Assembly: GCA_965287045.1 (NCBI GenBank)
Contig: OZ336887.1
Location: 46,376,001 to 46,440,000, forward strand
Source of the DNA: Carcharhinus amblyrhynchos
Lineage: Eukaryota
Length of the DNA stretch: 64,000 nt
Direction: 5' to 3'
Shown: piece by piece, positions 1 through 64,000 of the stretch
How the letters are laid out: every line of letters starts with the position of its first letter
How positions within the stretch are numbered: the first letter of the stretch is position 1
The notes under the pieces: model-generated
What the model was told of the DNA's origin: nothing
Databases searched by the model: none
The model's input: the letters and a program-made list of their open reading frames with translations, nothing else
Program-made: the position numbers and the translations under genes

Positions 1-80
1 TTTGTGTTGTCTGTAAACTTACTAATCAATCCAGTTACATTTTCCTCCAAATCATTTATATATATTACAAACAGCAAATG
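1..80 (-). mobile_element. CR1 LINE RT fragment (cut by window edge)
   Basis: Reverse complement reads ttgctgtttgtaatatatataaatgatttggaggaaaatgtaactggattgattagtaag (LLFVIYINDLEENVTGLISK), the same sequence as 6342-6400 in another CR1 copy. Confidence 0.85.
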
Positions 81-186
81 TATGGTATCCTTTGTCTGTA
101 GAGCGCGCAAGAAACAATATTGTTCACTGTGTCTTAATACATGTAACAATAACATATCTAATCAAATTAAATCAAATCAAAACAAA
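81..186 (+). mobile_element. Rex1/Babar-like LINE 3' tail fragment
   Basis: gcgcgcaagaaacaatattgttcactgt...atcaaattaaatcaaatcaaa resembles the reverse complement of the 3' end of the Rex1-like copy at 44457-44540, which ends in (ATCAA)n. Confidence 0.65.
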
Positions 187-189
187 ACC

Positions 190-482
190 ACTAGGGGTTA
201 CTAGGGGGCACAGGTTTAACATGCAAGGGGCAAGGTTCAAAGGAGATGTATGAGGCAGATTTTTTACACAGATGTTGATGGGTGCCTGGAACTCATCGCC
301 GGGAGAGGTTGTGGAAGCGGATACATGGTGACTTTTAAGGGGCACCTTGACAAATACATGAATAGGATGGGAATCGAAGGATATGGGTATGGGGCTTTAA
401 TTCAGTCGGGCAGCATGATCGGTACAAGCTTGGAGGGCCGAAGGACCTGTTCCTGTGCTGTAATTTTCTTTGTTCTTTGTTC
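190..482 (+). mobile_element. CR1 LINE 3' end
   Basis: TRGHRF-type C-terminal segment, 3' UTR and ctgtgctgtaattttctttgttctttgttc tail; same subfamily as 7010-7316. Confidence 0.9.
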
Positions 483-903
483 ACCCAGGACAAAGCAGCC
501 CGCTTGATTGGCTTCCCTTCCACAAACATTCATCCCATCACAACTGACAAACAGTGCTAGCAGTGTGTCCCATCTACAAGATGCACTACAGGAATTCAAG
601 AAGCTTCCTTAAGCAGCATCTTCCAAATCCTTGATCACTACCATCTAGAAAGACAATGGCAGCAAAGACATATGGGAACACTGCCACTTAGAAGTTTCCT
701 TCCAAGTCATTCATCATCCCGACTTGGAAATGTTGTTGGATCAAGTCCTGAAAGTGCCGCCAAAACAGTACTGTGGGTGTACCCACACCTCAGGGACTGC
801 GGCAGTTCAAGGAGGCAGCTCACCACCACCATCCCAAGGGCAATTAGGGATGGGCTTTGTTGCCTAGCCAGCGATGCTCACATCCCGTAAATGAATTTTT
901 AAG
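483..903 (+). mobile_element. 3' end of a second CR1/L2-group LINE family
   Basis: Collinear with 36350-36770 (caggacaaagcagcc...atctacaagatgcact...ggactgcggcagttcaagg). Confidence 0.8.
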
Positions 904-1374
904 ATGTTGTTTAGTGAGTGAGGGAAGAGCTGCAGCAGCTACGTTTGGGTTTATGTATAAGAAATGGAGAAAAACATGATAAGAAGTTGAAGATGGAGAA
1001 AGAAACACATCAATATCATCTGAAAAGTTGCTTTGTGGTTTCAGCTCAATCAGCCAGGCTGGGGAGTCTCTTGTCCCAGCCCAGTTGGTGAGTGGAAGTT
1101 TTCAATACCTTCTCAGTAATACTTTTGTAATCTGGAGAATTTCAAATAGAAGTGAATTGAGTAGAATTTGCTAGAAGGATACTGTGTTACCACATTCCCT
1201 TTTTAATGTGCTATTCAGTCTCAAAGGGGGTAGAAATACAAATAGGAGACAATTCAAGCTCTTTTAGGTATCAACTTTCTCAATTCTGATGATTCAATAT
1301 TTTATTGTTAATAGCAAGTTAGTACTTTGAGTACACAATCTGTCTTAATAACCTGTGCTTATATTGTCAGCCTT

Positions 1375-1537
1375 GTCTCGATAGTTAGCTCTCTTGCCTT
1401 GGAATTAAACTTCAGCACAAAATCCAGGCTGACATTCCACTGCAGTACTGAGGGAGTGCTGTACTGCTGCCACATCTTTTGGATGAGATATTAAACTGAG
1501 GCCCCATATGACCTTTAAGGACGATGTAAAAGATCAC
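1375..1537 (+). mobile_element. Deu-domain SINE (SacSINE1-like), 5' part
   Basis: gcagtactgagggagtgctg...ttttggatgagatattaaactgaggcccc...gatgtaaaagatc matches the recalled Deu-SINE core. It continues at 2128-2147 and 3381-3582. Confidence 0.75.
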
Positions 1538-1814
1538 TTTTTTTTGTTTATATCCAATTCAGTCCAATCAAAGTCCAATTCAAAGTCTCAGCAAGTCAGA
1601 CATTTCAGATCCAAACTGACAAGACAGACTCACCACTCCCTGTCTTGGGTTTGATCTATGTGATCCAAACTGATTGAAGCAGGCATTGCATCTCCTTCAA
1701 GACTTGATCTCATTCGCATCTTAGCCAAAAGGCTGAGATGCCGCTTTAAAAAATTGCTTCAGATGAAGCCTCAGTGTAACCTCATGACTTCAACCAAGTG
1801 CAGGACAACAAAAG

Positions 1815-1847
1815 TATACTTGATCTTAGCCAAAAGGCCTAAGAGAT
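1815..1847 (-). ncRNA. U2 snRNA 5' fragment (~nt 1-34), degenerate
   Basis: Reverse complement atctcttaggccttttggctaagatcaagtata versus U2 atcgcttctcggccttttggctaagatcaagtgta; nt 11-32 are exact. Confidence 0.85.
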
Positions 1848-2098
1848 CTCATGGTTTATATATCCAATTCAATCCAATCAAAGTCCAATTCAGAGTCTCA
1901 CCAAGTTAGACATTCCCAATCCAGGCTGATAAGACAGGGTTGTCTTGGGCTTGATCTACCTGATCCAAGCTGATTAGAGTAGGTATTGCACTTTTTCCAA
2001 GGTTTGATCTCATTTGCATCTTAGCCAAAAGCCAAGATGCCTCTTTCAAAAATTGCTTCAAATGAAGTCGCAATGTAACCTTAGTGTAGTATTGTAGT

Positions 2099-2127
2099 GA
2101 TACTACACTTGATCTTAGCCAAAAGGC
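2099..2127 (-). ncRNA. U2 snRNA 5' fragment (nt 12-40), not a full gene
   Basis: Reverse complement gccttttggctaagatcaagtgtagtatc is a 29/29 match to vertebrate U2 nt 12-40, including the GUAGUA branch-point recognition sequence. Confidence 0.92.
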
Positions 2128-2154
2128 AGTGCTATTTGAAGAAGTGCATGTGTA

Positions 2155-3373
2155 ATGTCGTACCTTATGAGCCTGGTTGAGTTCTTTGAAAATGTAACTA
2201 AACACACTGATGAAGGAAGAGCGGTGGATGTGGTTCATATGGACTTCAGCAAGGTGTTCAATAAGGTCCCCAATGCAAGACTTCTTGAAAAAGTGGGAGG
2301 GCATGGGATCCAAGGGGCTGTTGCCTTGTGGATCCAGAACTGGCTTGCCTGCAAAAGGCAGAGAGTGGTTCTGGATGGGTATTTTTCTGCATGGAGGTCG
2401 GTCACCAACGGAGTGCCCCAGGGATCTGTTCTGGGACCCTTGCTGTTTGTAATTTTCATAAATGATCTGGATGAGGAAGTGGAGGGATGGGTTGGTAAGT
2501 TTGCTGATGACACGAAGGTTGGTGGTGTTGTGGATAGTCCGGAGGGATGTCAGAAGTTGCAGCGCGACATCGATAGATTGCAAGACTGGGTGAAGAAGTG
2601 GCAGATGGACTTCAACCTGGATTAATGTGTAGTGGTCCATTTTGGCAGGTCCATTAGGATGAAGGAGTATAATATCAAGGGTAAGACTCTTAGTAGTGTA
2701 GAAAATCAGAAGGACCAAGGTTCATAGGACTCTTAAATCGGCCTCGCAGGTGGAAGATGTGGTCAAGAAGGCGTATGGTGTGCTAGCCTTCATCAATCAA
2801 GGGATTGAGTTCAGGAGTCGGGAGATAATGCTGCAGCTTTATAAGACCCTAGTCAGACCCCACTTGGAGTATTGTGCGCAGTTCTGGTCGCCTCATGACA
2901 ACAAAGATGTGGAAGCTATTGAAAGGGTGCAGAGGAGATTAACAAGGTTGTTGCCTGGATTGGGTGGCCTTATGAGGATAGGTTGAGGGAGCTCGGTCTT
3001 TTCTCCCTGGAGAGATGGAGGATGAGAGGTGACCTGATAGAGATTTATAATATGTTGATTCTCAGTCGGGTGGATTCTCAGGGGCTATTTCCCAGGGCTG
3101 AAATGGTTGCTACGAGAGGACACAGGTTTAAGGTACTGGGGAGTAGGTACAGAGGAGATGTCAGGGGTAAGTTTTTCACTCAGGGGGTGGTGGGTGAGTG
3201 GAATCGGCTGCCGTCGGTGGTGGTGGAGGCGAACTCGATAGGATCTTTTAAGAGACTTCTGGATTAGTACGTGGGATTTAATGGGATTGAGGGTTATAGG
3301 TAGGCCTAGTAGGTATGATCAGCGCAACTTGTGGGCCGAAAGGCCTGTTTGTGCTGTAGTTTTTCTATGTTCT
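2155..3373 (+). mobile_element. 5'-truncated CR1 LINE (RT to 3' end)
   Basis: ORF 2155-2625 contains [23 protein letters not shown] and KFADDTK; C-terminal RPHLEYCAQFWSPH; (ttctatg) tail; candidate TSD atgtgta at 2148-2154 and 3374-3380. Confidence 0.95.
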
Positions 3374-3380
3374 ATGTGTA

Positions 3381-3582
3381 TTCTCCCCAGTGTCCAAGCC
3401 AATATTTATCTTTCAACCGATATCATTCAAACACGCTATCCGTCATTATCACATTGCTATATGTGGGACTTCACTGTGTGCATATTGGCCACTGCATTTC
3501 CAATGCTACACTTCAAAAGTGTAAATTCCTTTAAGGTGCTTTGAAGTTGTAAAAGGCAGCATATAAATGCAAGACTTTATTT
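3381..3582 (+). mobile_element. Deu-domain SINE (SacSINE1-like), 3' part
   Basis: ttctccccagtgtccaagccaatatttatc...cattatcacattgct...ctacacttcaaaag...atataaatgcaagacttt continues the SINE begun at 1375. Confidence 0.75.
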
Positions 3583-4654
3583 TTGGATAGCACTATGCAA
3601 TTGGCTTCAACAGGACTTCCCAATGGCAAGTTTTTTTTTTGTTTCTATTGTAGCTGACAATCCCAAGCCTGCTATAATATACACACTCTATGTAATGTTC
3701 CTGGATCATGCAGTGAGATAAATACTAATAGCACAGCACTAGTAATCATATGATTCAGTTATGGAAGTCTGCAGTCACAGCTGCCAACAAGGCAAAAGAA
3801 AATCATCTACGACCAAAAGATTAAATAGCTGAGGCTGCAGCATGACTCCAAATGATTGACTTTCAATTTACCACTAGGGTGTTGGTGTTGGCAACTGAGT
3901 ATTTACCATAGAAACCACCCATTTTGGAAATTAAAAGTCAACCAGTTGCTATATGGACCGAAATATGACAAGTCAATTTGGCAGTAGGTTTACTGTCACA
4001 TTCTCAGAGACAAAAGTCTCTGCATGACCCTGTAAGATCAGTAAGGGAAAGGAACATGCTTTCATAGTAGACTAAACAAAAATTGCTAATAGTTGTTTAG
4101 ATCCTAGTGGAATTGGTTATAAACTATAATAATCCCTTAGATTGAGCATTCATTCTCCTGTTTCACACATTGCCAAATATGATATGTTTTATTCCATTAA
4201 TTAGTAAGTGGCAATCAATTTTAGTGGCAATCAATCATTAAAGTCCTTGATTGCTCAACACTTTGCGGTAGTAGCCAAGATTTGTGTCATAATTAATGAA
4301 ATTGAAAATGATCTTATTATGATCTATTTAAAAGATTTACGTTTGGAGTTAAAAGTTCTAGCATCAGCATTATTTAAACAGTTTTGGATCATTATTTACC
4401 CACTCCTTCAAGACACTGTAATGCCTTCAATCTCAATGCTTTTTCATCTGTCCTTGTTTTCTTTTGCTGATTAATACATAAAAAGGTCATCTTAGCACTG
4501 AAAATAATAGGAAGTGATACTATTAACAATTCCTTCTAAAAGCTATTAATCTTGACGTAAGGGGCTATTGTAATTTCTCTGCGATCAGAAGTAATCATCA
4601 GATTCTGTATCCGTGGCTGTCAATCCTTACAGAAAGCTGTGTGATCCCTTCACA

Positions 4655-4733
4655 AAAAAACGAAAAGTGCTGGAAAACCTCAGCAGGCTTGGCAGCATCT
4701 GCAGAGGAGAATATTGAGTTAATGTTTCAGGTT
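4655..4733 (-). mobile_element. Penelope-like element terminal (pLTR) fragment
   Basis: aaaagtgctggaaaacctcagcaggcttggcagcatctgcagaggaga...gagttaatgtttcagg is similar to 23250-23320 and to the reverse complement of 26912-26950. Confidence 0.6.
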
Positions 4734-4736
4734 CAT

Positions 4737-5869
4737 GGGGGTGATTCTCCCAAAAAAATTCTAAGTGTCGAATTCACATAAAAACGCACTGAATTACATA
4801 TTTTTTCAGCAGAAGTTTCAAAATGAATCTCCCACACTCTGTGCACTGTTGAGTGCACTGGTGTAAATCAGTCCAAAAAGCTGGGGGCAGGGTATTCTCG
4901 CTGGAGAGGCTGACAGCATAGCACTGAGAGCCACTGTGCACCCCTGATCGGTCAGTGCTGAGATAGATGCACGCGCAGTGGTCACTGTTTGCTGGCTTCC
5001 CGATTGCTGGTCAGCTCAGTCACTGGCCTGTCCCGCATCCCCACATTGCCGGCTGAGGGATGCCCCAAGGCCCAATCGCTGGCCCCCAGCCATGCCCAGA
5101 CCTCCCCCCAATTGCACCCTTGATCTCCCAATGCCATCCCTCCAATTCCCCCAAGATCCCCCTTTCCTGATCCCTTCCCATGGGGAGTCCTGACCCCCAC
5201 CTGTGGCCCCGACTGCCCCCTGCAGCTTCGACCTCCCTAGCAAGCTGCCCCCCAACCCTAATTGTCAGCCCTGATTGTTGGGCTCCATCCCTGTGCCACT
5301 CAATCCAAAGTGCAGAATGGCAACGGGACCTCCCCATTCCCACCAATTGTCCTTAGAGTCCCTGCCCAAAGCAGACCTTGCCTCATTAAGCCCTACCCCC
5401 CATTGGCACTGCATGATGCCCGGTGGGCAGTGCTATGATGCCCTCAGGGCACTGGCACTTCACCCCTTGGGCAATGATGGGAGCCCAGGCTGGCACTGCC
5501 AATGTGGCATTGCCCAGGGGGCACTCCCAGCATCAGACCCTCTGGACTGCTTCAACTGCTCCCCCTTCACCCCATGCAGGTGAGGACTTATACTAAACCT
5601 CACTGGAGTGAACCACTCCTGGTCAGGGTGGGGGGAATGACACTGAAGAGGACAGTGGGCCTGGAGATTTCAGTCCTGGGCCTGATAATACTATTTAAAA
5701 TACATGCAAATTAGTATTTGCATACGTTATGCAGCTCTGCATCAACTTATGACTCAAGGCTGATGGCGCTAGAAATCTGGCTGCTGGAGATGCACGAAGG
5801 CTGTGGTGCTTAGCCGAGAGCCCGCGAAATGGCCTCTGCTGGAGTCTCCGGATGGCAGAATTGCCCCCC
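4737..5869. mobile_element. Non-autonomous PIF/Harbinger-type DNA transposon (MITE-like)
   Basis: Terminal inverted repeat GGGGGTGATTCT...AGAATTGCCCCC; 3-bp CAT on both sides (4734-4736, 5870-5872); GC-rich non-coding interior similar to 49235-50200. Confidence 0.65.
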
Positions 5870-6090
5870 CATTCCATATTCCTCCTTTTCAGAGGAATAG
5901 AAATGTGATAGATTATATACTGTATAAGAAGAGGTATAGCAGCTCAGGTTTTCTGATCTCTTTGGTCAATTACACAATGTTGTCACAAATTAAGTGGTTT
6001 CAAGGATTTGTGGATTGCGGTTTTTGAAACTTTAAAAGGCTTGGATGATTCACTCTTTTATTAGCTTGGACCAGACTTTTCTTCAAGCAC

Positions 6091-7316
6091 AGTTTTTTGA
6101 GGAAGTGATGAAGATGATTGATGAGATGTAGCAGATGTCTACATGGACTTCAGTAAGGCCTTTGACAAGGTCCCTCATAGCAGACTGGTGCAGAATATGA
6201 AGCCGATGGAATCAGAGGTGAGCTGGCAAGGTGAATACAAAACTGGCTTGGTCAAAGAAGATAGAGGGTAGGAGTGGAAGGATGCATTTCTAAACGGAGG
6301 GCTACGACATGTGGTGTTCCTCAGGGATCATGCTGGGGCCTTTGCTGTTTGTAATATATATAAATGATTTGGAGGAAAATGTAACTGGATTGATTAGTAA
6401 TTTTCCGGACGACATAAAGATTGGCGGATTTGCGCGTAGCAATGAGGACCATCAGAGAATACAGCAGGGTATAGATCAGCTGGAAACTTGGGCAGAGAGA
6501 TGGCAGATGGAGTTTAATCCAGACAAATGTGAGGTAATGCATTTTGGAAGGTTTAATTCAGATAGGAAATATACAGTAAATGGCAGAACCCTTAGGAGTA
6601 ATGATAGGCAAAGGGATCTGGGTGTACAGGTACACAGGTCACTGAAAGTGACAAAGCAGGTGGAGGTAGTCAAGAAGGCATACGGCATGCTTGCCTTCAT
6701 CGGCTGAGTTTAAAAATTGGCAAGTCGTGCTGCCACTTTATAGGACCTTAGTTAGACCGCACTTGGAATATAGTGTTCAATTCTGGTCTTCACACTACCA
6801 GAAGGATGTGGAGGCTTTGGACAGGGTACAGAAAAGATTTATCAGGATGTTGCGTGGTATGGAGGGCATTAGCTATGAGGAGAAGTTGGAGAAACTTGGT
6901 TTGTTCTCTCTGGAGCGAAGGAGTTTGGGGGTGGACCTGATAGAAGTCTACTAGATTATGAGAGGCATGGACAGAATAGATATAAGCTTTTTCCCAGGGT
7001 GGAAGAGTCAATTACTAGGAGGCATAGGTTTAAGGTGTGAGGGCAAGTTTTAAAAGAGATGTACAGGGCAGATTTTTTACACAGAGAGTGGTGGGTGCCT
7101 GGAACTCGTTGCCAAGGGGAGGTAGTGGAAGTGGATGCGGTAGTGACTTTTAAGAGGCATCTTGACAAGTACATGAATAGGATGGGAATAGAGGGACATG
7201 GTCCCCAGGAGCATAGGAGGTTTTAGTTCAGTCGGGCAGCATGGTCGGTGCAGGCTTGGAGGGCCAAAGTGCCTGTTCCTGTGCTGTAATTTTCTTTGTT
7301 CTTTGCTCTTTGTTCA
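6091..7316 (+). mobile_element. 5'-truncated CR1 LINE
   Basis: [41 protein letters not shown] and RPHLEYSVQFWS motifs with frameshifts; ttctttg tail. Confidence 0.95.
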
Positions 7317-8518
7317 CAGGAGAAAGTTATCAATGGATTACAATTTTTCAAAGATTTTTTAATGCATTCCACTAAACACAGTAGTATTCATTGCTTCTAG
7401 AAAATGTAAGTGGGTCAATGAGTATGGCAGTACCACAGCTTCATATAAGGGGATGAAGGGTGAGTGTAAGTGCAGAACTTGGCATGGGGGAGGCATGCTG
7501 GGACACAGGAGGTTGTGGAGGGAGTGCATTTGGGCCAGAATTCAATTCTGTCCACTGTTCAACAGCCATTCTTCAGTCTCATGAGGAAGGATCATTTGGC
7601 AGCACGTCAAAATAAAACCAAACCTCAAAGAACACCAATCCAAAAAAGTAATTAAAAGCACAGGGCAAATAGATCACATTCCTGGCTTCCAATCCATGTA
7701 CATATTTTGGAACACAAAGTCAGATTCCTCATTTTATTTTCCCTATATGTCAGTTCATGAGTGTATGTACAATAATGGATACAGCAGCTTAGTTGTCCTT
7801 CTTGTTTTTAAAATCTACTCAACAGGGTAATGTTATCCAGCTTTTCTTTGATTAAGTTGGCTTTTACCTGCTTGCAAAGTTTGCAGATAAACTGACATGC
7901 TAAAAGTCATTCCATCACTATTGACCCAGTGAAAGTAAACCTTTCTTGCAGAACTCAAAACTAAGGACAAAATCATCATAGGAACTACAGTAGTTCAAGG
8001 AATAATCTCACCGCTACTTTATTTTCAGAGCAACTGAAAATGAATAATAACGTACCTTTGTCTGTGCCACTCGCATAATAAAAACACAAATAAAGATTAT
8101 CATAAAGACAAGTCACTTCTGCTTTCCTGTCTTCAAACTAAATATTACTTTGTTCTCTCCAGATTGCTTCAAGTTTCACATTCTTTCGTCTTGACAAATG
8201 ATGATGAATATAGCCAATAGGTTAGACATTGTCTCACAGTTAACTAGTAGTTGTAGATAACCTTTGTTTCTCCTGTGTGTATCATCTTTAAAGTAAAAGA
8301 AAAAACCTTTACATTATTAGATTGATCTAAAATTACAAGCTGTCATGATATTCTTCATGTTATTCACTGCCATCTCATTGATCTTTCCTAGTAAATTAGC
8401 ATTTCATTTTTTGTAGAGCAGTTGGCTTAATTTTCCTTGAATAATTTTCCAATTCTTATTAAACAGATTTTCCAAGGCCCATAGGCTTTCTGAGGTCCTT
8501 CTTAACAATTCTCTGTAA

Positions 8519-9174
8519 TTGGCGCTGGCCTTCATAGCGAGGGGGATTGAATATAAAAGTAGGGAGGTCTTGATGCGGCTGTATAGGGCATTGGTGAGGC
8601 CGCAGCTGGAGTACTGTGTGCAGTTTTGGTCGCCGTACTTACGCAATGATATTTTGGCCTTGGAGGGAGTACAGAGGAGGTTTACTAGGCTGATACCGGA
8701 GTTGAGGGGGTTGAGCTATGAGGAGAGGCTGAATAAACTAGGCTTGTACTCGTTAGAGTTTAGAAGAATGAGGGGAGATCTCATTGAGACGTATAAGATG
8801 ATGAATGGGATGGATAGGATAGAGGTGGAGAGACTCTTCCCACTCAGAAAGGACAGTAGGACTAGGGGGCACAGCCTCAAGATAAAGTGGGGGTGCGGTT
8901 TAGAACGGAGTTGAGGAAGAACTTCTTCACTCAAAGGATGGTGAATCTCTGGAATTCTCTGCCCGTTGAGGTGGTGGAGGCTGCCTCGCTAAATATTTTT
9001 AAGACGCAGGTGGATGGGTTTTTGATAAGCGAGGGGATTAAGGGTTATGGGGAGAGGGTGGGAATGTGGAACTGAGCCACGACAGATCAGCCATGATCTT
9101 ATTGAATGACGGGGCAGGCTCGAAGGGCTAGATGGCCTACTCCTGCTCCTATTTCTTATGTTCTTATGTTCTTA
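8519..9174 (+). mobile_element. 5'-truncated CR1 LINE, young subfamily
   Basis: LAFIARGIEYKSREV...RPQLEYCVQFWSP; (ttcttatg) tail; nearly identical to 24441-25367 and 63177-64000. Confidence 0.95.
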
Positions 9175-9361
9175 CGTAAAGCAGAAATTGTTCTTCTGCA
9201 ACTCAAGGACATTTCAATTTATTCCATTATTTTCATTCTGTGCAATATTCTCTGTGCCTCTGCCTCTATTGCCCATTCATTATCTTCCTACACGTCTGAC
9301 TCTATTTTCCAAACTGTGGGACAGATTCTATGCTATTCTCCATTCTCCTAACATGACAACA

Positions 9362-9457
9362 TGAAGATAAGAAGCTGTACAGCCCCTCGAGCTTGCACTA
9401 TCATTCAACAGGATAACCATCTGATCTTAGCTTCAAATCCATTTTCCTGACTTCTCT
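9362..9457 (-). mobile_element. Old CR1 3' UTR fragment
   Basis: cagcccctcgagcttgcactatcattcaacaggataaccatctgatc resembles the reversed 3' UTR at 24480-24530. Confidence 0.55.
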
Positions 9458-9761
9458 ATGCAGGTGTCGGATCAATTATGCGGCATCCAAAAACCAGAAG
9501 GACCTGAAAATCAGCTGCGCTTCACGGCAGTAGTGCCATGCGTAGCAGTTTGAAAATGTTGAGTAGATTACTTCATTGAGTTTATTTTGTGGCATCACAC
9601 AGTTCAACCATTTTTCAAACAAGTGTATTTTGGTAATTCAAGTATTTGCTGTGTTATCATGTCAAAGAGGCCACTAGGAAGTCCTATGGCTGTCGGGAGC
9701 ACAAGGGGAAGCTTTTGTCACTGTTCATTAAACAGAAGTTGGAGTTACTAATGTGCCTAGA

Positions 9762-10498
9762 GCTAATGCATTTTGGAAGGCCTAATAAAGATGGGAAATA
9801 TACAGTAAATGGCTGAACTTCTAAGAGTATTGATAGGGAGACGGATCTGTTTGTACAAGTACACGGATCACTGAAAGTGGCAAAGTAGGTGGAGAAGGCT
9901 GCCAAGAAAGCATACATCATGCTTGCCTTCATCAGGCAGGGCACTGAATTTAAAAATTGGCAAGTCATGTTGTAGCTTGATAGAACCTTAGTGAAGCCAC
10001 ACTTGGCATATAGTGTTCAATTCTGGACGCCACCCTACCAGAAGGATGAGGAGACTTTAGAGAAGGTACAGAAAAGATTTACCAGAATGTTGCCACATAT
10101 AGAGGGCATTAGCTATGAGGAGAGGTTGAAGAAACTTGGTTTGTTCTCACTGAAACGACGAAGGTTGAGGGGCAACTTGACAGAAGTCTACAAGATTATG
10201 AGGGGCATGCACAGAGTGGATAGTCAGAAGCTTTTTCCCAGGGTGGAAGAGTCAATTACTGGGGATGTATGAGACAAGTTTTTTACACAGAGGATGTTGG
10301 GTGCCTGGAACTCACAGCCGGGGAAGCAGATACAGTAGTGACTTTTAAGCAGCGTCTTGACAAATACATGATTAGGACGGGAATAGAGGGATATGGTCCC
10401 TGAAAGGGTAACAGATTTTCGTTCAGTCAGGCGGCATGATCGGTGCAGGCTTGGCAAGCCAAAGGGACTATTCCTGTGCTGTAATTTTCTTTGTTCTT
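9762..10498 (+). mobile_element. 5'-truncated CR1 LINE with internal deletion
   Basis: MHFGR...KPHLAYSVQFWTP...RVEESIT; jumps ~35 nt at 10260; ttctttgttcttt tail. Confidence 0.9.
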
Positions 10499-10877
10499 TA
10501 GAGAGTGATGCCTCAATAAAAAGATAAAGTGAAGAGTATGATGTTGGTACATTGATCATTTATGATTTGAAGAAACAAAAAGAGAAGTTACCTGATTATT
10601 GTGCTGATAGTGACATGCTCAAATTAACAGACAATAAGAAAACACTCCATTGTTCAAAGAATGTCCATGTGGACAAAGTGTTCCTAGACTGCATTATACA
10701 GTGTCAAAGTGAGAAATATCCATGGGTTTGCTTCATTATTATAGCCCAAGGAAAAGTGTTCCATGAAGTGCTTGTCTAACAAGCTGCTCAGGATGGGATA
10801 AAGAGTTTGAAAAACACCACGCCGCACGTCTGCTGAAAGTATGCAGTGAAACAGCTTCAGCTGATTGTGAAACTGCT

Positions 10878-11793
10878 GAGGCATGCTTGAATGCATTTTC
10901 CGTAATATTGGAAGAAGGTCTAACATCGGGACTTCGATGTTGTAGCCATTTCGGAGACATGGATAGAGCAGGGACAGGAATGGTTGTTGCAGGTTCTGAG
11001 GTTTAGATGTTTCAGTAAGATCAGGGAAGGTGGTAAAACAGGGGGAGGTGTGGCATTGTTAGGCAGGGACAGTATTACGGTGGCAGAAAGAATGTTTGAT
11101 GAGGATTCATCTACTGAGGTAGTATAGGCTGAGGTTAGAAACGGGAAAGGAGAGGTTACCCTGTTGGGAGTTTTCTATCGGCCTCTGAAAAGTTCCAGAG
11201 CTGTAGAGGAAAGGATTGCAAAGATGACCCTGGATAGGAGCAAAAGTAACAGGGTAGTTGTTCTGGGGGAATTTAACTTTACAAATATTGACTGGAAAAG
11301 CTATATTCAAGTACTTTAGATGGGTCGGTTTTTGTCCAATGTGTGCAGGAGGGTTTCCTGACACAGTATGTAGATAGGCCAACAAGAGGCGAGGCTACAT
11401 TGAATTTGGTACTGGGTAATGAACTAGGCCAGGTGTTAGATTTGGAGGTAGGTGAACACTTTGGTGATAGTGACCACAATTTGGTTACATTTGCATTAGT
11501 GATAGATAGGGATAGGTATATACTGCAGGGCAAGAGTTATAGCTGGGGGAAAGGAAATTATTATGCAATTAGGCGAGATTTAGGATGCATAGGATATGGA
11601 AGGAAACTGCAGGGGGTGGGCACAATTGAAATGTGGAGCTTGTTCAAGGAACAGCTACTTCATGTCCTTGATAAGTATAAACCTGTCAGCAGAGAGGAAG
11701 TGGTCAAGCAAGGGAACCATGATTTACGAAAGAAGTTGTGAAGAGGAAAAAGGAGACTTATGTCAAGATGAGACGTGAAGGCTCAGTTAGGGC
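10878..11793 (+). mobile_element. CR1 ORF2 fragment: APE-type endonuclease
   Basis: DVVAISETW, GGGVALL, FYRP, GEFNF, PTRGEATLNLVL and FGDSDHNLVTF motifs; collinear with 29020-29990. Confidence 0.92.
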
Positions 11794-11893
11794 ACATCCT
11801 CTCCACATCTACTCTATCCAGGCCTTGCAATATCCTGTAAGCTTCAATAAAATCCGCCCTCATCCTTCTAAACTCTAACGAGTACAGACCCAG
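11794..11893 (-). mobile_element. CR1 ORF2 C-terminal fragment in opposite orientation
   Basis: Reverse complement encodes LGLYSLEFRRMRADFIEAYRILQGLDRVDVERM. Confidence 0.85.
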
Positions 11894-12472
11894 ATCTTAC
11901 ATCAATTTCAGGCAATGAAGCCAATCTCTCATTTTCAAGTTTGCCTGAAAATCACACCAGATCGGCATTGGGTGTTAAAGCAGAGTTTGGATGCCATTTG
12001 TGATGTTCAACTGACAGCCTCCATTTTCTGATGTAAAAAATGTGCCATAAGTTGAATATTGCTCCAGACCACTTCTTGAATGCAAACCACTCAGCAAGCA
12101 CTACCTTATATCATTAAGGTCTAAGGGCAGTCAAACTGGTAAAAAGAATTCAACTGGCACATACTTTGGGATTTTGTTTAAAGGGCAAAGAAACCAACAG
12201 CTTTTAAAGTAATCTCAAACCATATAATATCTAAACTTTCACTGACTTGTTTTCTTCCACATGCATCATTAAACTGAGCAACTAAATAGTAGGCAGATTT
12301 TTTTCACAGAAGATCAGCATGTTAAGAGAAAAGCCACTGTATAAAATTTTGTAGGAATTTAATTTTAAAATGACAGTTTAACAGATATAAATTTAAGCCA
12401 GAATGTTCTCGTGAAGCAAATTCCGTGCTGCTTAGGATTGTCCTTGCTTAAAATAGTGCGTTTCATCATTAC

Positions 12473-14373
12473 CTTCATTTTTCCACCCATCAGTAAATAA
12501 ATATGTGTCCCCAAGTCACTCAATCTGAAGAGGTTGCAATTTTAATTGGTGTATTTTAAACAGCAGAGTCAGATAAAGCATCTAACACACCAAACATTTG
12601 AGCATTTTTCAGTTTCACAGTATGTGCTGCAGAGATTTTTTAAAAAACAGATTTCTGTCCATTCTTCCTACTTACTTAATATTCATAGCTGCTCAAATCT
12701 ATTTTGGATCAGGGCAAAAACAAATCTTTCATTCATGATTTTAAGCTTACAAGAAATGATACTTCACCCATGAATGCTATCAAAATGCAATACAATGTTT
12801 CAATAGCAAAACTTCATGGAAAATGACTACTTCCCACATACAATATCCATGTCACTTACAGCCTCTCAGCAACTTTTGACTCATTCTCTCATGAAACATC
12901 TGGTGGGCATTTAATTGAACCAATCCTTTGGAGTTCAGACTGTGCAATTATTGCGATCTTTATATTCTCTGGAGTGCCTCACATTATTTTGAGTACAGCT
13001 AACAAACATACGTGCAAAGTTTGCATCTGCCTAGTGGGAGTTCATTAGCACCAGCAGAAGCAACCAGCCATTCTCAATTCACTAATTGCCAGTGGGTTAC
13101 AGTTGTATCATCAGTGCTATTTAAAAGTAACTTTAAAAATCATTAGTGCATAAGCTTATTAAAATAGCGCATTCTAATTGGTTGATGAACAAATATTACT
13201 CTCTCCCAGTAGAGATAAAAATTCTAAGAACTGTACTAACTTACTGACAAAACCCTGCAAGTGCTTTTAAAGGCATCATACATGAAACTACAATATTCAT
13301 TTCTGGCTTGTTCTCTGCTGGAAAATAAAGCTCAAAGTGACAACCTCATTAAACACGTGTTGCCTGTTCCAACAGTAAGCAAGCACAATAATCATATAAA
13401 TTTGTTGAATAATAAATTAGTGAGCATGAGGGCTGATCAAGTTATTTATTTAAAATCAGGGTCAACAACATGGTCATTTTTAAATCCCTCATACACTGAA
13501 GTTATAAACAAGACCACAAATTTCACTGAAAACTGACTTTTTAATATTAGAACCAGATATAACTACCAAAAGCACTCTGACTGGGTGATTTTAACCAATG
13601 TCATCTCCAAAGATGGAGGCACTCAAAAAATGATTATTACCAGTCAGTATTAATGAAAAGGAGACGCAAATATGATTGGAAATGAACAGACTATCTATAT
13701 TTATATGGTTGGTAATCAATAACCACACATTATAAATGTATGATAGGGAGCCAAGACGATGACAACACGTGCCAAGTTAATTCTTCGGCCAGACTAGAAA
13801 TAATTGAAATGTCCAATATTTGATACATAAAAATGAACAGCATCACAAATCTAACGAGTCAAATATTAATAGTATCACTAAATCTTTAACAATCGGGGCC
13901 TGCAAGCAAACTGAAAAACACTATTTATGCAAATATTTCCTGTCTACATCCATCCTCCATAGCCCACCCATTCAATAAGTAGTGGCACAGATGTTTTTGC
14001 TCCATTTCCAAAAAGGTTGGCAGTTGCTCCTTTAAGGAAAAAACGTCACTTGACATCTAGTAATACAGGCTGGATGATGTGTAGTGTTCGCTTCATCCAT
14101 CGGGTACTTGAAAAATCCCTATAGGTCTATACCTTGCATGAGATCATGATTTAAGTATTTAAATAAGCCTCCTGCCCTGCGGGAGGGATGCTCAAATATT
14201 TTACAGCCCACCCAAAATCAAACCAGAGAGATCTTGGATGGGCAAAGAGTGGTAAGATTTTTCTGTAAATTAAAGTGAAATCTTTTTCAATGTGAATGAA
14301 GCAGCAGGCAAGCAAAAATTCCTTCCTGTGCTTTCCTCTTCTGTACTCACTCATAACATTTCCTGTAGCAAAA
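12473..14373 (-). other. Candidate chain of small host-gene exons (14351-14373 or 14351-14362; 13245-13317; 12473-12524), product unrecognised
   Basis: Each piece is flanked by a pyrimidine-rich ...CAG acceptor and a GTGAGT, GTAAGT or GTAATG donor. Joined, they are open in one frame (...GNVMTENKPEMNIVVSCMMPLKALAGFCQLSDLGTHIYLLMGGKMK). No homology recognised. Confidence 0.25.
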
Positions 14374-14624
14374 CTGCAAAAATGACAGAGCAGAACAGCT
14401 ATGCATTGGGGCTCTAACAATCTTCGCTCAGGAGTGAGAAGATTCAAATTTAATCTTATGATTTACTATGTGGGTTGTTCCAAATTTCAGGCATACTGAT
14501 GTGGGAATGCAGCAAGCAGAGAAAGACACTGCCTGACATGGGTGAGGGATCCATTTCACCTCCTTTTCTTACTTTCTTAGCATTTAATCTGCATCTGCAG
14601 AAGGCTGATAATAAAGCTCCATTA

Positions 14625-14930
14625 AAGGTTGACCAGAAACAGAGTTGATGGATGGGAAGTCCTCACTGCTGACCAGACTGCCTGGAAACAAACTGTCAGG
14701 AAGGGTGTGGAAGAAACAGATGACAAAATAAATGACCAGATGATGGAAAAGGCCTCATTGGAAGAAAAAAAATCACCAGCCTTGCGCCAATCTCATTCAG
14801 CTGCACCAGCTGTGAAAGGGACTGCAGCTCATGAATTGGTCTCTACAGCCACAGTAGACAATGCTCAATCCAGGAGTGACATAACCCAGGGCACAGTCCA
14901 TTGTCTCCCAAGACAGAGTGATGCCATTAA
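14625..14930 (+). mobile_element. RTE-clade LINE 3' end
   Basis: DGWEVLTADQTAWKQTVRKG followed, after a frameshift, by FSCTSCERDCSS*IGLYSHSRQC, the RTE C-terminal Cys/His motif. Confidence 0.8.
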
Positions 14931-16424
14931 ACTTGCAGGTGTATTTGACCTGACAACAAGTTTTCCTTCTCTGGCAAGCAAAGTGGTCACAGAGGAAAGG
15001 AAAAACCAGAGAATGAAAAAGCTCTACTATATAATGTTAATATTATACTTTAATATTAAAACAGAGCTGAAGAAGCTTATACAAATCAATATGGATTATT
15101 CAACAAAACTTGGATAAAACTGCTAAACATTAATTGAAATAGTTCAAAGTCAAGTCCAGTAAACATTTAATATTCTAACAAATTTACATATAAATACATT
15201 TTTCCTTCAGTGAGTACTCTACACTGCCTATTCAGTAATTTCTCCACAATAATACCAACTAATTATTTGTTCAGTGAATGTTAAATATCTATCACCAATT
15301 CCTCTTCTTCTGCCACACTAGCACCATCACTGCTACATGCCTGCAGGAAGGTACAGCCAAGTTTCAGGCTACAGTTAATATCCCTGAACTTGCAAAAGAT
15401 TGCAGCTGCGTTGTAGGTAAATAAGTAAAAGTTGGTGGTATCTGCTCCAAAACAAGCAATACTGCATTAGATACATTTTGTACACACTATTGAATATCAC
15501 TGTCAAAGCAGTAGTTCTTTTTATAGTTTTTGTATTAGAGTTTAAGTTGATTTGCATGTAAACATCAACGTATCTCACTTTGAGAATAAATGAATTAGTA
15601 TGAATAAAATTATTCAATATTTCCCATAAGTAGTTCTATACAAATTACAAAATTAAATGGATATTTGTAATACTAACATTATACGGCATTTCAAACGAGC
15701 AATTAGACCTGACTTAATTGTAGTTTTCATAATCTTGCCTAATTAGACTGGCAATTTCCTGTTAACCTTTAACTATACATCCATGTTCCCATGATATTTT
15801 TATGATGCATGTTCTTGTTAGACTATCTGGGAGTTTTCAATCCTGGCAGTAACTTTACTGCTGAATATATGTTTACTGTGTGAACCACAAAATTCGGATT
15901 CAGTGAAGACCTTTGAAGCACAAAGTTTTTATCTGCTCCATCAACTTAATTTCTTTAGGGAGTAAAAAGAGCAGTTATTCATTTGTGAGTCGTGAAATCA
16001 TTTACAGAGAGCTGGAGCACAGCTTCAGGTCCCAGCCAACTTGACTATAAGCCACTTATTGCACATTGCATTACAAGGAAAAAATAGCTGTGATCCAGCA
16101 TGTGACGTATACATACATGCATAACAAATTTACAATATTACAATTCCTATCATGACTTTATATATTTTGTTGCAAGATATTAGCAGAACGGTTAACAGAA
16201 TTATGGGTCACATCTGGCACTGTTTATCTGTTTTCCAATTTATACTGCAGATATAGTAATCTGAAACTGGTAGTGCAGCAAGGTTCTGCAGATTACAACT
16301 AATGTCAGGTTAACTGTGGTATATTTACATAACTGGCTTCATAGCCAGAACATTTCCCTGGTGTAAAAGGCACTAATGAATAGGTAATCATCATCAGTAA
16401 AATTAATGAATTTGTTTCTGTTCA

Positions 16425-17866
16425 AAGAATAGTCCAATACAAGAACAGGCCATTCGGCCCTCCAGGCCTGCACCGATCACGTTTATGTATCTAAATCTGT
16501 TAATATCCCTCTATTCCCCATTTGTCCATATGCCTATCAAGATAGCACTGCATACCAGGCCCCCACCATTCTCTGTGTGAAAAACTTCCCCCGCACATTT
16601 TCACTGAACCTTTCCCCCCTCATCTTGAACTTGTGCCCCCTTGTAATTATTATTTTTGCCCTGGGAGAAAACTTCCAACTCTTCACCCTATCAATACTTC
16701 TCATAATTTTATAAACTTCTATCAGGTCGCCCTTCAGCCTCCACCTTTCCAGGGAGAACAATCCCAGTTTATTCAATCTCTCCTCATAACAAATACCCTT
16801 TGGCATACAGTGTGTTAGCTTTTATTGGTAGAGGGATTGAGTTTCAGAGGCATGAAGTCATGTTGCAGCTGTACAAAACTCTGGTGCGGCCGCACTTAGA
16901 GTATTGCGTACAGTTCTGGTCGTCGCATTATAGGAAGGATGTAGAAGCATTGGAAAGGGTGCAGAGGAGATTTACCAGGATGTTGCCTAGTATGGTGGGA
17001 AGGTATGATGAGTAAAGGCTGAGGGACTTTAGGCTGTTTTCATTAGAGAGAAGAAGGTTAAAAGGTGACTTAATAGAGGCATATAAGATGATCAGAGGAT
17101 TAGATAAGGTGGACAACAAGAGCCTTTTTCCTCAGTGGAGGCGGCTAGTACGAGGAGACATAGCTTTAAATTGAGGGGTGATAGATGTAGGACAGATGTC
17201 AGAGGTAGGTTCTTTACTTAGAGAGTAGTAAGGGCATGGAATGCCCTGCCTTTAACAGTAGTGAACTCGCCAACTTTAAGGGCATTTAAATGGTCATTGG
17301 ATAATCATACGGATGATATTGGAACAGTGTAGGTTAGATGGGCTTTAGATTCGTTTCACAGGTCGGTGCAACATCGAGGGCCAAAGGGTCTGTACTGTGC
17401 TGTAATGTTCTATGTTCACACCAGGAAACATCCTGGTAAACCTTTTTTGCACCATCTCCAAAGCCTCCACATCCTTCTGGTGGTGTGGTGACCAGAATTA
17501 GATGCAGTATTCTAAATGTGGCCTAACCAACATTTTATATAACTGTAACATAATTTGCCAACTTTTATACTCAATGTCCTGTCCGATGAAGGCAAGCATG
17601 CCATATGCTTTTTTTTAATCACCTTTTCCATTTGTGCTGCCGCTTTTAGGGGTGTGTACCTGTACTTTCAGATCTCTCTGTGTGTCTATGCTCCTGATTG
17701 TTCTACGTTTTGTTTTATAGCTCCTACCTGAATTGGATCTACCAAAATTCATCACCTCACATTTGTCCGGATTAAATTCCATCTGCCATTTGCCAACCAA
17801 CTTTCCAGTCTATCTATACCCTGTTGTATTCTCTGATAATCTTCATCACTATTCGCAACTCCGCCA
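16425..17866 (-). mobile_element. 5'-truncated CR1 LINE interrupted by another CR1
   Basis: Minus-strand ORFs 17615-17800 (WQMEFNPDKCEV) and 16537-16806 (YEERLNKLGLFSLE) are split at 16800/17419. Confidence 0.9.
16801..17418 (+). mobile_element. 5'-truncated CR1 nested in opposite orientation
   Basis: AYSVLAFIGRGIEF...RPHLEYCVQFWSSH; tail ctgtaatgttctatgttc. Confidence 0.92.
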
Positions 17867-17957
17867 GAGGAAACTATGTGGGGGTGTGGTTGTAATGTCA
17901 GAGCAGGTGGTGTGAGGGAGAGCAGAAATTCACACAGATAATGATGAGCACCGGGAT

Positions 17958-18007
17958 GGAAGTCACAGATACATGGAGTGACGGAAGTCACAGATACATG
18001 GAGTGAC
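17958..18007. repeat. Perfect 25-bp tandem duplication
   Basis: ggaagtcacagatacatggagtgac occurs twice. Confidence 0.95.
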
Positions 18008-18069
18008 GAGTGTCAAGATTCTGTTAGAACTCCTCAGTGCTCACAGTGGTGCTCTTTCTCTTTCAGTCC

Positions 18070-20030
18070 ATGGTTCATCAGAATCTTTGAGCCTATTGAG
18101 TTGACCTTTCTACTGGTCAAGATTTTCCAACAGCAGAGACAACAATGTTCTGCTATGCATGGCTAGGACCACTGGCCTGTAGCTGTTCAGAGAGTAGGAC
18201 CACACGTGGAGGAACAACGCCATGCCAGAATTTTACAGCATTGATGTTCCTACGTTCAGTTATCCGAACTGCAGTGTTGTAAAAGACTGTGTCTGACCTG
18301 GGGGACAGTGGGCTACCTCTGCCACATATTGCATGAGCTGATACCGCACAGAACTGGAGGACATAGAATGACTGTGGCCATTAAAGTTATAGTCGCTCTG
18401 AACTTTCATGCTAGCATTTCATTCAAGGGCAGCACAGCATGTGTGATATCTCCCAGTTTGCCGTTCACAAATGTATTTGAGGCAGGGGTTGTTCTCTGGC
18501 AAGAAGGTTTTGAGGGGGCTTGCCGGCAGCAGGGTTTCTTTACTCTGACCTCAGTGTGGGAGAAACGTAACACAGCCATTCTCACACTCCACAAGAATGA
18601 AGCACTGGGACTGTACATGGGTCTGTGAGCTTGGCGGCATAAAATGATGGGGTCAAGGTTCTGTGAGTGAGCAAAGTGATTTATTATTTGCAACTATATA
18701 CAGTGCTGACTGCTCTACACTAGTGCCTACTTGTACTGTTGCCAATTAAATGCCTATCACTTCTTAATCTTCCTCAACCTCCACACGATGACTAGGTGCT
18801 TCTCCAAGCCTGCTGAATTCCATGCTCTATTACCTGAGATGACCTTGGTGGGTCTCCACTGGGAGACTTGGACCCTGAGGGGGACTTGGCCTGCTTTTAC
18901 GCAGCACAGGTAATGCAGCACTGCCCTCAGGGTCTCCTGAATGGAAGGCCCTGGGCTGTGCACCAGATGATCCAAATCTGCCCAGGTGTCCAATGGTCCT
19001 CCATAGGATAGAGGAGCAGCTGGAGTGAAGTCCAGAAGCCTCACCGCCCTGTGGCACAGAGACCTGTGGATTCCCACCAGTGCCTGCATCATGCAGTTGA
19101 AACCCTCAGACATGGACATCATGAGCTGAGCCACAGCATGGATATTTTCTGCCATAGAGTGCATGTCCTACACCAAGATCTCCACTGCGGATGTCTCACA
19201 GTGTTGTGCAGAGTTGACGGCACCATCTCTTCGGACATAACGTGATGGGATTCTTCCAATTGGCCTTCCAATTCCAGGAGGATGCTGTCATCTACTCACG
19301 ATTCTCATGACTCTGCCTTTGCAGCTCCACAGCTCTGGGATGACTGGGTTCAAGGGCACATCAGTAAGCAGATGCCTAGCAGAGTCCTGACCTCCAGCAT
19401 CCCTCCAATTGCTGAATCCCTGGTACTTCACTGCTTCCATTTGCTGCAGATCTTCAACTGTTAGGTGTTCATCAATGAGTGGCCCAGAAGCTTGTCTACT
19501 TAGTGATCCCACCAAGTGAGCATCTGCACCAGTGCTGGATGTTGGTGACAGCTGTGATGATTATTCAACAGTGGAGTCTGAGAAATCTCCCTCAGAGCCG
19601 CTTGTGGCCAGAGGGTGCAGGAGTATGAGGATGGTCTGGCCTGTTCAGCTATTTTGCCTGCAACAGAAGGGAGATGGCATTTGTGTGTTACAGGGGAAAA
19701 GAAAGGAACACTGATAACTCACTAAGAAATGACAGCATATCTTGAGGATTCTCATGTTTGTCTGCTGCCTGCACTTCACCATTAGCACAGGCACACTTTT
19801 CCTCCTGGCCAGCTCGAGGGCTCTCTCCTCAAATGGTGAACTCTAGCATTACTCTGGCTGGATGTGCTTGCTCACGCTTGCTGGGGTTGACTTTGTTTTA
19901 CAACAACACAGATGGAGAGAGTGTTAACATTTGAGATGGTGATGAGATGGTGTGGCAGGTATGGGTCTTGAGTGGGAGCTGGAATGTGAAGAGCATGGCT
20001 GCGAGTCAGGAGGAACATGATAGTTGGGGG
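18070..20030. mobile_element. PIF/Harbinger relic A: transposase N-terminal fragment (+, ~18200-18480) and Myb/SANT gene remnants (-, ~18765-19920)
   Basis: LCHILHELIPHRTGGHRMTVAIKVIVALNFHASISFKGS is HARBI1-like. The minus part is homologous to 38390-39470, 43800-45575 and 50600-51810. Confidence 0.75.
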
Positions 20031-20490
20031 AGAGGGAAGGAGGGTCTCCTTACAGCTGTTGGAAAACACTTCGTCAAACTCTGTTAAGATCACACCCCTC
20101 CCACCTCCCATCCCTGCCCCCCCGCACCTCCAGCTAGAGTTTTATAGCATGAAGAAAGGCCCTTTGACCAATCATGTCTCATTGGCCATCAAACACCGAT
20201 CTAGAGCAAGTCCACAGTAGTCTACAGTAAAGGATTGAAAAATGTGCTGTGTATTCTCTATTTTCATTGTCAGTCTGAGGCACTGACCTGTGCACAATAA
20301 GATTCTGATGAACACCTTAAATCTCATTTTGTTTATGAATCTCAGAGGCGCGAAACAGGAAGAGACTTGCTTTGCATTTGCAAATGACTGAAAACTTGGA
20401 AATATAATAAACTGCAACAAGGATAGTGGCAGACTTCAAAAGCACATAGACAGCTGGTAGAATGGATGTAGAAGTTGAAATTTAACACAA

Positions 20491-20594
20491 GGTGGAATTT
20501 TCCCATGGTAGGCGGAGGCTGACCATGCAAAAGTCCTTCGACCTTGGGTGGAAATTTACAGCCTTTGAGCAAGTGCAGCTGGAAAATCTTGCCC
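20491..20594. mobile_element. Short Harbinger-type MITE
   Basis: ggtggaattttcc...ggaaaatcttgccc inverted ends; interior similar to 41896-42021. Confidence 0.55.
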
Positions 20595-20747
20595 GGAGTG
20601 TGCAAAGTGATACATTTTGATTGGAAGAACGAGGACAGGCATTGTAAATTAATGGGTGCAATTCTGTAAAAGTATAGGAACTAAATGATATATAATCATA
20701 ATTATAATAATATATAAACAGCATAATTACATAATAACTATATAATT

Positions 20748-21218
20748 AAGCCTGTACCTATTGGAGTTTAGAAGAGTTTAGATCCTGAAGAGATTTGATC
20801 GGGAGGCAACTTCCATTTATGGGAGAGATCAGAACTAGGGGACACACTTTATGAATAAGAGGTCAACCATTTAATACTGAGGTGAGAACTTTTTTCTCAT
20901 AAAGTAATATATGTATTAGTCTGTATAATTCTTTCCCCTAGAAAGCAGTGGAGGCTGATCATTGAATTTATTCAAGGCAGAGTTTGACAGAAACTGGATT
21001 AGAGACAACTTCTAAATCAGCCATGATCTTATTGAATGGAGGAGCAGGCTTGAAGGGTTGAATGGCCAACTCCTGCTCCTAAGTCTTATGCTTCCATGTA
21101 GGAACAGAAAACTCTGGAGGTATATGTGCACAAATCATTGGGGGGGATGGCACAGTAAGTTAAAGGGACAGTTGAGGGGCATACAGGATGCTGGGCCTCA
21201 ATAAACAAAGGCATGGAC
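20748..21218 (+). mobile_element. Old CR1 fragments (3' end followed by an upstream piece)
   Basis: ttggagtttagaaga...actaggggacacac...cagccatgatcttattgaatgg...ctcctgctcctaagtcttatg, then aggaacagaaaactctggaggtatatgtgcacaaatcattg (QRDLGV region). Confidence 0.7.
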
Positions 21219-21382
21219 CTTTCTTTTCATCTGTGAGGCAGGATTTGTAAGTTGGGCCGTTTCCCAGCATCATGATCCCACCTCTGGTCTGGCAGTGCCC
21301 ACTCATGTTATTTTCATCATGGACTGAAAGGATTGGGCTGAAGTTAAATCCACACCTCTAGAAAGTGACCCAAGACAGAAAT

Positions 21383-21707
21383 TCATAGAAACCCTACAGT
21401 GCAGAAAGAGGCCATTTCGCCCATTGAGTCTGCACCAACCACAATCCCACCCAGGCCCCCATATCCCTACATATTTACCCACTAATCCCTCTAACCTACA
21501 CATCTCAGGGGCAATTTTAGCATGACCAATCAGCCTAACCCGCACATCTTTGGACTGTGGGAGGAAACCGGAGCACCTGGAGGAAATCCAAGCAGACATG
21601 AGGAGAATGTGCAAACTCCATACACACAGTGACCCAAGCCAGGAATCAAACCCAGGTCCCTGGAGCTGTGAAGCAGCAGTGCTAACCATTGTGCTATCTT
21701 GCTGCCC
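21383..21707 (-). mobile_element. HE1-like V-domain tRNA-derived SINE
   Basis: tRNA-like head with A/B boxes (gcacaatggttagcact...gggtttgattcc), V core (gtgtggagtttgcacattctcc...ctccggtttcctcccacagtccaaagatgtgc) and CR1-derived tail. Confidence 0.9.
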
Positions 21708-21717
21708 AAGTAGGTCC

Positions 21718-22040
21718 GTAGCACAGAACCCCTACAGTGCAGAAGGAGGATATTCAACCCATCAACTCTGCACTGTCAACAACCCCATCCCCTGTATCAC
21801 CACATATTTACCCTGCTAATCCCCCTGACTTACCCCCGACGCTGATGGGCAATTTAGCACAGTCAGCCAAACTAGCCAGCACAGTTTTGGACTGAGGGAG
21901 GAAACCAGAGCACCCGGAGGAAACCCACACAGACACATGGAGAACGTGCAAACTCCACACAAACAGTCACCCAAACCGGGAATCAAACCCGGGTCCCTGG
22001 CGCTATGAGGCAGCAGTGCTAACCACTGTGCCACCGTGCT
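21718..22040 (-). mobile_element. HE1-like V-domain SINE (tandem neighbour)
   Basis: Same head, V core and tail as 21383-21707 but diverged from it. Confidence 0.9.
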
Positions 22041-22491
22041 AAGGTGGCTGGATGCCAAGGCAGGCAAGTTAAAAGATTTGTCTCTGTTCACTGGAACATT
22101 GACTCAGTTTAGTAGTTTAGTGAGACACCCTAGCTGTCAGAGCTTCCCCTCCATGTTCCATGCTTCCATGATCCTTCCATACCCTTGTGTCCACTCACCT
22201 ATCCTGCCTCCTCAATTGCAACCCACCTCATTCCCACTCACTTAGAATTCAATATGTACAGAACTCTTCCCATGCCACTCGCCAGTAAATTCTTCTGGCA
22301 TGTTGAAATCAATGGACTTTTGGCTGGCTGGCCATATCTGCCACAAAGTGGCCTGGGAAGTCCGGTCAAAGTAATTTAACAATCACTTTGAAAAACCATT
22401 ATCTTTTTCAGTGATCCTAAAACTGTCAGGATAAACAAACAGCCATTCAAAAACCACTTCAAAAAGACAACAACCTTATTAAGTGGTTATA

Positions 22492-22599
22492 AAACATATA
22501 GAACATAGAACAGTACCGTACAGGCCCTTCAGCCCTCGATGTATTGCCAAGCTATGTCCAAACACAAGATCAAGCTATCCCACTCCCTATCATTCCGGT
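22492..22599 (-). mobile_element. Short CR1 3' end
   Basis: catagaacatagaacagtac...caagatcaagctatcccactccctat is the reverse of 25715-25816. Confidence 0.85.
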
Positions 22600-23610
22600 A
22601 ATATCAAAATAAATAATTCAACTCACAGGGCCTTTGAAAGCTATGGCAACACCTTTTGCTGAGTTGAATCTATTGGTGAGCTTTGGAGCTCAGACAAGCA
22701 TGCATAATACGATTCTATTGAATGACTGTATCAACAACCTCTGCTGAGGCGAATTTATTAATGGGGTTTGAAAGTCAACGAAGCATTCATAATAGAATTC
22801 CATTGTACATGTGGTACGAACAAAATTGCCAGAGATGAGAATGTTAAAATATTTTAAGTCATTCCAAGAGCTCAACCATCTGTTCAATGTTTGAAGCAGG
22901 GTAACAGACGTCTGAACTGTCAATAAATTAAAATATTTAATCATAAGTATCCACTGACACAGTCAAGCCTGAAGCATACTTCTTATTTTCGGCCTTTGTG
23001 TACCATCACCTTAGCAGGCTGCCCAAACCGTGTTTAATTGCATGGTCATTTATTTTCCAGGCTGAGATTCCAAAGTTTGCTACTCTGCTCTATTTAGCAG
23101 AGGTAGAAATAACCTTGCCTTCCAATGAGCCATCTCTTGGAGGTTGAGGGGTGGAGTGTCTTTTTTTTTAGCACCATAAAATTAAAGACTGTACAATTGT
23201 CAAAGTAATGTTTTGCATTTAAACCAGCATATAAATGGCAGCAGAAATGAAAACAGAAAGAGCCGGATAAATTCTAGAGGTCTGGCAGCATTTGTGGAAA
23301 GAGAAACAGAGTTAATTTTTTAAGCCTGTATGACTCGTCTTCAGAGCTAAAGATAGGACAAAATATCACAAAATATCAGGGAGTGGTTCAGGTGTAGCAA
23401 AATAGAAGGCCAGTGGTAGATGGGAGCTAGGAGAGATTTCAAGGAAATGTTCAGTGCACAAGACAGAGTAAGTTTTAATGGCTGTGTCAAGGACTATAGA
23501 AGGTGCTGCTGATGGCAGAATGTGAGAATAGGCGAATGGAATAGCAGAATGCGTAAATAGGCAAACAAAGTTCAGTGTTCAGTGAAAGCAAAACTAAAGA
23601 ACAACTGACA

Positions 23611-25816
23611 GGATAGTCAGGATACTCAGCACGGTTTCGTGAGGGGTAAGTCCTGCCTCACAAATCTGACTGAATTTTTTGAGGAGGTAACTAAGTGTGT
23701 GGATGAAGGTAGAGCATACATGTCGTATACATGGATTTTAGTAAGGCGTTTGATAAGGTTCCCCATGGTAGGCTCATGAAGAAGCTAAGGATGTGTGGGA
23801 TAGAAAGAAATTTGGCTGATTGGTTAAGTAATTGGCTGTCTCATAGAAGACAGAGGGTGGTGGTGGAAGGAAAATTTTCAAACTGGAGGCCAGTTACCAG
23901 TGGTGTTCCAGAGGGGTCATTGCTGGGTCCTCTGCTATTTGTGATTTTTATCAATGACTTGGAAGAGGGGCTGAAGGGTGGGTTAGTAAATTTGCTGATG
24001 ACATCAAGATTGGTGGAGTAGTCGATGAGGTGGAGAGCTCCTGCAGGCTACAAAGAAACATTGATAGGATGCAGAGCTGGGCTGAAAAGTGGCAGATGGA
24101 GTTTAACCCTAATAAGTGCAAGGTGATTCAATTTGGTACGACAAACTTGAATGCAGATTACAGGGTCAATGGCAGGGTTTTGAGGAATGTGGAGGAACAG
24201 AGAGATCTTGGGTTCATATCCACAGATCTCTGAAGGTTGCCACTCAAGTGGATAGAGCCATAAAGAAGGCTTATAGTGTGTTAGCGTTTATTAACAGAGG
24301 CTTTGAGTTTAAGAGCCATGGGGTTATGCTGCAACTATACCGGACCTTGGTGAGACCACATTTGGGATATTGTGCTCAGTTCTGGTCACCTCATTATGAG
24401 AAGGATGTGGAAGCATTGGATAGAGTGCAGAGGAGATTTAGAACATAAGAACATAAGAAATAGGAGCAGGAGTAGGCCATTTAGCCCTTCGAGCCTGCCC
24501 CGCCATTCAATAAGATCATGGCTGATCTGTCGTGGCTCAGTTCCACTTTCCCGCCCTCTCCCCATAACCCTTAATTCCCTCTCTTATCAAGAACCCATCA
24601 ACCCGCTTCTTAAAAATATTTAGCAAGGCAGCCTCCACCACTTCAACGGGCAGAGAATTCCAGAGATTCACCACCCTTTGAGTGAAGAAGTTCCTCCTCA
24701 ACTCCGTTCTAAACCGCCTCCCCTTTATCTTGAGGCTGTGCCCCCTAGTCCTACTGTCTTTTTTGAGCGGGAAGAGTCTCTCCACCTCTATCCTATCCAT
24801 CCCATTCATCATCTTATACGTCTCAATGAGATCTCCCCTCATTCTTCTAAACTCTAACGAGTACAAGCCTAGTTTATTCAGCCTCTCCTCATAGCTCAAT
24901 CCCCTCAACTCCGGTATCAGCCTAGTAAACCTCCTCTGCACTCCCTCCAGGGCCAAAATATCCTTGCGCAGGTGCGGCGCCCAAAACTGCACACAGTACT
25001 CCAGCTGCGGCCTCACCAATGCCCTATACAGCTGCAGCAAGACCTCCCTACTTTTATATTCAATCCCCCTCGCTATGAAGGCCAGCATCCCATTCGCCTT
25101 CCTGACCACCTGCTGCACCTGCAAGCTGGGTTTTTGCGACTCATGCACAAGGACCCCGAGGTCCCTCTGCACCGTCGCCTGCTGCAGTTTTTCACCACGT
25201 AAGTAATAGTCCTTCCTACCATTCTTCCTACCAAAGTGGACCACCTCACACTTGCCAACATTAAATTCCATTTGCCATTTCCTGGCCCATTCGCCCAGCC
25301 TATCTAGATCCTTCTGCAGACTCTCCACACCCTCCGCACAATTTGCCTTTCCCCCAATCTTGGATGCTTACCAGGATGCTGCCTGGTTTGGAGGGTTGGT
25401 CTTATGAGAAAAGGTTGAGGGAGCTGGGGTTTTTCTCTTTAGAGTGGGGGAGGATGAGAGGCGACTTAATAGAGGTTTATAAGATGATAGGGGGATTGAT
25501 AGAGACATGCAGAGACTATTTCCTCGGGTGCATGTAGCTGTTACTAGGGGGCATAACTATAAGGTTCATGGTGGGAGATATAGGAGGGATGTCCAAGGTA
25601 GATTCTTCAGTCAGAGAGTGGTTGGGGTGTGGAATAGGCTGCCTGCTGTGATAGTGGAGTCGGACATTTTAGGAACTTTCAAGTTGTTATTGGATAGGCA
25701 CATGGAGCACACCAGAATTATAGGGAGTGGGATAGCTTGATCTTGGGATTGGACATAGCATGCACAACATTGAGGGCCAAAGGGCCTGTACTGTGCTGTA
25801 ATGTTCTATGTTCTAT
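23611..25816 (+). mobile_element. 5'-truncated CR1 LINE, split by a nested CR1
   Basis: [26 protein letters not shown], ...RVQRRF at 24440 resumes as TRMLPGLEG at 25371; ttctatg tail. Confidence 0.93.
24441..25367 (-). mobile_element. Young CR1 LINE, 5'-truncated, uninterrupted ORF2 C-terminus
   Basis: ORF 24537-25328 (263 aa) is open to the natural stop; (ttcttatg) tail; tta at both junctions (24438-24440, 25368-25370). Confidence 0.95.
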
Positions 25817-27958
25817 GAAAGATGGCCCTGTGGGTGAGGGGCAGGGTGTTGTTGCGCTGGGACAAATAACACTTTTGGATTGAATAATACAATCAAAATG
25901 GAGGACAAAGTCCGCAGTCTGAAGTTAGTAATAATATAACAATATTGACACCAGAAGGCTTTAGGGTGCCTAATGAGAAGATTAGGCGTTGTTCCTTCAG
26001 TTTGCATTAGTTTTCATTGGAGCATGGTAGCAGAGCAAGGATGGACAGGTGGGGATGGGAGAAAGATGGTGAGTTGAAATTGCAAGTGATAAGAAAAATG
26101 GAGTCATGTTTGTGGACTGACAATGGTATCTGATAAGCAATCACCCAGTCTGCATTTAATCTCCTTAATGTAAACTCTTTTTTTGCGGTTATAATGATGA
26201 CTATATTGATGATGCTTCATGTCTTTTTTGGACTCGGTAAAGTTTATCAATTTTGCTTCCGATTTCCATCCCTTTTTCACCTTCATGTGGTTCATCTCTG
26301 ACACTTCCCTTCCATTCTTTGATCACTCTGTCTCCATTTCTGGTGATAGACTGACCACTAATATTCATTTCAAGCCTACTGACCCCCACAGTTACCTCCC
26401 TTACATCTCTTCACATCCCACTTCCTGTAAGGAATCTATTCTCTGCTTCGATTGCATCAGTTGTGATCCCACCTTCAAAAATGCCACTTCTGACATGTTT
26501 GCCTTTTTCCTGAACCGAGGATAGTGCCCCTCCCCAAACCAGTTGACTAGGCACTCAACTGAGTTTGACCCATTTCCTGCATCTCTGCGCTCACTCCTTC
26601 CCCTCTCCCAGAACAATGCTGGGTCCCCCTAATCCTCAATTTTCACCCCACCAGTTTCCACATTCAAGCATCATCCTCTGCCAATTCTGCCAACTTCAGC
26701 ATGTGGCACCATTTCCCGCTCACCCTGTTGCATCAGCATTCTGCAGGAGCCAGTCCGTCCTAACATCCCAGAGTAACATCCTGGCCCACTCCTCCATCAC
26801 CCCATTCCCTTCATTCCCCCTTCCCATGACATCTTCCCATGCAATCGCAGAAGATTCAACACCTGCACCTTTACCTCATCTCTCGTCACTGTCTCACATC
26901 CACAGACATTGGCAGACCTCTTGAGTTTGTCCAACATTTTCTGCTTTTATTTCAGATTTCCAGGGTGTGCATTATTTTGCTTCTACATGAATAGCTATCC
27001 AAAGTTTCAGTTTGCCCTAAAATAGACACAGTTCGGGTGACATGCTGTGTTGACATACCAGAAGCTTTGAGAATCTCTGGCCTTATTAGAATCGATATAA
27101 ATAACAACAGCCAGGAGTGATGCAAAACAGGGAGTTAACTCACTATCACCTGTTTTATGAATCCTGCAAAGTCTGTGAATTAAATCCCTATTTGTCACTA
27201 TAAGGTTGCTAAAAGGAACTTTTTACAAATCTCTATTCTATCCTCCTTCACCCCACCCTGCACCTTCCAGTTCAAAATCTAAGCAAAGGTGGTCATTGTG
27301 TGGGATTAAAACTTTTTCTGGGGGTGCGGTGAGGATACCCAATCATTCACTATAACTTTGGCAAGAAAATCTATGACATCCCAGAGAAACAGCATTAAAT
27401 AATTTTACCATAAAGGGTCTTTATAGAAACCCAATCTTATGACTTAAACGCTTCCAGAAATTATTTCTCTCAGAATTTTGCTGTCATGCTTTTTGCTTCT
27501 GGAGTTTCTTTTCTTATATTTTTCCACCTAATTTTTCTGTTTCTCTCACACCTCAAACAAAAATTAGAATTTTCTTAATGTACTTATTAGCAGAAATGTA
27601 ATGCAACGTCATTGCTCGTTGGAGCAAGGTGAGAGGAGGATTGATTTGTGATAGGTGAGCGACTACCTGTTTTTTAAGTTTAAGCTTTTTCGCAGGGTTT
27701 CTGTTTTTGAAAAAGTAATTTTAAAAGTTAAGCGGAAGTAGGCCACGGGATGAGTTGGGAATGGCTTTTTTCAGCGCGCGAGATTTAAAAGGGAGGCTGC
27801 ACTATACAGCGGGCAGTGTCGGTAGCGGGCAGCAGAGTGAGCAGGGAGCAGAGTGAGGGCTAAAGGGCTTTAGCTCATCAGGCTTAGGCTGAAACAGGCG
27901 AGGCAAGGTAGGACTAATTCATAATTACTTTTCCTGCGTTCTTTAAAAAAGGGGAATT

Positions 27959-28874
27959 ATGAGTGTGAGGCCAGTCTGCTCTTCTCAGTGTCGGATGTGG
28001 GAGGTTCTGGAGGCTCCTGGCCTCCTGGAGGTCCATATCTGTGCTGGATGCGTTTGAGCTGCAGTTCCTAAGGGACCGTGTTAGGGAACTGGAACTGCAA
28101 CTTGAGGACCTTCGTCTGGTCAGTGAAAATGAGGAGGCGATAGACAGGAGTTACAAGCAAGTTGTCACACCGGGACCACAGGATGCAGAAAAGTGGGTCA
28201 TGGTCAGAAAGGGGAAAGCTTCAGTGCTAGAGGGCACCCCAGTGGATGTGCCCCTTCACAATAAGTACTCCTGTTTGAGTACTGTTGGGAGGGACAGCCC
28301 AACTGGTGGAAGCAGCAGTGGCCGTGCCTCTGGCACAGAGACCAGCCCAGTAGCTCAGAAGGGTCAGGAAAGGAGGAGGAAGACAGTATTAATCGGAGAC
28401 TCTACAGTGAGGAGGTCAGACAGGCGATTTTGCTGAGGCAGACGGGAATCTCGGATGGTGGTTTGCCTTCCCGGTGCCAGGATCCGGGATGTTTCTGGTC
28501 ACGTCCCAGATATCCTGAAGCGGGAGGGAGAGGCGCCAGAGGTCGTGGTACATGTTGGTACCGCTGACATAGGTAGAAAAAGGGAAGGGGTCATGAAAAG
28601 GGAATATAGGGAGTTAGGTAGACAGTTGAGAAGGAGGAACGCAAAGGTAGTAATCTCGGGAATACTGCCTGTGCCACGAGAAAGTGAGAGTAAGAGCGGA
28701 ATGAGGTGGAGGATGAATGTATGGCTGAGGGATTGGAGCAGGAGGCAGGGATTCAGGTTTTTGGATCATTGGGACCTCTTTAGGGGCAGGTGTGACCAGT
28801 ACGAAAAAGTCGGGTGGCACTTGAATCCCAGGGGGACCAATATTCTGGTGGGAAGGCTACTGGGGAGACTTTAA
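27959..28874 (+). pseudogene. CR1 ORF1: Cys-rich N-terminus, coiled coil, SGNH/GDSL esterase domain
   Basis: CSSQCRMWE...HICAGC; LRDRVRELELQLEDL; VLIGDSTVR; CLPGARIRDV; VVHVGTADIG; HLNPRGT. Confidence 0.88.
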
Positions 28875-28999
28875 ACTAGAATGATTTGGGGGAGGGAATC
28901 AATATGAAATGACTGGGAGCGAGGAGGTTAGCTCGCAAATAGAGAGGGATTGTTGACAGTGTAGGAGGGAGGATAGACAGGTGATGGAGAAGGGGAGCG

Positions 29000-31800
29000 C
29001 TCAGGCTGAAGGTTTGAGATGTGTCTATTTTAACGCTAGGAGTGTGGTGAACTGAGTGGATGAGCTTAGAGCGTGGATCACTGCTTGGAAATGTGATGTG
29101 GTGGCCATTACAGAGACTTGGATGAATCAGGGACAGGACTGGATACTTCAAGTGCCGGGTTTCAGATGTTTCAGGAGGGACAGGGAGGGAGGCAAAAGAG
29201 GTGGGGGAGTGGCACTGTTGATCAGGGACAATGTCATAGCTATAGAGAAGGTGGGCGCCATGGAGGGATTGTCCACGGAGAATCTGTGGGTGGAAGTTCG
29301 GAACAGGAAAGGGTCAATGGCTTTACTGGGTGTTTTCTATAGGCCGCCCAATAGTAACAGGGTTGTTGAGGAGGAAATAGGGAAACAGATCCTGGAGAGA
29401 TGCAATAATAACAGAGTTGTCGTGATGGGAGATTTTAATTTCCCAAATATCGATTGGAATATCCCCAAGGTAAGGGGTTTGGATGGGGAGGAGTTTGTTA
29501 GGTGTGTTCAGGAGGGATTCCTGACACGGTATGTGGATAAGCCTACAAGAGAAGAGGTTGTACTCGATCTGGTATTGGGTAATGAACCTGGACAGGTGTC
29601 AGATCTCTCGGTGGGAGAGCATTTTGGGGATAGTGATCGTCCAATGCTAGCGTAAAGAAGATAGAGTTATGATCATAACTCTATCTTCTTTATGCTAGCA
29701 TTGGAGAGGGATAGGATCAGGCGAGCTTGGAAAGTGTTTATCTGGAGTAAGGGGAAACATGAAGCCATCAGGCAGGAAAGTAGAGACGTAAATTGGAAGG
29801 AGGTATTCTCGGGGAAATGTACTGAAGGTGGCAGATTTTCAAGGAATATTTGTCTGGAGTTCTGCACAACAACGTTCCAATGAAACAGGGAGGTTATGGT
29901 AGGTTACAGGAACTGTGGCGCAAGAAAGTTGTAACGAATCTAGTCAAAAAGAAAAGAAAAGCGTACAAAAGGTTCAGGGAGCTAGGTAATGTTAGGGATC
30001 TAGAGGACTATATGGCTTGTAGGAAGGAACTTAAGGAAATTAGGAGAGCCAGAAGGGATCATGAGAAGGCCTTGGCAAGAAAGATTAAGGAAAACCCTAA
30101 GGCATTCTACAAATATGTGAGGAATAAAAGGATGAGATGCGAAGGAATAAGACCTATAAAATGTGACAGTGGGAAAGTTTGTATAGAACCGGTAGAAATA
30201 GCAGAGGTGCTCAGTGAAGACTTTACTTTGGTATTCACAGTGGAAAAAGATCTTGGTGGTTGGAGTGCAGGTTTGCAGCGGCCTGAAAAGCTTGAGTGCA
30301 TGGACATTAAGAAAGAGGATGTGTTCGAACTTTTGAATAGTATCAAGATAGATAAGTCGCTGGGAACGAATGGGATGTACCCCAGGTTACTGTGGGAGGC
30401 GAGGAAAGAGATTGCAGAGCCTCTGGCGATGATCTTTGTGTCATCGATGGAGAAGGGAGAGGTTCCGGAGGATTGGAGGATTGCAGATGTGGTTCCTATG
30501 TTCAAGAAAGGGAATAGAGGTAGCCCAGGAAATTATCGACTGGTGAGTCTAACCTCAGTGGTTGGTAAGTTGATGAAAAAGATCCTGAGAGATAGGATTT
30601 ATGAACATTTAGAGAAGTATAGTATGATCAAAAGTAGTCAGCACAGCTTTGTTAAAGGCAGATCGTGTCTTACGAGCCTAGTTGAGTTTTTTGAAAATGT
30701 CACTAAACACATTGACGAAGGGTGAGCGGTGGATGTGGTTTATATGGACTCAGCAAGGTGTTTGATAAGGTCCCGCATGCAAGACTTACTGAGAAAGTGA
30801 GGGGGCATGGGACCCAAGGGAACATTGCTTTGTGGATCCAGAACTGACTTGCCCGCAGAAGGCGGATAGCCGTTGTAGATGGGTCTTTATCTGCGTGGAG
30901 GTCGGTCACCAGTGGAGTACCCCAGGGATCTGTTCTGGGACCCTTGCTGTTTGTGATTTTTATAAATGACCTGGATGAGGAAGTGGAGGGATGGGTTGGT
31001 AAGTTTGCCGATGACACGAAGCTCGGAGGTGTTGTGGATAGTTTGGAGGGATGTCAGAAGTTGTAGCGTGACATAGATTGGACGCAAGACTGGGCGGACA
31101 AGTGGCAGATGGGCTTCAACCCGGATAAATGTGTAGTGGTACATTTTGGCAGGTCAAATGGGATGAAGGAATATAATATTAAGGGTAAGACTCTTATCAG
31201 TGTGGAAGATCAGAAGAATCTTGGGGTCCAGGTTCATAGGACTCTCAAATCGGCTTCGCAGCTAGAGGATGTGGTTAAGAAGGCGTATGGTGTACTGGCC
31301 TTCATCAATCGAGGGATTAAGTTTAGGAGTCGGGAGATAATGCTGCAGCTGTATAAGACCCTGGTCAGACCCCACTTGGAGTACTGTGCTCAATTCTGGT
31401 CGCCTCATTACAGGAAGGATGTGGAAGCCATTGAAAGGGTGCAGTGGAGATTTACAAGGATGTTATCTGGATTGGGTGGTATGCCTTATGAGGATAGGTT
31501 GAGAGAGCTCAATCTTTTCTCCTTAGTGAGACAAAGGATGAGAGGGGACCTGATAGAGGTATATAAAATGATGAGAGGTATTGATCAGGTGGACTCTCAG
31601 AGGCTTTTCCCCAGGGCTGAAATGGCTGCTACAAGAGGACACAGGTTTAAGGTGCTGGGGACTAGGTACAAAGGAAATGTCAGGGGTAAGTTTTTCACTC
31701 AGAGGGTGGTGGGTGAGTGAAATCAGCTGCCATCGGTGATGGTGGAAGCAAATTCGATAGGGTCTTTTAAGACACTTCTGGATGAGTACATGGGACTTAA
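29000..31800 (+). pseudogene. CR1 ORF2: APE endonuclease plus reverse transcriptase
   Basis: [61 protein letters not shown]. Confidence 0.93.
29640..29705. repeat. 66-bp near-perfect palindrome (33-bp arms, no spacer)
   Basis: tccaatgctagcgtaaagaagatagagttatga|tcataactctatcttctttatgctagcattgga has one mismatch. Confidence 0.97.
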
Positions 31801-32120
31801 TAGGATTGAGGGTTATAGGTAAGCCTAGTAGATAGAGATAAGATCGGCGCAACTTGTGGGCCAAAGAGCCTGTTTGTGCTGTAGTTTTTCTATGATTCTA
31901 CGAAATCTGTGGAAAGGCTGTAAATTTTAGAAATGTGGGTTAGTGCTATGGAAGTCCAAATGGTAAGGTTTTATCAGCTACAGAGTTGAATTGTTTTGTA
32001 AATATAGTGATTTATTTATTAACAATTGGTTATTCTGTGATTAATTATCCTTAGAGAATCGGCACTGGGCCTCCAATTTCACCATTGCTATCGTCATTAT
32101 GCCTACTCTGGATGCACATA

Positions 32121-33300
32121 TAGAACATAGAACATAGAACACTACAGCACAAACAGGCCCTTCGGCCCACGAGTTGTGCCGATCACATCAACACCTACCA
32201 ATCCATAGACCTATCAATAACCCCCAAGCCCATTAAATCCCATATACTCATCCAGAAGTCTTTTAAAAGACCCCAGCGAGTTCGCCTCCACCACCACTGA
32301 TGGCAGCCGCTTCCATTCACTCACCACCCTCTGAGTGAAAAACTTACCCCTAACATCACTACTGTACTTGCCTCCCCGCACCTAAAATCTGTGTCCTCTC
32401 GTAGCGACCATTTCAACCCGGGGAAATAGCCTCTGAGAATCCACCCTATCTATTCCTCTCAACATTTTATAAACTTCTATCAGGTCGCCTCTCAACCTTC
32501 GTCTCTCCAGGGAAAAGAGTCCCAGCTCCCTCAACCTAACTTCATAAGGCATGCCTCCCAGTCCAGGCAACATCCTTGTAAATCTCCTCTGTACCCTTTC
32601 AATAGCTTCTACATCCTTCCTATAGTGAGGTGACCAGAACTGCGCACAGTACTCCAAGTGAGGCCTGACAAGGGTCTTATAAAGTTGCAGCATTACCTCC
32701 TGATTCCTAAACTCAATCCCTCGATTAATGAAGGCCAGTACACCATACGCCTTCTTGACCACATCCTCCACCTGCGAGGCCGATTTAAGAGTCCTGTGGA
32801 CCCGGACCCCAAGATCCTTCTGCTCTTCAACACTACTAAGACTCCTGCCCTTGATAGTGTATTTGTTCATCCCATTGGTTCTGCCAAAATGGACGACTAC
32901 ACATTTATCCGCGTTGAAGTCCATCTGCCACTTCTCCGCCCAGTCCTGCATCCTATTTATGTCCTGCTGCAACTTTTGACATCCTTCCAGACCATCCACA
33001 ACACCACCGACCTTCGTGTCATCAGCAAACTTACTAACCCATCCCTCCACTTCCTCATCTAGGTCATTTATGAAAATGACAAACAGCAAGGGTCCTAGAA
33101 CAGATCCCTGGGGCACTCCACTGGTGACTGACCTCCATGCAGAAAAAGACCCATCCACAACCACTCTCTGCCTTCTGCAGGCAAGCCAGTTCTGGATCCA
33201 CAAGGCCAAAGCCCCTTGGATCCCATGCCCTCTCACCTTCTCAAGAAGTCTTGCATGGGGGACCTTATCAAACGCCTTGCTGAAGTCCATGTACACCACA
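32121..33300 (-). mobile_element. 5'-truncated young CR1 LINE
   Basis: About 305 uninterrupted codons from [15 protein letters not shown] through KFADDTK to TRGHRF; (ttctatg) tail; cacatata at both ends (32115-32122, 33297-33304). Confidence 0.95.
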
Positions 33301-33311
33301 TATAATAAAAG

Positions 33312-33420
33312 AAAGACTAAATCTAAATTTATACAACACCTTTTCACTATGTTCAAAATTGTTTTACAGCCCCAGTTAAGTACTTTTGAGTGTAGCCACT
33401 GATATACTATAGCAATGTTA
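33312..33420 (-). mobile_element. Deu-SINE/L2-type 3' tail fragment
   Basis: Reverse complement contains cagtggctacactcaaaagtactt...ggctgtaaaac...gaaaaggtgttgtataaa, like 3500-3580. Confidence 0.55.
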
Positions 33421-34994
33421 TCCAATAGCAGAGTAGGCTCAAGAGGTCAAATAACCTATTCCTGTTCCTAATGGATATGTTCATATGTCATTCGGACGGA
33501 TGAAATACATATGAACTAGATGGCCTTTGTCATCCATAATTATCTGGCGAACGGGGTGGAATCATCACTGGAGTTCTGCTTATTTTGTTGATAATGAAAG
33601 TTTGCTGTGAGCAAGCTTTGTGGGGTAAAATTGCTAAAATGGAAGTGCATAATGGGTTCATGGTGAACAAGTAGCCTGCTTTACATTTCAAACAATTCTC
33701 AAGAGTCTTCTAAATTGACTTCAAATTTGTTCTTTTGTCTACTTACCTATCATTCTACTCTATCTTGGTGCTTTTAATGAGATTTTTAAGGCATAGAAAT
33801 ATGATAAAGTGTGTTGCATCGTAAATATTGAAAATATATTCTAGTGAGAATCAACAAACAATAGAGTCTTCAGACTTGCTAATCAAGAAAACACAGATAT
33901 AATTGTGAACCTCAGCCTTTGTCCTCTGTCCTCTTAAAAGTTCTGTTGCAGACACCTGAGAGCTCCAACGATTCTCATTGACAGTGAAGACCTAAGTTGC
34001 TCTATTATTCCATTATATATTGAATTCTTCCCCCAAATATGGTTCTACTGTCACTATGTTCATATGTTTCAATATATAAAACAGGGTAATGGATGTTGAG
34101 GCAACCACCAAAATCAGTGTTATCACCCGCAGTGTTGTAATTAATTGGATATTTTCCTGCCAAATTAATAACATTGCACATTGCTGTTAAAGTTTGTACT
34201 CTGGTTAGTTTGACAGTCATGTTAATACCCCCCACAGGATGCACACAAATGAATACTGCATTATATCATTATGGTTGTTATTTTGCATGACAAAATGTTG
34301 CATATGTATTAGATGATATTTGTAACTAGATACAAACAATAGGCATTATCATTTTATTGGGACCTTTCTGCAATTGTTTCGTGAATTGACTGGTGAATCT
34401 TTAGAGGAAAAAATATGCCTGATTGAGGGGGAGGGGATGCAGTACAGGTGGGTGGAGTAAGGGGCCCAGAAACAGGAGAAGCACAGGGACCATGGATTCT
34501 CACAATGGCCCTGCAGCTAACTCATTATCTTAGAAATCCAGGGGGTACCAATTTGGAGCTTGGGGGAATGCAGCATGTGACAATGCATCCACCATAAAAC
34601 TGCTGCTGAGAAGCAATCAGAGAAAAGGGACAAGAGTCAGCATTGTACTGAGAGCTAAAGAGTAGGAGATGGTAAACATAACAAGCTTAAACTTGTCAAA
34701 CTGGCTAAATGCAGGAGTTCAAATAAGTCAAAAAAGCAACTAAGCCTCACTATCTCCAATTATTATTTCTATTTGATGGACTATTGATATCACGTGCTTC
34801 TTTCCTTATATGGGTATTGTTTATAATCTTATCCGAGTCACGTGTTCCTTCCCTGGTCTGCTTTGTATTATACACTCTTTCCCCCTGCAGGGAGGGAGGG
34901 AATTAGTAAATGGCTATTGAAAAGCAAAATGCACATGTGTTACTTCTGCTTATATTGGATTTGCTGGGGGAAAGATGAACGGATCAGATCTAAA

Positions 34995-36770
34995 CTCTGT
35001 AGTCCTTTTGCATCCAGTCATGAGTGGTGATGGACAATTAAACAACTCTCTGGAAGAAGATGCTTCACAAATATCCCCATCCTCAGTGATGGAGGAGCCC
35101 AACACAACGGTGCAAAAGATAAGGCTGAAGTGCCAAGTGGATGATCCATCTCACCCTCCACCAGTGGTCCCCAGCATCTCAGATGCCAGTCTGCAGCCAA
35201 TTTGATTCACTCCACGTGATATCAAGAAAAGTTGAAAACACTGGATAGTACAAAGGCAATGGCCCTGATAATATTCCAGCAATAGTACTAAAGACTTGTG
35301 CTCCAAAACTTGCTGCTCCCCTAGCCAAGCTCTCCAGTACAGTTACAACACTGGCATCTACCCAACAATGTGGATAATTGCCCAGTATGTCCTATACATA
35401 AAAAAGCAGGACATATCCAACCCGACCAATTACCACCCAATCAGTTTACTCTCGATCATCAGTAGTGGAAGGGTTCATCAACAGTGCTATCAAGCGACAC
35501 CTGCTCAGCAATAACCTGCTCTGTGATGCCCAGTTTGGGTTTCGCCAGGGTCATTCAGCTCCTGACTTCATTACAGCCTTGGTTCAAACATGGACAAAAG
35601 AGCTGAGTTCCAGAGGTTAGGTGAGAGTGATAGCCCTTGACTTCAAGGCCAAGTTTGACTGAGTGTGGCATCAAGGAGCCCTGGTAAAACTGGAATCAAT
35701 GGGTATCAGGGGGCAAACACTCCACTGGTTGGAGTCATACCTGGTTCATGGGAAGATGGTTGTGATTGTGGAGGGTCAGTCACCTCAGCTCCAGGACATC
35801 TCTACAGGAGTCCTTCAGGATAGTGTTCTAGCCCAACAATCTTCAGCTACTTCATCAGTAGCCTTCCCTCCATTATAAGATCAGAAGTTGAAATGTTCAC
35901 TTGTGATTGCACAATATTCAGCACCATTCTCGACTCTTCAGATATTGAAGCAGTCCATGTTCAAATGCAACAAGATCTGGACGATATCCAAACTTGGGCT
36001 GACAAGTGGCAAGTAACATTCGTGCCACACAAATGCCAAACAATGACCATCACCAATAAGAAACACTCTAACCACCGCCCCTTGACATTCAATAGTGTTA
36101 CCATCACTGAATGACCCTGTGTCAATATCCTTGGGGTTACCATTGACCAGAAACTCAACTGCACTCACCCCATAAACATAGTGGCTACAAGAGCAGGTCA
36201 GAGGCTAGGAATACTGCGGTGAGTAACTCACCTCCTGACTCCCCAAAGCCTATCCACCATCTACAAGGCACAAGTCAGGATTGTGATGGGATACTCCCCG
36301 CTTGCCTGGGTGGGTGCAGCTCCAATAACACTCAAGAAGCTTGACACCATCCAAGACAAAGCAGCCCACTTCATTGGCACCACAATTACAAATATCCATT
36401 CCCTTCACCACCGATGCTCAGTGTATTCTAGCTACAAGATGCACTGCAGCAATTCACTAAAGATCCTTAGACAGCACCTTCCAAACCCACGACCACTTCC
36501 ACCTAGAAGGACAAGGGCAGCAGATACATGGAAACACCACCACCTGCAAGTTCCCCTCCAAGCCACTCACCATTCCGACTTGGAAATATATCACCATTCC
36601 TTCACAGTCATTGGGTCAAAATCCTCCCTAACACCATTGTGAGTCAACCCGCAGCACATGGACTGCAGCGATTCAGAAAGGCAGCTCACCACCACCTTCT
36701 CAAAGGCAACTAGTTATGGGCAATGCTGGCCAGCCAGCAATGCCCATGTCCCACGAATAAATTTTAAATA
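34995..36770 (+). mobile_element. 5'-truncated LINE of a second CR1/L2-group family (RT)
   Basis: SNPTNYHPISLLSIIS, QFGFRQGHS, ALDFKAKFD*VWHQG, GVLQDSVL, degenerate FADD (MFTCDCTIF), WADKWQVTF. Confidence 0.9.
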
Positions 36771-37329
36771 AGAGAAAAAGCAAGCTGCAATCAGGATAGG
36801 GAATCGTTCAGTGGAATGCAAGAGCCTGCAATGTGAAGTGAGGACAGAATCATGGGAGGAATTATTTTGTAATTGTTACCATGTGAGAACAGAATGCAGA
36901 GGGGTGTGTGATTTTAGAATGAAGATGATGGGTGATAAATGATACATTACGAGGCAAGGAATTGATCAGAGCTCTGAAGGAGGGAAAGGGAAGGATTGTT
37001 ACTTGTTATTATGCAGAGAAATAGAGATATTAATAGCTATTCTCAATCTTGCTGCTCTTTTTCGATTATAGTGTTTGTTATATTGAATCCACTTCCTTGG
37101 ATGGCACCATTCAACGAACGTGTTCAGCCACCATTCCAGCTCTTCTGTATGCAGCTCTTTGGGGCTTTCTTCCCATTCCTGGATATTCCTCTATGTTCTG
37201 TTCCCTTTTTACAGGAGGCATCAGAGGATTCTGAGGTTGGCCTTGCAACTAACTAGAAAAATTCAGCTCTTTGCAACAGTGTTAATCAGCCTTTTGCAAA
37301 AATGAGTGCATCCTCCTTTTAAGAGGCTT

Positions 37330-37555
37330 TGTTAGTCCTGGGAATACCTGTAGTGGAAGAAACATCATGACTCACCATGAAACTTGCAAGAATCAACTTA
37401 CAGGTTAGCAGGTGATGCTGAATTTTTATGCATCAGGCTTATTCCACGCTACAGCTGGTGATGTTAGCAACATTAGTCAATCAACAGTGCATCATTCAGT
37501 TGGTGAATGTCCTGTTCTCCAGTGAAAATGACTCAATCTCGTTCTCTATGAAGGT
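37330..37555 (+). mobile_element. Old HARBI1-like (Harbinger) transposase fragment
   Basis: gtgatgctgaatttttatgcatcaggc... encodes VMLNFYASGLFHATAGDVSNISQSTVHH, the HTH region of Harbinger transposases. Confidence 0.7.
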
Positions 37556-37843
37556 CACAGTGCAAGGACCAGACTCTAGCCTTTGACAGGATTACAAGCT
37601 TCCCTTGTCCTTTTCCATGCCAACTGCAAATTGAATCAGTATAGGCTTCTGAAACTCATTTCCTGTGTTGCTGCTTGCAAGGATCAGCATGAACGATGAT
37701 GCTTTCTCAAGAGGGCTATCCACCACTTCTTTCACTACCCTATATATGCAGGAACTGAAAAAGGAGACAGAGGAGAATTTGTACTGGGTCACCAGGTTCT
37801 CATTTCTAGTATGTGACGAAGAATTCAGTCTCAGAAGAGGAAA

Positions 37844-37907
37844 GAAAAATGGCTAGGCACTCGGAAGGAGTTTTTTGGAAAAATGGCTAGGCGCTCGGCA
37901 GGAGTTT
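37844..37907. repeat. 34-bp tandem duplication
   Basis: gaaaaatggctaggc(a/g)ctcgg(a/c)aggagttt occurs twice. Confidence 0.9.
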
Positions 37908-38082
37908 GTTCCAGCCTCACCATCTGTCACAATTTGAATTCCTACAGATGGTTCCGTCCTCGATTGTTGTGAGATCCTGAATAGAGAATAGTGCTCCTCC
38001 AGAGAACTTCTTTCTGTTATGTGCCAGCTTGTCTTGCAAGAACCATGAACTGTGCTAGAACGCAGCCTTTTGAAAGGATCTA

Positions 38083-41000
38083 GAGTGGAATCTTGCCAGA
38101 ATTTGGCAGAGTGTTGGTTCCGGTGCGAAAAGCAGAGCAATTTCTGTTGACAGGATTTTTGACAGATTTTTATGACTCATTAGTAAAACGTTTTATGCAC
38201 TCAAGAATCACGTCGCGCTCACAACAAGCTCCCTCCTATTTACCCACCCAGCCACAATGTAATCGCTGCAATCACTGGGAAGCTCCCCGGCACTCGTTCC
38301 AACCAGGGAATGCCTGCCAAGAAGGTCGCAACTCATTTTCAAAGGCAGCCCTGACCACCTTTCGAGGACAGCACAGTCAAGCTGGCTGGGGAGAAGAAAG
38401 AATCCTCAAGATAAGCTGTCATTCTTCAAGTCTCAAATGAGTAATCAACATTCCCTCTTTTAGCCTGTAATGCATTAATGTCACCTCCTTTCTCTTTCAG
38501 GCAAAGCAGCAGAGCAGCCCGGAACATCCTCACACCCCCCGACCTTCTGGAAATGAGCAACTGCAAAGGAGACTTCTCAATCCCCACCATAGAAGGGGCA
38601 TCACAGCTGTCACCTGCAAACAGCACCAGCGCAGATACTTACCCCTCATTAAATAGGATCATTAAATAGGCAGGCTTCTGGATCACTCACTGGTGAGCAC
38701 TTCACAGCTGAAGATCCATCGCAGGTGGAAGAAGGGACGTACCCCCTTGGAAACCGACACTTGGAGGTATGCCGGAGGTTAGGACTCTGCTGATGACCTT
38801 ATCCTGAGTCAGTTCCAGAGCTGATGGAAATGTAAATTCAGAATCACAAGTATAAGGAAGGGATGACAGCATCCTGCCTCAGACTGCAAGGCCAATTGGA
38901 GGAGTCCCATTGCTTTCTGTCCGAGGAGATGATGATGTCATTCCAATACAACAAGGCCAACACTGTGAGGGTGGCGGCCGCAGTAGAGTCCTTGATGCAG
39001 AGCATGCACTTCATGGCAGGAGATGTCTGCATCGTGGTACAGCTCATGACCTCCATGTCTGTGGGATTCAACTGCATGGTGGAGGCACTGGTGGGAATTC
39101 ACAAGCACCTGCCTCAGAGGACAGCGGGGCTTCTGGATCTCAGTCCAGCTGCCTCTCTAGCCCATGGAGGAGAACTGGGGGCCACAAAGGGATGAGGATT
39201 GTCTGGGATACAGCCCAGAGATTTCAACTCAGGAGACCCCTGGGGGTGTCCAGCCCATTTGACTCCTCCCTCCCTGTGAGCAACAGACCTCCAGCCCTAC
39301 ACACCAAGGAGGGCAACACTACAACACCCATGCTGCCCGAGAGCAGGCCAGAATCCATAAGTTCAGGCCCACCAGGCATGCTGGCCAAGGTCATCTCAGG
39401 AAATAGGGTGTGGAAGTCAGCAGGCATCTTCAATCTCAGCTGTGGATCCTGGGGAAGAACCTAGATGTAGTGCAAGAGTAAGGAAGGGTAGGCAGTTATA
39501 GGGGCCTAGTTGGTACAGGTGAAAGGAGGTGCAAATGTAGACAGATCACCACTGTATATCATTCTAGAATAAATATTCACCTTGTTCCCCCAAAGAGCCT
39601 CCACTGTATCATTTGCACACACCCGGCACTTCATCCCTAATAAGTGTGAGAATGGCTTTGCAATGTCTCCCCCACAATGAAGAAATGACGGGTGCATTGC
39701 TACAGTCAAACCGCCCCCTGCCAAACCCTGGAAACCCTTCCCACATCTACATTCGTTGAAGGAACATCTTTACCCTGCATCCCCCTCTCCTCTACCATCA
39801 GGATTAGAGTATTTCAAGAGTGCAACATTGCACCTATGTACCAGAGGCCAAGAGGATGTTGAGAGCCTGCCCACCTTGGGTGAAAGCTGAAACCAAAGGG
39901 GTTGCAGTATTTGCTCCTCTTAAACAATTTATGAAGCCCACCATGTTCATTGGTAGGGAATATGCAGCTCTCTGTAAGGCAAAAGTCAGACATACCACTG
40001 AGCATGGGAGGAACATCGCATTGTCCTTGTTGCACGTCATCATCATTCTCCTATAGAGTCCAACCAATGGCTTTAGCCCCTTGCCTGAAGACATGCAACA
40101 TTGACTGGATGATGCTGGCACCACATTCTTTGTTTCACCTGAATCCATGGGTGGGACAGTTTATCATGGACTTCTCCCCCTCGTCCCCAAAACAAAATGT
40201 TGTAAGGACCTTCCTTGCTCAGTGGCCCATTCTGACCCTATCCATAGCCATGCCTTTCTCCTCCTCCTTGGCTTTGTCATGCCCACCTCCCTCCTCAACA
40301 TCCTCCCCATTTGATCCACAGGCATTGGGTGTCCTTCAGTTCCAAGGAATGCCAGGTTGTGTAGTATGTGGCAGAGGTGGTTCATCGTCCGTAGGGATAG
40401 ACGCAGCCTTCTCAGGCAGAGGCTCAGACATCTGAAGGTATGAGCACCTTTGCTGAAAGATTCCAGGCCAGTACTGGCTCCAAGGTTGATCCTGCGCTGC
40501 TGCTCCCTTGAAAGCTGCAGACCTCAGTTCCTGGCCACGTGTGCCAGCGCATCATTGTCTCTGCTGATGGTCAATCACAATTAGCAAAAAGGCCAACGTA
40601 ACAGGCTTCATGATTCTTCTGAATTATGTATTAAAAGAGTGAGAACACCACCGTGAGCAATGAAGAGTCCTACCATAGCTCTGGCCCTCATCTTTCCATA
40701 CTTCTGTGACTTCCACCCAAGTAATTCACATTCATGGAATTAACATCTGCTCTCCCTCCCAACATCCCCTCTGACACAACAGCCACACCCTCACATTACT
40801 TCCAATGTAAACCACTAGGGTGAATAGCACTGAACCTCCATTTTCTAATGGCATCTGATCCTCCCCCATCCGGACGGTGAGAATGACCTTCAATCCCGGC
40901 TCTAATCTGCACTTATCTATGTCCCCAGCATTCTCCCTTGTGCCCCTTGAGTATTGGACAGACTGAGAAGAAATGGCTGCCTCAGCGCTCATCTTCAGTA

Positions 41001-41380
41001 TCCCCTTTGGAGGTGAACGTACCAGGTTCATGTTAATATAGAGCTGTTGTGCTTGGTGCTGATGTGATATCACACCAACACCTGCTGGATTTTTGGTGCT
41101 GGCTTACTATCAGAGTGAGTGCTCGATAATGAGATGCAAATGTATTACAATGAGGTTCCCAACGTCCTGTTGTGTGTTCCACATCACTCCGATGGCAGGT
41201 CTGGTCCAAAGTTGCTGAATGCAATCTCACTGGCAAGAATTATGTTTTTTCAAAACTGTCTGAATTTTGCGCATGCATGGCCATTCCACAGATGGACAGT
41301 CTGGGCTCAACTTTCTGCCCACAGTCTCTGACAACTTATCATACAAAATAGGCTTCAAAGGCCCAGTAGAAATTCTGCCC
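38083..41380. mobile_element. PIF/Harbinger relic B: Myb gene remnants (+, ~38390-39470) convergent with deleted transposase (-, ~40150-40611)
   Basis: Minus ORF NHLCHILHNLAFLGTEGHPMPV is HARBI1-like; degenerate TIRs gagtggaatctt / aaattctgccc; acceptor tttctctttcag at 38500 is shared with other copies. Confidence 0.72.
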
Positions 41381-41895
41381 TGAAAATGAGTGGGAAACAG
41401 GTTCCTTGGCAATCAGATAAACAGTCCATCAATTGTTTGTGAAAATTAATCTGGCCTCAAACTGATAATGCTCTTATAATTACTGAATCCTCATTAATTG
41501 GTAAAATGAAACCCATGGCTCAATTTTGTGTGAACATCAGGCTCGATGGGCCGAATAGCCTCTTCTACACCATAGCGATTGTATGATTGATTCCCTGTTT
41601 GATGTACCACTGCATACCCACCATGACTAATATTATTTGCTCATTCTCTTGTGATGCAGAATGAATGCTCATATTCTTATTAGGTCCAGAGTGTGCAATG
41701 GGAGCAGGAGATACATTGGCCAGTGCTGCTATGATAGAAGGTCAGGAATGGAAAACAAGGGATTGCTGCTGCTGGGACTATAGAATGGTGCAGATTATGA
41801 AAAAAGCTATGAATGGGAATCTTACCTCAACAGATTTAATCAGATCACTGCATTTCTTCATATTTTGCTGCCAGTTCTGTGTTGTCAGATTCCTG

Positions 41896-42021
41896 GGCTG
41901 GAATTTAACCGTCCTACCGCCAAGGGAATTGGAGCAGACTAGAGGCAGACCATGGAAAGGTCCTTTGACCTCCAGCAGGATTTTAAGGTTTCAAGACGCG
42001 CGAGGCCACAAAATCCCACCC
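41896..42021. mobile_element. ~126-bp Harbinger-type MITE
   Basis: ggctggaattt...aaaatcccaccc inverted ends, CTG on both flanks (41893-41895, 42022-42024). Confidence 0.7.
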
Positions 42022-42148
42022 CTGGTGTTTTTGTGCTTTGCTACCACTGTTTACTGTTGTTGTGTTATTGGGTGGAGCACTCTGCACCCATTGCTCCTCC
42101 ATCAAGCATTCTACAGTATTGCCCAAGACACAGTTACACACACTTAGC

Positions 42149-42353
42149 AGTAAAGTCGGCACAGTCTCAGATTACCATAGGCTACTCTCCCCTTTTAGGG
42201 GGATTTCTGACTGGTGGTTGATTTAACCTGAGAATTACCAACCTTAAGCGAGGGGTAAAGTTGAGAATAACCTCAACTTGTGCGGGAATTTAACCCACAC
42301 TGTTGGCACTGCTTTGCATCAGCTGTCTAGCCAATGGAGCCAAACTGACCCCC
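42149..42353 (-). mobile_element. tRNA-derived SINE (non-V type)
   Basis: Reverse complement begins ggggtcagtttggctccattggctagac...gtgggttaaattccc (A-box/B-box-like) and ends ...gcctatggtaatctgagactgtgccgactttact. Confidence 0.6.
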
Positions 42354-42888
42354 TTACTGCTTACAGTAGCAGTTCTGTCATTCAGTATTCATGAAAGACA
42401 CCACGCTCAAAGGGGTGCAGTCTGTCTTCAGGAGCCTCAATGAACTTCCCAATTCCTGCTCCCCATATCTGGCAAACTGTAAATTAGAAGCACGGCCAGC
42501 ACTGACAACTTGTTTTCATTATGGAAATAACACACATGCCTCAAAATGATGCCATCTATTGGTTCTGGAGGGTATAGCAAATGTCTTGCTTATTCCATGG
42601 CCATTTTCAGGAAGGCCCTTTCAGAATTCCTGAACCAGTTCCAGGAGTAACAGATTTAAACATGACCATTTACATATATGGGTCAAAAGATAATTATTAA
42701 ACAATTTCATTTATCCTGCAAATGAATTCTGTAAAGATAGTGAGGAACATTGTCCAGTGATCAATATGATATCCAAACTTGAGCTGTACCAGTTTGGTGT
42801 TATGACAGAGAAGCAATGTAAATCTACTTCTATGGATGTAAGCACCAATTCATTCCAGTGATTTCACCTATTGTTGCACAGACCACTT

Positions 42889-45800
42889 TGGGGGTGATAC
42901 TGAGTCAGCACTCTCCATCTGCAGGAAGGCGGTGTGTGCTAAGTTCACGTCAGCGGGTTTCCAAATTCCTATCCCACTGGCCCGTCACCAGTGGAGTGAT
43001 GTGAAACATACCACAGGACCACAGAAAGCTCATTTAAATACAGTAGCATGTTGTTAGCCAGCACTCTCTCTGGGATTTCCCGCCCTCACTGAAAATTCAG
43101 CAGGCGCCAGCATGATATCATGCCAGCAGCATTTACAACAGCTCTACATAAGCATGAACTTGACACCTTCACCTTCAAGGGGAATACTCAGGCAGCCAAG
43201 ACCCTCTGCAGACAGGACTGAGGGGACATAGAGATGTTCAACTTGCGGTTGGGATGGAGTTCCCAGAATTGCCACTTCAGGGAGAGGGGTCAGAACAGCC
43301 CACTTGTAGGCCTTACTTTCCCTTCATGTCGGGGTGCTGCTTGCATTAAAGGGGTTGTGAAGGCTAGTTTGCAGACAACAATTCCAATGTCCTCCATCCT
43401 GGGTTCATGCCCATGTCACAGCTGAGGAAGTCCCTTACAGTAGTGGGGGCTGGCAACGGGGTGGGAGGGACATAGCCCTGCTATTCTCACGCTCCACAGG
43501 GATGAGGGGCTGGTGAGTGCAGTCCCCAGATCCAGAAGTTCCACCATCCTTTGGTGCTGACACTTGTGGATTCCACCAGTGTCTGCACCATGCAGTTGAA
43601 GCCCTGCACCATGGTATGGACACCTCCTGCAGAAGTCAACCTTGCAGTGTTGGCCTTGGTGAACTGCAGTGGTGATATGAACAGACAGGGTGGGGACTCT
43701 GTGGGTGAACAAAGTGAAATTTATTGCCAAACATTCAAAACAAAATGGTGATCTTACTGCAAAAGTGTCTATATTCATTTGTGTCCACTAAATGCCTACA
43801 ATTTCCGAATCTTCTTCACCCTTTCACTATATCTAACTATCTCCCCAAGATCCACAGCTGAGGTTGAGGAGGCCTGCTGACTCCCATGCCCTTTTGCCTG
43901 AGATGACCTTGGTAAACATCCCCTGGAGAGCTGGGACCTTGAGGGTCCAGGCCTGCTTTCAGGTAGCACAGACATTTGAGTGCATCCCTTCTCAGCAGCA
44001 GGGGCTGTAGGTATATCACTCACAGGGGAGAAGGTGTGAAAAAGGGTGGAGGTACTCCTGCCGATACCCTTACCTTTGGGCTCTCAGGGGGCCCTGTGTC
44101 CTTCACGTGATAGAGGGGCAGCTGGAGTAAGATCCAAAAGTCCCACCATCCTCTGGCGTTGACACTCATGGATTCCACCAGTGTCTGCACCATGCAGTTG
44201 AAGTCCTGCACCATGGTGTGGACACCTCCTGCAGAAGTCAACCTCGCAGTGTTGGCCTTGATGCACTGCAGTGATGGCACCACTTCCTCAGATAGAAAGT
44301 GATGGGACTCTTCCAATTGTCCTTGCAGTCAAAGGTGGGCCATTATCATCCCTTCCTGATACTCGTAACTCTGCAACTCCAGCAACTGTGGGTCTCAGCA
44401 GAGACCAAGGCTCCAGGATTCCTCCACGTACCAGTTCCCTGGGACATCCCTGCCTCTTTGATTTGATTTATTATTGACAAATGTATTAGTATACAGTGAA
44501 AAGTATTGTTTTTTGTGTATTATATAGATGAAGCATATCGTACATAGGGAAGGAAAGGAAAGAGTGCAGAATGTTAGAGTGCAGAGTGTTACAGTCATAG
44601 TTGGGATGTAGAGAAAGATCAACTTAATGCAAGGTAGGTCCATTCAAAAGTCTGATGACAGCAGGGATGAAACTGCTTTTGAGTCGGTTGGTATGCAACC
44701 TCAGACTTTCATATCTTTGAAAGTCTAGGAGAAAGGTGGAAAAGAGTATGTCCGGGATGCTTGGCGTCCTCGATTATGCCGTCTGCTTTCTGAGGTAGTG
44801 GGACACATAGACAGTGTCAATGGATTTGAAGCTGGTTTGCATGATAGACTAGGCTTCATTCACAACCCTTTGTAGTTTCTTGCGGTCTTGGACAGAGCAG
44901 GAGCCATACCAAGCTTGATACAACCAGAAAGAATGCTTCCTATGGTGCATCTGTAGAAGTTGGTGAGAGTTGTAGCAGACATGCCAAATTTCCTTAGTCT
45001 CCTGAGAAAGTGGAGGCTTTGGTGGGCTTTCTTATCTACAGCGTGGCATGGAGGACCAGGACATTTTTGGTGACCTAGACATTTGAAAACCTCTGCCTGC
45101 TGTGGATCTTCAGCTGTGAGGTTCTCAGCAGTGAGTGATCCAGGCGCTGGCCCATTTATTGGATCCACCAGAATGTCAGCATTTGTGCTGGTGCCAGGTG
45201 CAAGTGACAGTTGTGACACCACTTCAACAGTAGGGTTGGAAAAGGCCCCCTCTGAGCTGCTGGAGTCCAGTGGATCCAGGGGGCATGAGGATGGTCTAAT
45301 CTGTATTAGTGGTTGGCCTGAAAGAGAAGAGACATGGCATCAGTGCATTACAGGGGATATGGAGGGAACACTGATTGCTCACTTGACACTTGTGGAATGA
45401 CAGCATTTGTGTTGAAGATTCTCACATTTCTCTGCTTTGCAAGCAGCGCAGGCACAGTCTTTCTCCCCTCCCGCCAGCTTAAGGGCTCGCTTCTCAAAGC
45501 GTGTAAGGGTCCGGCTCTCCATAATTACTCCAGATGGCTGTGCCCATTCATGCTTGTTGTGGTTGAGTTTGTCCTGCAATGACACAGATATGAAGATTGT
45601 AGGTGGGAGAGTGGACGTTTAAGATGGTGATGAGATGTGGCAGGAGTGGGGCTTGTGTGGGAGCTGGAGTGAGTGGTGCATAGCAGTTACTAGGGGAACA
45701 TGGTGATTGTAGGTGGGAGGGGGTCAGGGGGTGGATCTGGTGCCTGGTGTTGGCTAAGGCCAAGGTGGCTGAATGAGAGAAAGGGTTGGGGGTGCAAGGG

Positions 45801-46100
45801 GTGTTCGAGAGGGTCCAGTGGATGACTGGGAGTGGTTCACTTACCCTGACTGAGCGAAGATCATTCATCTTCTTCCGACACTGCTGCCCTGTCTTCTCCC
45901 AGAGTGCACTTGTGCTCTTACGGGTGCAACTGTGGTCCAGGTGGCAGGCAGTCACCCTGATGGACAGATGTTTCCTGAAGCATTGGTATAGGGTTTCCCA
46001 CCTCTGCACCACTCCATCAAGAGGAACCCCTCCGTAAAACGCGGCACTGGCTTCTTAGCTGCCATCCCCTACATTTGTTGTAGAACAAGTGCTGGGGACC
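42889..46100 (-). mobile_element. PIF/Harbinger relic C with spliced Myb/SANT-like gene (ATG 46065)
   Basis: MAAKKPVPRFTE...KTGQQCRKKMNDLRSVR then gtaagt donor at 45844; cag acceptor then DKLNHNKHE...LTRFEKRALKLAG from 45573; third acceptor at 45318; subterminal 42960-43160 is shared with 41020-41200 and 57850-58030. Confidence 0.8.
44457..45089 (-). mobile_element. 5'-truncated Rex1/Babar LINE inserted in Harbinger relic C
   Basis: KKAHQSLHFLRRLRKFGMSATTLTNFYRCTIGSILSGCI; (ATCAA) tail; cctc at both junctions. Confidence 0.85.
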
Positions 46101-46852
46101 CACTTATATTTTGTTAGACATAATAAGGCATGGATCATACAATTTGCTTTTGGCATTTATTAGTTATATTGTAATGATATTGACGAGTGTTTTTTCACTC
46201 TCACTGGGCTTTAAATTAATCTAAACAAGAAAATGACTCTAGTGTGGTAACCTTCCAATTTTATCTGCTAAAGAGTGATGTAGATTCTTCAATGAATAAT
46301 ATTTTCTAATGGTTTTTAGTTGTTATTTTAGAAATAAAGTTATTGAAACACAGTTTTATTTCACATTAAAATCTCATTATCACAGATAATCTTTAATCTA
46401 GATTTGCTTTTCTGAATCTTCAATGGATATCAATGTCTAAATTCTGATCAAAACTTCTGAATCATTTTATTGATCCTGCAGTTTGTGCCTATAAAGGGAC
46501 ACAGAATTTGAAAGTCTAGAATTATTACTTACCTTCTAACCGAAAGAATAATTGACAAGAAATTGAATGCAAAACTACGAAGTCACTCTTTTAAATGCAT
46601 GACTTGTGTTTCTCTGTTGCAATACTCTAGTTTCTTTGTAGTTGTCTCTTGTAGCTCTGCCAATAGCATTGTATGTTTACTTAATATTGTTCTGATAGCT
46701 ATGATGTGTAGATAATTATAATCAGTGTCACTAGAAACTGTATGAAGCTTATATAATAATTGTTTCACATTGACATGGGAACAGCCATGGATGGGGAGAG
46801 CCATTTTAACATAACCCATCCAGCAAGATCTAACAACAGCCTCTGTTACACC

Positions 46853-47030
46853 TGGCCCATTGTTCTGCCAGTCCTGCCGATGATGCACTCCTGCTGCAGG
46901 TTTCCCGGAGGCATCAGCTGGAATCAATGGGAAATCCCATTGATAGCAGCGGGTTCAAAAGATCCAGCCACCAGCCAATGGCAAACCACCTCGCGCCACC
47001 CAGAAACATGCCACAAAGAATTTTATCCAC
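46853..47030. mobile_element. Probable degenerate MITE
   Basis: GC-rich island in AT-rich DNA with an internal hairpin tcaatgggaaatcccattga. Confidence 0.4.
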
Positions 47031-47148
47031 AAAGTAGAATCAGGAGGATTGCAAAACAGACAATCGAACCAATCGCCTCAATCTCCCACTAGGCAGGTTC
47101 AGTTAAAATTCACCACATGTTTTCAGCACGATTCTACCATTTGGCTCT

Positions 47149-47918
47149 TGTGATGATACCATGCCTTTAAGAAATAGATTTATATCATGATTTTTGTGAG
47201 GGGTATATGTAGTTCAAAATTAAGCTCTGTCTTACATGGTGTTGATTTGTCTGCACACCAGGCAGCTCATGTGTTGAGAAAGCAGGCTGGTGGTTGGTTT
47301 AATCTGAGTTGATTTTTATTTAGTTTTTCCCCTGTGGTTTCAGAGTAGGGTTTTGATTAGGTTAATTGACAGAGTCATGTGCTTAAGGGGAGGAGCTTAC
47401 AGGAAAGTTTACAGGAAAAATCAAGCAGTTACTGCCAGATTCTGAAAGAAGCAAGAGATCTCTTATTTCTCTCTCCCTCTGGAGGCTGCTGTTTGGGACC
47501 TGCTAGGGGAAATAGATCTCTCTCTCTCTCTCTCTCTCCAGAGGCATTCTGGAGGGTCAAGCACTCGCACCCCAAGGACAAGTACAGAAGTCTATGGATG
47601 GCTAACTGATTTTGAAGAGGAGTTTAAGTATATAAGAAGAATATTGCTACAATTTAAACTAATAGAAATGGGTTAACAGTAATGAATAGCATCTTGTTAT
47701 ACAAGATAATTCAATTGGTAAATATTAAATTAATCCATTTGTTATAGTTAAACTGTATTGTTAAATAAAATTTGTTTTGATAAAACTTCCTAGTGGGTCA
47801 GTAGCATCATACCTAGAGTGAAATACCTTATCCTCACAATAATGCCAAAATAGATAAACTATTGGGGTCAGATCGGGCTTCACAATATACTTTGGGGTTT
47901 CTGGTGCACACCTTAACA
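47149..47918 (+). mobile_element. Solo LTR (770 bp)
   Basis: Begins TGTGATG, ends TTAACA, perfect 4-bp TSD CTCT (47145-47148, 47919-47922), AATAAA at ~47764, internal (CT)n. Confidence 0.85.
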
Positions 47919-49234
47919 CTCTGAACCTGTTTCAGTAATTTGTAAGAAAAACAAAATTAACTCAATATTTTAAAAATTAAATCTTTGAAAACTATTTAAA
48001 CATCAAACCACAGAGGTAACAAGTGTGAAGTACTTTTGAATTGAAAGTAATTATAGCACAATGTTAGACAAAGCTGACCTTGAGAGCAAAGCTAACATTC
48101 AAATACAAACATGGTGAATTAGTATTCCTGAGGTTTATAGTGCTGTGCTAGTTAATTACAGGATTGATACTAATAGTGGCAGTTACTTTCCTTGTGAAGG
48201 AGGCTTTCATAACTAATCAATGACATTTTTGACTTCTCATTAAATAAGCTGTGAGTTTCCCACCTTAGCTCAAACCTGGGTGTATTCACAGCCAATATAA
48301 AGAATAAACTGTTTGGACAGACTCTATACTCTTAATTCAAGTGTGGTTACCAACTGTGGTTGGCTCTGTTTTTGGAGATTCAGTCACATGAGACTTGCTT
48401 CAGTCTACAAATGCTATTACTTTTGCCAATAGCTTGATAACTGCTTTCTCAAATTTATACCAAAGGTCACAGGGAAGCAGTAACAAATTGTTGGATATGA
48501 ACACCCAGGTTGATTTTGACTATTTTGCCACTGCGCAAGCATCATGTATCTGTGACATCATTTCAATTCCATATGGCATGACATTGTCATGTGATAGGCA
48601 TGTGCTAATATGTTCAAAATTCATACATTGAGAATGGGTGTGTTTTAAATTTGGCAGCCGTTGGCACAGTATTTTTATCAGTCACAGTCCAGTGACAGGC
48701 ACTCAGATTAAAAGACATTGCTGGCCACCTATTGAACAAAATCTGCTTGTTTAATTGCCCACCCAAGCATCATTTGTGGGAGACCTGGGCTACAGGAGGT
48801 AATGATCATAGATCAATATAAGAAACTACAATCTACTCCATGTATAACAGTATTATAAAGTTGATGGAATTCCAGACAGTAAATATTATAACAAACACAT
48901 TAGTGTATAAGAATTCATTTGCTGCATTAAGCTTACGTTACAAAGTCCATATGAAGATAAGATATTTGCTGCATCTTGCCTTTTGACCGTACAGTCATTG
49001 CCATTCAATAGATTTTGCACATGGCTTAACGCAGAAGTGTTGTTCTCCTGGGTCATCAGCAGTATTTCCATTAGGTTCTGCTTGTGTCACAGGTTGTGAT
49101 ATATGGCACGTCTATACGACCATCTGCTGCCAGTGAGGAAGCTGCGCTTACAAGGGCTTTAGTTGAAGTGAGGGATCCAAGTCTATGAGAAAATGTAGCT
49201 CCCTGCTGTAAATGTATGAGAGTTGAATCATCAG

Positions 49235-50200
49235 GAGCGATTCTCCCAAAAAAAGATGAACTGTCCAATGGGCGGGAACACAGGAGATTTTCCCACCCAT
49301 TATTTGGGTGAGCTAAGTGGAATGACTCTCCGGGACTCTGCGATTTACTCCAGCAGGGAGAGAGGCCTAATCCCACCTGGCATCAACACGCTGTGCGGGC
49401 CACTGCACATGCGCCAATCCCTCAGTAAGGAGATAGGTGCATGCACACTGCCACCCTCTCCACCATCACCAGCCTTCTGATCGTCGGCTTCCCAATTCCT
49501 TCCTCAATCCCCCAACTGCCATCCTCCATAGTACTTCAACCCTCTGATTGTGGGCCTCTGTGAGCCTCCACACCTCAATTGCCAGCTCCCATGACCCCCC
49601 ACTCCTGATCGCCAGGCTCTATGACCCGTCCCATCAGATCACCAGTCCCCATGACTGCCCCCCCCCCCCAATTGCTAACCTCTGTGACCTTCCACCACCA
49701 TGTCCAAACCAACCTTCCCCACATGGCTGTCTTGACTCCCCCTCCCCATGTCCAGTCTAACTTCCCCATATCCAGCCCTGAATACCCCCTCCCTTCCAAT
49801 CCACCAATCTGTAATGCAGAGAACGTAGCATGTAACCCCACCACCACCACTGATTGGCCCCACCCTCCTGAAGCCCTGCCCCTTTGGCCTGGCATCCAAC
49901 AGGCAGATCCAGGCTACAAATGGGCACTGCTAGGGTGCCTAGCTGGCATGGGCAAAGGGGCACTCTCCCCACTTCTCCACCTCTCAAGGGGGCCTCAATG
50001 GCCTTGTCCCTACCAGCAGGGTGAGCAAACTTGATCCTCATTAATGGAGACCAGCTTTAATCCCCACTGGTAGAAACCTCTCCCAGTGGGGTGGGAGATG
50101 ATGGTGAGCCCAGAGGATACTATTCCAGGCCTTGCTAATAATATTGAAATGTGAATTTCAATATGGTAATCAGCCTTGCCCTGAGTTCTGGCATGAAGCT
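49235..50200. mobile_element. Harbinger-type non-autonomous element related to 4737-5869
   Basis: Starts gagcgattctcccaaaaaa; shares ccactg...gagatag(g/a)tgca, a C-rich interior and the distal aata...atgc/gtgaattt segment. Confidence 0.6.
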
Positions 50201-50529
50201 GATGACATTGAAGGAAATGGGCTGCGAAAGTTGCGATTGGCTGGAATCTAGTCATGAATCCCTCTATGGGTCCCCCTTGATATCTCCTGGCCCGCCGTGT
50301 TACTCAAGCAGTGCAGTTGCTGGACAGAATCAGCAGTTTTGGAAGATGAATGATCTTCTTTGCTCAGCCAGGGCAAGTAAACCGCCCCAGTCTCCCACTG
50401 GACCCCCTCCCACACCCCTCGCAAGCTCAACTCTTTCTCTTACTCAGCCACCTGGGCCAACACCAGACAACTCCCACAATCACCATGCTTTCCCTGTAGT
50501 TTCTATGCTCTGCACATTCCAGCTCCCAC

Positions 50530-51815
50530 TCAAGCCCCATGCTTACCACATCTCATCACCATCTTAAATGTCCACACTCCCACCTACACTCTCCCTATCT
50601 GTGTCATTGCAGGACAAACTAGAGCACAACAGTGGCAGCAGATGCAGCAAGCTGGAATTATGCCCAACTTGCAAAGTCTCACACACTTCAAGAGGTGGGC
50701 CCTCAAGATGGCTAGGGAGGAGGAAGAGCATGCCTGCGCTGCTCATGAAACATGAGAATCCTCAACGCAAATACTGTAATTCCTCAAGTCTCAAATTTGT
50801 GTTGCTTCCATATCCGCTATAATGCACGATACCATTTCGCTTCTCTTGCAGGACAACCACTGGTACAGGACAAACCATGCTCATGATCACTGGAAGCTGT
50901 GGACTTCAGCGGTGCAGAGGGGGACTTCTTCAACTCCATTGTGGAAGATGCAGCACAGCCATCACCCACACCCAGCACCACCACAGATACTCATAACTTG
51001 GTAGGCCTAATAAGTAGGCTTTTGGGTTGCACATCAGTGAGCACCTCACAGATGATGATCCATTACAGATGGAGGTAGGGACATCCCAGAAACTACACTC
51101 AGAGATATGTCTGAGCTCAGGTTTCTGCCAAGCCCCTTGCCAATGATCTGTCCCTAGGCCTGGTCATCCCACAGCCGGTGGAATTGCAAAATCAAAGTTG
51201 CCAAACTCAGGAAGGGATAATAGCAGCCCTCCCCGAACTACAAGGTCAGATTGGAGGAGTTCCATAGCCTTCTATCCAAGGAGCTGGTGCCATCATTGCA
51301 ACACACTGAGGTCAACGCTGTGAGGCTGGCGTCCACAGTGGAGACCTTAGTGCAGGATGTCTACTCCGTAGCAGGAGATGTCCACACCATGGTGCAGGGC
51401 TTCGACTGCAGGGTGCAAGCACAGGTGGGAATCCACAAGTGTCAGCGCCAGAGGATGGCAGAGATTCTGGATCTCACTGCAGCTGCCACTCCATCCCATG
51501 GAGGAGTACACAGGCCCCCAGGAACCCAAAAGTAAAAGGATTGGCAGGAGTACAGCCTGGGGCACTCCAGCCAGAGGACGCCAGACATCTCCAGCTCATC
51601 TGATACCGTGCTCCCTATGAGCAACACACCTCCAGCCCCTGACACCGAGGAGGGCAGCAGTCCAATATTCATGTTACCTGAAAGTAGGCTTGGACCTTCA
51701 AGATCCCAACCCCTCCCCCTCCCCAGGGACACCCACCAAAATCACCTCAGGTAATAGGATGTGGAAGTCAGCAGATCGCCTCAGCCTTCGCTGTGGATCC
51801 TGGGGAGACATCGTG
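50530..51815 (+). mobile_element. PIF/Harbinger relic D: Myb/SANT gene exons 2-3
   Basis: tgtgtcattgcag|gacaaactagagcacaac (DKLEHN); ttctcttgcag|gacaacc; collinear with relics A, B and C. Confidence 0.75.
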
Positions 51816-53381
51816 AGGGGGCAGTTCCTGCACAGCATGCTCACTAGTCATGTGCTAATGTATTAAAATGAACATACTGTGGTCCTGCGTAGTGTTTCAG
51901 GCCACTCCACCAGCAAGGGATCAGAAAGATCGAACTCAGAAACTTGTTGGCGTGGATTGCGCCCTCTGGATTTAGATCGTGTATTGCCATTCCCACAGAT
52001 GGAGAGCGCGAGTTCCAAATTGTCCCCGAAGCGTAATTAAACAGATGTTACTCCAATGAGCTAAAATAAATAATCTTTCTCAATGGTGTTTAATACCATC
52101 TATTACCTCAGAATAAATTTGATTTATATAAGAGGCACTTCTTAATAGTAATTTAGTGCAATAGGAACAAATTAAGTTCAAGCTGTTCACCTACATTCAT
52201 TTTAAATTGAGAGTGCAATCTGGTGAGTGAAGGTGACATTGTGCCGTTTTTGTCCTGCAGTCTCCATCATAAATCATCCAATAACAGCCCACAGTCAGTA
52301 AGCAAAACCTTCTCAATCTCTCAGCTGCTGTTCCCAAAGGTGAAAGGAAGCTGCTGTGTTCTTTACTTGAATGGTAGAACATGGACTGAACTACCAGTGA
52401 CTTCCAGTTCCTTTGACATATATCATTTTTTTTTATTTTTCGTTTATGGGATGTGGACTTCACTGGCTGGGCCAGCATTTATTGTCCATTCCTATCTGCC
52501 CTTCTCAATATACATTTAAAGTTAAATGGCTTTACCCTCTATGTATAAAGCTTTAAAATAATTTTCAGCACTGGAAAGATAATTTTCTGAAGGTTGTTTC
52601 AATTAACAGCATTTTAAAAAGTATCAACAAATCCACAAAAATAGAACAAGAAGGTCTAGAACAAAGTAAGATGTATGTTGTCAGATTATAAAAAAGACAC
52701 ATTCTAGGACTTCAGCTGAAACTAAGTTTAATAGCTTATTACTAGGATACAGTGGAAAGATCTGGTACTAATTCATCCCATGTCTCCATTAAAAATAAAA
52801 GAGCTGTTGTATCTAATAACATAATCACGATTTTACAACCTCTGAGAACACTGCTTCAGAATAATCAAAACTGCAGTGTCAAGAATCTGTGAGACATGGT
52901 TGGCCTTTTCTCGGTGACTGAATAATCTTTTGAACTGTAAGCCAGGTGTCTAAGCGTGTCTTTTACAAGACCTTGAAGGGAACCTTTAAACAAAAGTTAT
53001 GTTTTCACGATCAACCATGAGAGTTATGCTTATCTTTTCTCTGTAACTGTTAATTTATCACTGCATACTAACAATGAAGTTTGCACTTCAAAACAACACT
53101 GTTTCCATAATGGGTCTTTGCCTAGATCCAAGCAATAGGAACATATACTCAGTTTATTACTGTCACCTTTCACAGAATAATGGGCAGGGTTCTGGTGTAG
53201 AAATAACAGCGTGTATAACAGTACTCATTATTATTAAAGCGCACATCAGACATTAAAGACCAGCAACCAGACACGCACAGTCAGTAAAGTGGAAATCAGG
53301 AATTTGCTGTCCAACTTATTCTGCTCCTTCAGGAGATCTACAATAACGGGATCTCACAAAAGACTTGGCTTTGAAAAATAT

Positions 53382-53992
53382 GGGCCAAGATTTTCCAGAT
53401 GGTGGGGAATTTTCTGGTCTGCCACGTTGCTGTCGACACTGACTGCCCCACATCCATTTAATGCTCCAAGAAGTGTTAATGAGCTAGAGACGGAACATTT
53501 GTCCTTCAGTACGGAGGAGGTCCCACCTCAGGGATATGCTAGCAACTCTCTGGTCCCCCAGTAGTGCCAGAAGGTGCAGTAGATGGGACTGGGGGTCCAT
53601 AAGTAGTCCTAGTCACACTGGAGTACAGGATCAGGTAAGTGTAGGGGGATCAGAGCACCAAGGGGATGTGAAGCCCAGGGTGAAAGGAGTGGGTGGGGAG
53701 GGGGTAGTGATATCAGTGAAGAGTCAGGCCCAGGGTTGGGGGGAGCACCTGCGGGGCACCTGATTGAAATGAGGGGTTGATGGAGCCGCTGCTCCGACAC
53801 TCAACTTCCTGCTTGAGTCCTGGGCATGCTTACTCCGTGGGCTTCTCCCCTCTGCTGCTGAACTCCTCCCACCAGACTGAAAATTGAGGCTGGGCAGGAA
53901 ACAGTTCCTATGTGGTCATTATTTAATGGCCCCAATTGAGTACTTGCTGTAAAATTGTGGTGAGATCAGAGAGGCTGGTGGTAAAACCATCC
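53382..53992. mobile_element. Probable Harbinger-type MITE
   Basis: Starts gggccaagattttcc, G-rich interior, ends ggtaaaaccatcc; sharp GC contrast with flanks. Confidence 0.4.
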
Positions 53993-56900
53993 AAGGATTT
54001 TTTTTTTTGCAAAATTATACTTCATTTGTAAAGTATCTGAGAGAATATTACAAACAGTTCAAAATGGCCAACATAGAAAGTATGATGACATCTATATTCT
54101 CTGAGGTGCTTCAATACAATCAAATGAATATTATAGACTTTCCAAAATAGTCATTACAAAAGGTGCGATAACATTTAAGTTATCTACCATCTGAAGAATT
54201 TTTTAAGTTGTGATAAATCTTAATAACTACCAAACTATCTCATCAACATTGACAATTGACTCCTTCAGGTTTTAATTTCCACTGTTGGAGAGTTTTTAAA
54301 TGTACTTTTTCTTTCCGTCTCTCTTGATCTTATCTTTCTTTCCCACCTTGCATTTCAGTTTCTGATTTGTCATTGAATTAAATATTTTAAGTTACACGCC
54401 CCGATTCAGGCCCTGTTTTCCTTGTTATTGGTTCTTTAAACTGATTAGTTAAGGAGATAAACAGTTGTTTATGCTTTTCAGTGAAGGGAAACATATAGAA
54501 ATGTTATACTAATTACAGTAAGTTCCAGTGAAAATTCCCATAGAAAATCTATGGACAAGTGTGATTGTAATCGCTGGTTTCTTGTTCACGTTGAAAGCAA
54601 ACTACAGTCCCATGCTCAGCAATATTTGTAAATGAAAGATGTAAAATAAAGCCTATCATATGGTTCAAAGTAAAATAAAGCTATCTCCACAAAGAAATTA
54701 TGCTCTGTTGAGAATAGGGCAATAGAAACCTAAGGCAAAATGTTATGGGAGGTAGCCCAGCCTAGGTGCAACAGCATTTAATTGCAAGTTCACAATTAAG
54801 AAGTTCAAGCAAGTTGAATGATTCCTGTATCTATAGCCCACCACCACAAATTCCCTGGGGAAAACACACTCTGAGAAACAGTGGCTGATTTTGCTGAAGT
54901 GTTTATTGAGCCCTTCAACAAACAATTGGATTAATATTTGGTTGAGATTGAAGTTTGTACCAATAAGGACTGTCTCATTTCATTTGGGATTCTTTCAGCT
55001 AGTGGGAAATGGATTTTTTCATTCCACAGCAGTCTGTCTTGGTATCTTACTGACATGGTGCATTATGGAGTGATAGAACAAAGATTCAGAGCTTAGATTC
55101 ACAACAATTGAACCATCTAGGAGAGAATCAAGTGAACAAAGACATTGTTTTGGTATGTTCTCCCCTTTGCTCCCCAGCCATTTCCCTATACATTCAGGGG
55201 AAAGTTTTGACTTTGACACGATAGGCAATTCTGCAACAAACTGCACCCAAATTCTAACTGTTTTGAAAAATATTTCTCAATCCTAGACTTTGACTCAAAC
55301 ATGCTTACATATCACCAAACGTAAAATCTGTTCTGAACCATACAATCAGATAATGTTTCAAAACGCATCTTTATAAGTGTGCTTTAAAAATATTTATTGA
55401 TTTTAGAAAAATAACTTGGTAAAATCCGATCAATATAGCTGAAAATTGATTCATCACAAAAAATAGCCAATTTATATTAGTGTCAATCCAGTTCCTGTGA
55501 ATAGCCCCATTTTAAATTATTGAAAATAACTTATGCACAAAACTATTTTTAGTTATATTGGGCCACAGTGCCAATTCCTTCATATGTTATTTCACAAAAT
55601 TCATTCAAAACATTGCAAAATGTGCCCATTAGTGTCCTTGCATTAAAAATTCAGTTTAATTGTTTAGAGCGTCCTCAAAGGCCTGAAGATGAATGCAATT
55701 AAGCAGAACCTCCAGTATCAACTGGTCACATTACAGTTTGACATTTCACAACTACCTTTCCAACTGACAAGGAAAATATGCATCAAATCTTCACCTATTG
55801 GATCTTAGTGACTATGACAAATGTTCTTGCAAACAAATACAAACGATATCCCAATTTGTTGTATCATGCTTTCTATCTAAAGTATTTGAAAGCTTATATA
55901 TTTCACCAGCTAATAGCAACTTTGTTGTAAGATGGCTGGAATTATACCCTGAGTCCACATACGCTCTATAAATTTTGAGGCCTATTCTTAAGATTTTTCT
56001 TTTAAATCCACAAAAAAATACACAGTTAAGGAAGTGATGTGATGAATGGGTGACCTGGTCTCCATTTGGAAAAAAATTCACAGCATTTAATTGCCCAGAA
56101 ACAGGCCATTGGGCCCACAGCTCTATACTGGTAGTTATGCATCATATAAACCTAGTCTCACCTTTTCAACATCTTTCTGAGCCTTTCTCCCTTCTGCACT
56201 TATAATGTTCCCTTCAGGAAGAGTCTGTGTTTGACATCGCAATTCCACATGATGCCTTGTGATTTTTTAACAAGTTTAAATGAAAGCATGACCAGAAAGG
56301 AATAATAAACAAAGATGACACATGAATGTGTCCGGCATGTTCATCATTTTACAAGTGTTTAATTAAACCAAAATTTCATATATTATGATGCAGTTCAGCT
56401 CCAAAGAGAAGAAGACAGACTGCAACTGGAGCTAAAGACTGAAGAGCAATCCTTTGATTAAAGAAAACTGTCAATATATGTTATTGAATTGACTAGCATA
56501 ATCTAAGTACTGATGTCCAGATTGTGCCATGACAGAGGGCCACTGCATAATGACAAAAATGGCAGATGATTCCAGATATCCCAAATTCCATCCTCTAGGC
56601 ACATCCTATTTTTATTGGGATGGGGCTGAAGTTAGCCCAGAGTTTGCACATGCAAGGTTTACAAAGGCAGCTGGCCGTATAAATTAGCAGCTATACCCAC
56701 TGAAGTGGGATTTTAGTAGTCCTGGTGGGAAACTCAGATTAGATCAGATAAGAGCTGGTCTACACTTCATGGATTTATTTGTATACAGGGGTACCCCTTT
56801 GGCGAGGTACCTTTTTCAATATGATCATGGGACGCCTTTTGGTTAGGTTAGGCACCTTTTGGGAGAGATAGGGCATCCTTTGGGGTTGTTAAAAGGAAAC

Positions 56901-57179
56901 ATGATTGTGTGTAAAAAGTGCATAAACTAATTGGAACTGTCAAAGAACTACCAAGCTCTTAAAGAATTGTCTACGCTGTCAATGAATTATCAAACTGGGA
57001 GTGAACTGTCAAAACTGTCAAAGCAGCCAATGAACTGTCGAAGGATACTAGATGAGTTTGCATGGGAGGGGTAATAGCAAAGAGTGGTTGACATGGGTTG
57101 ACGTGCATTATCACTAAACTAACATATGGACTACAAAGGGCCATGAGAATGTGGAGGTCTTGGAGGTGGGCTGGCATTA

Positions 57180-57518
57180 ATCATAGAAACCCTACAGTAC
57201 AGAGAAAGGCCATTTGGCCCATCGAGTCTGCATCGACCACAATCCCATCCAGGCCCTACACCCATATCCCTACATGTTTTATCCACTAATCCCTCTAACC
57301 TACACATCTCAAAACACTAAGGGGCAAGTTAAGCATGGCCAATCAACCTAACCAGCACATCCTTGGACTGTGGGAGGAAACTGGAGCACCCAGAGGAAAC
57401 CCACACAGGCATGAGGAGAATGTGCAAACTCCACAGACAGTGACCCAAGCCGGGAATCGAACGCAGGTCCCTGGAGCTGTGAAGCATCAGTGCTGATCAC
57501 TGTGCTACTGTGCCACCC
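57180..57518 (-). mobile_element. HE1-like V-domain SINE
   Basis: Collinear with 21383-21707. Confidence 0.9.
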
Positions 57519-57759
57519 ATGTCGGGAATGAGGGGCCATAAGAATTTGTAGGGGTTATGGGGTGCCTCTGGATTACTAGTCAGCAATATTACCACTATGC
57601 CACTACCTCATTAATATGTTACAGAAATGGGTGCGAAGGGAGGGGGGGATAGTGATGGTGTACATTACATGCAGTAAGGTTCACTGTCCAAATTTAAACT
57701 GACACCCATAAACTAAATCAAATATTGCTGCAGCTAGAACCTATAGAAATTATTTGAGC

Positions 57760-58320
57760 CCGCACTCTCCATCAGACGGAATTGCGGCCTGTGCTCAAAA
57801 TCCAGAGGTTGCGATTCATGCCAATGACTTTCTGAGTTCCGATTTTATCGGCTCCTTGCTGGTGGAGTGGTGTGAAACACACCATGGAACTACAGAAAGC
57901 TAGTTTTAATACATTAACACCTTATTAGCAAGAATTATATCTGGGATTTCCCGCCTCACCGGATATTCAGCAGACACTAGCATACCATCATGCTGGCACC
58001 CTCTACAAGAGATTAACCTAGGCATGAACCTTTCACGAGTGTCTCCTCAGGATTGTAATAATATGTATGATCCCCTGGAGAGAGGGATATGGTCAGGCAG
58101 TGGCCTGGCAATGCACTCTGGCACTGCCTCTTGGCACAGACCAGTGCCAATCCGCATTAAGGAGTGGGCCTCAGTGGGAGCCTTATGGGGTGGGGTGTGG
58201 GATTCATTTAGATGTGATTGCAGCTGGGTGTGGACGGTGGAGCAGGGCTTGCTGGTGATGGCTGTTGTGGTGAGGGGATGACACACAGAGGGTAGTGGGG
58301 GTATGGAATGCTCTGCCAAG
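57760..58320. mobile_element. Harbinger subterminal fragment
   Basis: ggagtggtgtgaaacacacc...acagaaagct...ctgggatttcccgcc...attcagcag matches 42990-43160. Confidence 0.6.
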
Positions 58321-58575
58321 TAAGGTGGAGGAGGCAGGCACGCTGGAGTTGTTTAAGAGTAACTTAGACAGGCACATGAGTGGGTTGGAGATGGGAGGAT
58401 ATAGGAGATTGTTTTAAATAAGGTTCATTAACATTGGGATGTCCCTGGTAATGTGAAAGGATGTGATCTGATAATAATGTTTTTCTCTTTTAATTCATAG
58501 GTTTTAAGTTGGCCCGCCTTATCCAACAAGGGGCATACACGCGATGGGTCGTACTTGGGCTGCTCTTGAATGTTC
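58321..58575 (+). mobile_element. CR1 3' end
   Basis: KVEEAGTLELFKSNLDRHM C-terminal motif followed by a 3' UTR. Confidence 0.6.
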
Positions 58576-58630
58576 GAGAGTGGCCTAGTGCTTCATGTCG
58601 TTAGTGTGTGCTTAAACTGGACCAGATGCT

Positions 58631-58955
58631 GGGCAACACGACAGCTCAGCGACTATCACAGTTTGCTGTGCAGACACATGGATTTGGGCCAGTGTCTGTG
58701 GGAGTTTGCGCATTCTCCTTGTGCTTGCTTGGGTTTTCTCCGGGTGCTCCGGTTTCCTCCCACACCCCAAAGATGTGCTGTTAGGCTGACTGGAGGTAAT
58801 AAGTTGCCCCTAAATTAGTTTCCCTCAATGTGGAATGCCATAAACAATAGATAAGGGTCATGGGTGGAAGGGGGGACTGGTAATGTTAAAATGGTGGCGC
58901 GGGCTCGTTGGGCCGAAGGGCCTGTTTCCCGGGCTGTTTTTGTTCTTTGTTCTTT
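58631..58955 (+). mobile_element. V-domain SINE
   Basis: V core gtctgtgggagtttgcgcattctcc...gggtgctccggtttcctcccacac; CR1-like tail gggccgaagggcctgttt...ttgttctttgttcttt. Confidence 0.85.
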
Positions 58956-60125
58956 GGTTGCCGACTCTGACTCTGGAGCAGTGGGACGGGGGTTTGGGAA
59001 TAGGTGCTGATGATCAGTGAAAAGGGGAGATCAGGGTGGAAGGGAGGGGAAGAAGGTGCTGATGATTTGGGTGGAATAGAAAAGTGCTGACTCTGATTGG
59101 GGCAGCGGATGCCTGAAACCTCTGTAGTGGGCAAGGCGGAAGGTTTACTCAGGTTCTGATCAGGTTGCCCTTTAATGATGGCATCCCGATCTTGTGCAGC
59201 TGGGTTCTGCCAGTGCGTTCAGGCCCACTGCAATATAATGTGAAGCACATCCCTTTAAAATCTGGAGAAAAAATCAACCAATTTCTCTGGGAAGAAACGT
59301 GCCAGTTTTCATGCTGGAACCAACATTCTGCCATTTCTTGGTAAGATTTCTCCCTATATTTCTTTAAGCAATAAACTACTAAAAACACCTTTCCATTTTC
59401 CAAGTGAGACACTAAGAAATTCACTGCACGGTGTAAAGTTGACTTCACTGTCTGCTGTTCTCACTAACACCATCTGTTATATTTGTTCTCTTCTATTCAC
59501 AATTCTACTAAAACAATCAATGTTGGCCTGATCCTATATTTTGAACAGAATTGAGTTTCACTCTCTGTCTCGCTATCTTTGTCACTGTTCACTTAGTCAA
59601 TTAATGCAGAAATAACATACTCCACTCAGGTCAGTTGCAAAAAGCCATTTGGCCTACCTTCAGATTTCTTATACATTTTGATTTTAACAGTAATGGGTTT
59701 GTCATTTTTGTCAGGACAGTATGAAAACACAGAGTCTGTATAGGTGAATTTTTATACAAATTAAAGCTGGTCTCTGGAAAACCTCATTACAGTTCACTCT
59801 TTGCAGTGCAATGGGTTAACAAGATGACTTTGTTTATGTTTGCTGACCATACTAATAGAAAACAATTGGTTTCAGCAAAGAATCCATGGTAAGTGCTGTG
59901 ACAGTACCTTAAAAATCCATTTGACATGATTAGTGCTAAATATTGAAATTAATTTGAATTTCTCCAAACTCTATCAATAATCAGCATGAGTATTTTCGAT
60001 CAGTTGCTAAAAACATACAAAGGCAAGCAACAGTAGATTTACATGCATAGGGTTACATAGAATGTTCAGAACAGAAATAGACCATTCAGCCCAAGTGGTC
60101 CATACTGATGGTCCACATGAATCTT

Positions 60126-60370
60126 GAAAGAAATAAGAGCAGGAGTAGACCAAATGATCTGTTGAGCCTGCTTCCCCATTCAATACAACCCTGGCTGATC
60201 ATGAGTTTCAACTCCACTTTCCTGCTACTTTCCATATCCTTTGATTCCTTGAGAGACCAAATATCAGTCTATCCCAGCATTAAATGTATGCAATGATGGA
60301 GTATCTACAACTCTCTGGAACAGAGATTTCCAAAGATTCACAATCCTTTGAATGAAGTAATTACTCTTGA
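60126..60370 (-). mobile_element. Old CR1 3' end
   Basis: agaaataagagcaggagtagacc...ccattcaata...ctggctgatc...ttccaaagattcacaatcctttgaatgaag. Confidence 0.75.
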
Positions 60371-60878
60371 ATGGTATTAAACTTTATGCTATAAAAATAA
60401 AAATAAAGAAGATACATCGTAATTTTAAAGCCACAGTCTCGCAAAATCTGTACTTAAACAGGTCCTTTGATTTCCACTTTGATTCCTTTCATTGGGGATG
60501 AATCCTCAGGTCATGGAAGACATTTGTGCCCCTATATACACAACAAGGCAACAGACTCAAGAATAACCCTACCTCATTTGTCTCTGTTAATAAAAAAATT
60601 AGGTCCGATGAGTAGGAAGAGGAGGTTGCAGGCACAGCTAGCCATGTTGGCTCAGCGCCAAGATAGGTCTGGCACAAGCACAGGGATGGTTCCATTCATT
60701 TTCATTCTGCTTAAACCAGGCACATTAGAAGAATAAATTTGACTTGAGCATTTTGTGCTTATTTATTGTCGCAATACTCGGATATGTAATAGTTTTATTC
60801 TGCCTTCTCTCACTCTTCAAGTGCCATGCTCTAAGAGGGCATTGGAATGTTGGCCAAGATTATGCTTGGCAAGGTACT

Positions 60879-61583
60879 TGTTAGGGTGCCAGATCAGAAC
60901 ACCAAGGTATATTATGACACCAGACTAGACCCCAACATTTTTTTTAGTTTGGGCGTACATGTGAGATTAGGATATTCCAGGCATGATTCTACTGACAAAC
61001 TAGGGAGGTTTTATCAAAACCAACTTTACTTAACCAAGCAATTTAATTATAACAAATGAATTAGCTTGACTTTCAACAGTTGAAAAATACTTAAAATGAA
61101 AAGAAACAATTCTAAGTTCTAACTTATCAGTTTATCAGTTCTAACTCTGCAACATTTCTCTTGTAGATTTAAAACACTTTAAACACTGTTAGCAAAACAC
61201 AGGCAGATTTGTTTTAACCTTTGTTAATAGTCTTGGTGCTTTGAGAGGGGTCTTTTCAGAGAGACAAAGCCTCCGGACCGCTGCCTTTAACCAGCTCCAT
61301 TCAGCAATTGCCCTTTGTTTGAAATGAAAATGAAACTGATTCTCTGCTACAAGCCTAGCTCTTGCCATTAATCTAATTCACCTTCCATTATTGAAAATAA
61401 AAAAAATTAAGCTTTTTACTAAATAAACACTTGCATGGTAAAAATGAGTAATTAGCCTGTTTTCTCAACATCTACTGCATTCCTTCCCAGACAAACTGAC
61501 CCTCTGTAGAAAATCATTGTCTCTTTGCCTCTTACAGCAGTCTCCCCCAAAACATAAAATATTAATAACATGGTATCATCACA
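60879..61583 (-). mobile_element. Solo LTR related to 47149-47918
   Basis: Ends catggtatcatcaca (exact reverse complement of tgtgatgataccatg); 60879-61035 is homologous to reversed 47760-47918; flanks TACT/TCCT. Confidence 0.82.
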
Positions 61584-63176
61584 TCCTGCAATTATTTATC
61601 GTTGCTGTCTGCAGGTTCTAGCTGACCAAGTGACTCTCCCACTCTTGTTGCCTGCCATAGGTGTATTGGAAGGATTTACAAGTTGATAATTAACCTGATG
61701 GGCCACATTACAAGCATGGTCATCAAATTCCAGAGTGAGATCTGCATTTCTATTTAATAATTGATGAGAAAATATGATCTGACTAGGGTTATATTCATGA
61801 GTTTGGTACAGTTACTGAGTTAAAATTATTTTGCCATGTCTCAATTAAAGAACAGTAGTCTCTAAGGTTTATTTGATTGTTAAGTTGTCACTGCAGCAGT
61901 ACGTGTGTCATAATGCACAGCCAGATACAAAGCAATATTGTAAAATTACATTTAAATATTCAGCATTCATAGAAAATTGTAACTGACTCATTTTGCACAT
62001 ACATCCTGCCTGACACAGGAAACAACAAAGTTAACAAAATTATTTGAAAAGAAGGAGTCAAGAGATGCACCGAGAGATTCTGCACCACCAAGTCTAACAT
62101 CTGCCATGAGGAATGTTTGTAATGATTTTGAGTCTGGTCAACACTCATAAAACATTAAAGGGCAATTAGCATGTACACAAAAGGATACTGAAATAGAATG
62201 TTTGCAAGACTTTTGCCAATTTATCACAATTAATTTCGGAAGACGGTTAGCCAAACGAACTTCAGAGAAATAGGCCCAGATATTCAAGAGCGTGCATTGA
62301 TGAAGGCTGAGGCAATCCCAGTATTGAGTCTCAAGGCTAACAAGCCAGCAAAAAGTTGTCATGAAGTAGCAGGAACCTCACTGGTGAAGTACTATAAGTA
62401 CTGGTAAAGTATGTAAGTTATTTGAAAGTATTCACTTTTTATATAAAGTGGAGAATATTTAATCTAATCTCCACTTGGACTTTCCTCAGAGAGAACAGTT
62501 GTCAATCTTTGTCAGATCAGATCTGGAAAGGCAGATAGACATAGCTGCCATAGGGGATGTGGAGGACTAAGATTACCTTCTCCACTCATAAAATTGAAGA
62601 TTATTCTAAGCATATTAACTCAGAGAGCAATGTTAGATCACTGGCAATACTGTGGATCAGATTACTCCATCTTTCCAACCATGCACATTTGTATGAATCG
62701 AAGGGACGCACGAAAGATGAGATAAGTAAAATTATGCCTTCAGAAAATAGGCAGAATGCTTTTGCACAATCATCACATTTCATTCTGTATCTGTTGGGGA
62801 TAGTAGTGGACACATATTTAGCTTCCCCTTCATAGGTCAAAGGGCATATGGGGTATGGTGGTGGTAGGTGGAAGGCTAACTATCCAAGTTTGACTGTTAA
62901 ATTTCTGTCTTTTATGCCCATGATGAGCCTCAGAGGCATTCACAGTAGTAGAATCCTGAAATTCGACCCTTTTAAAGATGTCAGCCTTCCATAGACAATG
63001 GAAGCCAAAGAGTTCCAGAAATCCTTTATCTTTAGTCCACCTGAATTTAAAACATAAGGTTCGGGGCAAGAGAAAACCATGCAGCCTGTTAAGCCTGCTT
63101 CGACTCCACTTGCCCGCTTGCTCCCCATAGCCCTTGATTCCCTTCAGAGACCAAAAGTCTCTTGGTGCCTTAAATA

Positions 63177-64000
63177 TAAGAACATAAGAACATAAGAAAT
63201 AGGAGCAGGAGTAGGCCATCCAGCCCTTCGAGCCTGCCCCGCCATTCAATAAGATCATGGCTGATCTGTCGTGGCTCAGTTCCACATTCCCGCCCTCTCC
63301 CCACAACCTTTAATCCCCTCTCTTATCAAAAACCCATCAACCCGCGTCTTAAAAATATTTAGCGAGGTAACCTCCACCACTTCAACGGGCAGAGAATTCC
63401 AGAGATTCACCACCCTTTGAGTGAAGAAGTTCTTCCTCAACTCCGTTCTAAACCGCCCCCCCTTTATCTTGAGGCTGTGCCCCCTTGTCCTACTGTCCTT
63501 TCTGAGCGGGAAGAGTCTCTCCACCTCTATCCTAACCATCCCATTCATCATCTTATATGTCTCAATAAGATCTCCCCTCATTCTTCTCAACTCTAACGAG
63601 TACAAGCCTAGTTTATTCAGCCTCTCCTCATCGCTCAACCCCCTCAACTCCGGCATCAGCCTAGTAAACTTCCTCTGCACTCCCTCCAAGGCCAAAATAT
63701 CCTTGCGTAAGTACGGCGCCCAAAACTGCACACAGTACTCCAGCTGCGGCATCACCAATGCCCTATACAGCCGCAGCAAGACCTCTCTACTTTTATATTC
63801 AATCCCCCTTGCTATGAAGGCCAGCATCCCATTTGCCTTCCTGACCACCTGCTGCACCTGCAAGCTGGGTTTTTGCGACTCATGCACAAGGACCCCGAGG
63901 TCCCTCTGCACCGTCGCCTGCTGCAGTTTTGCGCCCCGTAAGTAATAATCCTTCCTACCATTATTCCTACCAAAGTGGACCACCTCGCACTTGCCAACAT
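63177..64000 (-). mobile_element. Young CR1 LINE (cut by window edge), inserted in an older CR1 3' end at ~63068-63176
   Basis: Uninterrupted ORF 63276-63983; (ttcttatg) tail; near-identical to 24441-25260. Confidence 0.95.

Follow-up and report, generated by a model that had tools for sequence, protein, structure and literature searches.

How two short units headed by the 5′ end of U2 snRNA came to lie head to tail in a shark genome is the question raised by positions 1538-2127 of a 64,000-nt stretch of Carcharhinus amblyrhynchos (contig OZ336887.1, hereafter the window), together with the question of what transcribes and copies such units. The two units are copies of a dispersed, non-coding short retroposon of about 300-310 nt, with a U2 head and an A-tail. 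Judging from sequence comparisons, this retroposon is likely to be copied in trans by a Keno-type LINE of the Tx1 group and likely to be transcribed from the promoters of the U2 genes that it occupies, a reading to which we assign a probability of about 75%.

The dimer locus and the dispersed family

An earlier sequence-only reading of this DNA had described two homologous minus-strand units, and this is borne out: unit A (1854-2127) and unit B (1538-1839), both on the minus strand, are about 80% alike over 234 nt in a pairwise comparison. Unit A is a SINE copy without an A-run that differs by 10-11% from both subfamily majorities defined below, and unit B is a subfamily-b copy, 7.5% from the b majority. 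The U2 gene of the same genome served as the reference for the heads. The head of A (2099-2127, minus strand) is an exact copy of U2 nt 12-40, as had been claimed, and ends at the Keno insertion site. The head of B had been given as about U2 nt 1-34 (1815-1847); it is U2 nt 11-37 (1813-1839, minus strand), exact for nt 11-32 (1818-1839) and followed by 2 mismatches, and positions 1841-1850 are part of a target-site duplication. Unit B ends in a short-repeat tail (1538-1582, minus strand) whose last element is the 8-nt A-run at 1538-1545 that had been attributed to the distal unit.

The spacer between the units (1840-1854, minus strand) is host-repeat DNA, as deduced from uninterrupted relatives of the flanking repeat. 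Within it, 1841-1850 is the left target-site duplication of B, and the right one (1528-1537, minus strand) is identical to it at 8 of 10 bases. The 3′ part of the old host repeat (1395-1537, minus strand; 966 candidates in the genome) is interrupted by the dimer, and a remnant of about 25 nt is found at about 2128-2155. The relatives came from a genome-wide search in which 14 of 40 matches were fetched, and only 4 of these 14 individually matched the 5′ flank at p<0.05. The dimer had been placed inside a Deu-SINE; the interruption of an old dispersed repeat stands, and the repeat is presumably a Deu-SINE. The view that the locus is not a U2 gene also holds, the U2 3′ half being absent from both units and their scores with the Rfam U2 model (36 and 29 bits) falling under the 46-bit cut-off. 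A decayed LINE reverse-transcriptase fragment, which we take to be of CR1/L2 type, lies on the plus strand at 2141-3000 of the window, and the host repeat stops at it, some 25 nt upstream of A.

An internal 25-mer of the unit had 1,459 exact matches in the genome, and the control had none. Because 21 of 62 units chosen independently of that motif carried it, the number of copies is estimated at about 4,000-4,300; a separate similarity search of the genome returned 4,148 SINE candidates, near the estimate of ~4,300. The motif sample comprised 90 copies from the first 100 matches listed, on contigs C1 and C2, and 74 of these 90 retained the head to unit nt 20 or earlier. The family suspected from this single locus has a multicopy body, and most of its sampled copies are U2-headed as well. 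A target-site duplication score of at least 9 was obtained for 17 of 80 copies with a complete 3′ end, compared with 0.5% of shuffled pairs. Dispersed copies showed no overall U2-like target consensus; 4 of 70 reached at least 5/6 matches, and 0 of 29 Keno copies did so. A query made of 47 nt of flank and unit nt 1-262 was recovered at 65-74% of sampled words in six sequencing runs from three organisms (3 studies), and no RNA run was on record in this search. Lower shares, of 0.17-0.43, in organisms A-F and a fish metagenome were disregarded.

Clustering of 155 units gave two subfamilies, a and b, and an intermediate group at 8.9% divergence. In subfamily a the head comprises U2 nt 1-40 and the mean non-CpG divergence is about 5.5-6%; in subfamily b the head comprises U2 nt 1-37 and the mean non-CpG divergence is 8.6%. 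These two ends correspond to the Keno site with and without a 3-nt duplication, respectively. The heads had been thought to join the body at varied points; mostly they do so at these two fixed ones, and the odd head/body junction of unit A is a local fold-back.

The window dimer is most likely the product of two insertions at one site. If the dimer were instead the unit of the family, it would be a satellite, the result of a tandem duplication or a dimeric subfamily of the Alu kind; the dimer query did return many dimers and trimers, and locus L030 has similar junctions on both its units. Such an origin is very improbable and largely refuted. Only 3 of the 90 motif-sampled copies (matches listed, C1 and C2) had a tandem neighbour, most copies being monomers. 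Moreover, the spacer varies from locus to locus, and in 6 of 24 dimers it duplicates the 3′ flank, compared with 2.7% by chance (multimers with an incomplete last unit and one duplicate locus were left out of the 24). In the window dimer, host DNA forms the spacer and the two units differ in type, and at L257 Keno forms similar tandems around a duplicated target. A looser tally of spacer duplications (14 of 24, with a null of 32%) was uninformative and was replaced by the stricter count. Among 14 junction matches, 3 had a clearly young a unit before an old b unit and 0 showed the reverse, and 3 had a much more decayed 3′ unit; there are hints in these sequences that new copies may land upstream of old ones. 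The window dimer runs counter to this trend, its 5′ unit being the more diverged. Long head-to-tail trains of mixed Keno and SINE copies, extending over several kb, were also observed (L209, L241 and L214/L261-L262).

Anatomy and predicted folding of the unit

From 5′ to 3′, the unit consists of the head, an antisense U2 segment, a U-run, a sense copy of U2 stem-loop I and two related hairpin modules; a short stem-loop then precedes the short repeats and the A-tail. The heads and body had been recognized from the letters alone; the internal stem-loop-I copy and the antisense copy of the head had been missed. The antisense segment (unit nt 44-72; 1778-1806 in unit B, minus strand) corresponds to U2 nt 11-39, to which it is identical at 16-18 of 29 positions, and is predicted to fold back on the head, covering the bases that pair with the branch point. 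With a score that credits G-U pairs, its p value was 0.001-0.002 against 2-mer shuffles and 0.0125 across the whole body. Every one of the 7-9 transitions in the segment preserves pairing through G-U, with no pair lost, which is modest evidence that it may pair as predicted, some of the changes being possibly CpG decay. In unit A the usual antisense segment of the family is replaced by a perfect 10-nt inverted copy of U2 nt 30-39 (2083-2092, minus strand), which is absent from the subfamily majorities and has a p value of 0.21 taken alone.

A second, internal copy of U2 stem-loop I is found at 2018-2040 in unit A (about U2 nt 4-27) and at 1718-1741 in unit B, both on the minus strand. The predicted structures at 1584-1707 (minus strand) comprise two related hairpin modules (1664-1707 and 1612-1657) and a short stem-loop (1584-1602). 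The predicted folding energies of -108 and -116 kcal/mol compare with -81 and -84 kcal/mol (SD about 5) for shuffled sequences, i.e. about 5-6 SD below 100 shuffles. The subfamily changes in the hairpins look like CpG decay, and the copies appear to decay neutrally.

This strong predicted folding, an Sm-like U-run (2048-2060, minus strand) and an 18-nt U4-like stretch in subfamily b would be in line with an origin from a functional snRNA gene, either a U2 variant or a U2/U4 hybrid, bearing a k-turn and an Sm site, the dispersed copies being its processed pseudogenes. We regard this origin as highly unlikely. The U-run, at unit nt 89-101, looks like an A-run and U2 nt 1-8 in antisense orientation, and this explains its likeness to an Sm site; the U4-like stretch is better explained as antisense U2, given the p value of 0.001-0.002 of that segment. 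An origin of the body from U4 or U5 was tried and rejected as unconvincing (U4, p 0.08-0.29; U5, p 0.04 at best in 12 tests). In addition, none of 120 sampled loci had a U2 promoter upstream of the SINE, and successive subfamilies are typical of a retroposon.

A Keno-type LINE at nt 38 of U2 genes

A Tx1-type LINE ends directly upstream of 7 of the 90 sampled SINEs (matches listed, C1 and C2). A 20-mer from the tail of this LINE had 1,051 exact genome matches, and among the first 30 of them listed a SINE followed within about 130 nt in 6 cases, where 0.003 were expected; the succession of a Keno tail and a SINE head is ~2,000-fold above chance. When the genome was searched for U2 nt 40-61 preceded by an A-run, 375 overlapping matches were obtained, and the 9 distinct sites fetched contained this LINE (6 sites), the SINE (2 sites) or a short SINE-like tail (1 site). 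At L228, in the main U2 cluster, the order is promoter, U2 nt 1-40, LINE, A-tail, U2 nt 38-192 and 3′ flank. A second array of U2 genes has a 407-bp period; 12 Keno insertions there are accompanied by a duplication of U2 that starts at nt 38 and stops at nt 50-57, the stretches having been picked around known insertions. The LINE is inserted before U2 nt 38 in both classes of U2 genes, in agreement with the earlier remark that the heads end near the site of a U2-targeting element. The second U2 class (C98 and C334; L071-L080 and L255-L260) shares ~88% identity with the main U2; its array units are nearly the same in sequence and have received many Keno insertions. At L254 (4720-5820), a decayed U2 gene of the main cluster bears several insertions, with a SINE fragment downstream; the locus also contains what may be a ribosomal-protein retrocopy.

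A 5.4-kb copy of the LINE (L256:784-6178) has an open ORF1 of 419 codons and an open ORF2 of 1,190 codons, and its full-length neighbours are 99% identical. ORF1 encodes ZCCHC3-type RNA-binding domains and a zinc knuckle, and ORF2 encodes an APE endonuclease (PF03372), a reverse transcriptase (PF00078) and a zf-RVT domain (PF13966), with Tx1-named homologs. With both reading frames open and this identity to its neighbours, the L256 element is probably active, as far as its sequence indicates. The LINE is assigned to Keno by endonuclease type and insertion site, and no homolog bears the name Keno. Keno is described in PMC4640811 and PMC4494074 as a U2-targeting member of the Tx1 group, where, as here, it is Tx1-like with an APE endonuclease and is followed in U2 genes by U2 nt 38 onward. 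The hosts named in the passages cited are frogs, fish, lancelet and hydra, and these passages mention neither sharks nor a non-autonomous passenger. The shark Keno differs further in that many of its copies are off-target and in that the SINE beside it is not a detectable deletion derivative.

All three dispersed Keno copies with a traced 5′ UTR start with U2 sequence. The Keno 5′ UTR (L256, ~933-960) contains an antisense match to the U2 5′ end at 20 of 28 positions (p=0.009), which is predicted to pair with the U2 leader. In older dispersed copies (L209, L194 and the C45 copy in L250), U2 nt 33-36 are joined nearly directly to the antisense point, and the ~150 nt in between are lacking. No description of such an antisense-U2 element was found in the Keno literature consulted.

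Comparison of the SINE body and tail with the 5′ UTR, 3′ UTR and ORFs of Keno gave no significant similarity (p 0.03-0.70; best 0.034 in 7 tests), and comparison of the SINE with the full-length copy gave no match beyond the U2 flank. The suggestion that the body might be the 3′ UTR of a Keno or Tx1 element is thus not supported, and the same absence of alignment with this Keno speaks against a truncated or internally deleted, SIDE-like copy of it. The SINE is accordingly a passenger rather than a truncated Keno, and the link between the partners rests on their common site and their adjacency. A mobilizer other than Keno, such as Utopia with its restriction-like endonuclease, would fit the lack of a common tail, and according to PMC4640811 Utopia and Keno have their U2 3′ flank in common. 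We consider this the least probable of the alternatives, since all 6 long elements among the 9 fetched U2 sites belong to the APE-type Keno family and since Keno and the SINE are strongly adjacent and have off-target sites in common. Two such sites in other repeats have been hit repeatedly by both elements, one seen at L100, L164, L169 and L172 and the other at L031, L174, L186, L189 and L190.

Origin of the heads and proposed mechanism

In a search for the SINE tail joined to U2 nt 39-47, 16 matches were obtained at 13 sites, 9 of which are SINEs and 4 unrelated chance matches. With L213 and L214, the SINE is thus present at the Keno site in 11 loci. At L213, L223, L245 and L237 the sequence runs on into U2 to nt 126, 112, 149 and 188, respectively, involving both U2 classes, and no U2 promoter match was found in the available flank. 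In L234, L235 and L244, a new A-run comes after 9 nt of U2 (nt 39-47), which is the pattern expected of 3′ transductions, and L239, L241 and L247 have only 9-12 nt of U2 after the SINE. L214 is a decayed array unit in which a spacer (82% identical), U2 nt 1-38, a complete SINE that has a head of its own, U2 nt 39-45 and Keno follow one another. A further search gave three matches (L280-L282), all of them dispersed copies with heads that reach U2 nt 52-55, without promoter or downstream U2; the duplications made by Keno in the second array stop at nt 50-57. No SINE was found in an intact present-day U2 gene among the genome sites examined, and the active C98 array contains none of the 13 SINE-tail/U2 sites. 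Copies flanked by U2 on both sides had been predicted. They exist as regards U2 nt 38/39 onward downstream; upstream, the promoter is missing from all 120 sampled loci, L214 lying behind array spacer. In one case (L093), a SINE is inserted into the head of another SINE at about nt 39, so that a member of the family provided the Keno site.

The U2-flanked copies and those with heads to nt 52-55 are the products to be expected if SINE-bearing U2 genes are transcribed and the RNA is retroposed, and we propose the following mechanism. In both U2 classes, Keno insertions lie before nt 38, a position at which the SINE is present as well. The promoter of the occupied U2 gene would then drive a chimeric RNA made of the U2 5′ end, the body, an A-tract and sometimes the rest of U2, which would supply the SINE with both a promoter and a head. 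Keno ORF2 would reverse-transcribe this RNA, mostly off-target, giving rise to thousands of promoterless copies with target-site duplications, while copies landing back in U2 genes could serve as new sources. Re-use of off-target sites by Keno and the SINE, for which part of the evidence is at hand, would produce the SINE-SINE and Keno-SINE tandems, including the window dimer. More speculatively, the fold-back of the antisense-U2 segment on the head might hide it from the splicing machinery or aid 5′ joining. For a minority of copies, template jumps onto free snRNAs would have supplied a new head or renewed the old one. The earlier idea of RNAs from U2 loci retroposed off-target is supported in its core, by Keno at nt 38 and by the U2 flanks of the SINE, and not supported as to a truncated Keno.

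Such jumps could also be the source of the heads in general: the SINE would be transcribed from other, flanking promoters, the Keno reverse transcriptase would jump to free U2, and the copies with U2 flanks could have arisen by occasional insertion of the SINE into existing U2 pseudogenes. One SINE copy, L033, carries a 5′ extension of U5 snRNA nt 1-23 (22 of 23 nt, ~1366-1388) that requires template switching and indicates that template jumps also occur. The odd junction of unit A and U2 pieces on 5′-truncated Keno copies (1 of 18 scored, more by eye) point the same way. R2 is reported to jump to U12 and tRNA (PMC3414825), and template switching with flanking promoters is favoured for the SINEU elements of crocodilians (Kojima 2015, PMC4494074). 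We nevertheless find this general account unlikely, because the junction is fixed at nt 40 or 37, the Keno site, in the subfamily majorities, because three copies have U2 nt 39-47 followed by a new A-run, and because the extended heads stop at nt 52-55, where the Keno duplications end. Transcription from occupied U2 genes with copying by Keno therefore remains our preferred reading.

The closest known system consists of the crocodilian SINEU-1, -2 and -3 (PMC4494074), which likewise have a U2-derived head, a length of <500 bp, a poly(A) tail and an internal oligo-T. More than one snRNA-derived segment and recurrent 5′ additions are described for them, as are tandem copies sandwiching a target-site duplication, tandem SINEU-3 being read by Kojima (2015) as we read the dimers, and a Tx1-type partner with snRNA heads and no tail shared with the SINE. 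The shark element agrees with SINEU in its snRNA head, its size, tail and duplications, its subfamilies and its recurrent 5′ addition of snRNA, seen in the internal second U2 copy, the U2 extensions to nt 52-55 and the U5 extension. The crocodilian partner, Tx1-Mar, targets Mariner according to the same paper, whereas the shark partner is a Keno still on-target in U2 genes; moreover, the shark SINE itself occupies the U2 site and has flanking U2 sequence, an indication of a promoter, and carries an antisense-U2 segment. The likeness is one of structure, and the shark element is likely to be of independent origin.

Other known elements are less similar. In the R2 and R2/R1 SIDE system of Drosophila (PMC3414825), non-autonomous elements are also found at the site of their LINE in a multicopy RNA gene and depend on co-transcription. 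The SIDEs consist of LINE ends, contain a self-cleaving ribozyme and go into the rDNA site, whereas the shark SINE has the 5′ end of its target as head, no detected LINE parts and a genome-wide spread. In snRNA pseudogenes and snRNA-LINE template-switch chimeras (reviewed in PMC4494074), snRNA 5′ ends are likewise joined to other RNA and retroposed, and L033 is such a case; those chimeras are one-off products, while the shark family has fixed junctions, subfamilies and thousands of copies. In the literature that was found, SINEU is reported from crocodilians only (PMC4494074), and a search with thin coverage of subscription journals gave no U2-headed SINE in sharks and no Keno passenger; an entry for the element may exist in Repbase or Dfam.

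Kojima 2015 (PMC4494074) left the transcription of SINEU open, since the U1 and U2 promoters lie upstream and are lost on retroposition. The presence in one genome of intact on-target Keno, of the SINE at the Keno site and of U2-flanked daughters makes a U2-promoter model directly testable, and the shark family suggests a route to the birth of a SINE without an internal Pol III promoter. As a tentative generalization, which we think possible but would not yet favour, snRNA-headed SINEs may be 'target-captured': they would ride a site-specific LINE into its target gene, take over the promoter and 5′ end of that gene, and cycle between U2-resident sources and dead copies, while an antisense-U2 fold-back common to the SINE and Keno would mask the branch-point helix and enable the RNA to act as that of a retrotransposon. 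If true, target capture would explain both the origin and the transcription of SINEU-type elements, independently in sharks and crocodilians.

The short SINE-like tail mentioned among the fetched U2 sites is at L221 (~1470-1560), where it is followed by U2 nt 38-93, about 450 nt past an IL10RB-like last exon (710-1015). This exon is 92% identical to IL10RB of Mustelus and 84% to that of Scyliorhinus, and all 14 of its matches are from sharks or rays.
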